NCBI GenBank assembly: GCA_963665095.1
Contig: OY762069.1
Coordinates: forward strand, 480,001-544,000
Length of the DNA: 64,000 nt
Reading direction: 5' to 3'
DNA from: an uncultured Desulfobacter sp.
GTDB lineage: Bacteria; Desulfobacterota; Desulfobacteria; Desulfobacterales; Desulfobacteraceae
In this document: piece after piece, positions 1 through 64,000 of the stretch
Position numbering within the stretch: position 1 is the stretch's first letter
Layout of the letters: the number at the start of each line of letters is the position of its first letter
Position numbers and translations under genes: made by a program
Notes under the pieces: generated by a model
Databases searched by the model: none
The model's input: the letters and a program-made list of their open reading frames with translations, nothing else
Told to the model about the DNA's origin: nothing

Positions 1-668
1 CCTGGATCGGGGTGTTTGTGGAAGTGGCAGGCTACAGACCGTTACGACAGGCTCCAAGAGCCTCGGCGGCCATTACGGGCCTTATGATCGGCATTATATT
101 TGAAACCGGTATTTTAATTCTGTTAGGCGCCAAGCGGTTAAGCTTTCCTCCGCTCATTGAATCGGTCTCCTACAATGTGGGCGGTGTCTATTTTACCAAT
201 GTCAAGGTGATGATCATTATCATCAGCCTTTTGCTTATGCTGGCGCTGCACACCTTTATCCAGAAGACCAAATGGGGTATGGCCATGCGCGCCATGTCCT
301 ATGATTTTCTTGCCGTGCCCCTTATGGGTGTCTCCATAAACATCATTGCGCCGCTGACCTTTGCCATTGGTGCGGGCCTTGCCGCTGTATCAGGCATCCT
401 TTACGGCCAGGCATATCCTATCCTGGACCCGTACATGGGGGTTCTCATTGGCTGGAAGGCCTTTGTTGCGGCCATTCTTGGCGGGCGGGGCTCCATTAAG
501 GGGGCAGCCCTGGCCGGGTATCTCCTGGGTTTTATTGAAATATTTGTTGCAACCATATTTCCGTCTACCCTGAGGGATCTTATTGCCTATTCCATTATCC
601 TTTTGATACTGACCTTCAGACCAAGGGGATTTTTCGGGATGGAGTACAGCACCAAACTTCGGCTGTAA
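1..668 (+). CDS. livH: Branched-chain amino acid ABC transporter permease (5' end outside window)
   Basis: Hydrophobic; motifs TKWGMAMRAMS and KAFVAAILGGRGSIKGA; frame open to window edge; precedes livMGF. Confidence 0.9.
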   Translation, partial: WIGVFVEVAGYRPLRQAPRASAAITGLMIGIIFETGILILLGAKRLSFPPLIESVSYNVGGVYFTNVKVMIIIISLLLMLALHTFIQKTKWGMAMRAMSYDFLAVPLMGVSINIIAPLTFAIGAGLAAVSGILYGQAYPILDPYMGVLIGWKAFVAAILGGRGSIKGAALAGYLLGFIEIFVATIFPSTLRDLIAYSIILLILTFRPRGFFGMEYSTKLRL

Positions 669-707
669 TTTTTTACCTCTTTACCCGTTTTTAGAAAGAT
701 TCGTGCT

Positions 708-1970
708 ATGAAGATTGTACAATCAATTAAAAAATTCCATTCCAATATACCCATGGCAGGCTGGCTCTTAGGATTTCTGGCTGCTGCTTTAATTGAGTAT
801 TTCTGGGGATACGATTATATTTCCTACTATCTGGGCCTGCCTAAAATTCCTGTGCTGTTCGGTGCTATTCTGATGTTGAAAGACCCGATGATGATACCCG
901 GGACCCTGGCCTATGACCTTATTGTATATATCCTTCCCATTTGTATTGTAGGGAAAGCGTCCACGTTTTTCACCAACCCGCTGGCAGGAGCCATGGAAAA
1001 AATGCCGTTATGGCTTTCTGTGCTGATTCACCTGTGCTGTTTTTACGGCATACTCGCGCTTTGGGCCGGGATTAATGACTACCGGGTTCTTGTGGTGAAA
1101 CTGACACTGATTTCCATTATCCTGACCATCAGCATCAACGTGATCAACGGCTACCAGGGTGAGTTCTCATGCTCCCATCCCGGTTTCATGGCCATTGGCG
1201 CCTATGTCTCCTCGGTGATAACCCTGTTTCTATTTGTGAATGACAATATTTTCGGAGCGGCTGTGCTGCCGCCCTTTCTTGCCCCGTGGCTTTTCCCCTT
1301 TGCCCTGATTGTAGGCGGGCTTGCCGCCGCCATTGGGTCGCTTTTAGTGGCCATTCCATCTTTCAGGACCCGGGGGGACTATCTTGCCATCATCTCCCTG
1401 GCCTTTATGTTTATTGTAAAAAGCGCGGTGGAAAATCTTAATATCATCGGCGGCGCCCGGGGGATGGGGGGGCAGCCAGATCTGGCCCCGCTTCATGTGA
1501 TTTTTATCTGGACCATGCTGTGCATTTGGGTGGTTCACAATTTTGTCACCTCCATCATGGGTAAAGCGCTCAATGCTGTGCGGGATGATGAGGCTGCTTC
1601 GGAATCCATGACGGTGAAGACCCGTAAAACAAAGATGACGGCATTCATGTTCGGCGCATTCTGGGCGGGTGTGGCCGGCGGGCTTTTTGCCCATGTGCTG
1701 GCCTATATAAACCCGGGTATGTTCAGCATTAACCGGCTGGCAGAGATCCTTGCCATGGTCTATTTCGGAGGACTTAACTCCATCGTGGGTTCCATTGTAG
1801 GGGCTGTTTCCATTAACATCTTAGGGGAGGCATTGCGGCCCCTTGAACTGTTTAAGTGGATCATTATTCCGCTGATATTGATTTTTGTCATGATCTTCCG
1901 GCCCTACGGCCTGATCTCCTTCCGGGAGCTCAACGCGAAAAAACTGCTTGCGGCCAGAAAGAATAAATAA
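708..1970 (+). CDS. livM: Branched-chain amino acid ABC transporter permease
   Basis: NVINGYQGEFSCSHPGFMAIGAY, FRTRGDYLAI, GKALNAVRDDE. Confidence 0.9.
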   Translation: MKIVQSIKKFHSNIPMAGWLLGFLAAALIEYFWGYDYISYYLGLPKIPVLFGAILMLKDPMMIPGTLAYDLIVYILPICIVGKASTFFTNPLAGAMEKMPLWLSVLIHLCCFYGILALWAGINDYRVLVVKLTLISIILTISINVINGYQGEFSCSHPGFMAIGAYVSSVITLFLFVNDNIFGAAVLPPFLAPWLFPFALIVGGLAAAIGSLLVAIPSFRTRGDYLAIISLAFMFIVKSAVENLNIIGGARGMGGQPDLAPLHVIFIWTMLCIWVVHNFVTSIMGKALNAVRDDEAASESMTVKTRKTKMTAFMFGAFWAGVAGGLFAHVLAYINPGMFSINRLAEILAMVYFGGLNSIVGSIVGAVSINILGEALRPLELFKWIIIPLILIFVMIFRPYGLISFRELNAKKLLAARKNK

Positions 1971-1981
1971 GGAGCAATACC

Positions 1982-2755
1982 ATGACGCCTTTGCTTCATG
2001 TAAATAAAATGACCCACTATTTCGGGGGATTACGTGCGGTTTACAACTATAATTTAATGGTTGCACCACACCAGATTGTGGGCCTGATCGGCCCCAACGG
2101 TGCGGGGAAAACAACCGTTTTTAACCTGATTACAGGGGTCTATACCCCCACAGAAGGCAGTATTACACTTGAAAATGAAAATATCGTGGGCCTGGAAACC
2201 AATGAAATAGCAGCCAAAGGGCTTGGCAGAACATTTCAGAATCTTGCTTTGTGGCGACATATGAATGTCCTGGATCATATCAAGATGGCGCACTATTCCC
2301 AGCTCACCTACGGTCTGCTTGACGCATTTTTCAATACAGGCAAATGCCGGAAAGAGGAAGCCAGAGCTGAAGAGAACGCCTACCGCCTTCTGGAGCTTTT
2401 TGATATCAAACAGCATGCGGACCAGCTGGTTACAAGTCTTCCCTATGGAGCCCAGCGGCGGGTGGAGATGGCCCGGGCCATGGCCACCAACCCCAAGGTG
2501 CTGTTCCTGGATGAACCCACCGCTGGCATGACCCCTGATGAACTGATCCAGATGATTAAAATTATCAGACAGGTACACCAGGATTTCGGAGTGGCTATTT
2601 TTCTGATTGAACATCGCATGAAATTTGTAATGGAGCTTTGCCAGCATATCCAGACCCTGGTGTTTGGCGAAGTGATTGCCGAAGGACCTCCTGAAGAGAT
2701 CCAGAACAACCCACAGGTGATTGAAGCCTATCTCGGCAAGGAGGATTTGACCTGA
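1982..2755 (+). CDS. livG: Branched-chain amino acid ABC ATP-binding protein
   Basis: Walker A GPNGAGKTT, LPYGAQRRVEMARA, LDEPTAG, EAYLG terminus. Confidence 0.92.
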   Translation: MTPLLHVNKMTHYFGGLRAVYNYNLMVAPHQIVGLIGPNGAGKTTVFNLITGVYTPTEGSITLENENIVGLETNEIAAKGLGRTFQNLALWRHMNVLDHIKMAHYSQLTYGLLDAFFNTGKCRKEEARAEENAYRLLELFDIKQHADQLVTSLPYGAQRRVEMARAMATNPKVLFLDEPTAGMTPDELIQMIKIIRQVHQDFGVAIFLIEHRMKFVMELCQHIQTLVFGEVIAEGPPEEIQNNPQVIEAYLGKEDLT

Positions 2756-3468
2756 TGCAGCTTAATGTAAAAAATTTAAAGGTTTCCTACGGCAACATCA
2801 AGGCCCTGCACGGGCTTGACTTCAGCATTGATGCCGGTGAAATTGTCACCATTATCGGGGCCAATGGTGCGGGAAAAAGCACAACACTTCGAGCCATTTC
2901 CAGAATGGTGCCCAGCGAACCGGGTTCCACCATTGAATTTGAAGGTCAGGATGTGCTTTCCTATGCTACGGACAAAGTGGTCAATAAACTTGGGATTTCC
3001 CATGTCCCTGAGGGCCGCAGAATTTTTGGCAATCTTACGGTGACGGAAAATTTAACCCTTGCCTGTTTTGCCAGAAAAGATACTTTTCAGATTGAAAAGG
3101 ATAAAAAGTGGGTGTTTGATCTTTTCCCCCGTCTTGAAGAGCGGAAGAATCAGGTGGCCGGCACCCTGTCCGGCGGGGAGCAGCAGATGCTGGCCGTGGG
3201 ACGGGGATACATGAGCGGCAGAAAACTTATGATCCTGGACGAGCCCTCCATGGGCCTTGCCCCCTTACTCATGCTGGAGATGTTTGATGCCCTTAAGGAG
3301 ATCAACAAATACGGCACTACAATACTGCTGGTGGAACAGAATGCCCGGCTTGCCCTTAAATTTGCCCAGAGAGGCTATGTGATTGAACACGGTTCTCTGG
3401 TGCTTGAAGGTCCTGCAGATAAACTGCTTGATGATCCCGAGGTGAAAAAGGCCTATCTGGGCGCGTAA
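2755..3468 (+). CDS. livF: Branched-chain amino acid ABC ATP-binding protein
   Basis: GANGAGKST, VPEGRRIF, LSGGEQQMLA, LVEQNA. Confidence 0.92.
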   Translation: MQLNVKNLKVSYGNIKALHGLDFSIDAGEIVTIIGANGAGKSTTLRAISRMVPSEPGSTIEFEGQDVLSYATDKVVNKLGISHVPEGRRIFGNLTVTENLTLACFARKDTFQIEKDKKWVFDLFPRLEERKNQVAGTLSGGEQQMLAVGRGYMSGRKLMILDEPSMGLAPLLMLEMFDALKEINKYGTTILLVEQNARLALKFAQRGYVIEHGSLVLEGPADKLLDDPEVKKAYLGA

Positions 3469-3503
3469 TTTTTAGCCTGAGAGACCTGTTGCCGCTTGGT
3501 TAC

Positions 3504-4955
3504 TTACTGCTTCCAGAATTCCGGCACCAGAAGAATAATCACTGTATAAATTTCCAGGCGTCCTGCCAGCATACACCAGGACAAAAGCCATTTGCCGGCC
3601 TGGGGAAGGTGCGCAAAGTTCTCAGCAGGCCCTACCGTGCCAAATCCCGGACCAATGTTTCCGATGCACGAGGCCGTGGCACCCAGGGAGGTCAGCAGGT
3701 CCACCCCCATGGCGGCAAGAAGAATGGTGGCCACCACAAAGATAAGAATATAAAGGGCGATAAACCCCATGATGGAACGAAGAAGTTCTTCCGGGATCAG
3801 GGTATTGTTCAGCTTAACATGGCTGACGCTTCTGGGGTGAATCAGTTTGAACAGCTCCCGGTAGCAGTATTTGATACACACAATGATCCGGGCACACTTC
3901 ATGCCGCCGCCGGTGGACCCGGCACTGGCCCCCATGAACATGCCAAAAAACAAAATGGCCTGGGAAAACCCCGGAAACAGTTCGTAGTCTGCGGTGGCAT
4001 AGCCGGTGGTGGTGACAATGGAGACCACCTGAAATACTGCGAACCTGAATGATTTGGAAAAGCTGTCATAGAGTGGGCCCCAGATGTTCAGGGTAATGGC
4101 CATGGTACAGACAAAAACAACGCCTAAAAAGAACCTGCATTCAGAATCTTTCCAGAACGCCAGGCCATTTCCCAGAAGGATCTGGTAATGCAGGGAAAAG
4201 TTAATTCCGGCCAGCAGCATAAAGATGGTAATTGTATAGTCAAAATACGCTGAATCATAATGGGCAATGGACAGATTCTTAGGCGAAAATCCACCCGTAG
4301 GAAGGGTGGTCAGCGCATGACAGATTGATTCAAACAGATTCATGCCCCCAAGGTAAAGAAACAGGCCAAGGGCCAGGGTCATGCCGGCATAAACAATCCA
4401 CAGAATTTTGGCTGAATCGGAGAGCCGCGGCGTCAGTTTATCCGGTACCGGGCTTGGCACTTCGGCTTTATATAACTGTATGCCACCCACCCCTAAAAAG
4501 GGAAGAATGGCCAGGGAGAGAACAATGATGCCCATACCACCCAGCCACTGGATCAGGCTTCGCCAGAACAAAAGGCTTGGGGCGGCCCCTTCAATATTGG
4601 TCATCACAGAAGAGCCTGTGGTGGTGAATCCGGAGACTGATTCAAAAAACGCATCTGTATACGTTGAGAAATCAGGGGCCAGAAAAAAGGGCAGAGCCCC
4701 GAAAAGCCCGATACACAACCAGCCCAGGGCAACAACCGCAATGCCTTCCCGCTGGTTGATATAATCATATTCGCCGGCTTTCTTGGACACCATGACCATG
4801 CATGCGCCCATGACCATGGTGGTTGCCATGGCTGCCAGGTGGCCCTGATGTGCCCCGTCCCTGAGTATCAGACTGCAGATCAGCGGCAGGGCCATGGAAA
4901 GACCAAGTACAAAGAGCAGAAAACCAATGATCCTGGAAATAAACGGCCAGCGCAT
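3504..4955 (-). CDS. trkH: Trk potassium uptake membrane protein
   Basis: FFESVSGFTTTG, QWLGGMG, GSTGGGMK, GNIGPG, GRLEI. Confidence 0.95.
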   Translation of the reverse strand: MRWPFISRIIGFLLFVLGLSMALPLICSLILRDGAHQGHLAAMATTMVMGACMVMVSKKAGEYDYINQREGIAVVALGWLCIGLFGALPFFLAPDFSTYTDAFFESVSGFTTTGSSVMTNIEGAAPSLLFWRSLIQWLGGMGIIVLSLAILPFLGVGGIQLYKAEVPSPVPDKLTPRLSDSAKILWIVYAGMTLALGLFLYLGGMNLFESICHALTTLPTGGFSPKNLSIAHYDSAYFDYTITIFMLLAGINFSLHYQILLGNGLAFWKDSECRFFLGVVFVCTMAITLNIWGPLYDSFSKSFRFAVFQVVSIVTTTGYATADYELFPGFSQAILFFGMFMGASAGSTGGGMKCARIIVCIKYCYRELFKLIHPRSVSHVKLNNTLIPEELLRSIMGFIALYILIFVVATILLAAMGVDLLTSLGATASCIGNIGPGFGTVGPAENFAHLPQAGKWLLSWCMLAGRLEIYTVIILLVPEFWKQ

Positions 4956-6319
4956 CAGAAGAAACCCAGCTTCACAGTGAGCATTTTTTCAAGCTTTTTA
5001 ACTGCCGCCTGAACCGCAAAAAGAATGATTCTGTCCCCGGGCTGCACCGTACTTTGGCCGGAGGGGATGATGATTTCCTCCTGCCGGGTGATACAGACCA
5101 GAAGAGTACCCTTGGGAAAGGATATATCTTTGAGCGGCCCCTTGGTGATGGTGGAGGATGCCAGGGCTACCGCTTCAATAAATTCGCCCTGTTCACCAAA
5201 TATGGAGATGTCCGAGATAACATTGCCCTGTCGGATATCCTGGAGAATGGAGGATACCGCAGACACCCGGGGGCTGACCACCTTTTCAATGCCGATGGTT
5301 GACAGAAGCGGGTAATAACCGGCTTTGCTTATGCGGGTAATGGTATTGTTCACGCCCATGTTTTTAGCCAGAAGGGAAACCAGAATATTGGTTTCATCGT
5401 CATTGGTGACTGAAACCACCGCATCCATATGGCTGATATTCTCTTCTATGAACAGTTTCTGGTCTCCACCGTCTCCGTGGAGCACTACGGCTTTTTCCAT
5501 TTGCATGGAAAGGGTATCGCATCGCTCCAGGTTCGATTCTATAATTTTAACCTGGATATTATCCTTTTCCAGCGAACAGGCAAGCTTGGCCCCGATGCGG
5601 CCGCCGCCGACAATTAGCACTTTTTTGACCGGATTAATGGTCACCCCTAAAAGATTAAGGGTTTTTTCAAGGTTGGTGGTATCGCAGACAAAGTAGATCA
5701 AATCTCCGGCAAGGGGCTTGTCCTTCCCCCTGGGAACAATCACGTTGCTGCCACGGACAATGGCGGCAATTAAAGGGCGGTCCTGACCGAAAACGTGGTA
5801 AAACTGTGATAATTCCATGCCGGCGATGGGGGAGTCCGGTGACAGCCGCATACCCACATATCTAACCTTGCCGTCTACAAATTCTCCCTTATCAATGGCC
5901 CCGGGAATGGTCATCAGCTTTCGGATGGTTTTTACCACCTCTGCTTCCGGGTTGATAATGTTATCAATGTGAGGGGCTTCGTTTTTCAGGCTGGTGTGAA
6001 AGGGGACAAACTCTTCGTTGCGCAGGCGGACAAGTTTACGTGTCATGGGCGAAATCTGGTTGGCAATCAAACAGGATACAATATTGATTTCATCACTGTC
6101 CGTTACTGCCAGAAGTATATCTGCACCAATAATTCCAGCCTGCCGCAGTGTCTCCGGATTACTGCCCGATCCTGTTACAACCTTGACATCCAGGTCTTCC
6201 GCAATCTTTCTGGTGGCAAGAGCGTCTGTGTCAACCACCACAACGTTCTTGCTTTCAAGGGCCAGTCGGCTGGCAATGTTGTATCCCACGCCACCGGCAC
6301 CGATAATCACAATTTTCAA
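4955..6319 (-). CDS. trkA: Trk potassium uptake NAD-binding subunit
   Basis: Two RCK-N Rossmann motifs (GAGGVG, GGGRIG); coupled to trkH. Confidence 0.95.
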   Translation of the reverse strand: MKIVIIGAGGVGYNIASRLALESKNVVVVDTDALATRKIAEDLDVKVVTGSGSNPETLRQAGIIGADILLAVTDSDEINIVSCLIANQISPMTRKLVRLRNEEFVPFHTSLKNEAPHIDNIINPEAEVVKTIRKLMTIPGAIDKGEFVDGKVRYVGMRLSPDSPIAGMELSQFYHVFGQDRPLIAAIVRGSNVIVPRGKDKPLAGDLIYFVCDTTNLEKTLNLLGVTINPVKKVLIVGGGRIGAKLACSLEKDNIQVKIIESNLERCDTLSMQMEKAVVLHGDGGDQKLFIEENISHMDAVVSVTNDDETNILVSLLAKNMGVNNTITRISKAGYYPLLSTIGIEKVVSPRVSAVSSILQDIRQGNVISDISIFGEQGEFIEAVALASSTITKGPLKDISFPKGTLLVCITRQEEIIIPSGQSTVQPGDRIILFAVQAAVKKLEKMLTVKLGFF

Positions 6320-6550
6320 GGGGAAACTCCTTGTTCTATGTCAAGAATCAGGATTGGCTTACCATTTGGCCGATTTTTACTATATTTGGCAAGGCGCTGT
6401 CAACTCGGCAGAATCAGGGAAAGAGGGGTGAATATTTGAGTTTGTATTTGGTTGTAAAGGTGTGTGTGGTTTAAAAGCGTAAAAATTCAATTGGTTATAT
6501 GTCTAATTGCGGGCTTTTGATTAACGGTGTTCACCGTATCATGTTCTTGA

Positions 6551-6588
6551 AAATACCGGCCTATCCCGAAAGATAGGCCGGTATATTT
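6551..6588 (-). terminator. Intrinsic terminator after the SLC13 gene
   Basis: Perfect 13-bp stem ATACCGGCCTATC/GATAGGCCGGTAT. Confidence 0.75.
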
Positions 6589-6623
6589 CAATGTGGTCTG
6601 TTAAAATTTATTTGGACTGGTTT

Positions 6624-8102
6624 TTACATGGTTGTAATGGGCATACCCATGAGCTTCCATAAAAATACAGACAACCCCACAACCACCATGAGAATGATGC
6701 TGGCCGGAATACCGTACATGAAAAATTCGCCTGTGGTAAACTGTTTGGAATCGTAGGCAATGGCGTTGGGTGCAGCGCCAACCAGCAGAAGGAAGGGCAT
6801 ACCTGCCGTGACAAGGGATGCAAACAGGATGACTTCAGGGGCCACATGCAGGTAAGGTGCGATAACCAGTGCCACGGGCAGGGAGATGGCTATGGCTGCC
6901 ACGTTCATGATAAAGTTGGTCATGATCATGACAAAGAAAGCAATGCTTAAAATAAACACAAAGTAATTGGCTTTCTGGAACATGGTCAGCCAGTTGATGG
7001 CCAGCCATTCGGCAGCCCCTGTTTCCCACAGGCAGAAACCGATACTCATGGCACCGCCAAAAAGCAGGATGATATTCCAGGGAATAGTTTCAAGGTCTTT
7101 TATGTCTAATATATTGAAGATGAAAAACAGAACAGTTGCCACAAGCATGATTGCATTTTTGTCCAGGTTGGCTATGGCGGGGATAAACTGTTTTATGGAC
7201 ATAATAGCGATGGCTGTAAAGATGATGCTGGCTGCCAGGATCTCCTGTTTTGTAATGCCGCCCATGGCTTTTCCAAGAGCCTTGGCCTTTTCTCTGATGC
7301 CGGGAATGGTCTTTTTTTCAGGCTTGCAGAAAATCATGAAAAAGCCCCAGAGGATAAATGTCATGGCCCAGCCCACCGGTGCCATATAAAAGCTCAGTTC
7401 AAAAAAGGAGACATCCCGACCGACAATGTCCTTAAAAAAGCCAATGGCCACAGCACCCCGGGCAGCACCTAACAAGGTGATAATTGAGCCGGCACCTGCC
7501 ACGAATGCCATACCAATGAACAGTCCTTTGCCAAATTTAGTGGGACCGGGTTCATCTGTATACATTCCGTAAATGGTCATCAAAAGTGGAAACATGGTCG
7601 CAGCCACTGCGGTGTGGGCCATGATATGGGTCAACGCTGCAGTTACTACAAAGCAGCCCAAATATATCATGCTGGTTTTTTCTCCTACAATGGCGAGCAT
7701 TTTGTAAGCCAGTCGTTTGGTCAGACCTGTTTTGGTAAATACCATGCCGATTACCAGGGAACCGAAGATAAACAGAACGGACGGGGTCATGAAGTCTTTC
7801 AAAGCCTCTTTGGCTGTCCGAACCATAAAAAGAACCTGCAAAGCACCTAAGGCCAGACTGGTTACACCAATAGGTACCACCTCAAACACCCACCAGGTGC
7901 CGGCCAGCAGAAAAATGGCAAGTGCCCCTTTTCCCTGCTGGCTTAATACAAAATGTTTTCCGGTGGGATCCACAGCATCGGGCCAGGCCGGAGAGAAATT
8001 GACAATGGCGAACAGGGTGACGCCGATTAAAATAAACAGAATTCTTTTCCAATCCAGCTGTGTTTTGGGTGCATCTGCGTTTTGGGTTGTCATTTGCCTC
8101 AT
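6624..8102 (-). CDS. SLC13/DASS family anion (sulfate or dicarboxylate):sodium symporter; start may be 8093
   Basis: Multi-pass membrane protein; PWNIILLFGG, MTNFIMNVAA, GAAPNAIAY. Confidence 0.88.
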   Translation of the reverse strand: MRQMTTQNADAPKTQLDWKRILFILIGVTLFAIVNFSPAWPDAVDPTGKHFVLSQQGKGALAIFLLAGTWWVFEVVPIGVTSLALGALQVLFMVRTAKEALKDFMTPSVLFIFGSLVIGMVFTKTGLTKRLAYKMLAIVGEKTSMIYLGCFVVTAALTHIMAHTAVAATMFPLLMTIYGMYTDEPGPTKFGKGLFIGMAFVAGAGSIITLLGAARGAVAIGFFKDIVGRDVSFFELSFYMAPVGWAMTFILWGFFMIFCKPEKKTIPGIREKAKALGKAMGGITKQEILAASIIFTAIAIMSIKQFIPAIANLDKNAIMLVATVLFFIFNILDIKDLETIPWNIILLFGGAMSIGFCLWETGAAEWLAINWLTMFQKANYFVFILSIAFFVMIMTNFIMNVAAIAISLPVALVIAPYLHVAPEVILFASLVTAGMPFLLLVGAAPNAIAYDSKQFTTGEFFMYGIPASIILMVVVGLSVFLWKLMGMPITTM

Positions 8103-8158
8103 AACTCCTTTTGTTAAAAGATAATTGGGTTTTATTCATAATCGTATTTTCAGATCGT

Positions 8159-9079
8159 CTACGGATCTTTGCTTTTACGTCTGAAAGGTGCTCCAAAATC
8201 AAAATTTCTGGTGATACCGCCTTTATAATAATTGGGGCCTATTTTAGTTTTAACTGATTTTACCCCGGGCACTACGCGGGCAAGGTCAGTGATCTCCTGT
8301 TGTGCCTTTGAAAGGTTCATCACCTTCCGGTCCAGGGTAACAAGAATATGACCTGAGTGTGACTCAATGACCAGGCAATGCCCGAGTTCTGCCAAGGCGA
8401 ATTCTACCCTGGCGCTGGTATTTAAATCAAATACTGTTTCTTTATTTTTCGAAGTAAAGATTGATGCGTTCAGATCGGCCTGGATTTTTTCCAGCGTACT
8501 TTTTAACTGACTTTCTGTCAGGTCAAAGCTTTCCTTATCCGCTTTCTGCCAGTCCAGAGCCAGGTTGTGCAGACCCGGCTCATAAAGGGAAGGCAGGCCT
8601 AATAAATCCGCGAACCGCTGGGTGCGGCGGTCGGCTTTGGTTATGGCTGCCATGGCCTCCTGACCTGACAGTTTGTCTTTTTCCCGGGCCTGTTTTACCC
8701 GATATTGCCGGGGGGTATCTGACAGTATTCTGTAAAAAACTGGTTCTGGTGACTGGATCAGATGCGATAAAATACCTGAAAAAATACATGGTCCTTTGCA
8801 TATACAATCAGTTATCTGGACTTTAAGTGCTGCCATGCATTTTTTTCTGTCATGGGTAAAATTATCAAAGGGAATGTGTCTGCCCTGGACAGCTTTGAAA
8901 ATCAGCTCTTTTTTTAAGCCATGACCCCGGGCGGCCGCCTGGATCACTTCCACATCTTCAAATACAGGGCAGTTATATAAAGCAGATGCCGCATCAACAA
9001 GTTTGCAGGGGGAGGCGTACTGTCCGCATGTAATGGCAATTAAAGGCAAAGTCAATGTTTTCTGCTCAGTTTGGTTCAA
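8159..9079 (-). CDS. Cytidylate-kinase-like protein with a C-terminal BON-like domain (start uncertain)
   Basis: N-terminal IAITCGQY, RVKQAREKDKLSGQEA, C-terminal ARVVPGVKSV; SLC13 context. Confidence 0.65.
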   Translation of the reverse strand: MNQTEQKTLTLPLIAITCGQYASPCKLVDAASALYNCPVFEDVEVIQAAARGHGLKKELIFKAVQGRHIPFDNFTHDRKKCMAALKVQITDCICKGPCIFSGILSHLIQSPEPVFYRILSDTPRQYRVKQAREKDKLSGQEAMAAITKADRRTQRFADLLGLPSLYEPGLHNLALDWQKADKESFDLTESQLKSTLEKIQADLNASIFTSKNKETVFDLNTSARVEFALAELGHCLVIESHSGHILVTLDRKVMNLSKAQQEITDLARVVPGVKSVKTKIGPNYYKGGITRNFDFGAPFRRKSKDP

Positions 9080-9109
9080 AGGTTAACAACATAAATCCGG
9101 ACTATAGAC

Positions 9110-9125
9110 AGCAAGGACTATGCCA
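9110..9125 (-). promoter_or_regulatory. Sigma-54 (-24/-12) promoter
   Basis: Minus strand TGGCATAGTCCTTGCT matches TGGCAC-N5-TTGCW. Confidence 0.8.
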
Positions 9126-9240
9126 TGAGATATTTATTGTTTTATAACAGTAGATTAACTATTTTGAAGAAGAGGGGAGAGGAAGGGATTAAAACAAATT
9201 GAAACAAATTGAGATGCACATTTTGAAACATTTTGTAACT

Positions 9241-9603
9241 TTATATCAAAAGGCCTTCCACCATACGGATAAACAGGATGTCCCCTGACCGTAATGTCCG
9301 GGTCTGCCAGCGCTCAAACGCATAGGGCCAGGGACCGGATACGCCGTCATAAATCGACAGCTTTTTCCATTTCAGGAACTCATAATATTCATCTTCAATG
9401 GCACCGCAGATCAACGTCTTAATATCCTGGGCAAGCAAAATGTGGCATAGTTCATCAGGCGAGGATCTCGGCAGGACTATGATTTTTTTTTCCAGTAACC
9501 CTTTGGATTTGGAGGTTGTCAGAATGATGACTTCGGTACTCAGGTCAAACCGGGGGGCGATTTCCTCTCCGAGAATGGGTATGGCTATTTTATGCTGGGG
9601 CAT
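9241..9603 (-). CDS. NifB/NifX-family (FeMo-co biosynthesis domain) protein
   Basis: KIAIP...IAPRFD and DIKTLICGAI; 120 aa. Confidence 0.8.
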   Translation of the reverse strand: MPQHKIAIPILGEEIAPRFDLSTEVIILTTSKSKGLLEKKIIVLPRSSPDELCHILLAQDIKTLICGAIEDEYYEFLKWKKLSIYDGVSGPWPYAFERWQTRTLRSGDILFIRMVEGLLI

Positions 9604-9610
9604 GATGCAT

Positions 9611-11032
9611 CTACTCTATCTGGTATTGTCTGATTTTGCGCCACAGGGTGCTCCGGCTCATGCCAAGAATCCTGGCAGCTTGATTCTTTTTGCCTCCGGC
9701 AGTTTTCAAAGCATCCATGATCATTTGTCGCTGCACAGAAGCCCAGGTTTCCTCAGTCTGGTTCGTCTGATTCTCCAGCTGTTCATGTAAAGGATTGGTT
9801 TCCATCTGTTCAAAATGTTCTGATTGCGGTTTCTGCAGATATGGGTTTTCCGGCTTTCGTTCCAGAACATATGCCGGCAGGTTGTTTGCCTCAATGTTTG
9901 TACCCTGGGCCACGTTGACGGCATACTCCATAATATTTTTTAATTCCCGGATGTTGCCTTCATAGGAATAGTTAAGCAAAATTGACAGGGCAGATTCGGA
10001 AAAGCCTTCAATACTTTTACTTTGTTTTCGGGTGTAATGAATCAGGAAATGGTCCAGTAATAATCGGATGTCCCCACCACGTTCACGCAGGGGGGGCAGA
10101 TGAACCCTTGCCACGTTCAGGCGGAAAAGCAGGTCCTTTCGAAATTTCCCCACGGACACCATATGCTTAAGATCCCTGTTGGTGGCGGCAATAATCCGGA
10201 CATTGGCATTAAACCCTTTTGTCCCCCCCAAAGGGTAGATAACCCTGTCATCCAGGAAAGTGAGCAGTTTAACCTGGAGGGGCAGTGGCAGATCCCCAAT
10301 TTCGGTCAGGAAGATAGTGCCGTTGTGGGCAAGCTTAAACCGACCGGGCTTGTTTTCCACCGCACCGGTAAAAGCCCCTTTCATATGTCCGAAAATTTCA
10401 GATTCCAGCAATGTTTCCGGCAAAGCCCCGCAGTTGATCTTAATAAATGGCCCGCCAGCCCGCTGGGATGTCTGATGGACTGCCTCGGCAGCAAGATCTT
10501 TTCCTGTTCCGGTTTCACCGGTAATCAGAATGGAGGCATCACTTTGGGCCAACATGGGAAGGGTTTGAAATATCATCTCCATCTTGGGGCTTCGGCCAAT
10601 GATGTTGGAAAAGCTGTATGCCACATTTTTTTCCGGATCATTGGTATCACTGCTGCGCAGATCTTCAATGGTTTCAATATAGCCTGTTATATGGCCGTCT
10701 GTGTCCAGGATCTGGGCGGTAGTAATCCGAACGGGCAACTTCTGGCGGTCTGTATTGATAATATCACTGGTGCAGGAGACGGACCGGTCCTGCCGGTGAA
10801 TGGCAAGCACCGGACAGTTAATGATGCATGCCGAACTGCGAAGGACATTTTTACAGGGAATGCCTCTGGCCATATCCAGGGAATGCCCTGTCAAGGCCTG
10901 AAAAAAACGGTTAAGGTGCACCACTCGTAACTCCTTATCCATCACTAAAATACCCAGAGGAATTTCATCCAGAATATGGTTGAAATCCAGGGGCGAGCGC
11001 ATAAGTTGATGAATCTGGGCAAAGGCATGCAT
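9611..11032 (-). CDS. PAS-domain sigma-54-dependent enhancer-binding protein
   Basis: N-terminal PAS, GETGTGKD, ESEIFGHMKGAFTGA, Fis-type HTH AARILGMSRSTLWRK. Confidence 0.93.
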   Translation of the reverse strand: MHAFAQIHQLMRSPLDFNHILDEIPLGILVMDKELRVVHLNRFFQALTGHSLDMARGIPCKNVLRSSACIINCPVLAIHRQDRSVSCTSDIINTDRQKLPVRITTAQILDTDGHITGYIETIEDLRSSDTNDPEKNVAYSFSNIIGRSPKMEMIFQTLPMLAQSDASILITGETGTGKDLAAEAVHQTSQRAGGPFIKINCGALPETLLESEIFGHMKGAFTGAVENKPGRFKLAHNGTIFLTEIGDLPLPLQVKLLTFLDDRVIYPLGGTKGFNANVRIIAATNRDLKHMVSVGKFRKDLLFRLNVARVHLPPLRERGGDIRLLLDHFLIHYTRKQSKSIEGFSESALSILLNYSYEGNIRELKNIMEYAVNVAQGTNIEANNLPAYVLERKPENPYLQKPQSEHFEQMETNPLHEQLENQTNQTEETWASVQRQMIMDALKTAGGKKNQAARILGMSRSTLWRKIRQYQIE

Positions 11033-11248
11033 ACGTGAACATACGTCCTTATTAAAACATCGGTTACTTTTGTTAAGAATCAGTGAATTTGTTCTATCAT
11101 CAACTTTTCAGCGTTACAAATAAAATCGACGGATTGAACAGTGCCGCAGAGCAGGAAGGGATCTGTCCGCGCTGAAGGCGGGAACTATTTTAAATGGAAT
11201 AGAAAGCAGTTCAGGGTGAAACGCTTATTGACCAAAGAGCGTTAAGTA

Positions 11249-11896
11249 TCATGACCTATCTGGGTTGTACTTATAGGTATAAGGTGTTTCATTCCGACTG
11301 ATACCCCACAATGTTCCCAAGGAGGTTCCAGCTGTTTTAATACTGGAGAATTTCGAGGCAAGGGATAGCAGGTCGCTTTCGCTTGTAGTGCTGTTCATGT
11401 AGTCGGCAAGGCTTGTGGTTCTGTTTTGAAGATATTCCGTGTAGTTCAGAATTTCATTATTTGCTGTCAGTCCGGTAAATGCTTGGGTGAATTCGCTGCT
11501 TTTGTTTAAGGCGGTTTCAAGTTCCTCACTGCCTGAAAAGCTGTTTTCTACTTCTATATAGTTGTCATCGTTTAAAGACAGGGTTACCTGCTGGTCGGAA
11601 TCGATATCCAGTTCTTCCAACGCAGAGGAAAGAAGCGTACTGACAGTCTCTTCCAGAGATTCCGCAGCATTTTCAAAATCTGACAGCGTCAGTGTGCCCT
11701 GAGCAGATAAGCCTAAATAGTCCCGCTGGGCAATGGCCATGGCTTCTGCCGACAGGGTTACCGTGTCGGTCTGTGATGCTGTCCTTGTGGTGCTTTCAGC
11801 GTCGGTAATGGTGTTGGAAGAATCAGACAGTAAACTGGCAAGGCTTGATCCGGAATAGGAGTAAAGGGTTGAATAATCAGTGGTGATAGATGACAT
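11249..11896 (-). CDS. Ser/Thr-rich acidic hypothetical protein
   Basis: 215-aa ORF, AAGGA RBS, DTVTLSAEA motif. Confidence 0.75.
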   Translation of the reverse strand: MSSITTDYSTLYSYSGSSLASLLSDSSNTITDAESTTRTASQTDTVTLSAEAMAIAQRDYLGLSAQGTLTLSDFENAAESLEETVSTLLSSALEELDIDSDQQVTLSLNDDNYIEVENSFSGSEELETALNKSSEFTQAFTGLTANNEILNYTEYLQNRTTSLADYMNSTTSESDLLSLASKFSSIKTAGTSLGTLWGISRNETPYTYKYNPDRS

Positions 11897-11951
11897 GATT
11901 CGGTTCCTTTTTTCTGTGGCATATTAATTTTGTGACCAATGCAGACTTAAA

Positions 11952-11967
11952 AGCAACTCCTGTGCCG
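11952..11967 (-). promoter_or_regulatory. Sigma-54 promoter
   Basis: Minus strand CGGCACAGGAGTTGCT. Confidence 0.72.
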
Positions 11968-12257
11968 CCAATCCAAATCCAAGTATACCGTTGTTTATTA
12001 AGGTATTCGAAAGGTAGCCATGTGAAAGTGACGGGCAGACAAGCAATATTTACCTAAAGTGCAGGAAATGTTTTCCCTGTACCGGATTTTGTCTAAAGGT
12101 GTATCAGAAATATCTGTAATGCACTGCACCGCCATGAGATCTTATGGGGATAAATATCGTTGTTTTGTCTGTTGGACCTATGTTATGAACATGCAATTCT
12201 GAATAATTGTAAAATAAGGATCATTCAATATCGATTTTACGGATAGGGGACAAAAAC

Positions 12258-13673
12258 ATGGAGAATGTAAAGCTTTTAATTGAAAGAATTACCAATCGGG
12301 TAAATGCCAATTTAAAGGAGTTTCAGTTCGATACCCGCAAATTTGTCGATAACACGATTGAGTTTGATAAACTGGCCAAATTTTATTGTTTTTATGGAAT
12401 CACCAGTCAGCATCCCATTTTTTTTCATTTTAAGAACTCAAGCATGGCAGGGTCCTATTTTCTGGGCAAAGCCAATGTCAAGCAGTCGTGCATCTATAAA
12501 AGTGATGTCAGAGGGGATGAGCTGAAGCGAAAAGGGGACATTCTGGACAAAAACAACCCCCTTCCCCTGGTGGATGATGAAATTTTTGTAATTACCGGCA
12601 GTCTCTTATATAAAACACTGGTACACAGTAAATCGCATAATCCGGAAACCCCTGAGGAGTTTACCATCAGGAATACGATTGCCGCCCATTATGCAAATAT
12701 CCACGGGGCTACCACAGTCGGATCGTTTCTAGGTCCCTTTGCAACGGTGGATATGATGAATCTTCATTCATGCATTCTAGGAGAGTTCTGTTATCTTCAG
12801 GCAGGAGAATTTTTCCATCGTAAAATTGATGCGGGGGTGATCTGGATTGAAAGTGAGGCTTTTAAATTTAAATACAAGCATGATCAGTCTGTTCTGGATA
12901 AATATATTGGTGTGAATGAAAACTACCAGCCCAGGGGACTGATCTATGATTTTGTCAGTGAAAAAGAGGCGGATTACGAGCGGTTATTTGAGGTCGTGGA
13001 CCTTGAGCCCTATAAGGCACCCCAAAGTTCGGCCGTTAATCGATATGCTGTGATGAAGCCTAAAAACGAGGTTGGGGAGAATGTCTTGATTTCGCAGCGG
13101 GCCTATGTGGAAAATTCACGCATGGGCGACGGCTCCAATGCCCAGGAAAATACCTTTATCATCAACTCCCGTCTTGAAGGGATGTGCATTACAGCCCATG
13201 GCGGCAAGATCATCAATGCCACTATTGGTTTAAAAACTTTTGTGGGATTTAATTCATTTCTGAGGGGAACGGATGATGCAAGGCTTGAGGTCGGAAAAGG
13301 CTGTATCGTCATGCCCCATACTATTATTGATATTGCTGAGCCACTGACAATTCCAAGAAACCATCTGATCTGGGGATATATTGCAAACAGTAATGATCTT
13401 GCCAAAAATTCCATTGCCATTGATGAGATCAAAGGCTTCAGGGGAACCGAATCCATTGGCAATATGATCTTCACTGGATCGGGCGAGGCTTTTGTGGAAG
13501 CGTTTACCTCAAGGATTGAACATATTCTTGAAGCCAACGGGGCATATTGCAACTATGATGGAGAATTAAGCGGTCATGCCCAGGATGACCAGCAGATTGC
13601 TTTTAATACCCTGCAGCCCTATCGGACTGGTGAAAATGCAGGGATTTATCCTGCCATTAAAATTTCACCCTAA
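12258..13673 (+). CDS. Hexapeptide-repeat (left-handed beta-helix) transferase-like protein
   Basis: Repeats VGENVLISQRAYV, IGLKTFVGFNSFL, VGKGCIVMPHTII; GGGG RBS. Confidence 0.72.
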   Translation: MENVKLLIERITNRVNANLKEFQFDTRKFVDNTIEFDKLAKFYCFYGITSQHPIFFHFKNSSMAGSYFLGKANVKQSCIYKSDVRGDELKRKGDILDKNNPLPLVDDEIFVITGSLLYKTLVHSKSHNPETPEEFTIRNTIAAHYANIHGATTVGSFLGPFATVDMMNLHSCILGEFCYLQAGEFFHRKIDAGVIWIESEAFKFKYKHDQSVLDKYIGVNENYQPRGLIYDFVSEKEADYERLFEVVDLEPYKAPQSSAVNRYAVMKPKNEVGENVLISQRAYVENSRMGDGSNAQENTFIINSRLEGMCITAHGGKIINATIGLKTFVGFNSFLRGTDDARLEVGKGCIVMPHTIIDIAEPLTIPRNHLIWGYIANSNDLAKNSIAIDEIKGFRGTESIGNMIFTGSGEAFVEAFTSRIEHILEANGAYCNYDGELSGHAQDDQQIAFNTLQPYRTGENAGIYPAIKISP

Positions 13674-13684
13674 CCGTTATGGTT

Positions 13685-13737
13685 GACAGGCTATGTCCGG
13701 CCCGGGGCAAATTCATCCGGGCCGGGCATAGCCTGTC
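13685..13737. terminator. Long hairpin terminator between convergent genes
   Basis: GACAGGCTATGTCCGGCCCGG...CCGGGCCGGGCATAGCCTGTC. Confidence 0.75.
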
Positions 13738-13816
13738 TTAAAAATTTTTTGGATACCTTTCGATCTGCAGAAATTTTTGGGTATTCTTTTATTTGATACT
13801 GGTCTTTGTATCCCTG

Positions 13817-15823
13817 TCAAAGCAACTTTAAGTTCCAGTTCCAGGTGCCGGGCCTTGGTTTCATCCTGATGTTTTTGGGTATCCGCTCAATCAGGTTGAT
13901 GAATAAAGCAAACCCTGCCTGTTGCAGTTCTTCTCTTTTTTGTGACAGGTCAAGTGTCCAGTTGGGAAAAGTATAATAGGTGTTGTTAAATTTGCTGGTC
14001 CAGGCAGTCTCTCCCATGGGGCTGGCAAAAGCGCTGCCAAGTGTGAGGTTAGGCGGGGCAATTCTCGATATAGCCATGGGCCAGCAGGCTTGCACCACTA
14101 TGCCTAAGGACAGTGCAGATCTGTCCGGAAGGCTGAGTATGGTCTCTTTATCCAGTTCCGGGCTGACCACTGCCCCTGAGAACCCTTGCGTTTTTAAGAT
14201 ATCCGTAGCTGCGGCATTGGTGATGTTGCAATACGGTCCGGCCCAGATGTTCAACCTGGAAGGGTTGTCAAACAGCCCGATCTGCCAGGGGGCATTGAGT
14301 ACAAAATTTTTTGTTCCTTTTTTTAATGCAGTTTTCACATAGTTTCGGCAAACATCCTCTTCTTCCGGAAATATCACCGGATCCAGCCACAGCCAGGTTC
14401 GTGGTGGTGGTTTGACACCGTATCCACTGGCTGAAATCCACATGGCTGCATCATTGTGACCGCAGGAGGGATCAGGCTGTTTTCTGAAAACATCCATATA
14501 ATGAGGTCTGTTTGATTTTGACTTTCGCATGGTTCGAGGTCCGGGTCTGGCCTGGGAGTTGTTCGGATTGCTTTTAACAGCGTCTGTCCTGTATGGACGA
14601 TTAGATGACGGCCGTACCGATGTCTTTGGCAGGGTTTCAAGTTCGGCAGCAAGTGCATCTATCTGTTCCTGAAGTTCTGCGCCCCTGCGGTCAATCATAA
14701 AAACCGGTGCGCCTTTATGAATTCCGTTTCCCTTGGCAGATAAAAAAAACTTTCCCTTTTTGGGCACCGCCCGGGGGACTTTCATAACCGAATGAAAGCG
14801 GTCTTCTTCGTAGCCGATGCGCAAAAGATCTCCTGGAAACAATGCTTCCCTGGTGATGAAATAGGGTGCCTGGGGATTTTTTATCCGCCCCAGGAACAGA
14901 CCGGATCCGGTTTCAGATGCGTGGTCCAGGGGATTGGATATTCGGTGGGATAACAGATTGTAATGGTTGCCTTGCCGACCTAACGCATATTCCAGTAAAT
15001 AGAGCGCCTGTTTCTTTTGCCCTGGGTCATCCCGAAGCAGTTTGTACGCCATAGTAGTGTAATAGACGTAATGGGGGCTTTTTTTTCGACCCTCTATTTT
15101 CCAGGTGGTGATATTGGGGATCTCAGTAAGTACCTTGACCAACACATCGGTTGACAGATCCAGACATGAGAAATGACGCTGTTTCTGTCCATTTTGATCA
15201 TACTGTCGCCGGCAGGGCTGGACACACCGGCCGCGCAACGCACTTTTTCCCCCTAACCAGGAACTCCAGTAGCACCTGCCCGAAACAGAATAACAAAGCG
15301 CCCCATGGATAAATACTTCAAGATCCAGGCCTTCCGGGGCACTGGATGCCATGGCCCTGATTTCATCCAGGTTGAATTCCCTGGGCAGCACCACCCTGGA
15401 AAACCCAATATTTTTTGCTGCAGCAAGTCCTTCCGGATGGGTGCAGTTACCAAGGGTGGACAAATGAAGGGAGCCCTGAAAGCCAGCCTGTCTGGCAAGG
15501 TGTACCATGGCAAGATCCTGGATGATCAATGCGTCTGCATCCACGTATCTGGTCAGTTTGTCAAGGAGGCGATATGCCTGGTCTGTTTCAGATTCCTTGA
15601 TGATGGAGTTAAAAGCTATATATACTTCCGTGTTTTTAGAATGCGCCAGCCGGGTCAGCCTTGCCAGTTCATCAATGGAAAAATTACCGGCCTCCATTCT
15701 GGCAGAAAAAATTTTTAATCCGCAGTAGACAGCATCAGCGCCGGCAGCTATGGCGGCCAGAAAAGAGGAAACATCTCCGGCCGGAGCCAGGATAATCGGC
15801 GAGTCAAGGGGCTTAAGGGTCAT
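13817..15823 (-). CDS. Peptidase U32 family protein (RlhA-like RNA hydroxylation protein)
   Basis: LAPAG, GADAVYCG, FIHGALCYSVSGRC...RGRCVQPCR Fe-S motif, KIEGR. Confidence 0.88.
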   Translation of the reverse strand: MTLKPLDSPIILAPAGDVSSFLAAIAAGADAVYCGLKIFSARMEAGNFSIDELARLTRLAHSKNTEVYIAFNSIIKESETDQAYRLLDKLTRYVDADALIIQDLAMVHLARQAGFQGSLHLSTLGNCTHPEGLAAAKNIGFSRVVLPREFNLDEIRAMASSAPEGLDLEVFIHGALCYSVSGRCYWSSWLGGKSALRGRCVQPCRRQYDQNGQKQRHFSCLDLSTDVLVKVLTEIPNITTWKIEGRKKSPHYVYYTTMAYKLLRDDPGQKKQALYLLEYALGRQGNHYNLLSHRISNPLDHASETGSGLFLGRIKNPQAPYFITREALFPGDLLRIGYEEDRFHSVMKVPRAVPKKGKFFLSAKGNGIHKGAPVFMIDRRGAELQEQIDALAAELETLPKTSVRPSSNRPYRTDAVKSNPNNSQARPGPRTMRKSKSNRPHYMDVFRKQPDPSCGHNDAAMWISASGYGVKPPPRTWLWLDPVIFPEEEDVCRNYVKTALKKGTKNFVLNAPWQIGLFDNPSRLNIWAGPYCNITNAAATDILKTQGFSGAVVSPELDKETILSLPDRSALSLGIVVQACWPMAISRIAPPNLTLGSAFASPMGETAWTSKFNNTYYTFPNWTLDLSQKREELQQAGFALFINLIERIPKNIRMKPRPGTWNWNLKLL

Positions 15824-15967
15824 AAATGTTTAATGCCTGCAGGTATGGGTTGGGTTTAAAAAACATTAATATTGCAATTTCAGACAGCTTTGTCAAAATA
15901 GCATTTTGGGAATAACAGCAGATAAATCTGTATATATGTAATGCCTGGCACATTATAAGGAGAGGTC

Positions 15968-16291
15968 ATGTTTACAACTCATGATGAAAACGGGTATGCC
16001 ATGCCCGTTGAAGGGATTGAAATGAAAACCCTGGTTTACGGGGAGAAAACACTTTTGGCACGGTTTAAAATGGCCAAAGGTGCGATGCTCCCATCCCATT
16101 CTCATCCCCACGAACAAACAGGTTATCTGGTTTCCGGCCGCATCAACCTGTATATTGGTGAAAAGTGCTGCCATGCTGGTCCCGGGGACTCCTGGTGTAT
16201 TGAATTTGGGGTGGAACATCGCGCTGAAATCCTGGAAGACAGTGTGGCAATAGAAGTGTTTTCTCCAGTACGTGAAGATTACCTGCCCTGA
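15968..16291 (+). CDS. Cupin domain protein
   Basis: PSHSHPHEQTGY...GDSWCI...EH...EVFSPVREDY. Confidence 0.9.
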   Translation: MFTTHDENGYAMPVEGIEMKTLVYGEKTLLARFKMAKGAMLPSHSHPHEQTGYLVSGRINLYIGEKCCHAGPGDSWCIEFGVEHRAEILEDSVAIEVFSPVREDYLP

Positions 16292-16337
16292 ATCAGGTTA
16301 ATAAGGTCAAACCGGAATTTATTATAATTGCTTGATT

Positions 16338-16931
16338 TTATAGGGATTGGCAGATTTTACAGGGTTTGTAGCCCTGGGATTCGGCCTCTTCCTTGGTAGC
16401 AAATTCCATACTGCAGTTTTTGCCTGTGGCAAAATTGCACTCTACGCGGTGGTAGACAAGAGTCTCTACATTGCCTTTAAACTGGATTTCACGAGTGCTA
16501 AGGGCGGTATCTTCCTGTTTCTGTGACGGATTCGGATCTGCCGGATTTTTTGACGGTTTTTGAGGTGTCACTGCAACTATGGCTTGTTTTTCAGACTCGG
16601 TCTTAGCAGGTTTTGATTTGGGAGATATCTTGGGGGCGGATTCCGGGGAGTCTGTCTTGTCTATTTGCGGTATGGGGCTGCCGCCGGCTAAAAATTGCGC
16701 TTTAAACGCTTCCGCTGTAGGTGGTTCAGGCAACAGATCCGGCTTGGAATCTGCCTTTTTGTCATTCGGTTGTCTAAGTTCCCCAATTCCAAGGTAGACG
16801 GCAAACAAGCCACCGATGATCAAGCCTGCAGGAATTAAACCGGCCACAAGGTTTACTAAATGAAAGAATTTGAGGGAAAAGCCCGGTACGCCGACAAGAA
16901 GTACCAGGATGCCGATGATTAGTTTTTTCAT
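16338..16931 (-). CDS. Membrane-anchored protein with Pro/Lys linker and C-terminal Ada-type metal-binding domain
   Basis: Two N-terminal hydrophobic helices; GNVETLVYHRVEC...EAESQGYKPCKIC. Confidence 0.72.
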   Translation of the reverse strand: MKKLIIGILVLLVGVPGFSLKFFHLVNLVAGLIPAGLIIGGLFAVYLGIGELRQPNDKKADSKPDLLPEPPTAEAFKAQFLAGGSPIPQIDKTDSPESAPKISPKSKPAKTESEKQAIVAVTPQKPSKNPADPNPSQKQEDTALSTREIQFKGNVETLVYHRVECNFATGKNCSMEFATKEEAESQGYKPCKICQSL

Positions 16932-17176
16932 ACATCTGCTCCATTGGGTGTCTGGTCAGTTTCAAATTGGATCTGAACAGGGCGTTACGCCGCATGCTTA
17001 CCCTTTTAGGGTGAAATTTACGGCATTGTCAAGGCATCTGGCCAAATTTGATGGTAAATTTGTTTTATTTGTGAAAAAAAGGCCGGTTTCATGGAAAATT
17101 AAGTAAATTTGCAACCTGAAACCCGGAATGTTTGAAGCTGCCAGGTCAATAAAATGCCGGACATGTATAGGGATTT

Positions 17177-18469
17177 CTAATACAAGGCAAATACCAGGTA
17201 GAATACAGGCAGAAGATACAAAAGTCCGCGAACGCCAACAGAAAACTGTTTTCTGCCCGTAAACACAATAATGCACAACCCTGCAAAAACAGACGCCCCT
17301 CTAAAGCCCATGGACAGGTAACTCCATTGAAGAATGGCTTTGTCAAAACCTGCCAGCACAATACTGCCTGAAAGCAGCAGCACGGCCATGGTGCAAATCC
17401 TTATGATTGTTAGGCCGTTGGAAAATTTCTGTTTAAACAGATGGCGAATTCCATCCATATATACGTTGGTTGTCACCCCTAGAACTAGACCTGCCCCTGT
17501 GCCAAGTACGGTTAGAAGCAGAACGGCAGAGCAGAACGCAGCCAGTGACGGGGGCAGGGCGGATTTAAAGAAAAACGGCAGGGCCTGGGCGCTGTTTGTC
17601 GCAAGTTCCGGATAACGGCTTCGCAGATAAAGGCCCACAATGATGCCTAAAATTCCGATTGGGGGAATCACAATTGCAGATAAAAATGCTCCGTTTCTGG
17701 CCTGGCGAATGGTTCGGGCTGAAAAAATGGCCTGAAGATATATCTGTGTGGAAAGGACGCCTGTGATCATGGAGGCAATATCCACCATGGTGGTACTTAC
17801 CCCGCAGGAGAAAAAGTTTAAGAAATCAGTTCCCTGGGGCAGATCTGTAATAATATTATTCACCCCGCCGCCCTTGATCAAGGCAATGGCGGCGCAAACA
17901 ATCATGATGGCATAGAGCATAAAGAATTTGATTTCTCCAACCATGCCGGCACCTGAGATCCCTCCTGACATGACAAAAAATCCCATGAGGCCCATGGTGA
18001 TGAACGTGGATATGGGGAGGCTGAGGTGGAAGATCGAATTTAAAATCGCCATGGCAGCCAGATACTGGGCAATGATATGGATAAACATGCCGCAGGAGTT
18101 AAACATGGAGCAGTAATACTGAAACCCTTGGCCAAAGTATCTTCCAAGAAGCTCTGACACTGTTGTGACCTGTTCCTTTCTCAGGGCTGCGGTAAAGAAA
18201 CAGCCTAAAATGAAACAGGAGATCCCGCTGCCAAGAGTAAAAATCCATGCAGAAATTCCATTGTTGTATGCGGACTGGACGGTTCCGATGGTGGAAACCC
18301 CGCCCACAAGTGTGCCTATAATTACCCATGACACCTGGGGGGCTGATAATGACCGTCCGGCCACTGAAAAATCAGATCCACTGCCCATTTTTCTTTGTTT
18401 TTTTTGGATCAGAACACAAAACAGAACAAAGGCTGTAATGAAAACGCCTGTATATTCAAACTGACTCAC
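17177..18469 (-). CDS. Sodium:solute symporter family protein (GTG start at 18469 after AGGAG)
   Basis: DFSVAGRSL, GTLVGGVSTIG; many TM helices. Confidence 0.85.
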   Translation of the reverse strand: MSQFEYTGVFITAFVLFCVLIQKKQRKMGSGSDFSVAGRSLSAPQVSWVIIGTLVGGVSTIGTVQSAYNNGISAWIFTLGSGISCFILGCFFTAALRKEQVTTVSELLGRYFGQGFQYYCSMFNSCGMFIHIIAQYLAAMAILNSIFHLSLPISTFITMGLMGFFVMSGGISGAGMVGEIKFFMLYAIMIVCAAIALIKGGGVNNIITDLPQGTDFLNFFSCGVSTTMVDIASMITGVLSTQIYLQAIFSARTIRQARNGAFLSAIVIPPIGILGIIVGLYLRSRYPELATNSAQALPFFFKSALPPSLAAFCSAVLLLTVLGTGAGLVLGVTTNVYMDGIRHLFKQKFSNGLTIIRICTMAVLLLSGSIVLAGFDKAILQWSYLSMGFRGASVFAGLCIIVFTGRKQFSVGVRGLLYLLPVFYLVFALY

Positions 18470-18956
18470 GCATATGCTCCTTGTCTTTCTGGAAACGTTT
18501 TCACGTTTTTCAAAGCCTGGTGTTTTACTCCTGATTGAATCATAAGGCAATGATTCAATCCGATTTTTTTTGGAATATTTATATGTTAGATAAGATGTGG
18601 TCTCTTTAATTCAGGGCAGGGACACCGGGGCAATTTCAGGTTTTGTTGCGACAGGGGCTGCCAAAGCCGTACCCAAAATGCGGGTTGATAAACATGTCAG
18701 AGAGCCCCCCCTGCAGGGACGCAGCTTCAGAACCCCGGTGCTGTCAGGATTATCCTGCAGCAGCTATATAGACAATGACCTTGCCGGATCGCAGGGCATC
18801 TCCTGGCGAGCCCCGTACCTGGCGGGAAAAGTGTTGCAGGACCAGATCAATTGAAAGGAACAGGCATCTGTCCATCATGATCTGGATACCTGTTTTGAAC
18901 TTCAAAAAAATCTAAGGGATCATGGCCAGAAGTTAATTCCAAAAAGTGCGTGACCT

Positions 18957-19238
18957 TCAAGTATTCAGGGGCTTATCTGGACTGCGCTGAAGCATGAGCC
19001 ACCACATTCTGAACGTCATCAGGGCCTCGGCATCTTTCTGGTGCTGGCATTTAAAAAGAGTTAAAGAATAGGCTTCTTCAAATTCCGCCATGGAAAATTT
19101 AAAATTTTCTTTGCTTAATACCGCCTCTCTGACCTGTTCTGTGTCTGCCTGTACCAGCCTGTGCCGGAGTTGGGGGTCATTTTGTCCGCTGCGGATAAAG
19201 TCTATGGCATGCTGAATTGTCATGTTGTTCTCCTGCAT
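18957..19238 (-). CDS. Nif11-like domain protein (start may be 19223)
   Basis: MTIQHAIDFI...DPQLRHRL...FKFSMAEFEE pattern; AGGAG RBS. Confidence 0.65.
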   Translation of the reverse strand: MQENNMTIQHAIDFIRSGQNDPQLRHRLVQADTEQVREAVLSKENFKFSMAEFEEAYSLTLFKCQHQKDAEALMTFRMWWLMLQRSPDKPLNT

Positions 19239-19262
19239 GATTAATATCTGACATTATAAGAC

Positions 19263-19278
19263 AGCAAATTAAATGCCA
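19263..19278 (-). promoter_or_regulatory. Sigma-54 promoter
   Basis: Minus strand TGGCATTTAATTTGCT. Confidence 0.8.
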
Positions 19279-19542
19279 CAGCTATAATTAAGGATAAGAA
19301 TAGTTTAAGGATACCTTGCGGTATTATGGAATATAGCCCTGAATCGCATGTATTGAATGATTATTTTAAATCAGGGTAAGATTAAAGAAAAGGCTCTGTC
19401 GGCAGATCTCTTAATGTGTATTGGGCGAGTGAAAGATTGACAAACAACAGAAATGAAATATTTGAGAGACAATTTTGTAATGGATTGTTTATAACACCGG
19501 CCCCGGGATTGTTGGGCAATGATTCAGGGCCGGCCGGTTCAT

Positions 19543-20016
19543 TTATGCTTCGCTGTCTGAATCTGTTTCCGTAGTTGTATCAGTATCCGCCTCGGCATCA
19601 TCGGTCTCTTCTGTTTCTGTCTCAAGGGTAGAGATGACCGTACTGGTAGTATTATCAGAATCACCAAATACACTGTTAAATTCATCTATGTCCGATTCTG
19701 CCAGATTCTGGGCCTCCCCCAGGTAGGTAATGATTTCAAGCGTGTCATACCCTTCCTCCTGAAGTGCGGAGGCAAATGCACTTATATTTTCAAGGGCTTC
19801 ATCAGATGCGCCAGCTTCAGCTGCAGCGTTTGCTACTTCCGCAACCTTTTGAGCAATGGAGGAGATGGTGCATGAGTCTGAAGCTGCTGTACATATATTG
19901 TAAGTCATTGAGGCGATGGAGTCCCCCCCTGATAAGAGGGTTGAAACAGTCTGGGTTTTTAATTCCACAAGCTGGGAGTCAAGGCTTGAAAATTGGGAAA
20001 GTACAGAACTGGTCAT
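19543..20016 (-). CDS. Ser/Thr/Asp/Glu-rich hypothetical protein
   Basis: 157 aa, AAGGA RBS, acidic tail, hairpin at ~19495-19539 downstream. Confidence 0.72.
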   Translation of the reverse strand: MTSSVLSQFSSLDSQLVELKTQTVSTLLSGGDSIASMTYNICTAASDSCTISSIAQKVAEVANAAAEAGASDEALENISAFASALQEEGYDTLEIITYLGEAQNLAESDIDEFNSVFGDSDNTTSTVISTLETETEETDDAEADTDTTTETDSDSEA

Positions 20017-20051
20017 TTGTTCATTCCTTTACTGGCAGTTAACATGACGGA

Positions 20052-20525
20052 TCAGATTGTTTCTGAAAGCAGCGAGGACAATTCTGCCATCATGCTTGTC
20101 AGCTCAGCCTGTTTGGCAGCGAGCAATTGTTGTTTTGCTTCATCCTTCTGTGCTTCCAGCTTCAGTTTGAGAATCTCTTTTTCCAAGGCTTCAATTTTTT
20201 CCTGAAGCTCTTCTATTGCCTCGTCTGAGCTGGAAGATGTGGCCTGGCCACTGGTGGCAGCGTCACCGTCAGCCGTTTGTGTTTCGGTATTGGTTGCTGA
20301 GCTGTTATCATCCGCTTCTTCAACAGTGTCTGTTTCCTGGGCAAGCATCGCATATGCTTCTTCTGAAATCTCAACACTGTCCTGGACTGTTCCGGTCGTA
20401 TCCGTAGTCTGGCTGGTTGGCATAACTGGTGGGGTTGACTGGGTTGATACACTGCTGATAAGGGGTGTTCCCTGATAGGCAGATACCTGGATTGACATAA
20501 GCAACTCTCCTGATTTATGGATCAT
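20052..20525 (-). CDS. FlxA-like protein (likely start 20498)
   Basis: Low-complexity N-terminus, DSVEISEEA, C-terminal coiled coil IEELQEKIEALEKEI...KQAELTSMMAELSSL. Confidence 0.65.
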   Translation of the reverse strand: MIHKSGELLMSIQVSAYQGTPLISSVSTQSTPPVMPTSQTTDTTGTVQDSVEISEEAYAMLAQETDTVEEADDNSSATNTETQTADGDAATSGQATSSSSDEAIEELQEKIEALEKEILKLKLEAQKDEAKQQLLAAKQAELTSMMAELSSLLSETI

Positions 20526-20620
20526 TTCAAACCGGGTATTTGCGCTTTTCTGCTAAAATGGTAATACAGTTAAAATAATAAATGAGGGTTTAATACCTAA
20601 AAATATCCGGTTATAAGTAA

Positions 20621-20649
20621 TTATCGGCATTAGTATACCAAAAGATTAG
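20621..20649 (-). promoter_or_regulatory. Sigma-28 (FliA) promoter
   Basis: Minus strand CTAAT-N16-GCCGATAA; perfect -10, weaker -35. Confidence 0.62.
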
Positions 20650-20785
20650 AAAAAAAATAATTTTAATTATAGTTTTGCTGGTGTGTTAAAAAAATATATC
20701 ACATTATCATAAATATATGTGGTATATCCGGACTTGTCAGGGCTGCGATAGCTGACCCCACCGAAACCGGAAAAAATGAAATTAA

Positions 20786-21691
20786 TTGGAAAGTATGATC
20801 ATGCCATCTGGTTTTTACAGTCTTAAGCCCGGAGATGTCATTGGTGTTGCCGCGCCTTCAGCCAGGTTCAACGAACAGGAAGTTCACACAGGAGTTCAGT
20901 GCCTCAAGGATATGGGGTTTAAGGTCCGCATTCCCCAGGATATTTTTGGCCAGTCACGATACCTTGCCGGTACTGACAGGCAACGTGCAGATGTGTTGAA
21001 TGCTCTGTTTGCAGACCCTGAAGTCAAGGGGGTGATCGCTGCCCGGGGAGGGTTTGGAGCGATGCGGATACTACCGCTTCTTCACTGGAAAGAAATTGCC
21101 CAATGCCGGACACTTTTTATGGGCTTTTCAGATGCCACTGCATTGATCTGCGCGTTGGTGCTCCACGCCGGAACCTGTGCACTGCACGGTCCTAATCTGA
21201 TCTCCCTTGGCAAGAGCAGTCAGGATACCCTGGACCGCTTTTCAAAAGTGGCATCAGGCTGTTTTACAGAGCTTCACCTGCCCCGGGAACAGGTGATCTG
21301 TGCAGGGAAGGGGAAAGGACGGCTGCTTGGTGGAAACCTTGCCACTCTGGTTCATCTGATTGGTACGCCTTTTCAACCTGATTTTGATAACAGCATCCTT
21401 TTTTTGGAAGACGTTGGGGAGCCAGCTTATAAAATCGACAGAATGCTGTCCCAGATGAAGATGGCTGGTTTGCTCGACAGGATTCAGGGGGTTGTGACTG
21501 GTTCCTTTGAGGCATGTTCGGAATCGGAATATATTCCTCAGATTATTGAAGAGATATTTTCAAGTTTTGGTGTTCCGATCTGTATGGGACTTGAAGCCGG
21601 GCATGGCAGTGTGAACATCTCTTTACCCATGGGGGTTGAGGTTTCCCTTGATGCCGGCATTCCTTGTCTTCAATGGCATGTTTCAGCCTGA
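20786..21691 (+). CDS. ldcA: S66 family LD-carboxypeptidase
   Basis: ARGGFG, GFSDAT (Ser), LLGGNL, LEDVGE (Glu), GHG (His). Confidence 0.88.
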   Translation: MESMIMPSGFYSLKPGDVIGVAAPSARFNEQEVHTGVQCLKDMGFKVRIPQDIFGQSRYLAGTDRQRADVLNALFADPEVKGVIAARGGFGAMRILPLLHWKEIAQCRTLFMGFSDATALICALVLHAGTCALHGPNLISLGKSSQDTLDRFSKVASGCFTELHLPREQVICAGKGKGRLLGGNLATLVHLIGTPFQPDFDNSILFLEDVGEPAYKIDRMLSQMKMAGLLDRIQGVVTGSFEACSESEYIPQIIEEIFSSFGVPICMGLEAGHGSVNISLPMGVEVSLDAGIPCLQWHVSA

Positions 21692-22827
21692 TGGAAACAA
21701 TAAGTTTGCACAAACACAACATTGATCAGATCATGACAAATGCACTGAAAGATGGTGTATTCCCCGGTGGTGTGCTGTTGTGGGCTGACAGAAAAGATAT
21801 TAAGTACCATAAGGGATTTGGAGTTACAGATTTACGGTTACGGGTTCCTGTAACGGTGGACACTGTTTTTGATCTGGCATCTTTAACCAAGCCACTGGCT
21901 ACGGCCCTGGCTGTGGCAGACCTGATAACTCAAGGCCTTTTGGCTGTGGACATGCCCCTTGACGCTGTTCTTCCCTCATCCCGTGGAACAGATAAAGCCT
22001 GCATAACCATTGATATGCTGCTGAGGCATACCGCAGGACTTCCGGCACATCGGCCCTATTTCAGTCGGATATATCCACCGGTTCCGGGGAAGGCACCCCG
22101 CAGCAATCTGCGTCGCCTGGTAATGGAAGAACCTTTGGAACATATCCCGGGAACCCGGGAAGTTTACAGCGATCTGGGGTATATTCTGCTGGCCTGGGTG
22201 GTGGAATACCTGTCAGGAATGAGACTTGACCAATTTGTAACCGAAAGGATCTATAGGCCACTGGGAATTGACCGGCTTTTTTTTAATGACCTTTGTTCTG
22301 AACAAAAAGATCGAAAGCGTTCAGAACCGTCAATTCAGTTTGCCTCTACATGGGACTGCCCCTGGCGCAAAAAGGTGGTTCAAGGGGAGGTGGAAGATGA
22401 AAATGCCTGGGCTGCAGGGGGTATAGAAGGGCATGCAGGCCTTTTCGGCACTGCAGTCTGCGTCCATTGCCTGTGCTGTGAGATTATGTCCGCCCTTGAC
22501 GGAAAAAATGCAAAGGTTCTGAGTCCGGCTGTCCTCCAGATGTTTGCAAAAAAAATAACGGGGATGTCACGGGCAGCAGGATTTGATACCCCGAGCATTC
22601 AAGGGTCTTCTGCCGGCTCCTTGTTTTCGCGGAACAGCCTGGGGCATCTTGGATTTACCGGCACTTCTTTCTGGATGGATCCGGACAGCGGTCTGATTGT
22701 GATCCTGTTAAGCAATCGTGTACATCCCAGCAGAGAAAATATAAAAATAAAGAAGTTCAGACCCCTGATTCATGATATGATCGCATCCGGATTCAAGGCA
22801 AATATAAACGGTGTGAAACACTTTTAG
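21691..22827 (+). CDS. Serine hydrolase, beta-lactamase family
   Basis: FDLASLTK (SxxK), LLRHTAGL, YSDLGY, GHAGLF, GHLGFTG. Confidence 0.9.
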   Translation: METISLHKHNIDQIMTNALKDGVFPGGVLLWADRKDIKYHKGFGVTDLRLRVPVTVDTVFDLASLTKPLATALAVADLITQGLLAVDMPLDAVLPSSRGTDKACITIDMLLRHTAGLPAHRPYFSRIYPPVPGKAPRSNLRRLVMEEPLEHIPGTREVYSDLGYILLAWVVEYLSGMRLDQFVTERIYRPLGIDRLFFNDLCSEQKDRKRSEPSIQFASTWDCPWRKKVVQGEVEDENAWAAGGIEGHAGLFGTAVCVHCLCCEIMSALDGKNAKVLSPAVLQMFAKKITGMSRAAGFDTPSIQGSSAGSLFSRNSLGHLGFTGTSFWMDPDSGLIVILLSNRVHPSRENIKIKKFRPLIHDMIASGFKANINGVKHF

Positions 22828-22889
22828 TCTTGTAAAAACAACATAAGTTTGTTAGCAACTATTTTTTAGCAGTATTATTTCATCTATAG

Positions 22890-23975
<1,086 letters not shown>

Positions 23976-23980
23976 GGAAA

Positions 23981-24793
23981 ATGTTTTCCAGGCGGATGAT
24001 GATGTTTGTCGGTGTGGGCTTCTTTATTGTGGTGGCTCTTACCGTAATTACCATGTCCAGCCGGGAGTCCCTGCCGGCCGGCGGCGTGGAGCGGTTGGCC
24101 ATAACACTTACCTCCCCTTTTCAGTTTGTAGCATCCCGGGTGATCGGTTTCACTGAATCCGTCTGGCATACCTATTTTGCCAGTGTGATTGCTGTGAAGG
24201 AGAACCGGGAACTGCGTAAAGAACTTTCCCTGGTCAGAGAGACGGTCAACCGGTGCAGGGAGTTGGAGTTAGAGAATTCCCGCCTTAAAAAATTTGTCAA
24301 TTTTCAAAACTCAATGCCAGCCACTTACGTGGCAGCACAGGTGATTGCCAGGGATCCATCCCCATGGTTTAAAACCATTATGATTGATAAGGGCGAAAAG
24401 GCCGGTCTGGTCAAGGGACTGCCTGTGCTGGTGTCCGAGGGGATTGTTGGCCAGATAGTTAAAGTGTCCGGTCATTATTCACGGGTGCTGCTGATTACAG
24501 ACCGCAACTCAGCTGTGGACGCGCTGATCCAGGACACACGGGTGCGAGGTATGGTCAAGGGGAACAATGAGGATACCTGCTCTTTTGTTTATACCCTGAG
24601 AAAAGATGAGGTCTGTCCCGGTCAGATGATTGTCTCTTCTGGGCTGGATCAGGTGTTTCCCAAAGGGTTGAGAATCGGCAGGGTGCTTGAGGTAAAAAAA
24701 ATTCATTCCCAGTTGTTTCAAGATATTATCATTGAAACCAGTGTGGATTTTGACAGGCTTGAAGAAGTGCTGGTGTACACCAATGCTGACTGA
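23981..24793 (+). CDS. mreC: Rod shape-determining protein MreC
   Basis: TM plus coiled coil, IDKGEKAG, SSGLDQVFPKGLRIG; synteny. Confidence 0.95.
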   Translation: MFSRRMMMFVGVGFFIVVALTVITMSSRESLPAGGVERLAITLTSPFQFVASRVIGFTESVWHTYFASVIAVKENRELRKELSLVRETVNRCRELELENSRLKKFVNFQNSMPATYVAAQVIARDPSPWFKTIMIDKGEKAGLVKGLPVLVSEGIVGQIVKVSGHYSRVLLITDRNSAVDALIQDTRVRGMVKGNNEDTCSFVYTLRKDEVCPGQMIVSSGLDQVFPKGLRIGRVLEVKKIHSQLFQDIIIETSVDFDRLEEVLVYTNAD

Positions 24794-24811
24794 GGGACAG
24801 ATAGTGGCTCT

Positions 24812-25345
24812 ATGACAAACCTGGTGTTTTTTTTTATTGCTACTTTGACCTTTATGATTCTGCAGTCTGTTGTTATTCCCGGCTTCTCCTGGTTCCCCCA
24901 CTGCTTTGATTTGATGATTATAAATGTACTGTATCTCAGTCTGTTTTCCATCCGCTACTGGGTGATGATCACTCTTGTGCTTATTGGTGTAATTATGGAC
25001 AGCTTGTCAGGGGGGCCTTTTTTCCTTCATACCACTTCATACCTTTGTATATATCTGATTGTCTTCCTTTTGCGTCAGCTTGTGTTTCAGCACAGCACCG
25101 CATTTGTACTGGTTGTCAGTCTGGCTGCAGCACTTATCCACCAGGGCCTGGTGCTTTTTAGCATTTTTCTGATTCAGGGCTATCAGGGCATTGCAACCGC
25201 AGACTTCAGCCTTGCAGTAGGCCAGATTATATGGGCAGTTGTGGGGATTCCGGCAGGCGTCTGGCTATTGGGCGTGTTTCACCATAACTTTTCCTATGCC
25301 GTGAAAATTTCCCGCCGGCAGCTGGCCGGCAGATACAGGGGGTAG
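24812..25345 (+). CDS. mreD: Rod shape-determining protein MreD
   Basis: Hydrophobic, GVIMDSLSGGPF; between mreC and mrdA. Confidence 0.85.
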   Translation: MTNLVFFFIATLTFMILQSVVIPGFSWFPHCFDLMIINVLYLSLFSIRYWVMITLVLIGVIMDSLSGGPFFLHTTSYLCIYLIVFLLRQLVFQHSTAFVLVVSLAAALIHQGLVLFSIFLIQGYQGIATADFSLAVGQIIWAVVGIPAGVWLLGVFHHNFSYAVKISRRQLAGRYRG

Positions 25346-25346
25346 G

Positions 25347-27212
25347 GTGGCCGGCATTAATAAAAATCCGGAACGGGATTGGATAAAGCAACGGTACATC
25401 GGGGTCGGTCTTTGTATTGTTTTTGTATTTTCCGTTCTTCTTTTACGGCTTGTATATCTTCAGATGATCAGGGGTGAGGAATACCGGCGTATGTCCATGA
25501 CCAATTGTGTCCGGCTTAAAAGTATAAAATCTTCCAGGGGACTGATCTATGATCGTAACCATCAGTTGCTTGTAGACAATCGCCCCGCATTTGACCTGAT
25601 GATTGTTCTGGAAGATGCCAAACCGCTTAAAAAGACCCTTGAACGGTTAGGGAAACTAACGGGTGACTCCAGTGAAGAACTGATGGCCACCATTGAAAAA
25701 GCTGGTAAGTCCGCATTTTATAAACCCCTGGTTCTTAAACGGGACATTACAAGAAACCTGCTTGCCGTTGTGGAGGCACACCAGTTTGATCTGCCCGGAA
25801 TTCATATAGATATTGAACCTACCCGGCATTATATCCACAGGAAAACTGCTGCACATCTTATCGGATATTTAGGTGAGATCAATAAAGATGAGCTGGAAAG
25901 CGCGAAATATCCCAATGTCAGGGCCGGAGACTCCATCGGCCGGTACGGGGTGGAGAAAAGCTTTGAGACCGATCTTCAGGGTAAAAGAGGTGGCCGTCAG
26001 GTTGAAGTGGATGTAAATGGCCGGATCATTAAAGTGCTAAAAACAGTAAATCCTGTGCCTGGTAAGGATTTGATTCTGACATTGGACTTAGCACTACAAA
26101 AAAAAGCCGAAGCGCTTCTTGGTGATAATACTGGTGCGGTGGTGGGCCTTGATCCTTCGAACGGAGATGTCCTGGTAATGGCCTCTACTCCCAGTTTTGA
26201 CCAGAATGATTTCATTGGTGGTATCTCCAGTAAGAAATGGCAGGCTTTGATGGATGATCCTGGCCGTCCTATGAACAATAAGGCAATTCAGGCAGAATAT
26301 CCGCCTGCATCCACTTATAAAATTGTAACAGCTCTGGCAGGGCTCGAGGAAAGGGTTATAGACCGTAACTCTACTTTTTACTGTCCCGGGTTTTATAAAT
26401 TCGGGAACCGGCGTTACCATTGCTGGAATCGTTACGGTCATGGTGATTTAAATGTGGTACAGGCCCTTGAACAATCCTGTGATGTATTTTTTTACCAGAC
26501 CGGTGAGAAACTTGGCGTGGATGCCTTGGCAAAATATGCCCACGGGTCTGGTTTAGGGCGGCCCACCGGCATCCGTCTTGCCCATGAGCGAAGCGGCCTG
26601 ATTCCTACGTCAGCCTGGAAAAAGAAACGTTACAAAGAGCCCTGGCAGGCCGGTGAGACTCTGTCCATCAGTATCGGGCAGGGGTTTAACCAGGTAACGC
26701 CTTTACAAATGGCGGTATTCATTGCCGCTATAGGAAATAACGGCACGCTTTTTCGTCCACGGCTTGTAAAATCCGTTCAGGATGCCAAAGGACAGGTAAT
26801 CCGTGAAATCGAACCGGAAATTACCGGTGGTCTGCCGGCATCCAAGGAGAATCTTGCCATTGTAAGAACCGGTCTTTTAGAAGTGGTTCATGGCAACCGG
26901 GGAACTGCCCGCCGTATCCGGCTGCCCGGGGTTCAAATTGCAGGGAAAACCGGCACTGCTCAGGTATTCAGCCGGAAGACCGGAGAAAAATTTGATAATA
27001 CAAATTTAAAGCGAACCCTGCAGGATCATGCCTGGTTTGTCTGTTATGCACCAGCACAGGAGCCTAAAATTGCCATTGCCGTTATTATTGAACATGGAGA
27101 ACACGGATCCAGTGCGGCGGCCCCTGTGGCACGCGATCTAATTCATGCCTATATTGGGGACCCTGAAACTGAAATGGCTGTTTTGCGCGAAGCGCAGCCG
27201 CATCCGGAGTGA
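25347..27212 (+). CDS. mrdA: Penicillin-binding protein 2
   Basis: RGLIYDRN, ASTYK (SxxK), SCD, KTGTAQ. Confidence 0.95.
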   Translation: MAGINKNPERDWIKQRYIGVGLCIVFVFSVLLLRLVYLQMIRGEEYRRMSMTNCVRLKSIKSSRGLIYDRNHQLLVDNRPAFDLMIVLEDAKPLKKTLERLGKLTGDSSEELMATIEKAGKSAFYKPLVLKRDITRNLLAVVEAHQFDLPGIHIDIEPTRHYIHRKTAAHLIGYLGEINKDELESAKYPNVRAGDSIGRYGVEKSFETDLQGKRGGRQVEVDVNGRIIKVLKTVNPVPGKDLILTLDLALQKKAEALLGDNTGAVVGLDPSNGDVLVMASTPSFDQNDFIGGISSKKWQALMDDPGRPMNNKAIQAEYPPASTYKIVTALAGLEERVIDRNSTFYCPGFYKFGNRRYHCWNRYGHGDLNVVQALEQSCDVFFYQTGEKLGVDALAKYAHGSGLGRPTGIRLAHERSGLIPTSAWKKKRYKEPWQAGETLSISIGQGFNQVTPLQMAVFIAAIGNNGTLFRPRLVKSVQDAKGQVIREIEPEITGGLPASKENLAIVRTGLLEVVHGNRGTARRIRLPGVQIAGKTGTAQVFSRKTGEKFDNTNLKRTLQDHAWFVCYAPAQEPKIAIAVIIEHGEHGSSAAAPVARDLIHAYIGDPETEMAVLREAQPHPE

Positions 27213-27217
27213 TAAGC

Positions 27218-28327
27218 ATGTTTGACCGTCGTCTTATATCTAATTTTGACTGGGGGTTTCTGATAATTGTTATTTTTATCTGTGGCCTGGGCCTTACGGT
27301 TTTATACTCTGCGGTAACGGCAGGGTTCGGCGGCAATCTCATTCATCCTCTTTTCAAAAGACAGGCTGTGTGGATGGGGGTGGGATTTATCATTATGATG
27401 GGTTGCCTGATCATTGACTTCAAGGAACTGGGTAAGCTGCATCTGTTTATCTATTCTGTCTGTGTGGGTCTTCTGGTGGCCACCTGCCTCGTGGGGCAGA
27501 CCGGCGGCGGATCCCAGCGTTGGCTGGTTTTAGGACCGGTAAGAATGCAGACCTCTGAACTGATGAAGATATCTTTAATTATCAGCCTGACCTCTGTATA
27601 CGCAGACAGTATCAGCACGGAAGGACTGGGCTTCCGACAGTTGATCAAACCGGCGATCTTGTGTCTTATCCCTTTTGGTCTAATTGTCAGTCAGCCTGAC
27701 CTTGGCACTGGCCTTTTGCTTATGCTGATTGCCGGTTGTATTACTTTATTTGTAAAAGTAGAAAAAAAAGTCCTTTTTATCCTTGGGAGTATCGGACTGT
27801 CACTTATACCCTTGGTTTGGTTTTTTGGGCTTAAAGACTATCAAAAAGAGCGGATTCTAACATTCTTAAACCCGGAGCGTGATCCGCTGGGGGCTGGCTA
27901 CCACATCATTCAATCCAAAATTGCCATTGGTTCAGGAATGCTTACAGGTAAAGGCTTTCTTCACGGTACCCAGAACGCATTGAATTTCCTTCCAGAGCAA
28001 CATACCGATTTTATTTTGTCCGTGCTGGCGGAGGAGTGGGGGCTTGCCGGCTGTGCGGTTCTGCTCGGGCTTTATTTTATTCTGCTCTTCTGGGGGCTTA
28101 ATATTTCCTACAACTGTCGCAATATGTTCGGCTCCCTTTTGGCCATGGGGGTCACCACAATGATTTTCTGGCAGATTTTTATCAATGTCGGCATGGTCAT
28201 GGGGCTGATGCCGGTGGTAGGTGTGCCTTTACCCCTGATTTCCTATGGTGGTTCTTCTGTTGTCACAAATATGGTGGGTTTTGGTATTTTGCTTAATATC
28301 AGTATGCGAAAATTTAACACCGCCTGA
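27218..28327 (+). CDS. rodA: SEDS peptidoglycan glycosyltransferase RodA
   Basis: QPDLGT, GAGYHIIQSKIAIGSG, PEQHTDFI, PLPLISYGGSS. Confidence 0.95.
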   Translation: MFDRRLISNFDWGFLIIVIFICGLGLTVLYSAVTAGFGGNLIHPLFKRQAVWMGVGFIIMMGCLIIDFKELGKLHLFIYSVCVGLLVATCLVGQTGGGSQRWLVLGPVRMQTSELMKISLIISLTSVYADSISTEGLGFRQLIKPAILCLIPFGLIVSQPDLGTGLLLMLIAGCITLFVKVEKKVLFILGSIGLSLIPLVWFFGLKDYQKERILTFLNPERDPLGAGYHIIQSKIAIGSGMLTGKGFLHGTQNALNFLPEQHTDFILSVLAEEWGLAGCAVLLGLYFILLFWGLNISYNCRNMFGSLLAMGVTTMIFWQIFINVGMVMGLMPVVGVPLPLISYGGSSVVTNMVGFGILLNISMRKFNTA

Positions 28328-28624
28328 AATCAAAAAAAAATTTAAAGCAATTTTTGACAGAAAGTTTTTAAATTATTTTTAATTTAAAAATCAAAAATTC
28401 TTAAAAGTTTCACAGGATTTCTGGCAGGTTGATAGCGGCTGAAAGGCTTGGTACAAACAGCGTTCGCTCCCTGAAATAAATTGTTATTCTGTGTTGACAA
28501 ATGACTTGGCGGATGGTACTCAAGTCACGATCATTCAAAGCATTAAGGCTGGATTTGAATCAATCCAGTCAATAGGATATAAGTGGTTGATTTTTTGTAA
28601 TTATTAACTGGCGGAGGGAATTTT

Positions 28625-29056
28625 ATGATAACTGTGATTCCTGATATATCAGCGGTATATCAGATGGTCAATTTCCTTGTCCTCCTGTTCTTCCTCAACC
28701 TTGTTCTGTACAAACCCATTCGAAATGTCATTCTGGAAAGAAAGGCCAAAGTCGACTCCTTAAGTTCTGGGGTTGAAAAAGCATCGGCTGATCTTGAAAT
28801 TCAGAAAGATGAGTATAAGGATGGATTGAAGCAGGCAAGGGGTGAAGGCCTCAAGAAAAAAGAGGTTTTCATCAATGAGGCATCTGCAGAGGAAAAGGAA
28901 ATCATTGCCCGGATCAACAAACAGGCGCAGGCTAATTTTGCCCAGATCAAAGCGCAGGTTGCCGAAGAGAGCCGGCAAGCTCAAAAAGCGCTTGAAGCCG
29001 AGGTTGGCGAGTTTGCAAAAGCCATCGGTGAAAAGATACTCGGGAGGGCATGTTAA
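28625..29056 (+). CDS. F0 ATP synthase subunit b'
   Basis: TM then LYKPI...ERK coiled coil; first gene of the atp operon. Confidence 0.88.
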   Translation: MITVIPDISAVYQMVNFLVLLFFLNLVLYKPIRNVILERKAKVDSLSSGVEKASADLEIQKDEYKDGLKQARGEGLKKKEVFINEASAEEKEIIARINKQAQANFAQIKAQVAEESRQAQKALEAEVGEFAKAIGEKILGRAC

Positions 29057-29649
29057 TGGAAAAAATCAATTGGAAGAAACACCTTAAGGTTTCCGCTACT
29101 GTGGCAGTGCTTTTGACTGGTGCGACAGTGGTCTGGGCTTCCGGTGGCGGTCATGGCGAAGCAGCGCACCATAACGCCTGGCACGATGTTGATACCTGGA
29201 AGGTACTCAATTTTGTGATTTTGGCTCTGGGTTGCTTTTTCATTGCCAAAAAGCCGGTTGCCAATTTCTTTTCGTCCCGTGCCAAAGGGATCGAAGAGGA
29301 GTTAACAGAACTGGAAGAGAAAAAAGCCGAAGCACAGAAAAAACTGGCTGAGTACGAAACCCGGTTCAGAAATCTTGAACAGGAATCTGCCCAGATTGTT
29401 GAGGATTACATCAAACAGGGTGAAGAAGCCAAAAAACGGATTCTTGAAGAGGCACAGGCTCAGGCTGACAAACTCGAAGATATGGCCAAGCGCAATATCG
29501 AGCAGGAGTTCAAGGCTGCCAAAGCGGCGCTGAAACAGGATGTCGTGGAACAGGCAATGGCGCAGGCTGAAGCGCTCATTAAAAAGTCCATCACGACCCA
29601 GGATCAGAACCGACTGGTTGATGAATACTTGAAAAAGGTGGAGGCATAA
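29056..29649 (+). CDS. atpF: F0 ATP synthase subunit b
   Basis: WKVLNF...KKPVANFFSSR; DQNRLVDEYL. Confidence 0.9.
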   Translation: MEKINWKKHLKVSATVAVLLTGATVVWASGGGHGEAAHHNAWHDVDTWKVLNFVILALGCFFIAKKPVANFFSSRAKGIEEELTELEEKKAEAQKKLAEYETRFRNLEQESAQIVEDYIKQGEEAKKRILEEAQAQADKLEDMAKRNIEQEFKAAKAALKQDVVEQAMAQAEALIKKSITTQDQNRLVDEYLKKVEA

Positions 29650-30200
29650 TGAAGAATCTTGCAGTTTCAAGGCGTTATGCCAAGGCGTTGATTTTGATAG
29701 GCCAGGAAGACGGTCAGGCAGAAGGGTACAACGATGAGCTTTTTGCCATGGTTGGGCTTTTGGATAGCCAGGAAGGATTCGAACAGGCGCTTACGAATCC
29801 GCTCATAAGAAAAGGTGACCGTAAAAAGCTTCTTGAGGCGGTTATTGCTGCAGCAGGCTTCTCTAAGGTGATGAAATCATTTTTGTCTCTGCTTTTTGAC
29901 AAAGGCAGGATCGGTTTTCTAAGGGACATATCAACCTACTACAATACAATGGCTGATGAACTAAAAGGAGTTGTCAGGGCAAGCGTTGTGTCTGCTACGA
30001 ACCTGTCCAAGGCAAACATTACAAAAATTCAGAAGTCCTTGTCTCAGAAAACTGGTAAAACCGTTGTGCTTGACGTGAAGCAGGATTCAAGCCTTATCGG
30101 CGGAATTATCACAAAAATCGGCGATCTTGTTCTTGACGGCAGCGTAAAAACCCAGCTGATCAATATGAGGGAAACTTTAAAAAAAGGTGAGAGTGCATAA
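29649..30200 (+). CDS. atpH: F1 ATP synthase delta subunit
   Basis: [15 protein letters not shown]...DGSV. Confidence 0.95.
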
Positions 30201-31717
30201 TGGAAATTAAAGCAGAAGAAATAAGCCAGATTATAAAAGATCAAATTAAGGGATTTGATGCGGACGTAGATCTGAGCGAAACAGGTGTCGTTCTCTCCGC
30301 GGGTGACGGTATTGCCCGCGTCTACGGTTTGGAAAAAGTAAAGGCCATGGAGCTTGTTGAGTTCCCCGGCGGTATCCTGGGCCTGGCCCTCAACCTTGAA
30401 GCTGACAACGTCGGTGTCGCCATCCTTGGCGATGACAAGGTTATCAAGGAAGGTGATGTGGTTAAAAGAACCGACCGTATCGCTTCTGTACCGGTTGGTG
30501 AAGAACTTCTGGGGCGTGTTGTCACCACCACGGGTGAGCCGGTTGACGGAAAAGGTCCCATCAACTCCAAAACTTATATGAACATGGAGCTGGTTGCCCC
30601 GGGTGTTATCGCCAGAAAAGGCGTTCACGAACCCTGCTACACAGGTTCAAAGGCTGTTGACGGCATGACCCCTGTTGGCCGCGGCCAGCGTGAGCTGATC
30701 ATTGGTGACCGTCAGATCGGTAAAACAGCGGTTGCTGTTGACGCCATCATCGCCCAGAAAGAAAGCGGCATCAAATGTATCTATGTTGCCTGCGGCCAGA
30801 AAAAGTCAACGGTTGCACAGGTTGTTGCTGCTCTTGAAGAACACGGCGCCATGGAATACACCACCGTTGTTGTGGCATCTGCTTCTGAGTCTGCTGCCAT
30901 GCAGTACCTGGCTCCTTATGCCGGATGTGCCATGGGCGAATACTTCCGTGACAAAGGCGAGCATGCCCTGATCATCTATGATGACCTTTCAAAACAGGCT
31001 GCTGCTTATCGTCAGGTATCCCTGCTGCTCAGGCGCCCACCAGGACGTGAGGCTTTCCCTGGTGACATTTTCTACAACCACAGCCGTCTGCTGGAACGTT
31101 CCGCCAAGATGAGCGATGAGCTCGGTGCTGGATCTCTCACAGCCCTTCCCATCATTGAAACCCAGGAAGGTGACGTATCTGCATTTATCCCCACCAACGT
31201 TATTTCCATCACCGACGGTCAGATCTTCCTTGATAAGGACCTCTTCTTTGCCGGTATCCGTCCGGCCATTGACGTTGGATTGTCTGTATCCCGCGTAGGT
31301 GGCGCAGCCCAGGTAAAAGCCATGAAACAGGTGGCAGGCACCTTGCGTCTGGATCTGGCTCAGTTTAGAGAGCTCGAAGCCTTTGCCGCTTTCGGTTCTG
31401 ATCTTGATGCGGCCACCCAGAAACAGCTGACCCGTGGTGAAAGACTGGTTGAGCTGCTCAAACAGCCTCAGTATCAGCCGCTTCCCATGTACAAGCAGGT
31501 AACCGTTCTTTATGCCGGTACCAAAGGTTACCTGGATGCATATCCCAAAGAAGCAGTTGCCGCCTATGAAGCAGGACTGTATCCCTTTGTTGAAAGCCGT
31601 TTCCCTGAAGTCTTCACTGGCTTGAAGGAAAAAGAAAAAATTGATGATGAACTCGAGGCCAAGCTCAAAGAATGCCTTACAGCCTATGGCGAAGAATTCA
31701 AGGAGACCTTAAGCTAA
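30200..31717 (+). CDS. atpA: F1 ATP synthase alpha subunit
   Basis: [27 protein letters not shown]. Confidence 0.98.
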
Positions 31718-31785
31718 GGCTTTTTGGTTGATTTGGATTGATTTGTGAAAACAAACACTAACATATAGGCGCAAAGGTAGATCAT

Positions 31786-32688
31786 ATGGCAACGTTAAAA
31801 GAAGTAAAATCGAAAATAGTCAGTGTTAAAAAGACTAGACAGATTACCTCTGCCATGAAAATGGTCGCCACTTCAAAACTGCGCGGCTCTCAGAATGCCA
31901 TGGAAGCATTCAAACCCTACGCTTCCAAATTTGCTGAAGTTCTGGGATCCATTGCCGGGAAATCAGGAGAGGATGCATCACCTCTTTTGGTACCCAAGGA
32001 TGAAGTTAAAAAGGTGGCCCTGCTCCTGTGCACCTCTGACAGGGGCCTGTGTGGCGGATTTAATAGTAATTTAATTGATAAAGCTGATAAGATGCTTGCA
32101 TCTGAGCTTGAAGGCAAGGAAGTTTCCTTTGTCTGCTACGGTAAAAGAGGCCGGGACTGGGCAAAGAAACAAGGTGTCACCATCGACGACGCGTTCATTG
32201 GCGTCATGGGCGGCAAAGTGGACTTTTCCGTGGCTTCCGGTTCAGGGCAGACATTGATCAACAAGTTCCTTGATGGAGATGTTGATGAAGTATATCTGAT
32301 CTATTCTGAATTCCAGGGCATGGCCAAACAGGTGCCGACGGTAAAGCAGATTCTTCCCATCCCGTCTCTTGCAGACATTGTGGATGAGGACGCTGCTGCC
32401 GCACCCGCAGAAGACGGCACCTTCCTGCCGGAGCATATCTGCGAGCCGTCTTCTGACGCGCTTTTAGGTGAAATGCTGCCCAAGAATATCTTTATTCAGA
32501 TATTTGATGCACTGCTCCAGACCTCAACATCTGAACATGCCGCCCGTATGCGGGCCATGGAAAATGCGACCAAGGCATGTGAAGATATGGTGGATGAGCT
32601 GCAGACCATATTCAATAAAACAAGGCAGGCTGGTATTACCAACGACTTGATGGATATTGTCGGCGGTGCCGAAGCCCTTAAGGGATAA
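31786..32688 (+). CDS. atpG: F1 ATP synthase gamma subunit
   Basis: QITSAMKMVA, SDRGLCGGFN, SEHAARM. Confidence 0.97.
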   Translation: MATLKEVKSKIVSVKKTRQITSAMKMVATSKLRGSQNAMEAFKPYASKFAEVLGSIAGKSGEDASPLLVPKDEVKKVALLLCTSDRGLCGGFNSNLIDKADKMLASELEGKEVSFVCYGKRGRDWAKKQGVTIDDAFIGVMGGKVDFSVASGSGQTLINKFLDGDVDEVYLIYSEFQGMAKQVPTVKQILPIPSLADIVDEDAAAAPAEDGTFLPEHICEPSSDALLGEMLPKNIFIQIFDALLQTSTSEHAARMRAMENATKACEDMVDELQTIFNKTRQAGITNDLMDIVGGAEALKG

Positions 32689-32727
32689 TCAACTTAAGAT
32701 ATACGCTTAGATAAAACAGCTTTATAG

Positions 32728-34143
<1,416 letters not shown>

Positions 34144-34160
34144 CCATTCGGAGGTTCATT

Positions 34161-34568
34161 ATGGCTGATAAATTTTTTCTTGAAGTTGTAACGCCGCAAA
34201 CGGCTGTGGTCAGTGAAGAGATCCAAAGCGTTGTGGCACCCGGCACAGAAGGTGAATTTGGTGCGCTTAAAGGTCATACCACCTTTCTGACCTCGCTTAA
34301 AACCGGTTCCCTTCGTTATAAAGATGCTTCCGGTAAAGAGCGGGTGCTTTTTATCAGCGGCGGATTTGCCGAGGTGTTGCCTGATAAGGTAACGATTCTT
34401 GCAGAATCAGCAGAACGTCGGAAGGATATCGATGTCTCCAGGGCAAAAGAAGCCCAGGGGCGTGCTGAGCAACGCCTTAATGCAAAATCGGATGATATTG
34501 ATTTGGTTCGTGCCCAGGCAGCTTTGCAAAGGGCATTGTATCGGATAAAAGTTGCCGGAACCAGGTAG
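34161..34568 (+). CDS. atpC: F1 ATP synthase epsilon subunit
   Basis: [22 protein letters not shown]. Confidence 0.96.
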
Positions 34569-34632
34569 GGTATTACACGTTTGAGCTAATAATCAAACAT
34601 CCAGGCAATAAATGCTGGAAAAAGTATAATTT

Positions 34633-34662
34633 AAAAGGGATGCCCAAAAGGCATCCCTTTTT
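34633..34662 (+). terminator. Intrinsic terminator of the atp operon
   Basis: AAAAGGGATGCC-CAAAA-GGCATCCCTTTTT. Confidence 0.85.
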
Positions 34663-34699
34663 AGCTCTATGTAAATTAAGTTATTGATCAGGGGGGGGG

Positions 34700-35452
34700 A
34701 TGGATAACATAGCAGTTGTAATTTTAGCAGCAGGGAAGGGTACTCGCATGAAATCCGACCTTGCCAAGGTCCTTCATCAGGTAGCGGGTAAAAGCATGCT
34801 TACCCATGTGATTGAATCAGCCCTGGCTGTGACTCGCGATCACATTCATGTGGTGGTTGGACACCAGGCGGAGAAAGTAAAGACAATGGTTTTAAAAAAC
34901 CATCAGGTTTCTTTTACTCTTCAAAAAACACTTCTTGGGACTGGTGACGCTGTCAGAACTGTACTACCCGAACTGTCTGGATCTATAAGGCATATATTGG
35001 TTCTGTGCGGGGATGTTCCTCTGATAAAGCAACAGACGCTTCTTGACCTGGTTAACTCTCATTTGACTGCACAGGCGGATCTTACCGTTTTAGCAGTGAA
35101 TGTGAAAGATCCTACCGGGTATGGAAGGATTATTCAATCCCATGAAGGTTCTCTTCTTGCTATACGAGAAGAAGCAGATGCTACTGTTGCTGAAAAAAAA
35201 ATTAATCTTGTCAATTCTGGGATTTTTTGTTTTGAAAAAAAATTTATTGAATCGGGTATTGAATTAATTACAAATGATAATAAACAGGATGAATATTATT
35301 TGACCGATCTTGTTCAAATTGCAGTTGAACAACAGGCAAAAACCTGCATTGAAGTAACCAACGATGTAGAACAGGTGATGGGGGTTAATACCCTTGAACA
35401 GCTAAACTGCATCAATAAAGCCTTTCAAGATGTACCAGATGAATTACCTTGA
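34700..35452 (+). CDS. glmU: GlmU-like uridyltransferase domain only (no acetyltransferase domain)
   Basis: LAAGKGTRMKS, LGTGDAV, GDVPLI, GYGRI, EYYLTD, MGVN; ends at 250 aa. Confidence 0.85.
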   Translation: MDNIAVVILAAGKGTRMKSDLAKVLHQVAGKSMLTHVIESALAVTRDHIHVVVGHQAEKVKTMVLKNHQVSFTLQKTLLGTGDAVRTVLPELSGSIRHILVLCGDVPLIKQQTLLDLVNSHLTAQADLTVLAVNVKDPTGYGRIIQSHEGSLLAIREEADATVAEKKINLVNSGIFCFEKKFIESGIELITNDNKQDEYYLTDLVQIAVEQQAKTCIEVTNDVEQVMGVNTLEQLNCINKAFQDVPDELP

Positions 35453-35477
35453 CTTTAATCAGACTGCTGAATATATT
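35449..35477 (+). promoter_or_regulatory. Sigma-70 promoter for zapB-zapA
   Basis: TTGACT-N17-TATATT. Confidence 0.6.
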
Positions 35478-35511
35478 GATGGATAATTAGTATCTAACGA
35501 GACTTAAGAAA

Positions 35512-35772
35512 TTGGGTAATGAAGATATAACAGCTAAATTTGACGACATTAATATCCGTGTCGACTTTCTCATTGAGTCCTGTCAGATTCTTGAACAGGA
35601 GAATAAGAAGTTGTCCTTACAAGTTAAGGAGCTTGAAAGTCAACTGAACCAGAAAGTCAAAAAAGAAGATGTTTATGTCGGCAGGGAGTCGTTAATTCAG
35701 GAAAAAATAAACAGACTCCTGTTGAAACTGGACGGTTTCTCGGAAACAACGTCTGGGGATGTTAGTAAATAA
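35512..35772 (+). CDS. zapB: Cell division protein ZapB-like coiled coil
   Basis: Short coiled coil upstream of zapA. Confidence 0.65.
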   Translation: MGNEDITAKFDDINIRVDFLIESCQILEQENKKLSLQVKELESQLNQKVKKEDVYVGRESLIQEKINRLLLKLDGFSETTSGDVSK

Positions 35773-35811
35773 AGCGCTTGAATATATAAAAATTCAGGAA
35801 AAGGATTTTCC

Positions 35812-36108
35812 TTGGATGAAATTGTTAAAATTGAACTTTTCGGGGAAGAATTTAATTTTAGACCGGAAGATAACAAGACATATGATCCGGTAAAAATTGC
35901 AGCACACGTAAAGGAGTATATAAAAGAAGCAGAAGCACGATTTCAAAATAAAACGAGCCAAAAAAACAGAATTGCTATATTGCTTCTGGCAGCTATGAAT
36001 TTATCAAAAGATTACAATGAGTTGAAGCTGAAATATTCCGACCTTGAAAAGAATGTTGAAAACAGAGTGTCATCCTTATTGGAAAAAATAGATAAGACAA
36101 TTGATTGA
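35812..36108 (+). CDS. zapA: Cell division protein ZapA
   Basis: VKIELFGEEF...IAILLLAAMNL; zapA-6S-rny synteny. Confidence 0.82.
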   Translation: MDEIVKIELFGEEFNFRPEDNKTYDPVKIAAHVKEYIKEAEARFQNKTSQKNRIAILLLAAMNLSKDYNELKLKYSDLEKNVENRVSSLLEKIDKTID

Positions 36109-36139
36109 TAGTCCAGTTGTCGATTGATACTATAACAAA

Positions 36140-36325
36140 ATCCCCTGCAATGTGCGTGATTGTCAAACAGTCTTTGTCCTAACGCATAAAATAACGGGGG
36201 CTCACGCTGATGCTGGTGAGCAGGTTCCCTATTTCTTACGGGAAAAGCCTAAAGGTATTATTGAACCCCCACTTTTGGACCTTTGGTTCAAAGCCTTAAA
36301 CGCAACACGGCAATTGTGGGGGAAA
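36140..36325 (+). ncRNA. ssrS: 6S RNA
   Basis: Closing stem TCCCCTGCAATGTGCGTG / CACGGCAATTGTGGGGGA, ~185 nt, between zapA and rny; promoter TTGATA-N17-TACTAT at 36105-36133. Confidence 0.85.
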
Positions 36326-36450
36326 TTGTTATAAATTCAAACGTTTTATTCTAATACCCTCCTTTTATCTTTATCCAATGTCTTGTTTTTAGAAAATAAA
36401 ACACGGATATTGAATCTGCCATATCCAAATGAAATTCAGGAGATAGTTGA

Positions 36451-38016
36451 ATGAGCTACATGATTATGCTTTCGATAATGCTGGTTATACTGCTGGTTGT
36501 CGGCGCGGGCATTTTGTTTGTTATAAAAAAGAAAATTGATCAGCAGCGACTTGATTTTGAGCAGGAACAAAAAGTAGCCATGGAAGAGGCTGGAAAAAAA
36601 GCGGAGACACTCCTTAAGGAAGCAAAGCTGGAAGCCCGTTCCCGTCTGCTTGAGATGAAAAGTACTTTTGACGCTGAAACAGAAGAAACCAGGGCCGAAT
36701 TAAAAAAAGAAGAGCGCCGACTGGCAAAGAAAAGTGAAAAGCTTGATAAGATGGAGGACCAGTTTGCCAAACAGGAAAAAATTATAGAAAAAAGTGAAAA
36801 AGAAGTGTTAAAGAAGTTGGAATCCGTTTCAAATAAAGAAGAACAGTATTTTTACCTTCTTGAAGAAACCAAAAGCGAGTTGGAAAAAGTTTCCGGAATG
36901 ACCCTTGAAGAGGCAAAAGAACTGTTGCTTAAGACTATGGAAGATGAGGCCAGGCATGAAGGGGCCAAGCTGGTAAAAAGGATAACTTCAGAGGCAAGGG
37001 AAAAGGCCGATAAAGAAGCAAAAAAAATAATTTCAACGGCAATTCAGCGCTATGCAGGAGATTATGTAGCAGAGCGGACAGTGTCTGTTGTTAATTTGCC
37101 TGGAGATGAAATGAAAGGCAGGATTATTGGCAGGGAAGGGCGCAACATACGTGCTCTGGAGGCGGCCACCGGTATAGACCTGATTATTGACGACACTCCC
37201 GAAGCGGTTATTCTTTCAGGATTTAATCCTGTAAGGCGGGAAGTAGCTAGACTGGCGCTGGAAAAATTGATTTCTGACGGAAGGATTCATCCCGCCCGTA
37301 TTGAAGATGTTGTCGAACGTGCAACAGAGGAAGTTGATTTGGCTATTAAGGAAGCCGGTGAGCAGGCTGCTTTTGATTTGGGTGTCCATGGGATTGATCC
37401 TGAATTGATAAAAGTGCTTGGAAAGCTAAAATTCCGCACATCTTATGCCCAGAATGTACTGCAACATTCGGTTGAAGTAGCCTTTTTGTCAGGTATTATG
37501 GCAGCTGAATTAGAGCTTGATGTTAAACTTGCCAAACGAATGGGTTTGCTTCACGATATTGGTAAAGCAGTTGATCACGAAGTGGATGGCGCTCATGCCA
37601 TCATTGGGGCCAACCTTGCCAAGAAATATGGAGAAAAGCAAAGTGTTGTAAATGCCATTGCGGCCCATCATGAAGATCAGATGCCTGAAACTGTTTACGA
37701 TTTTATTGTTCAGGCGGCAGATGCCCTGTCTGGCGCCAGGCCTGGTGCTAGAAAGGAGAGTTTAGAAAATTATGTCAAACGCCTTGAAGACCTTGAGGGT
37801 ATAGCAAATGGATTCGACGGAGTGGTAAATACCTATGCCATTCAGGCAGGGCGTGAAATCAGGGTAATTACGGAAAGTGAGAAAATCTCAGATGAAAGCG
37901 CCATGCTTCTGTCAAAGGATATTGCCCGTAAGATTGAAGAAAATTTAACATTTCCCGGACAGGTTAAAGTTGTTGTTATCCGGGAAACCAGAGCAGTTGA
38001 ATACACCCGAAAATGA
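36451..38016 (+). CDS. rny: Ribonuclease Y
   Basis: TM, coiled coil, KH ([13 protein letters not shown]), HD (LLHDIGK). Confidence 0.97.
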
Positions 38017-38047
38017 TAAGCAGGCAACAATAAGGAAAAAAGTAAGG

Positions 38048-39334
38048 ATGAGTGTTTTATCGGTTTTAAAAGAGCGCGGATTTATTGAAGCTACCACCCA
38101 CACCCAGGAACTTGAGGAGTATTTAGAAAATAACAGGGTGACCTGCTATATCGGTTTTGACCCCACAGCCTCAAGCCTGCATGTAGGAAGCCTTGTCTGC
38201 ATTATGGCGCTGGCTCACATGCAAAAGCATGGGCACCGCCCCATCGGACTGGTGGGGGGTGGTACCGGGCTTATTGGTGACCCCTCCGGTAAAACCGAAC
38301 TGCGCAAAGTACTGACCTTAGACCAGATTGATGAAAATAAAGCTGGCATTCAAAAGCAATTATCCAGGTTTATAGATTTCACTGAAGACCGGGCGTTACT
38401 TCTTGATAATGCTGAATGGCTCGCTAATCTGGAATACATTCCCTTTTTAAGAGACATTGGCCGCCATTTTTCGATCAATAAAATGATAAAGGCGGAAAGT
38501 GTCAAGTCACGGATGGACTCCGAGGATGGCCTGACCTTTATTGAGTTTAATTATATGCTTCTCCAGGCCTATGATTTTATGGAGCTTGCCAAAACCCACA
38601 ACTGCCTGCTTCAAATGGGTGGTAGTGATCAGTGGGGAAATATTGTGGCCGGTATTGATCTGGTGCGTCGTATGCTTGGTAAACAGGCCTTTGGTATTAC
38701 ATTCCCATTGATAACCACCGCATCCGGGATAAAAATGGGGAAAACCCATAAAGGGGCCGTTTGGCTTGATCCGGGACGGTTTTCACCCTATGAGTACTAC
38801 CAGTTCTGGGTAAACAGTGACGATCAGGACGTGCCAAGATTTTTAGCTTTGTTTACCTTTCTTCCCATGGAAGAGATAGAAGCGGTAAAAAGACTTGAAG
38901 GTGCAGACCTGAACAAAGCCAAGACAATACTATCCTATGAGGCAACCAAAATTGCCCATGGGGAAGAAGAGGCCAAAAAATCTTTTCAGGCATCCGCCTC
39001 CATGTTTGGATCAGTGGAGGTCCCTGAAGACCTTTTGCCGTCTGCAACGATTCCAAGGGGAACGATTACATCAGGTGCTGACGTATCCGTTCCTGCTTCA
39101 ACCTACGCTACAGATGATGTGATCGGTAAGAAGATGGTGGTGGACCTGTTTTGTGAAACCGGTCTGTGTAAATCTAAATCTGATGCACGGCGCCTGATCA
39201 AACAGGGAGGGGCATATATCAATGGCGAGCGCCTTGAATCCTTTGAGCAGATAGTGGTTGAAACGAACATAAAAGATGCGGAAATTTTGCTACGGGCGGG
39301 CAAGAAAAAATATCATAAAATTATTCTAAAATAG
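38048..39334 (+). CDS. tyrS: Tyrosine--tRNA ligase
   Basis: YIGFDPTASSLHVGS, QMGGSDQWGNI, KMGKT, C-terminal S4 domain. Confidence 0.97.
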   Translation: MSVLSVLKERGFIEATTHTQELEEYLENNRVTCYIGFDPTASSLHVGSLVCIMALAHMQKHGHRPIGLVGGGTGLIGDPSGKTELRKVLTLDQIDENKAGIQKQLSRFIDFTEDRALLLDNAEWLANLEYIPFLRDIGRHFSINKMIKAESVKSRMDSEDGLTFIEFNYMLLQAYDFMELAKTHNCLLQMGGSDQWGNIVAGIDLVRRMLGKQAFGITFPLITTASGIKMGKTHKGAVWLDPGRFSPYEYYQFWVNSDDQDVPRFLALFTFLPMEEIEAVKRLEGADLNKAKTILSYEATKIAHGEEEAKKSFQASASMFGSVEVPEDLLPSATIPRGTITSGADVSVPASTYATDDVIGKKMVVDLFCETGLCKSKSDARRLIKQGGAYINGERLESFEQIVVETNIKDAEILLRAGKKKYHKIILK

Positions 39335-39346
39335 TTAAAAAATAGT

Positions 39347-39435
39347 TTGACAAAACGAGGACTCGCCTGTATATTGTCCTGGTTTTGTCAAGCAGGAAGC
39401 AAAAAACAAAACAAAAAGTTTGATCTTTGAAAATT
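39347..39435 (+). promoter_or_regulatory. rrn promoter and boxA
   Basis: TTGACA-N17-TATATT at 39347-39375; boxA-like TGATCTTTGAAAA at 39421. Confidence 0.8.
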
Positions 39436-39530
39436 GGTCAGTGAAAAAGAAAAGAGCGGGTCAATGACAATACGCTTTCAAGCTTAACAGCTTTAAGCGT
39501 AGACCTTAAAAAGTTTTAGTAAAGGATTAT

Positions 39531-41089
<1,559 letters not shown>

Positions 41090-41153
41090 CAAAGGAAAGA
41101 ATAAATAAAAGCTCTTCTCGGCTTCACTGACCAACTTTGAGAGATCAAGGTTT

Positions 41154-41231
<78 letters not shown>

Positions 41232-41234
41232 CGT

Positions 41235-41310
41235 GGGGAATTAGCTCAGCTGGGAGAGCGCCTGCCTTGCACGCAGGAGGTCAGCGGTTCGATCCCGCTA
41301 TTCTCCACCA
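41235..41310 (+). tRNA. tRNA-Ala(TGC)
   Basis: Cloverleaf, CTTGCAC anticodon loop, CCA end. Confidence 0.97.
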
Positions 41311-41566
41311 CCCTGAACAAATTCTGCAAACTTACAGTTAAGAAAGTACACTTTTTTGGCTGTATATTTGCGGATAAACTCTCACACGATCTTTGACAAT
41401 TTGTTGTAGTAAATATCAATAGCGTTGTTGATCAGGTGCTAATGAGCACCAAATCAACTAAATATAAAAAGGTGTGTGAATTCAACAGAACGAACACTCC
41501 TTGCTATGTTGATGAAAACTTTGTGAACAGGCGCTTGAACAAACTAAAACCTTCGGAAACGATATA

Positions 41567-41685
41567 TTTTTGAAAATTTTAGTGAAATTCAAGGCGCAGG
41601 CTTTTCGACTGAGTGAGTCGACCTTTCGGTCATCGATCGAAGGAGATAAAGACTGCAACGCCGAATTTCACAAAATTTTCAAAAA
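41567..41685. repeat. MITE/ERIC-like palindromic element in the 16S-23S spacer
   Basis: 23/24-bp terminal inverted repeat TTTTTGAAAATTTT(A)GTGAAATTC with inner AAGGCGCAG...CTGCAACGC. Confidence 0.6.
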
Positions 41686-41722
41686 ACATCAAAGCGTTTA
41701 AACTTATTTGTGGAATTAAATA

Positions 41723-44699
<2,977 letters not shown>

Positions 44700-44831
44700 T
44701 TTTTCCACGAATAAATTTAGACGCTTTGATGAAGGACATAGCAAGCTTGATATAGCTACAACAGATTACATATTTGGACCCAAGGTACATGTCATGTATA
44801 ACTTTCTGAAGTACCAGGTCCGACCAGTGTA

Positions 44832-44948
44832 ACCGGTGGTAATGGCGAAGAGGCCACACCCGTACCCATCTCGAACACGGAAGTTAAGCTCTTTAGCGTC
44901 GATGGTACTGCATGGGAGACTATGTGGGAGAGTAGAACGCCGCCGGTT
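44832..44948 (+). rRNA. rrf: 5S rRNA
   Basis: CCCATCTCGAACACGGAAGTTAAG...GATGGTACTG...GGGAGAGTAG; closing stem ACCGGTG/CGCCGGT. Confidence 0.97.
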
Positions 44949-45306
44949 CTTCTTCAAAAGGCTCTGATTATCAATAAGATAGTCAGGGCCTTTTACTTTT
45001 TGGTGCCCATCTCGAACCCGGAAGACCCGATTATATGTTTTGGTCTTTAGCGTCGATGGTACTGTCATAGGAGTGTATTGTTTGGGAGAGTAGAACGCCG
45101 CCGGTTCTTCTTCAAAAGGCTCTGATTATCAATATGATAGTCAGGGCCTTTTACTTTTTGGTGCCCATCTCGAACCCGGAAGACCCGATTATATGTTTTG
45201 GTCTTTAGCGTCGATGGTACTGCACTAAGATTGTACTGTTTGGGAGAAAAGAAGCCTGTTGGTCCTTTCAAAAAAGCCCATATCATCATAAGATGGTCTG
45301 GTTTTT
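44925..45306 (+). repeat. Tandem repeats of a truncated 5S sequence plus terminator, period 158 bp
   Basis: 44925-45064 and 45083-45222 are identical at 139/140 nt; degenerate third copy from 45241. Confidence 0.9.
44956..45001 (+). terminator. rrn terminator (second copy at 45114-45159)
   Basis: AAAAGGCTCTGATTATC...GATAGTCAGGGCCTTTT followed by a T tract. Confidence 0.85.
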
Positions 45307-45823
45307 ATCCTTTTAAGCTTGAAGAAAGCTTAGCAGTCAATCTACTGATTTAATTTTGGGCGGCAATTCATCTCACACCCATTTAAGTATTTTACCGCAG
45401 ACTCCCTTGCAATAGTTTCAGATAGCAAAGCGTTGACCTTATATCGTTCAGATAAATTCAGGACTCCTTACTTGGAGGAAAAATCATGACACTTCAAGGC
45501 GTGAGTTCTCGTCCCAAAGTTCTTTGCTGGCCAGTTCATAATGCAGCCTGAATTGTGTGCCGGGAAAATTTATTTCGGTATCATTTAGATGCTCAAGCAG
45601 TTTTTGTATTTTTTTATTTGCTGCTGGCCTGGCTGCATTATGGATTCGTACAAGCAGTCGGCTTTTTGGTATCAGCGGCCAGAAAACCAGCCAAAACCAA
45701 CAGTCCCAAAACCAGCCACCATCAACACATGACGCACCTGTTCGTTATCGGTGAAAACCAAAGACAAAAAATTCCCTATCGGAGCCGGTATTGAGGGCTG
45801 CCTATTTGTAATTCTGCATATTT

Positions 45824-46054
45824 TTATCTCTTGCGATAGCTTTTCCCCTCCAGTATCAGGATCTTGGAGTTGTAAACAAGTCGGTTGGCAATTGCTGTGG
45901 CAACGGTTGTCCCATCAGAAATCGTTCCCCATTTTGCAAACGGCGGGTTTGTCGTGATGATGGTTGATTTCTTTTCATGCCCGGCGCTAATTGCCTGGAA
46001 ACATAAATTTGATCCCTGTTTGCCCAGCGGAAGATAACCGATCTCGTCACACAC
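45824..46054 (-). pseudogene. istB: IS21-family IstB ATPase C-terminal remnant
   Basis: DEIGYLP...STIITTN...AIANRL...LEGKSYR; 5' part missing. Confidence 0.85.
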
Positions 46055-46094
46055 AAGGAGATCCTGTGATTGATTGTCAGGCGGGGCGTGAACA

Positions 46095-46294
46095 TGTCAT
46101 AAATCTCCCGGTTTAAAAATGTAGGCGATTAAAGGGCCGGCCTCCAGACGCATGTAGACCGGCCTCGGCTTTGTTATTCTTCCGTCACATCTTTCATTCT
46201 AAAACTCTTACCCTCAATGACCACAGGCTAGAAGCCTGTCCAGCAAAGCTGATGTTAATGTCATGTCATTGTTTAAGATCTCCGGCCAATCTTT
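46095..46294 (-). mobile_element. istB: Right end of a second IS21-family element with a frameshifted istB tail
   Basis: KDWPEILNNDMTLTSALLDRLL / VVIEGKSFRMKDVTEE* (stop 46174-46176); terminal TGTCATAAATCTCCCGGTTTAAAAATG at 46095. Confidence 0.72.
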
Positions 46295-46444
46295 TGCGAC
46301 ACCCTGAAGTGGACCCCATGTCAAGACCGATTTTAACGTTTTTTAAGCTACATTTTCTCTGTTTCTAATTTCGAATCAGCCTGTTAAAGACCCTCTTTTC
46401 CGGCATATTTTTCTTGATATTTAATACCGCTATGTTATCCTCCC

Positions 46445-46561
46445 GCCGCCAACCCGGAGGATAGGGCAATGCTGGGAAGCAACCTGAGCGCCGTGGCTGG
46501 CGACGAAGACATGGGGGCAGTATACGTTTAATGTATGCTGTCCTTCCCCCATGTTTTTGTC
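46445..46561 (+). ncRNA. Candidate structured small RNA inside the IS3 right-end region
   Basis: Promoter TTGATA-N16-(TGn)TATCCT at 46414-46441; nested stem with GGGA tetraloop; long hairpin with T tract. Confidence 0.55.
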
Positions 46562-46637
46562 CTTAATGCGTTAAATCCTCGCGCCTTAGCGCGAAATCAA
46601 TACCCCGTAGGGCCGCCGGAGGCATCAGGCCTTTCCT

Positions 46638-47476
46638 TTAAGCCGCTCGATAGACCGAAAACGGCACCTTATACCCCAGGGCTGAATGAAGTCTCTCCCG
46701 ATTATAAAACCCGATAAACGCTTTTAACGATTGCTGAGCCTCTCTTACCGTTCTGTAGTCCTTCAAATAGACTTCTTCGTATTTAATCGTTCTCCACAGC
46801 CGTTCCACAAAAACGTTGTCCAAGGCTCTGCCCTTTGAATCCATGCTGATTTTGATGTTTTTAGCCTGGAGTATCTTCAAAAATTTTAATGAAGTGAACT
46901 GACTACCCTGGTCAGTGTTGAAAATCTCAGGTGTCGATACAATCAATGCCTCCTCAAGGGCCTCAATACAAAATGTATTCTCAAGGGTGTTACTGAGGCG
47001 CCATGAAAGGACATATCTGCTAAACCAATCCATAACCGCCGATAAGTACATAAATCCGTTTCCAATTCTAATGTATGTGATATCTGTACTCCATACCTGA
47101 TCTGGCCTGTCAATTACGGCATTTTTCAGCAAATAGGGGTAAACTTTATGGCTTTCATCCCTCCTTGTTGTTTTAGGTCCTGGGTAAATCGCTTCTATTC
47201 TCATCAGCTTCATCAGGCGCTGTACTCGTTTCCTGCTTACCGGATACCCCATATTGTTCAGCCAGGCTGTAAGCCTACGGCTTCCATAAAAGGGGGTTTT
47301 GGTATGCTGCTCATCAAGCAGATCCATAAGGGTTAATGTATACGGGCTTATGGCTACCGGCCTGTAATACAACGCCCCTTTTGAAACCTGAAGCAGTTCA
47401 CACTGCCGGTTAATGCTGATGGAAGGATGTTGTTTATCTATCAACCCCCTTCTGTCAGAGATTGATTGTATTAACC
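46638..47476 (-). CDS. IS3 transposase OrfB (DDE domain)
   Basis: FYGSRRL, WSTDITYI, FNTDQGSQF, DNVFVERLWRTIKYE; frame open back to the A9 run. Confidence 0.92.
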
Positions 47477-47739
47477 TTTTTTTTTAACCAGTCATTCTCA
47501 ACTTCGAGCTGACCGATTTTCTTATATAATTCGTCTATTAGATTCTGAGTATCATTTGGGCTTTTCTTTTTCGCTGATGAAAACAACGTCGGAAGACCCT
47601 CTATCGCTTCTTTCTTCCATCTGTTTAACATAGTTCGATGAACCTGGTATTTGGATGACAACTCCGCAAGAGTTTCATTTTCTCGAATCACATCAACTAC
47701 AACTTTAGCTTTGAACTTTCCGGTATAATTTTTTCTCAT
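47455..47739 (-). CDS. IS3 transposase OrfA (HTH)
   Basis: RKNYTGKFKAKVV...ELYKKIGQLEVENDWLKKK; GGAGG RBS. Confidence 0.92.
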   Translation of the reverse strand: MRKNYTGKFKAKVVVDVIRENETLAELSSKYQVHRTMLNRWKKEAIEGLPTLFSSAKKKSPNDTQNLIDELYKKIGQLEVENDWLKKKVNTINL

Positions 47740-47828
47740 GGACCTCCTTTTTCGGTACAAATTTGAACCGGGTTTTTATCACCTCATATGTACCTTAGCA
47801 ACTGGTTCAAATTTCGGGGTCCATTATA

Positions 47829-48178
47829 CCCTTCGGTTCCACAACATAGGCTGAACTGAATAAAGAACTCCTCCGGCACATCCTCAGGCTCTCCCCGGGG
47901 CTTGCGCATGCAATTGCTGAAATATAAGGGGCCTCCACAATGGGGACAGGGCAACTGTCTGTAATGTTTTGCTGTATTTTTGTCGATTTCGTAAAGATGG
48001 ATAAAAAGATTTTTATTTTTAATAAGTCCTGATTGCATACCTCCTGCCCTGTTGGGTTAATAGGGGGGCAGAAGTTCCATTGATTATTTGCTAGATAAAC
48101 GGGGGAGCTTCTGCCTCATCCCTGGCATATCTTGCAAATTATTTTTAATTTTTCCATGATTTTTTGTGATCATTCTCA
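47829..48178 (-). mobile_element. Left end and interrupted first ORF (CPHCGG Zn-finger type) of a TG-ended transposable element
   Basis: ORF from 48038 reads ...CPHCGGPL...RKPRG...FSLCCGTEG and resumes as CRKR at 46301 beyond the IS3; terminal TGAGAATG at 48178. Confidence 0.6.
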
Positions 48179-48515
48179 CTTATCCGGTTTTTTAAACGGA
48201 GGATCAGAGGAAGGCGGTTTGCTGGAATTTTGAGAATTTTTGTTGAGCTTGTTTTCAAGCTCTGTGACCCGTTTTTTAAGGTTCTCTGTTTCCATAAGCA
48301 ATTTCATAACCACCTCTTCCAACTGGATAATATACCGTTGGACCGGCTCCGGGGTAGCTTGAAATTCTTCATCTGAAAAGGGTCTTTTAATCTCCATGAA
48401 ATTGAAGATAGCATAATAAAAAGCAAAAATCTAGATTTTTTATTAATTCAATATGTTGTATTTAATACGTAATTTCAAAATGTTAAGCAGGGCAAGTACC
48501 CCTGTGAATAGATAC
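48176..48515 (-). pseudogene. IS66-family transposase N-terminal remnant (DUF6444-like) with left end
   Basis: LENKLNKNSQNSSKPPSSDPP; GTATCTATTCAC end at 48515; truncated at 48178. Confidence 0.78.
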
Positions 48516-48759
48516 GAAGATCGTATGGCAGCATTCTGAGAGAAGCTGTCTTTAACATTTCGCCATGAAGACTACATCAAAACCAAATCCCGGAAATGCG
48601 AGGAAGGGGGCCTCGGACTATTAAAATTCAACGCTTTGAGATTGCATGTATTTCGGGGTTTTTGATTTGGATAATGAGCGAGCCCTATGATTGACCACTT
48701 TTCAGCAACGGCTTGACCTTCCTGTCTTGAGAGTTGCGGCTTGTTTACATCCTTGATGA

Positions 48760-49752
48760 TTATACTTTCTGGCTGATATTGCCGGGTCTGAACATGGAGA
48801 GCTGATCCAGATTAAGATATCCCAGGGTGATTTTAAGCCCCTGACTGGCATTTTTTGCCAAAGTGAGCCAATTTTCAATCTCCATTTTTAGATCCTCTTC
48901 TCCCACTTTTTCCTGGCCGTTATCGCCTCTGATATCATGGTCCATTTTACCGGAATTAATGAAAGTCCATTGGTCTGATGTTTTGGAGATGACGCCGGTA
49001 TGTCCTTTGTTTTGAGTCGAAAAGGAGAGCACCTGCCCCCGGGCAAGCAGGTCTTTCATTTCATCCATCAGTTTGACTGCCTGACTTTTGGGATCGTCAA
49101 ACCGGTAGAGGGTTTTCTTATAGACGGATTGGCCGGATTCAGAGACAAGACCCTCGCCATTGAGATAGGCGTTTTGGGGCAGCCCCTTTGCCACGGCCTG
49201 GTTTATCAAATGTCTGCCAAGCCCGTTTTTACCTGAATATTGCACCCCAAGATTCTGCAACCCGCTGACCACAAGCTCGAAACAGTCCATATCCTCATAA
49301 TTCTCTCCTATGAATGATTTGACTGCTGAACACAGATCTGCAGGCAAAGGTTTCGTATCTGCAGACGCTAATGGTAAAGAGGCGTTTTGTTTATTGGCCT
49401 CAACCATTTTTGATTCGAAATTGGCAAGGGATTTTCCCCATAAGAGATTGCCGGTTGAGGGATCGTAGGCAACCGTGGTGCCCGGCTGGATTTTATTAAA
49501 TGGTTTGTCCTCATTAACAGGGTCATAGATGATGTTCCAGCATTGATCCTTCAGGGAAGACTTCTGGAGCAGATGGGAGATGGTTGGTGTTGACTGCGTT
49601 ATCTTGCCAAGGATCACAGGCTGATTTGGCCTGTTTTTTGACGCTGATGAAGGCAATTGAACGGCATTGCCTTTTCTTATACTATTTCCCCGGGTTTGGT
49701 ACCCTGTGTTTTGCGGCATCCCATAATACCCTGTGCCTGACTGGATATTCAC
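48760..49752 (-). CDS. Hypothetical protein with NlpC/P60-like Cys-His motifs
   Basis: GGAGG RBS plus GTG; FIGENYEDMDCFELV and GHTGVI. Confidence 0.7.
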   Translation of the reverse strand: MNIQSGTGYYGMPQNTGYQTRGNSIRKGNAVQLPSSASKNRPNQPVILGKITQSTPTISHLLQKSSLKDQCWNIIYDPVNEDKPFNKIQPGTTVAYDPSTGNLLWGKSLANFESKMVEANKQNASLPLASADTKPLPADLCSAVKSFIGENYEDMDCFELVVSGLQNLGVQYSGKNGLGRHLINQAVAKGLPQNAYLNGEGLVSESGQSVYKKTLYRFDDPKSQAVKLMDEMKDLLARGQVLSFSTQNKGHTGVISKTSDQWTFINSGKMDHDIRGDNGQEKVGEEDLKMEIENWLTLAKNASQGLKITLGYLNLDQLSMFRPGNISQKV

Positions 49753-49806
49753 ATCGACCTCCGTTGCGTCTTAAAACTTAGGTGGCTTTATTCTGCTTGT
49801 ATATAT

Positions 49807-49933
49807 TTCATTTAACGTGCCAAAGCTAAGGGGTTGATTAACTTATCGTAATCATGAGCGATACTTGTATTGGCGTCAAGGTGGTATCGTCAAAATGCTG
49901 ACGTTGATAAATGTATCCGTCGATTTTGTGACA
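49807..49933 (-). promoter_or_regulatory. Sigma-54-like promoter with upstream GTC-N8-GAC palindromes
   Basis: TGGCACGTTAAATGAA (49807-49822); CGTCAAAATGCTGACG (49888-49903); CGTCGATTTTGTGACA (49918-49933). Confidence 0.55.
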
Positions 49934-50045
49934 ATCTTATTTCCTTTTCTGGGCGATTTCAGATTGCTATGAAACTGGCGCTCAAATAGCAGGGAATGAT
50001 GATGGCAGTGTCACCAACAGCCACGGGTTTAGGTACAGCAAATTT

Positions 50046-50348
50046 AACGCCGCGGTCATGGCTGCGGAAGAGGGGATAAAAAATGTTGCGCAGTGCCCGC
50101 AATTTGCCAAAACTACTTCTGAAGCATGTCAACGAGTCTGTTTTATGATTGATGAAACTGCTTAAAGCGCCTGACAGATTTCATTGAACGTGCAGTAGCA
50201 GGCCGTTGCGGCGGTGAAACAGGTTATTGAGACCATGGAAATAATAAACCAGGGTGCCCGGGCTGCTTTTATGGGAATCAGCCAGGTTAAAACAGAAGGG
50301 GGGTAAACCCTGAATGAAGCACCCTGGAAATTGAAAAGAATGGTATAA
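50046..50348 (+). pseudogene. Methyl-accepting chemotaxis protein C-terminal remnant with four in-frame stops
   Basis: NAAVMAAEEGIKNV...QISLNVQ*QAV...GISQVKT...TLNEAPWKLKRMV* aligns with the 62660 ORF. Confidence 0.85.
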
Positions 50349-50357
50349 CCCGCCCCT

Positions 50358-51128
50358 TTAAAATCCCCGGGCCTGCAAAAAATCCTTAATGGCCTGATTT
50401 ACCTCTTCGGGTTTCTCCACCGGCGACAGATGGCCGGCATCGCTGATGGAGACATGGCTGGCAGAAGGAATTTTGTCTGCCATAAAAACACCGAATTTTT
50501 CCGGGGTCAGTTTGTCATCTGTGGCGGTCAGAATAAGGGTGGGAACAGTGATATCTGCCAGCCGGTCAATCACATCAAAGTTGTCGCAGGCCTTAAAGTC
50601 GTCAAAGATAATCTTCGGGTCAACCTTGAGCATCTCATCAAACAGGTGACGGACCTTTTCCCTCGGGGTTTTGGGAGAGACTGAGACCATGGGAGATGCC
50701 GCAACATATCCGGGATAATCAGTCTGTATCATCTCAAAAATCTGGGGCATCACCCTGAGCCTTGCCCCGGAATTAAAAATGATACCGGCAACAACCAGAG
50801 ACGCTTCAGTCAAAAGCAGATCAAGGGTGACAGCACCGCCAAGGCTTAAACCACCCAGGACAGGGTTCGGCAGCTGCATATCCCGTAAAAATGCGGCTAC
50901 ACTGGAAGTATAATCACTGACAGCCTGCATGCCGGCCTGACTGTTTCTGCCGTGGCCCGGCAGATCTAAGGCTATGACATTGCATACCTCCTGAAGCCCT
51001 GCGATCTGCTTCTCCCAGAAGGTTGCGGCCTGGCCTGAACCGTGAATAAGCACCAGCGATGCTTTGTCAGGGTTGACGGCATTGTCTCCGGAAAGAAAGG
51101 TGACACCATTGTGTTCCTGTTGTTTCAT
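50358..51128 (-). CDS. Alpha/beta fold hydrolase
   Basis: LIHGSG, DLPGHG, GLSLGG nucleophile elbow, DKLTP, AGHLSPVE. Confidence 0.92.
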   Translation of the reverse strand: MKQQEHNGVTFLSGDNAVNPDKASLVLIHGSGQAATFWEKQIAGLQEVCNVIALDLPGHGRNSQAGMQAVSDYTSSVAAFLRDMQLPNPVLGGLSLGGAVTLDLLLTEASLVVAGIIFNSGARLRVMPQIFEMIQTDYPGYVAASPMVSVSPKTPREKVRHLFDEMLKVDPKIIFDDFKACDNFDVIDRLADITVPTLILTATDDKLTPEKFGVFMADKIPSASHVSISDAGHLSPVEKPEEVNQAIKDFLQARGF

Positions 51129-51339
51129 AGCTTCTCCAGATCTAAAAATTAATAGCCCTTTTTGACCTAATCTCTGAAATACATTTAAAAGTGACATAAA
51201 AGACTTACATGAAAGTCTGGAAGCTGTCTAATATAATTGATTAAAAATTTGCCATGGGGAGAAATAATCCTGAACGGCGCTCCATGAAATATCCAGGTCC
51301 ATGGACCCCATGAGTGGACCCTTTGTGCAAAGGCGCTTG

Positions 51340-51999
51340 CTATCGTTTTTTTTCACAGTTAAACCATATCATGGCATTTTTATTCTCAACCTGAACTTTT
51401 TTGTATTGCCTGGTTAAAACTGCCATAACATCGTCTTTTGTTAATTGATGGGAGGAAAACCAGCCTTTTTTTTTCAGGACAAGATTCACAACCGCATCTG
51501 TTAATAATTTTTCATTTCGGATATAAAAACAGCCAATCAATTTGCCATCCGGCCTTAGTACCCGAGATATTTCAGAAAAGGCAGCTTTTTTATCTGGAAA
51601 GGCATGAAAACCATTCATTGATAACACCAGATCAAAGCTGTTATCCTCAAACTTGAGATGTCCAACATCGCCCTGCATTAATTCAACATTACTTGAATTT
51701 TTAAATCGTACCGTTGCTTTTTCCAGCATATCCTCTGAATAATCCAGCCCAACAATTTCTGCGTTTTCCAGACGTTGGTATTTTTTAGACGTAAACACGC
51801 CTGTGCCGACAGGAACATCTAAGAGCCGACCTTTGAAGTCATCCGGTATCCATGACAGGAGTTTTTCGGCAATCATCAAATCATCTACACCCCAGAAAAG
51901 GTTTATGTAGATTTTTGATAAAACTCCTTTTTGTGTCAATACATTATCATAGATGTTCATTGACTCCCTGTAAGCCACTTTAACCTTATCCTGGTTCAC
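51340..51999 (-). CDS. Class I SAM-dependent methyltransferase
   Basis: LLDVPVGTG, GLDYSEDM, SFDLV, RVLRPDG. Confidence 0.9.
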   Translation of the reverse strand: MNQDKVKVAYRESMNIYDNVLTQKGVLSKIYINLFWGVDDLMIAEKLLSWIPDDFKGRLLDVPVGTGVFTSKKYQRLENAEIVGLDYSEDMLEKATVRFKNSSNVELMQGDVGHLKFEDNSFDLVLSMNGFHAFPDKKAAFSEISRVLRPDGKLIGCFYIRNEKLLTDAVVNLVLKKKGWFSSHQLTKDDVMAVLTRQYKKVQVENKNAMIWFNCEKKR

Positions 52000-52122
52000 T
52001 GATTATCCTTCTTCTTTTAAGCGGTTATAAATTTCTTAACTATCCGGCTTTCAACTCAACGGTACGATGATAATGTTTTTATTAATTTAATGACACAGGC
52101 CCCGTAAGCGGCCCTTTAGAGG

Positions 52123-52494
52123 TTAATCGTCTGCACCCGTAAGGGGCCTTTCGCCGGTTATTTTGAAATATACAAGAAACCTGTCCTCTTCCGGGGCGGT
52201 ATCCCGGGTTCTGCGCCTGAGTGTATCGATCAGCGGCGAATTTTTTTCTTCTTTGACTTTGGTTAAATACAGCCGTTTTCCTTTATATCCAGGTTGCGCT
52301 TCAATGAACAGGTAAACGGCTGATGGGTTGGATTCAAGGTTTTTGTGTGACAGCCGGTCCCGCATGATAAAGGCGATCCCGTCTTCAAGGAAATGGGGGC
52401 GTGAATAAATTGCTGCATCAACTTGGCCACGGTCATTGGCTGTGGATAAGACGCCTGTTCCGGATGTTGTTTCAAAATATTTCTTCAAGGACAT
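52123..52494 (-). CDS. Pyridoxamine 5'-phosphate oxidase-like (split-barrel FMN-binding) protein
   Basis: GVLSTAN...VDAAIYSRP...SHKNLESNP. Confidence 0.8.
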   Translation of the reverse strand: MSLKKYFETTSGTGVLSTANDRGQVDAAIYSRPHFLEDGIAFIMRDRLSHKNLESNPSAVYLFIEAQPGYKGKRLYLTKVKEEKNSPLIDTLRRRTRDTAPEEDRFLVYFKITGERPLTGADD

Positions 52495-52581
52495 ATCGCG
52501 GTTCCTCCATTGTCAGTGATAAATTCATCAGGGGCTCTCCGGCTGCAGGCAGATATGGTTTTTCCCAAAAAGCCTGAAAGT

Positions 52582-52621
52582 AACAAGGGGCAGTGACCAC
52601 AAGTGGCGCCCGCCCCTTGTT
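52582..52621 (-). terminator. Hairpin downstream of the 47-aa gene
   Basis: AACAAGGGGC...GCCCCTTGTT. Confidence 0.6.
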
Positions 52622-52636
52622 GCCGCAAAGCGCTTA

Positions 52637-52780
52637 TTATCCGGCTACATCAATTCCCGGGTCACACCCCAGGTGTACATCGGGGTTTTCACATTCAAAG
52701 TTGTGGTGCCTGGTATCTGTATGTCCTTCAGTTCTTTCCTGGTCACTTTCCACATAATCCTGAGTTCTTTTTTCAGTCAT
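52637..52780 (-). CDS. Unannotated 47-aa small protein MTEKRTQDYVESDQERTEGHTDTRHHNFECENPDVHLGCDPGIDVAG
   Basis: GAGGTGA RBS, ATG, double TAA stop, promoter TTGAAT-N16-TATAAT at 52851-52878, downstream hairpin. Confidence 0.75.
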   Translation of the reverse strand: MTEKRTQDYVESDQERTEGHTDTRHHNFECENPDVHLGCDPGIDVAG

Positions 52781-52910
52781 TTTATCACCTCATATATAAA
52801 GTAAGAAATTTTGTTAATTTTAAAACGACCAATTATTCGTCGTTAGATATATTATAAGGCATGACTTATAGTATTCAAGGGTGAAGATGATTTTTTTTTT
52901 GAGAGGGTAT

Positions 52911-53090
52911 TTATGTTTCAGAGATATTTAAGGAAAACAGTTCAACATTTTTGAAGGGCCGTCCCGCCCAGACAACGACTTCTCGTGTGCCGGCGGTAAC
53001 AGCCAGTTCTCTTACGGCATATCTTTCAATGTCAGATAATCCGCCTTCAAGCTCAGCCGTGGGGTGCATGAGGATGACAGGGCGGATCAT
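52911..53090 (-). pseudogene. 59-codon fragment resembling short MreB-like (YjaA-type) proteins
   Basis: IRPVILMHP...EGGLSDIERYAVRELAVTAGTREVVVW parallels Mre[36 protein letters not shown]. Confidence 0.6.
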
Positions 53091-53098
53091 CAGATGAT

Positions 53099-54304
53099 CT
53101 ATTCATGGCGCAGGGCATCAATGGGATCCATGCGGGCCGCTTTCATGGCCGGAAAATATCCGAACACCACACCTACGGCAGCAGAGAAAAAGAAAGCAAT
53201 GACAATGATGGAATAATCCGGGGCAAAGGGAATGGTCAGCACCTTTGTCAGTCCGAAGGAGGCCGCAATGGCCAGAATGATACCAAAAATCCCGCCAAAG
53301 GAGGAGAGGACAACGGCCTCCACCAAAAACTGCATGAGCACCTCATGTTCATAGGCCCCGATGGCAAGCCGGATGCCGATCTCCCGGGTGCGTTCCGTTA
53401 CGGATACCAGCATGATGTTCATGATGCCGATGCCGCCCACAAGCAGACTGACCGCTGCCACGGCACCTAAAAGAGCGGTCATGGTTTTGGTGGTGGAGGT
53501 GAGCATGGTGGCCAGCTCCTTGGTATCCATAATCCGGAAATTGTCCTCTTCATTGTCGGCAATGTGGCGCCGGGTTCTTAACAGGGCCTTGATGGTATCA
53601 GACGCAGTGGTGGTGGAGGCATCCTCTTTGACTGACACCTGGATAAACGGAATATCCTTGTCTCCGGTGAACCGACGCTGGACCGCTTTGATGGGCATGA
53701 TGACACAGTCGTCCTGGTCACGCCCCATGGAGGAGTTCCCCTTGGCGGCCAGAAGTCCTATGATCTGGCAGGAGACTTTGCCCAGGCGCATTTTGCGCCC
53801 CACAGGATCATCGTCTCCGAACAGATTTTCCCGGATAGTGCTGCCCACAACACACACGGTTCGGCCGGCACTGAGTTCGTTTTCAGAAAAAGTGCGTCCG
53901 GACGTAATTGTCCAGTTGCGCACGGTAAAAAAGTCATTGGTGGTGCCGGTGATGCTCGTGCTCCAGTTCTGGTTGCCCACCACGGCCACGGCAGATGCAG
54001 ACACAGCAGGAGCGACCCCGGACAGGTCACTGATCTGGGTCTCAATGGCATGGACATCCTTGACCGAAAAATTGGGCGCACCGGATGCCCCGCCCGGACC
54101 ATGCCGCTGGCCTGGTCTGATCAGCAGCACATTGGTGCCCATGGCGGCAATCTGCTGGGTTACCTGAACAGTGGTGCCGTTGCCGATGGTCACAAGCGTA
54201 ATCACGGCAGCCACACCAATGATGATGCCTAAAATGGTAAGAACCGAACGCATCACATTGCGCCGGATGCCCCGCAGGGCCAGGATAAAGGTGTTCCAGA
54301 TCAT
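53099..54304 (-). CDS. MacB-family ABC transporter permease
   Basis: RSVLTILGIIIGVAAVI, SLLVGGIGIMNIMLVSVTERTREIGIR. Confidence 0.93.
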   Translation of the reverse strand: MIWNTFILALRGIRRNVMRSVLTILGIIIGVAAVITLVTIGNGTTVQVTQQIAAMGTNVLLIRPGQRHGPGGASGAPNFSVKDVHAIETQISDLSGVAPAVSASAVAVVGNQNWSTSITGTTNDFFTVRNWTITSGRTFSENELSAGRTVCVVGSTIRENLFGDDDPVGRKMRLGKVSCQIIGLLAAKGNSSMGRDQDDCVIMPIKAVQRRFTGDKDIPFIQVSVKEDASTTTASDTIKALLRTRRHIADNEEDNFRIMDTKELATMLTSTTKTMTALLGAVAAVSLLVGGIGIMNIMLVSVTERTREIGIRLAIGAYEHEVLMQFLVEAVVLSSFGGIFGIILAIAASFGLTKVLTIPFAPDYSIIVIAFFFSAAVGVVFGYFPAMKAARMDPIDALRHE

Positions 54305-55032
54305 CTGTCCTGACCTCCTTTTTCCACCGGGTGTTGGTCACCATCCTGATCCGCCACCTGACCGTCCCGGAAAACAATGATCCTGTCCGAGTAAGCCGCC
54401 ATCTCTTCCTCATGGGTGACCATGACCACGGTGATTTTCTGGTTTCGGTTCAGGCCTCGCAGCAGCTCCATGATTTCATGGCTTCGGCCGGAGTCAAGGT
54501 TGCCGGTGGGCTCATCGGCAAACAGCACCGATGGTTGAGTGGCAATGGCCCTGGCAATGGCCACCCGCTGCTGCTGGCCCCCGGACAGCTCGCCCGGGGT
54601 ATGGGCTTCCCGTCCGGCAAGGCCCACCTGGGCCAGGGCTTTTCGGGCCAGTTCCCTTCGTTCTTTTGGAGGAAGGCCTCTGTACATCAGGGGCAGCTCC
54701 ACATTTTCCACAGCCGTGGTCCGGTTGAGCAGGTTAAATCCCTGGAATACAAATCCGAGATAAAACCTGCGCAGGGTGGCAAGCTGTTTGCGGTTCATGT
54801 GGCTCACCTCCACGCCTCCGAATTTGTACGTCCCGGATGTGGGGGTGTCCAGACAGCCGAGAATGTTCATGCAGGTGGACTTGCCAGACCCTGACGGACC
54901 CATGACCGAGATAAATTCTCCGGGGTTGATGGACAGGTCAATGCCACGCAGGGCAAAAATTCTGGCTTCATTGCTGCCGTAGGCTTTGGTAACCTTGTGC
55001 AGTGTAATCAGCGGTGTAGTATTATCCGTCAT
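54301..55032 (-). CDS. MacB/LolD-type ABC ATP-binding protein
   Basis: GPSGSGKST, GFVFQGFNL, LSGGQQQRV, ADEPTGNLD. Confidence 0.93.
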   Translation of the reverse strand: MTDNTTPLITLHKVTKAYGSNEARIFALRGIDLSINPGEFISVMGPSGSGKSTCMNILGCLDTPTSGTYKFGGVEVSHMNRKQLATLRRFYLGFVFQGFNLLNRTTAVENVELPLMYRGLPPKERRELARKALAQVGLAGREAHTPGELSGGQQQRVAIARAIATQPSVLFADEPTGNLDSGRSHEIMELLRGLNRNQKITVVMVTHEEEMAAYSDRIIVFRDGQVADQDGDQHPVEKGGQDR

Positions 55033-55036
55033 GGCC

Positions 55037-56329
55037 TTACTTTTCCTGGCTGGCTGAAATGATAACGGCAGTCCCTTCTTTGATGTCACCTTCCAGTATC
55101 TGGGTGTTGATGCCGTCGGTGAGACCGGCTTTTACCGTCACAGGCCGCGGGTGGTTGTTTTCATCCAGAATCCACAGGCTGTCCTGGTCTTTGTTCAGGG
55201 TAACCTGCTTGGGTTTTTGCTGCATACGCCTGGGCGGCCCCGGCATCAGGGCGGAGACCAGGGACCTTTTCTGGCTGCCGGCCCCGGGTTTGGGCGGGGA
55301 AAATCGTAAGGCGGCACTGGGCACAGTCAGGACCTGGTTGGCCTGCTGGACGATGATATCCGCCGTGGCAGTCATGCCCGGCCGAAGGGCAAGGTCATTG
55401 TTGGCGCAGGTCATGATGGTTTCATAGGTAACCACCCCGTCCGTGGTGGTGGCATTGAAGCGCACCTGAAGAATTTTGGCCTCAAATTTACGGTTGGGAT
55501 AGGCATCCACCGTAAAGTGGGCGTCCAGCCCCTCTTTGACCATGCCGATGTCCGCCTCATCCACATCCACGTTCAACTGCATTTTGGTTAAATCTTCGGC
55601 CAGAGTAAAAAGAACAGGCGCTTCATAGGAGGCTGCCACAGTGGAGCCCTTTTCAATTTCACGGGTCAGCACGATGCCATTCACAGGCGAAAGAATGTCT
55701 GCCTTGGATAGTTCTGTGAGCGTACTGTCCAAAGAGGCCTGGACCTCGGCCACACTGGCATTGGCGCTGGCCAGGTCTGCAATGGCCCGGGTATGATTGG
55801 CCTGGGCCTCATCCAGATCGGTCTGGGCCGGGACTTTGCCGCCGCTTAACTTCCACACTTTTTTGAGGTTTTTCAGCTTCAGGGTGGTTTCGTCCACCGT
55901 GGCCTGGGCCTGGAGGACGGATGCCTTTGCAGATGCCAGAGACGCCTTGCTTTTCCTGACCTGGGCCTGGAGATCTTCAATATCCAGACGGGCCAGCACC
56001 TGGCCTTCAGTTACGGTATCATTATAATCCACAAATACATTTTTAATGGTCCCGGATAATTCAGAGCCCACCTCCACCTCGTTGGTGGGTTCCAGGGTGC
56101 CGGTGGCCGATACTGTGACATGGACATCGTTGATGGTGGCCTTTGCTGTTTTGAATGACATGCCTGCACCCGGGCCGCCGTTGCCGCCGGGCGGGCCCTT
56201 GGGCAGAAGAAAAAACCAGGCGGCCGCTCCTGCAAGAATCAGCAGCACAAGGATAATGAAAATACGTTTTCCCCGTTTTTTAGGGGAGCGCGCGGTCAGT
56301 GTGTTGTTAATATCATCAGTTAAATCCAT
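55037..56329 (-). CDS. MacA-family periplasmic adaptor subunit
   Basis: ATGTLEP, VGSELSG, VDEADIG, LRPGMTA. Confidence 0.92.
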   Translation of the reverse strand: MDLTDDINNTLTARSPKKRGKRIFIILVLLILAGAAAWFFLLPKGPPGGNGGPGAGMSFKTAKATINDVHVTVSATGTLEPTNEVEVGSELSGTIKNVFVDYNDTVTEGQVLARLDIEDLQAQVRKSKASLASAKASVLQAQATVDETTLKLKNLKKVWKLSGGKVPAQTDLDEAQANHTRAIADLASANASVAEVQASLDSTLTELSKADILSPVNGIVLTREIEKGSTVAASYEAPVLFTLAEDLTKMQLNVDVDEADIGMVKEGLDAHFTVDAYPNRKFEAKILQVRFNATTTDGVVTYETIMTCANNDLALRPGMTATADIIVQQANQVLTVPSAALRFSPPKPGAGSQKRSLVSALMPGPPRRMQQKPKQVTLNKDQDSLWILDENNHPRPVTVKAGLTDGINTQILEGDIKEGTAVIISASQEK

Positions 56330-56362
56330 GGATGCTCCAAAGAGAATTAAAAGGGGTCGTTA

Positions 56363-57868
56363 TTATTGGTTTTGGGACGCTTTGGTGGCCTTCGCGTCAT
56401 CCGTCTGCCGGGATGACGGGTTGCAGGGCCAGCCGCCGCCAAGCACTTTATATAAGGTAATCAGATTGGTTACGCAGGAACCCTGGCTTGAGGCCAGTGT
56501 CTTTTTATAGGAGAGCGCTGTCTGCTGGGAGTCCAGAACCGTACTGAAATCCACCAGCCCGGACTGGTATTTCTGCTGGGCCAGCTCCTGGGCAATCTGT
56601 GCCTCTTTGGCTGCCGCTGCCAGATGGGTCCTCCGGTCCTGCTCTCTGACATAGGCTGTCAGGGCATTTTCCACCTCTTCCAACGCAGAAAGAATGGCCT
56701 GTTCATACTGGATCAGGGCCTGCTCCTGCAGGGAACTTTGGATCTTGATGTTTTTACGGATGGCACCGCCGTCAAACAGGCTGTGGGTCAGGCCTGCGGC
56801 AAGAGACCTGGCCCAGTTGGAGGGATCCAGGGCATTGTCAATGAGGTCGGCCGGCGTCAGTGCGTCCACCCCGATGGAGCCGGAAAGGGTCAGCTTGGGA
56901 TACAGCTCGGCTGTGGCCACGCCCACCTGGGCGGTCTGGGCAATAAGGTCATATTCTGCCTCCCGGATATCAGGCCGCCTGCGCAGGGCATCTGCGGGCA
57001 GGCCCACGGCAATGGTATCTGGCAATTCCGGCAATGGGGCCGGCGTTACCAGCAGCGTATGCAAAGAACCCGGTGTCTTCCCGGACAGTACCGCCACCCG
57101 GTTCATGGCCTGATTCAGGGTGTCTTCAAGGGCAGGGATCTGGGCCCGGGCATTTTCAAGGCTGTACCGGGCCTGGTGAACATCGAGTTCATCCGTAAGC
57201 CCTGCCTTTAACTGCCACTGGGTCAGCTGGAAAGATTCAGTCTGAAAGGCAAGGCTCTGTTTCACTACGTCCAGCTGTATCTGGGCGGTGCGCACATCAA
57301 TATAACTTTCAGCAAGATCAGATACCAGGGAAACCAGTGTGTCCCGCAGTGCCTCGTGTTTGGCAGACAGACTTGCATCGGCCGCTTCAATGGATCGTTT
57401 GACCCGGCCAAACAGATCCAGTTCCCAGCCGGCACTGAGCCCGGCACTGTATGATGTGCCCGCCGTGCCGGTGCCGTTTTCATTGCTGGTGCCGCTCCAT
57501 GAGGATTTGGCCGAGGCATCCAGGGTGGGCAGCCGGTCGGTTTCTTCAATGCCTTTGAGCAGGCGGTACTGGCGGATCCGTTCCAGGGCCAGGCGGACAT
57601 CCAGATTGTTTTTAACGGCGTTGCGGATCAAGTCGGTAAGTACCGGGTCGTTCAGCACCGTCCACCACCGGGAAAGCTGCTGGATATCTGCGGGATCTTT
57701 TGCCAGTCCCTTTTGCAAAGGCGCCTGCCATCCCTCTTTGGGGAACAGGTCCGGCTGTTTATAATCAGGGCCTACTGCCCTGCACCCGGCAAGGGGCAAA
57801 AGGAAGATAAAGATCAAACCAAAAACCAGCCAGGGGATGGTCAACAGGTCAAAAGAGTGTTTTTGCAT
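56363..57868 (-). CDS. NodT/OprM-family outer membrane efflux lipoprotein
   Basis: LAGC lipobox, VGPDY, WELDLFG, RRRPDIREAE, LYKVLGGGW. Confidence 0.93.
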   Translation of the reverse strand: MQKHSFDLLTIPWLVFGLIFIFLLPLAGCRAVGPDYKQPDLFPKEGWQAPLQKGLAKDPADIQQLSRWWTVLNDPVLTDLIRNAVKNNLDVRLALERIRQYRLLKGIEETDRLPTLDASAKSSWSGTSNENGTGTAGTSYSAGLSAGWELDLFGRVKRSIEAADASLSAKHEALRDTLVSLVSDLAESYIDVRTAQIQLDVVKQSLAFQTESFQLTQWQLKAGLTDELDVHQARYSLENARAQIPALEDTLNQAMNRVAVLSGKTPGSLHTLLVTPAPLPELPDTIAVGLPADALRRRPDIREAEYDLIAQTAQVGVATAELYPKLTLSGSIGVDALTPADLIDNALDPSNWARSLAAGLTHSLFDGGAIRKNIKIQSSLQEQALIQYEQAILSALEEVENALTAYVREQDRRTHLAAAAKEAQIAQELAQQKYQSGLVDFSTVLDSQQTALSYKKTLASSQGSCVTNLITLYKVLGGGWPCNPSSRQTDDAKATKASQNQ

Positions 57869-57963
57869 GAACTTTAATCCTTGTTCATCGAAAACGGCCG
57901 AAATTAAAGGGGGGTGTAACAGATGCGGCCCGGCCGCGGTCGCTTCTGGTAAAAAGCGTGGTC

Positions 57964-58048
57964 AGTGTAATGGAGGCTTGTGTCTGCGTCAATAAATTTT
58001 TACCCGGAAAAGGCCCTGTATTTGTTTTTCATCAGACAAAGTCAGACA
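57964..58048 (-). promoter_or_regulatory. Sigma-70 promoter of the efflux operon with an upstream direct repeat
   Basis: TTGACG-N17-TACACT (57964-57992); TCAGACA twice at 58032 and 58042. Confidence 0.55.
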
Positions 58049-58160
58049 GGAAGGGCATCTATGGAGAATGGGCCTGAAGGCTTTTCCTGTTTTTAACTTG
58101 CGGTTTGTTACGGTCTGCTGATATTTTAAGGGCACTATCACAGTAAAAGGAGATCATATT

Positions 58161-58934
58161 ATGGTGAAAAGATGGATGCTGATAACAGCAGTTTTATGCG
58201 TGGTGATGACTGTTTTACCCGGCACGGCCGGAGCCATTGGCATTGAAGCGGCCATTGGCGGGTGGTACCAGATGCCTTCCGGTAGTCTTGGATACAAAGC
58301 TCTGGACAGCGGAGATATCCTTGATCTGGAAGATGATCTGAATTATGGAGATGAGAGCCGGGTCTCGGCACGGGTGAACATAGACATGCCACTGTTTTTC
58401 CCCAATATATACCTGATGTTCACCCCCATGGAGTTCAGTGATACCGGCCGCAACATCGGGGGGTTTACCTTTGGAGATATCACCTTTGATCCAGGTCCCT
58501 TTTATTCAAAAACAACCCTGAACAATTACGATATCGGGTTGTACTATGGAATACCCATTTTAAAAACAGCCACTTTCAAAAAGCTCAACATTGATGTGGG
58601 GCTTAACATTCGTCTTGTTGATTTTGACGTGAGTATTCAGCAGGAATTAAGCGGCCTTAATGAATCGGGAAGCGGGGTATTGCCGGTCCCCATGCTTTTT
58701 GTTGCCGTACAGTTCACGCCCGTCAAAAAGCTCTCATTTCAGGCGGAGGGCCGGGCAATATCAATCTCCGGCAATGATCTTTACAGTCTTATCGGCCGGG
58801 TGAAGGTCAATCTAATTGGACCGTTGTTTGCCGCAGGCGGGTACCGGTATGAAAAATTAAACATCGATGAAGAGGATGTGGACGTCGAAGTTGATGTCCG
58901 CGGTCCATTCCTGGAAATCGGCTGTTCTTTCTAA
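58161..58934 (+). CDS. Outer membrane beta-barrel protein (TIGR04219-like)
   Basis: Signal peptide, PNIYL, PVPML, GGYRY, terminal Phe. Confidence 0.75.
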   Translation: MVKRWMLITAVLCVVMTVLPGTAGAIGIEAAIGGWYQMPSGSLGYKALDSGDILDLEDDLNYGDESRVSARVNIDMPLFFPNIYLMFTPMEFSDTGRNIGGFTFGDITFDPGPFYSKTTLNNYDIGLYYGIPILKTATFKKLNIDVGLNIRLVDFDVSIQQELSGLNESGSGVLPVPMLFVAVQFTPVKKLSFQAEGRAISISGNDLYSLIGRVKVNLIGPLFAAGGYRYEKLNIDEEDVDVEVDVRGPFLEIGCSF

Positions 58935-58942
58935 ATATACCA

Positions 58943-61075
58943 CTATTTACTCATCTGGGTCCAGAGGCCGTCCTTTATATAACCACAGGAACCAGTCTCA
59001 ATAATCTGCCGGCAGGCAGCCACATACTTAAGTGCGGCAGGATCATGGTCCAGCTGTTCGAAAAAGGAGAGGGCTTTTTGAACCTCCATGGCGGCAAAGG
59101 CGGCCCGTCCCTGTTCAAACAGTGCCAGTTCTCTGTGAGGCGGTTCAAAAACATCCCGGATCAGGGGCTCATACACCCGGACCGGCTGGTTTTTGCCGAT
59201 GACCAGGATGTCGGCAATGGCCCTTGCCGGGATATCATCCCGGATATTACGCCATGTGGCTTCCGATATCATGGTGTAGGTGCCAAACATTTTGTTGATT
59301 CCTTCAAGCCTTGCCGCCAGATTCACGGCATCTCCGAGCATGGTATAGTCAAACCGGCGGGTGGACCCGAAGTTTCCCACCACGGCAGGACCGGTATTCA
59401 TACCAATGCGCATGAGAAGGTCATGACCTGTCTGTTCTTTAAAAATCGGTCTGTTCTGCGCCAGTACCTCCTGGCACCTGATGGCGGCCCTGACGCCGCG
59501 CAGGGCATGATCCTCAAAACTGATGGGCGCGTTCCAGAAGGCGATGATGGCATCCCCTTCGTATTTATCCACGGTGCCGCCTTCATCCATTATAATATCG
59601 GTCATCAGGCTGAGGTAATCATTGAGCAGCCGGGCCAGTGCCTCGGGTTCGAGACTTTCGGATATGGAGGTAAAACCCTGAAGGTCTGAAAAAAAAATGG
59701 TGAGCTCTTTTCGTATGCCCCCAAGCTGAAGGCTTTCAGGGTGACTGATCAGCTCTTCAATCACCGAAGGGCTCAGGTAATGGTTGAATGAATGCTTGAT
59801 AAACCGGCGCTGCTTTCCTTCAGAATAGAAATTGACCAGAATGGACAGAAAGGCGCCGCTTCCAAGGGCGAACTGCATGGCCAGCACATTGATGAGAACG
59901 CCTGCCTTGTAAGCCGCAGAAAACACGGCTGCCGGGGCAAGGAATGCACACACGAGAATAAATGACGATAAAGGCCCAAAGGGCAGGTGGCGCAGCAGAA
60001 ACACCGTGAAAAACAACATGATAAAAAGGAAGGGCAACTGCACGAAAAAGGGAACCGGGTATAAAAAATCCCCGGAAAGAAAATTATCCAGCAGGGTGGC
60101 ATGAAACTCCACCCCGGGGGTCTTGCTGCCCACAGGGGTCGGGTGCAGATCCAGAAGACCGGGGGCGGAAAAGCCGTAAAATACATAAGTCCCTTTTAGA
60201 TCCGGAATGGTGTCAGGCGGATTTTCTCCCTGGGCATGGAGCAAGGCATCCTGGATCAGTGCCCCACAGCTGATGGCTTCATAGACACTTCCGGTTTTGC
60301 CTCTGAAGCGTGGAATCAGCCGTCCGTTTTGATCCAGGGGGAATGTATTTTGTTCAACCTCCAGACAATGCCCTTTGACCGTCATTTTGTCCTGTCCCCG
60401 GGAGAACAGGAATACCCCGAGGGAGAGGGTGGGCAGAACTGTTTCGTCAAAAAACGACACAGGAATAACACGGCGGTTGATGCCGTCCGGGTCCGGTTCC
60501 TGCCGTACATTGCACAGAATTTTTGCACTGTTGCCAATGTCCGTCGTGGGCATGACAGCATGGGTAAAGGTGGGAAAAGCAGAAAAAGAAGCGGGACGTT
60601 TCAGTGAAAATGACGGCTTTCTGATCTCATCCGGCCATGTAAGGTGTGATCCGCTGGCATTTCCTGTGGCAATGGATCCAAGAACCACATTCTGGCTGCT
60701 TTCCAGAGCCTTGCCAAGTTTTCGGTCATCATCCACACCAAAGGCAGACGGCTCTGTAAACAATACATCCACCCCGATGACTGCTGCCTCATGCCTGTTG
60801 ATGGCAGACAGAACCGCACCATGCAGCTCCCGGGGCCAGGGCCAGCTGATACCAAGATTCTCATGCACCCAGTCCAGGCTGTTCTGATCCAGCAGCACCA
60901 GCTTGATTTTGTCAGTGCTGCCGGACGGTGCGGCAAAAAACAGAGAGGCAATATCCCGTGCCTTGTTTTCCCACCTGTCAAGTGCACCCATGCCGTGGAG
61001 AAATACTGTGATCAGGACAACAATGACGCTTAGCCATAAAGAGAAAATGATTTTCTTTCTGTACGGGTGGCTCAT
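58943..61075 (-). CDS. CHASE2-domain class III adenylate cyclase
   Basis: WPWPR, IGVDVLF, DPDGINRR, TPVG...GVEFHA; catalytic FSDLQGFT, DKYEGD, TMLGDAVNLAARLE. Confidence 0.93.
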   Translation of the reverse strand: MSHPYRKKIIFSLWLSVIVVLITVFLHGMGALDRWENKARDIASLFFAAPSGSTDKIKLVLLDQNSLDWVHENLGISWPWPRELHGAVLSAINRHEAAVIGVDVLFTEPSAFGVDDDRKLGKALESSQNVVLGSIATGNASGSHLTWPDEIRKPSFSLKRPASFSAFPTFTHAVMPTTDIGNSAKILCNVRQEPDPDGINRRVIPVSFFDETVLPTLSLGVFLFSRGQDKMTVKGHCLEVEQNTFPLDQNGRLIPRFRGKTGSVYEAISCGALIQDALLHAQGENPPDTIPDLKGTYVFYGFSAPGLLDLHPTPVGSKTPGVEFHATLLDNFLSGDFLYPVPFFVQLPFLFIMLFFTVFLLRHLPFGPLSSFILVCAFLAPAAVFSAAYKAGVLINVLAMQFALGSGAFLSILVNFYSEGKQRRFIKHSFNHYLSPSVIEELISHPESLQLGGIRKELTIFFSDLQGFTSISESLEPEALARLLNDYLSLMTDIIMDEGGTVDKYEGDAIIAFWNAPISFEDHALRGVRAAIRCQEVLAQNRPIFKEQTGHDLLMRIGMNTGPAVVGNFGSTRRFDYTMLGDAVNLAARLEGINKMFGTYTMISEATWRNIRDDIPARAIADILVIGKNQPVRVYEPLIRDVFEPPHRELALFEQGRAAFAAMEVQKALSFFEQLDHDPAALKYVAACRQIIETGSCGYIKDGLWTQMSK

Positions 61076-61998
61076 ACTCCTCTGGTCCGGCTGGTAAAGC
61101 GCTGGGTCCGTACCTTTGATTGATAGGCCGAATCCAAGGCCCCGTCATTTTTTTTCATCAGTTTGGCTATCCGCTTTTCAGGCGTGGGATGGGTGGCAAA
61201 AAAATCGTGCCGTCCGGCAACCAGCCTGGCCTTCATTTCGCGAAGCATGGCAGGCAGGCCTGCTGAATAATATCCAGTCTTTTTAAGGATGGCCACTGCT
61301 CCCTGATCCGCATCATATTCCTGGGACTTGGAATAGCCGGAGTTCACCATTGTGGAGAGAATATCATCAATACTATCTTCAAACAGTGTGTTTAACTGCT
61401 GTATATCCTGTGACCCGAACTGTTTTCCCCCTTCAACAGCGGTGATGGTGAGAAAATCGGTCACCCTGCTGGCTTTTATTGCATTCAGCCCGTGTTTGAA
61501 CTGGACATGGGCAATCTCATGGGCAAGTACGGCGGCTAGCATCTCTTCATCACGGCAGCAGTGAATAAGGCCCCGGGTAACGAATATCAGGCCGCTTGGT
61601 GTGGCAAAGGCATTAATTTCCTTGGAATCGAGGATCAGAAAATGGTATCCGTCATAGAGTACCGGCATTTCTGAGAACTGGGCCAGGTTCTGTCCCATCA
61701 GATTCAGATAGGTATTGGCCTTGTTATTCCAATAGGGCGGATATTTTTGCAGAATGACTGCCCCGATGGTCCTGCCGATATAATAGGCCTGCTCCGGTGT
61801 AATGTCTTCCACCACTTTTGATCCGGCTTTCACTATTTTTTTACCGGACTCAAAAAGGCTCTTTGCCTGATCAGGGGTCAGTGATTTCAGGTCGGTGACA
61901 CAGCCCTGATTCAATCCGGAAAAAGCGGTCAGACCCACGGCAGACAAACCAAGCCGGGAAAGAAAGCAAAGCATTTCACGACGATTGAGATCTTTCAT
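61072..61998 (-). CDS. M48-family metalloprotease, predicted Tat-exported lipoprotein
   Basis: LNRREMLCFL, QGC lipobox, INAFATP, HEIAH, QEYDAD, THP. Confidence 0.9.
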   Translation of the reverse strand: MKDLNRREMLCFLSRLGLSAVGLTAFSGLNQGCVTDLKSLTPDQAKSLFESGKKIVKAGSKVVEDITPEQAYYIGRTIGAVILQKYPPYWNNKANTYLNLMGQNLAQFSEMPVLYDGYHFLILDSKEINAFATPSGLIFVTRGLIHCCRDEEMLAAVLAHEIAHVQFKHGLNAIKASRVTDFLTITAVEGGKQFGSQDIQQLNTLFEDSIDDILSTMVNSGYSKSQEYDADQGAVAILKKTGYYSAGLPAMLREMKARLVAGRHDFFATHPTPEKRIAKLMKKNDGALDSAYQSKVRTQRFTSRTRGV

Positions 61999-62414
61999 GA
62001 TTTTCCTCCTGCCGGGTTAAGTTTTCCTTCCTGGAGGAATTTGCTCAGTCCCGCTGCGGTCATTTTTATGGTTTCAGCTTTGTCCACGGCAGCAAATCCC
62101 TTGCTGCCGTGCTTGGTTCTGTATTTTTTTTCCACCTCTTTATTAAACCCCTTACCGGCCAGAGTAATTTCATCATCACTCACCTGGGCCTTGGCTTGTG
62201 CCGCCTTGGGATCAAGGTAGATGGCGCGCACCGAAAGGGCAGACTGATGCACCCAGCCTGTTTTGCTGTTATAAGAAATATTCATCCAGCTGTCTTTGGT
62301 TTTAATCAGTGTCACCTTCTTTGTATAAGCGAGCTTGAAAAGGATTTTTCCAAGAAAAGAAGGTGTTGAACGAATGTCTGCTGATTTAACCTGAATGTAT
62401 CTGAATTCACTCAT
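61995..62414 (-). CDS. Bacterial SH3-domain protein
   Basis: ADIRSTPS...WMNI...KTGWVHQSAL; GAGG RBS before ATG 62414. Confidence 0.75.
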   Translation of the reverse strand: MSEFRYIQVKSADIRSTPSFLGKILFKLAYTKKVTLIKTKDSWMNISYNSKTGWVHQSALSVRAIYLDPKAAQAKAQVSDDEITLAGKGFNKEVEKKYRTKHGSKGFAAVDKAETIKMTAAGLSKFLQEGKLNPAGGKS

Positions 62415-62659
62415 GAAAGCCCTCATTTTGTATGGCAGTTAACAGTCAGTTCAACATGATTTGTCGGGAATTAATTGAGTATGGCATAACACAACATGAA
62501 GCTCAAGTAAGATCAGAAATTCTTAATTTGATGAGGGGTGATGAATCGGTTTATAATATTCCGGTTAAACATGACGCCGGGCTGGTAATATCATTATTGC
62601 TCGTGTTCTTCTTGATATCAGGATGTGGATAAAGCACCGGCTAAGAGGTCGGTCTCGGG

Positions 62660-63195
62660 TTATACCATTCGTTTCAATTTCTGGGCCGCTTCATTCAGGG
62701 TTTCCACGCCTGTTTTGACCTGGCTGATTCCCGTGGCAGCTTCGCTGGCCCCCTGGTTTAATGTCCCCATGGCGTCAATGACCTGTTTTACAGCAATGGC
62801 CTGCTGCTGCACGTTTGACGAGATCTGTTTGGCGCTTTCAGTGGCTTCGCCTATTGCCAGGCTCAAGTTTTGAAATGTTTCAGACGTGGTTAGGGCAAGT
62901 TGTGAGCTTCGCTCAACATTCTTTGTCCCTTCTTCCGTGGCCATGACCGTGGCGTTGGTTACTTTTTGGATTTCCGCCACCAGGGTGCTGATCCGTTGGG
63001 CAGACCGTTTGCTTTCATCGGCAAGCTTTCTGATTTCCACGGATAACACGGAAAATCCTTTACCGTGTTATCCGGCGCGCACCGCTTCCACGGCTGCGTT
63101 CATGGCCAGCATTTTAGTTTCATTGGCAAAATCAGACACAAGGTTGGTAATATCTCCGATTTCTCCGGTCTGTTCTGATAAATACTGAATATGAC
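62660..63195 (-). pseudogene. Methyl-accepting chemotaxis protein, 5'-truncated with a nonsense codon
   Basis: LSEQTGEIGDIT...MLAMNAAVEAVRAG*HGKGFSV...EIRKLADES; TAA at 63068-63070. Confidence 0.88.
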
Positions 63196-63220
63196 TACTG
63201 TTCAGATCTGTGGGATCGCC

Positions 63221-64000
63221 TTAATGGGATTCTGGCACCGGTGTTCTGCGTTCATTGTCGATCTGCAAAGTTAAAGAGGCGGTCAGCTTCATCTGCAGAT
63301 ATGTGTCTTTATCCTGTTCAGGGGCATCTGTTTTTATGGAATAACGGATAAACCATCTGCCCGGATTGGGAAGCAGGATGGAAACTTTCGAGCCTGTGAC
63401 TTCCGTGTGCGGATAGAAATTGTCTTCAGCCAGGGTGGAAAAGCCCATGTAAGTGGCATCCCAAGTGCCTTTGCCTGTATATGGCTCGCCGTTCAGGTAT
63501 ACGTTGAGTTCCAGGGTCTCCCCGGGTTTCAGGTCAAAGAGATTTCCCGTGGGAACCAGCTCTAAAGGCAGGCCTAAGTTGGCGGGAAACGCGCCTGCGG
63601 GTGTACCGCATTTCACATAGGTTTTGGCATATTGTTTGGAATAATAGCTGTTAATCACCTTGCCCAGCCGGTTTTTGATCTGGGCGATGGACTTGATGGC
63701 ATGCCGCTCTTTGCCGTCTTTATCTGTGAAAAATGTGTAATAGCCGGGGGTGGTTTCTGCGGTGAGCCCCCAGATACCGGGTGTGCTGTATTCCACCATG
63801 TGTGAGTGCAGGCCCTTGCCGTCCATGATCTCAACGGTCTGGGCCCGGCCGTCAGGGGCGATGACCTGGACCTGGTTCAGTTTCTTGCCCCGGATGCCGT
63901 CTGCCACCGGAACAAAGTGGCCGTAACAGAAGAAAAAGGGAATGGCTCTCCCTTCATCGGCCAGAAACCGGGTGGGCTGGATGAAAAGGGTGTGGCAAAA
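63221..64000 (-). CDS. DUF4198-like periplasmic protein (5' end outside window)
   Basis: HTLFI...YGH, KQYAKTYV, GLPLELVP, PGRWFI; frame open to window edge. Confidence 0.75.
   Translation of the reverse strand, partial: FCHTLFIQPTRFLADEGRAIPFFFCYGHFVPVADGIRGKKLNQVQVIAPDGRAQTVEIMDGKGLHSHMVEYSTPGIWGLTAETTPGYYTFFTDKDGKERHAIKSIAQIKNRLGKVINSYYSKQYAKTYVKCGTPAGAFPANLGLPLELVPTGNLFDLKPGETLELNVYLNGEPYTGKGTWDATYMGFSTLAEDNFYPHTEVTGSKVSILLPNPGRWFIRYSIKTDAPEQDKDTYLQMKLTASLTLQIDNERRTPVPESH

Follow-up and report, generated by a model that had tools for sequence, protein, structure and literature searches.

The feature analysed here lies in an IS3-family element of 1,524 bp that occupies positions 46305-47828 of the window (the whole stretch of 64,000 nucleotides of DNA that was analysed) and whose genes are read on the minus strand. 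The downstream gene, orfB (46638-47444), encodes a DDE transposase matched by PF00665, PF13276 and, above its cut-off, NF033516, while orfA (47455-47760) matches PF01527 just under the curated cut-off. An A9G run visible in the sequence at 47476-47485 on the minus strand precedes the orfA/orfB junction and is, as we assume from IS3 biology, a likely -1 frameshift site. The right terminal repeat region begins with TG on the plus strand (46305-46345) and the left one with TA on the minus strand (47788-47828), the inner boundary of each being approximate. An earlier note on this DNA had placed the element inside a CCC target duplication, and both copies were located, at 46302-46304 on the left and 47829-47831 on the right. 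The element carries the orfA/orfB pair with a DDE domain, the terminal repeats and the 3-4 bp duplication of the IS3 family. The same note had counted 333 nt between the orfB stop and the right repeat; the number is right but runs from the outer end of the repeat, so the repeat is included. Further near-identical IS3 copies, some full length and some interrupted, occur in the window's genome (G000), and a script found 3-bp target duplications at four of the five full copies with both ends located. No joint of an IS3 circle was found in that genome or in the contigs of four of six sequencing runs, contigs being prone to drop rare forms.

The surroundings of the element consist of mobile-element debris adjoining an rRNA operon. 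Two tandem 158-bp repeats, 96% alike, lie 3' of the 5S rRNA gene (44925-45240) and contain degenerate 5S-like sequence and a hairpin. An IstB (IS21) remnant is found at 45824-46054 and a DUF6444 fragment at 48176-48397, and a fragment at 47784-48038, resembling the gene of a 13-copy element of the same genome, was apparently clipped by the IS3 element.

Between orfB and the right repeat, on the plus strand and convergent with the transposase genes, the extended sigma-70 promoter proposed earlier at 46414-46441 is present as described: a -35 box TTGATA (46414-46419) is separated by 16 nt from TATCCT, which forms with its TG an extended -10 box TGnTATCCT (46433-46441). Taken alone such a match is at chance level (3 sites versus 4.8 expected), and it is its conservation among homologues that makes it significant. 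TANNNT occurs 21 nt ahead of the core in 64 of 135 unique cores, where 2.5 are expected, and at -25 to -18 in 177 of 238 dereplicated loci. When these are aligned on TANNNT, TTG falls at spacers of 16, 17 and 18 in 26, 38 and 11 cases (75/177), each other spacer accounting for 2-6, and the extended TG is common. Of the 91 homologues that have the -10 offset seen in the window, the main class, 96% carry a purine at the predicted +1. The -35/-10 spacing and the purine start point to a double-stranded sigma-70 promoter, of which an RNA beginning at G46448, the base of stem P1, is the likely product. Its conserved part would measure about 131 nt (46448-46578, plus strand), start and 3' limit both being predicted; the covariance model R1 gives it 113.5 bits, by construction. 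A small-peptide gene or type I toxin mRNA translated after GGAGG was considered and rejected, there being no conserved start codon or open reading frame: the codon is ATG in 62 of 263 cases, ACG in 110 and CTG in 60, and frame lengths range from 8 to at least 100.

The predicted RNA comprises two domains and a tail, all on the plus strand. Domain 1 (46448-46501) is made of stem P1, an invariant internal loop (46458-46463 / 46486-46490) and stems P2 and P2b, capped by the apical loop GGGA (46474-46477), whose last three bases form the 5' strand of a pseudoknot. Domain 2 (46502-46561) abuts P1 and consists of one long hairpin, P3, whose sequence and length both vary. It is followed by a conserved tail, AAWGCGNUAAA, predicted to be unpaired (46565-46575), and by UCC (46576-46578), the 3' strand of the pseudoknot. 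The fold given in the earlier note is reproduced, from the outer stem and AGGAT/GAGCG loop to the inner hairpin and the hairpin of 60 nt: the interval 46442-46570 reaches -59.6 kcal/mol on the plus strand (z -4.4, equalled by 0/200 shuffles) against -52.3 kcal/mol (z -3.0) on the minus strand. Several details had to be revised. The minimum-energy fold of the 60-nt hairpin contains four G-U pairs rather than three. The supposed terminator T tract forms the 3' arm of the long hairpin, where it is base-paired, and CTTAATGCG comes after it; no terminator was called, and conserved sequence continues for some 17 nt past the hairpin to 46578, beyond the approximately 115 nt first suggested. Of 135 unique cores, only 69 have a GNRA-like loop where the tetraloop was proposed. 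Since this loop covaries with the 3' tail, the tetraloop and terminator readings are both wrong.

Comparative evidence for the fold is extensive. When folded singly, homologues (median length 133 nt) prefer the plus strand in 96 of 102 cases, with a median z of -3.3. Four inner-stem pairs, left free by the search pattern, are paired in 133, 135, 134 and 131 of the 135 unique cores, with exchanges among U-A, C-G, G-C and A-U, and one P2 pair is G-C in 77, G-U in 32, A-U in 21 and A-C in 5 of them, a distribution that favours the plus strand. In an alignment of 82 of 96 candidates, near-duplicates being excluded, 82% of cells pair versus 64% when shuffled and 35-46% when slid, the slid control leaning in favour of a structure that was derived from the same sequences; double changes are found at 23 of its 28 pairs. 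P3 begins where P1 ends, is 39-147 nt long across homologues, and its loops are not enriched for GNRA or UUCG (10 of 38 tetraloops).

The tail, GCGNNAAA, is found in 174 of 210 homologues and in 6 of 221 upstream controls. The three bases 3' of its AAA pair with the last three of the apical loop, the combinations including GGGA-UCC, GGAG-CUC, GGGG-CCC, GAGG-CCU and GGCG-CGC. These pairs are Watson-Crick in 144, 147 and 142 of 156 loci, those lacking the conserved tail being left out of the counts (79, 80 and 79 of 82 in another count), and rank third, fourth and seventh in an unbiased mutual-information scan. An independent set of 41 loci found by the model has a readable tail in 37, and all three pairs form in 33 of these; it also displays exchanges at the top of P1 (G-C/C-G/A-U) and in P2 (G-C/U-A), and its internal loops show A-G/G-A swaps. 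A variant near a tyrosine integrase on a phage-like contig (L226/L227, about 6000) combines a longer loop with a matching longer tail complement. A second pseudoknot, between the GCG of the tail and a CGC of the core, was rejected because the core bases exchange together with their partners on the 5' strand (G-C/C-G/A-U), and the GCG of the tail stays constant. We consider it very probable, judging by these sequence comparisons, that the motif represents a real class of structured RNA. The earlier proposals of an IS-borne, promoter-driven structured RNA and of a cassette common to IS tails are in this respect strongly supported by covariation, by promoter conservation and by the IS21 and IS110 copies described below.

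Downstream of the pseudoknot the window carries optional hairpins at 46579-46623 on the plus strand (46579-46594; C-GTA-G, 46604-46612; C-GGA-G, 46615-46623) that are common to IS21 tails at 88-91% identity. Among homologues GGGG runs are enriched 3' of the pseudoknot on the non-template strand (263 versus 84 expected), and triloop hairpins closed by C-G are biased toward this strand: cNNAg outnumbers cTNNg by 44 to 6 (controls 4:2 and 4:5), and cGNAg is found 14 times versus 3 on the other strand (controls 1:2 and 1:1). A G-run hairpin follows the tail in 71 of 176 loci and is missing from the other 105; no conserved 3' end or switch site between primer and DNA was found among the homologues. 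Mini-hairpins with GNA loops are described as stable in DNA and present at priming sites (PMC13037366).

The motif is widespread. Among 101 related genomes, 35 match the IS3 tail, with 46447-46578 conserved and the flanks not; 11 of 30 loci with the core lacked an IS3 transposase and had IS21, IS110 or IS481-like genes instead or were cut short, which confirms the idea in the earlier note that tails of other IS elements contain this core. An exact core pattern with a free gap of 14-21 nt retrieved 121 stretches in 3 of the 64 GTDB parts, which corresponds to about 3,000 in all; 117 of 122 core matches share a single length of 36 nt, and metagenomes contain about 14,000 core matches. Carriers span about ten bacterial phyla, the record titles naming Acidobacteriota, Planctomycetota, Desulfobacterota, Chloroflexota, Bacillota, Verrucomicrobiota, Myxococcota, Armatimonadota and Cloacimonadota; one or two titles of metagenome-assembled genomes (MAGs) point to Bacteroidota and Actinomycetota, but these MAGs may be misbinned. 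Cultured bacteria are among the carriers: Singulisphaera acidiphila DSM 18658, Desulfosediminicola flagellatus IMCC35005 and Sporotomaculum syntrophicum FB. A covariance model built from 82 sequences was applied to 21-32 candidates per genome, so that its counts are lower bounds. It detected the motif in the phyla of four MAGs: at least 13 of 151 genomes for a Rhizomicrobium MAG, at least 22 of 151 for a Lachnospiraceae MAG, at least 5 of 101 for a Blastocatellia MAG and at least 1 of 121 (the seed itself) for a Marinilabilia MAG. Scans of viral contigs with a loose pattern gave mostly chance matches, the true ones lying in IS copies or beside integrase/excisionase genes; no small single-stranded DNA phage carrier was found among them, and a phage collection yielded two short matches at chance level only. 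No terminal repeats were present in 161 loci checked for circularity. The motif is not confined to near-identical IS copies, and its multi-phylum homologues covary.

No family of Rfam 15 matches the motif, whether in the window at E ≤ 5, in 20 loci at the gathering score or in 20 loci at E ≤ 10, where only sub-threshold noise appeared; the search covered 41 sources in all. Full-text literature searches, at the level of listings and abstract openings, yielded no description of the motif, although it may be listed unnamed in the supplements of motif surveys (PMC5737381 and PMC11109978, the latter with 250 mobile/repeat candidates); sequence words of the motif matched unrelated primers only, and one small supplement file of PMC8632094 contains no match. 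The predicted RNA stands outside every family tested and may, by analogy, work like a transcription-primed origin. Weinberg et al. associate a profile of multi-phylum distribution, pseudoknot and many invariant bases with sophisticated biochemistry (PMC5737381), and the motif could on that ground be a ribozyme of a new class, whether it cleaves itself or catalyses another reaction. This seems very improbable here: the fold begins at the predicted +1 with nothing upstream to remove, no Rfam ribozyme matches, and a tandem or rolling-transcript arrangement is present at a single locus (L163).

The genomic company of the motif was surveyed in 152 loci (72 from GTDB and 80 from metagenomes), unbiased samples with flanks from which duplicates and matches other than 36 nt had been removed. 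A mobile-element gene lies within 700 nt in 120 of them, and 115 of these neighbours belong to IS3, IS110, IS21, IS1202, IS256, ISL3, IS481-like, IS30, ISLre2-like, tyrosine-recombinase, three-gene integrase/ATPase(/AAA_25 helicase) or rolling-circle Rep types. IS3 accounts for 38 (37 after transfer of L130, IS21 by Pfam), IS110 for 23, IS21 for 9 (10 with L130), IS1202-type for 8, three-gene elements with AAA_25 for 7, IS256 and ISL3 for 6 each, tyrosine recombinases for 5, IS481-like for 4, IS30 and ExeA-type for 3 each, rolling-circle Rep and IS1380 for 2 each, and ISLre2-like, IS1182, IS630 and DUF1670 for 1 each. The IS1182 and both IS1380 cases look like neighbours or nested insertions, and IS630 is the sole mobile neighbour at its locus (L265). 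The remaining 32 loci have no mobile gene, 16 of them with flanks of at least 700 nt on both sides. Comparison of copies places the cassette inside IS21 (G004, G011) and IS110 (G008, G009), and repeat pairs enclose it in IS1202, IS481-like, IS30, IS256 and other IS3 elements, these automatic calls being reliable only at high score or where a duplication was found. Circle-forming types predominate among the hosts: eight of the nine families listed as such by Chandler et al. (10.1101/2023.06.07.543989) are present. The seven AAA_25 loci (L174, L235, L250, L256, L270, L300, L302) have elements ending in the helicase gene directly upstream of the RNA, with an integrase and an ExeA-type AAA ATPase further upstream where the contig is long enough.

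The cassette adopts all four orientations relative to the mobile-element genes: convergent (48), co-directional downstream (44), divergent (10) and co-directional upstream (8), the other 10 overlapping. Within one IS3 lineage sharing the same end sequence, the window element and L016 are convergent while L102, L114 and L296 are co-directional, so that no fixed strand rule is apparent; comparison of donor ends, made for models of strand choice, found TA at either or both element ends. These layouts bear on a role as antisense RNA and terminator regulating the IS3 transposase, for which the convergence with orfB in the window and at 48 of 120 loci would speak. That role is the least probable of all those considered, given that the conserved part does not overlap orfB, that no terminator follows, that 62 of 120 loci have other non-overlapping layouts and that a transposase-free plasmid carries the cassette. 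More generally, a transposase-specific function fits poorly with four orientations, chemically unrelated recombinases and that plasmid. A nascent RNA of the put type, binding RNA polymerase and altering pausing or termination so as to aid transcription across element ends or circle junctions, would account for two abutting hairpins right at the predicted start and for the many copies directed outward near an end; we consider it very unlikely, as read-through from the 48 convergent copies would yield antisense to the transposase.

Several observations indicate that the cassette moves between elements. IS21 tails are 88-91% identical to the window IS3 tail whereas IS3 relatives reach 73-75%, which implies a recent tail swap, and a module with an open reading frame of about 55 codons is common to IS21, IS3 and IS481-like tails (L005, L019, L020, L024, L025), a second sign of such swapping. 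In the window's genome all 11 model matches are the IS3 element or its remnants; the cassette is absent there from IS4 (14 copies), IS21 (16), IS66, IS91, IS1634 and IS1380 and from two IS481-like/three-gene elements (14 and 13 copies). As these elements lack it, the cassette is dispensable; the baseline for family bias is this one genome, and related loci are not independent. Recent swaps between IS3 and IS21 tails and dispensability would suit a passenger or selfish module recombining among IS tails without benefit to them. Against this stand compensatory changes across phyla and a decay restricted to transposase-less IS3 remnants of Singulisphaera acidiphila (L370-L374), where invariant core bases are mutated; together they imply selection and, as no mobility enzyme or ends of its own were found, leave the passenger reading only a slim chance.

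The main rival to the reading that we prefer below is a trans-acting RNA, a decoy binding a conserved host protein such as a defence, silencing, repair or RNA-decay factor, which would help any element forming circular or single-stranded DNA. Free position and orientation and an own promoter agree with it, a single carrier could serve the many non-carriers of a genome, and the invariant internal loop, with its UA/GA stack and A-G/G-A swaps, resembles protein-binding motifs of the loop-E type, of which we take the stack to be a signature. Such a decoy nonetheless seems doubtful: it has no linked partner gene and no conserved terminator that would release a discrete RNA, and it leaves the strand-biased, DNA-type hairpins downstream unexplained.

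The cassette is also found on rolling-circle replicons. The circular 2,376-bp plasmid HG796808.1, which encodes Rep_1 and no transposase, has a complete unit, with promoter, tail and pseudoknot, on its rep strand, and a CTTGATA site, presumably the nick site, follows about 100 nt downstream; this plasmid was the only true match when four variants were compared by blastn with the 72,556 records of PLSDB. Two metagenome contigs have the 5' domain ahead of Rep_1 or Rep_2. The RNA has the same sense as rep in all three contexts (p = 0.125), two of them partial; with this sense, priming of the displaced strand would be beyond it. At the Rep_2-type locus (L262, about 1012-1250) the core is upstream of rep, and a tail that matches its GGCG loop lies with a P3-like arm on the opposite strand about 135 nt upstream, an arrangement that could reflect an inversion, a split RNA or a misassembly.

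A different reading of these data is that the motif folds as single-stranded DNA and serves as a single-strand origin, or as a primosome or primase site, for second-strand synthesis. The rep strand in 3/3 contexts is what such origins require (PMC5703833), the downstream GNA triloops and P3 loops devoid of GNRA/UUCG enrichment would fit DNA, and the phiX174 F-G intergenic DNA (L234, 164-178) contains GAAGCGGTAAAAA, which resembles the conserved tail, a likeness noticed post hoc. R1 finds no match to this phiX174 stretch, and no printed confirmation was found for the supposed consensus words of the primosome assembly site (PAS). The 16-18 spacing and purine start imply a double-stranded promoter; a hairpin promoter on single-stranded DNA was rejected, promoter and downstream DNA being no more complementary than shuffled sequence (better in just 76 of 149). 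With a 3-bp pseudoknot that appears RNA-like and two of the three Rep cases partial, we regard the single-stranded DNA reading as unlikely.

The reading that we prefer is that the predicted RNA of about 130 nt is a cis-acting pre-primer for host copying of a circular intermediate, to which, reasoning by analogy, we assign a probability of roughly 0.35. RNA polymerase would start at G46448. With P3 as a spacer hairpin, domain 1 and the tail would then fold up into a compact pseudoknot, which would either bind a host factor or keep hold of the transcript. RNA past the pseudoknot would re-anneal to its template as an R-loop, aided by G-rich runs and by DNA-type triloop hairpins on the displaced strand, and a host polymerase would extend the RNA 3' end. 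Such priming, comparable to that of ColE1 RNA II or pAMbeta1, would complete the passage from figure-eight to circle or amplify circles already excised. The circle-forming hosts, the G runs and the strand-biased triloop hairpins are what lead us to favour a pre-primer, and the complete copy on a transposase-free Rep_1 plasmid and the seven loci with an AAA_25 helicase support priming. Because the host elements share no recombinase chemistry, the step common to them would be a host-dependent one; what they have in common is a circular intermediate left to host enzymes to complete or maintain. With neither chemistry nor layout shared, a cognate guide, a leader and an antisense RNA with a fixed target are all excluded. 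Conversion of the figure-eight into a circle by host replication (PMC7780238) and transcription-primed origins (PMC5935869, PMC5703833) are both documented. Arguing against priming are the dispensability of the cassette, its two orientations in one IS3 lineage, the G-run hairpin missing in 105/176 loci, the wrong sense for the displaced strand of rolling-circle plasmids, the harm that ten chromosomal origin copies could cause, the 16 long-flanked loci without a mobile gene nearby and L265 with only IS630. Somewhat more tentative is the broader proposal of a swappable cassette of about 190 bp acting as a Rep-free, RNA-primed mini-origin of unrelated copy-out and excise-and-reinsert elements; if true, it would supply the missing replication step from figure-eight to circle and amplify circles as transient mini-plasmids.

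Comparison with known systems helps to situate the motif. ColE1 RNA II and pAMbeta1 likewise combine an own promoter (here a consensus), a structured transcript, G-rich DNA downstream and host-only enzymes, the last being proposed in our case (PMC5935869, PMC5703833). They are longer (about 520-550 nt versus about 130), whereas our motif lies inside IS elements, is a putative primer, has no counterpart of antisense RNA I and shows no sequence or Rfam match to them. ARRPOF and GEBRO, also structured motifs of unknown mechanism in plasmid replication regions, the former in a region replicating without rep, are longer (223-349 nt) and lineage-restricted (Weinberg et al. 2017, PMC5737381), whereas our motif is mainly IS-borne and has no Rfam match to either. 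The mobile/repeat candidates of Narunsky et al. (2024) are similarly multi-copy, transposase-linked and orientation-free, and the one compared here, MRSC-65-2, is a single stem with UYCCGG repeats, unlike the present motif (PMC11109978).

The single-strand origins and primase sites (ssoA/U/W, phiX174 PAS, G4-type) are similarly hairpin-rich and non-coding and lie on the rep strand of rolling-circle replicons, as the cassette does in the three contexts above, two of them partial, but differ from the cassette with its conserved double-stranded promoter, RNA-type pseudoknot and both orientations in IS elements. Structured RNAs in the non-coding end of an IS are known, the bridge or seek RNAs of IS110/IS1111 and the omega RNAs of IS200/IS605, and our motif resembles them in this location and in its presence inside IS110. 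Unlike bridge and seek RNAs, it has no variable guide loops, its internal loop is nearly invariant, 97 of 120 neighbours are not IS110, and it lies on the strand opposite to the recombinase in G008 and G009; being common to DDE, tyrosine and HUH enzymes, it is not a cognate guide.

To our knowledge IS3, IS21, IS256, IS30, ISL3 and IS1202 are regarded as a transposase with ends and no RNA. Here a single pseudoknotted RNA would be maintained by selection in no fewer than eight of these families and also in IS110, tyrosine-recombinase elements and a plasmid, although it takes up about 190 bp of a 1.3-1.6 kb element; it apparently constitutes a widespread, undescribed RNA class of circle-forming mobile elements. 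In the commonest pathway of bacterial transposition, the step least well resolved is the replication that turns the figure-eight into a circle, and a defined cis cassette whose base pairs can be compensated opens it to direct tests. Should the RNA be a decoy or a ribozyme instead, it would still be a new multi-phylum class and would point to a host factor limiting circular mobile DNA.

The cassette may itself be an insertion hot spot, as ends or breakpoints of other elements fall within or at its edge at L364, L017, L024, L028, L117 and L236. In one IS110 tail (L163, 2501-2850) it is duplicated in tandem, the two copies lying 314 nt apart.
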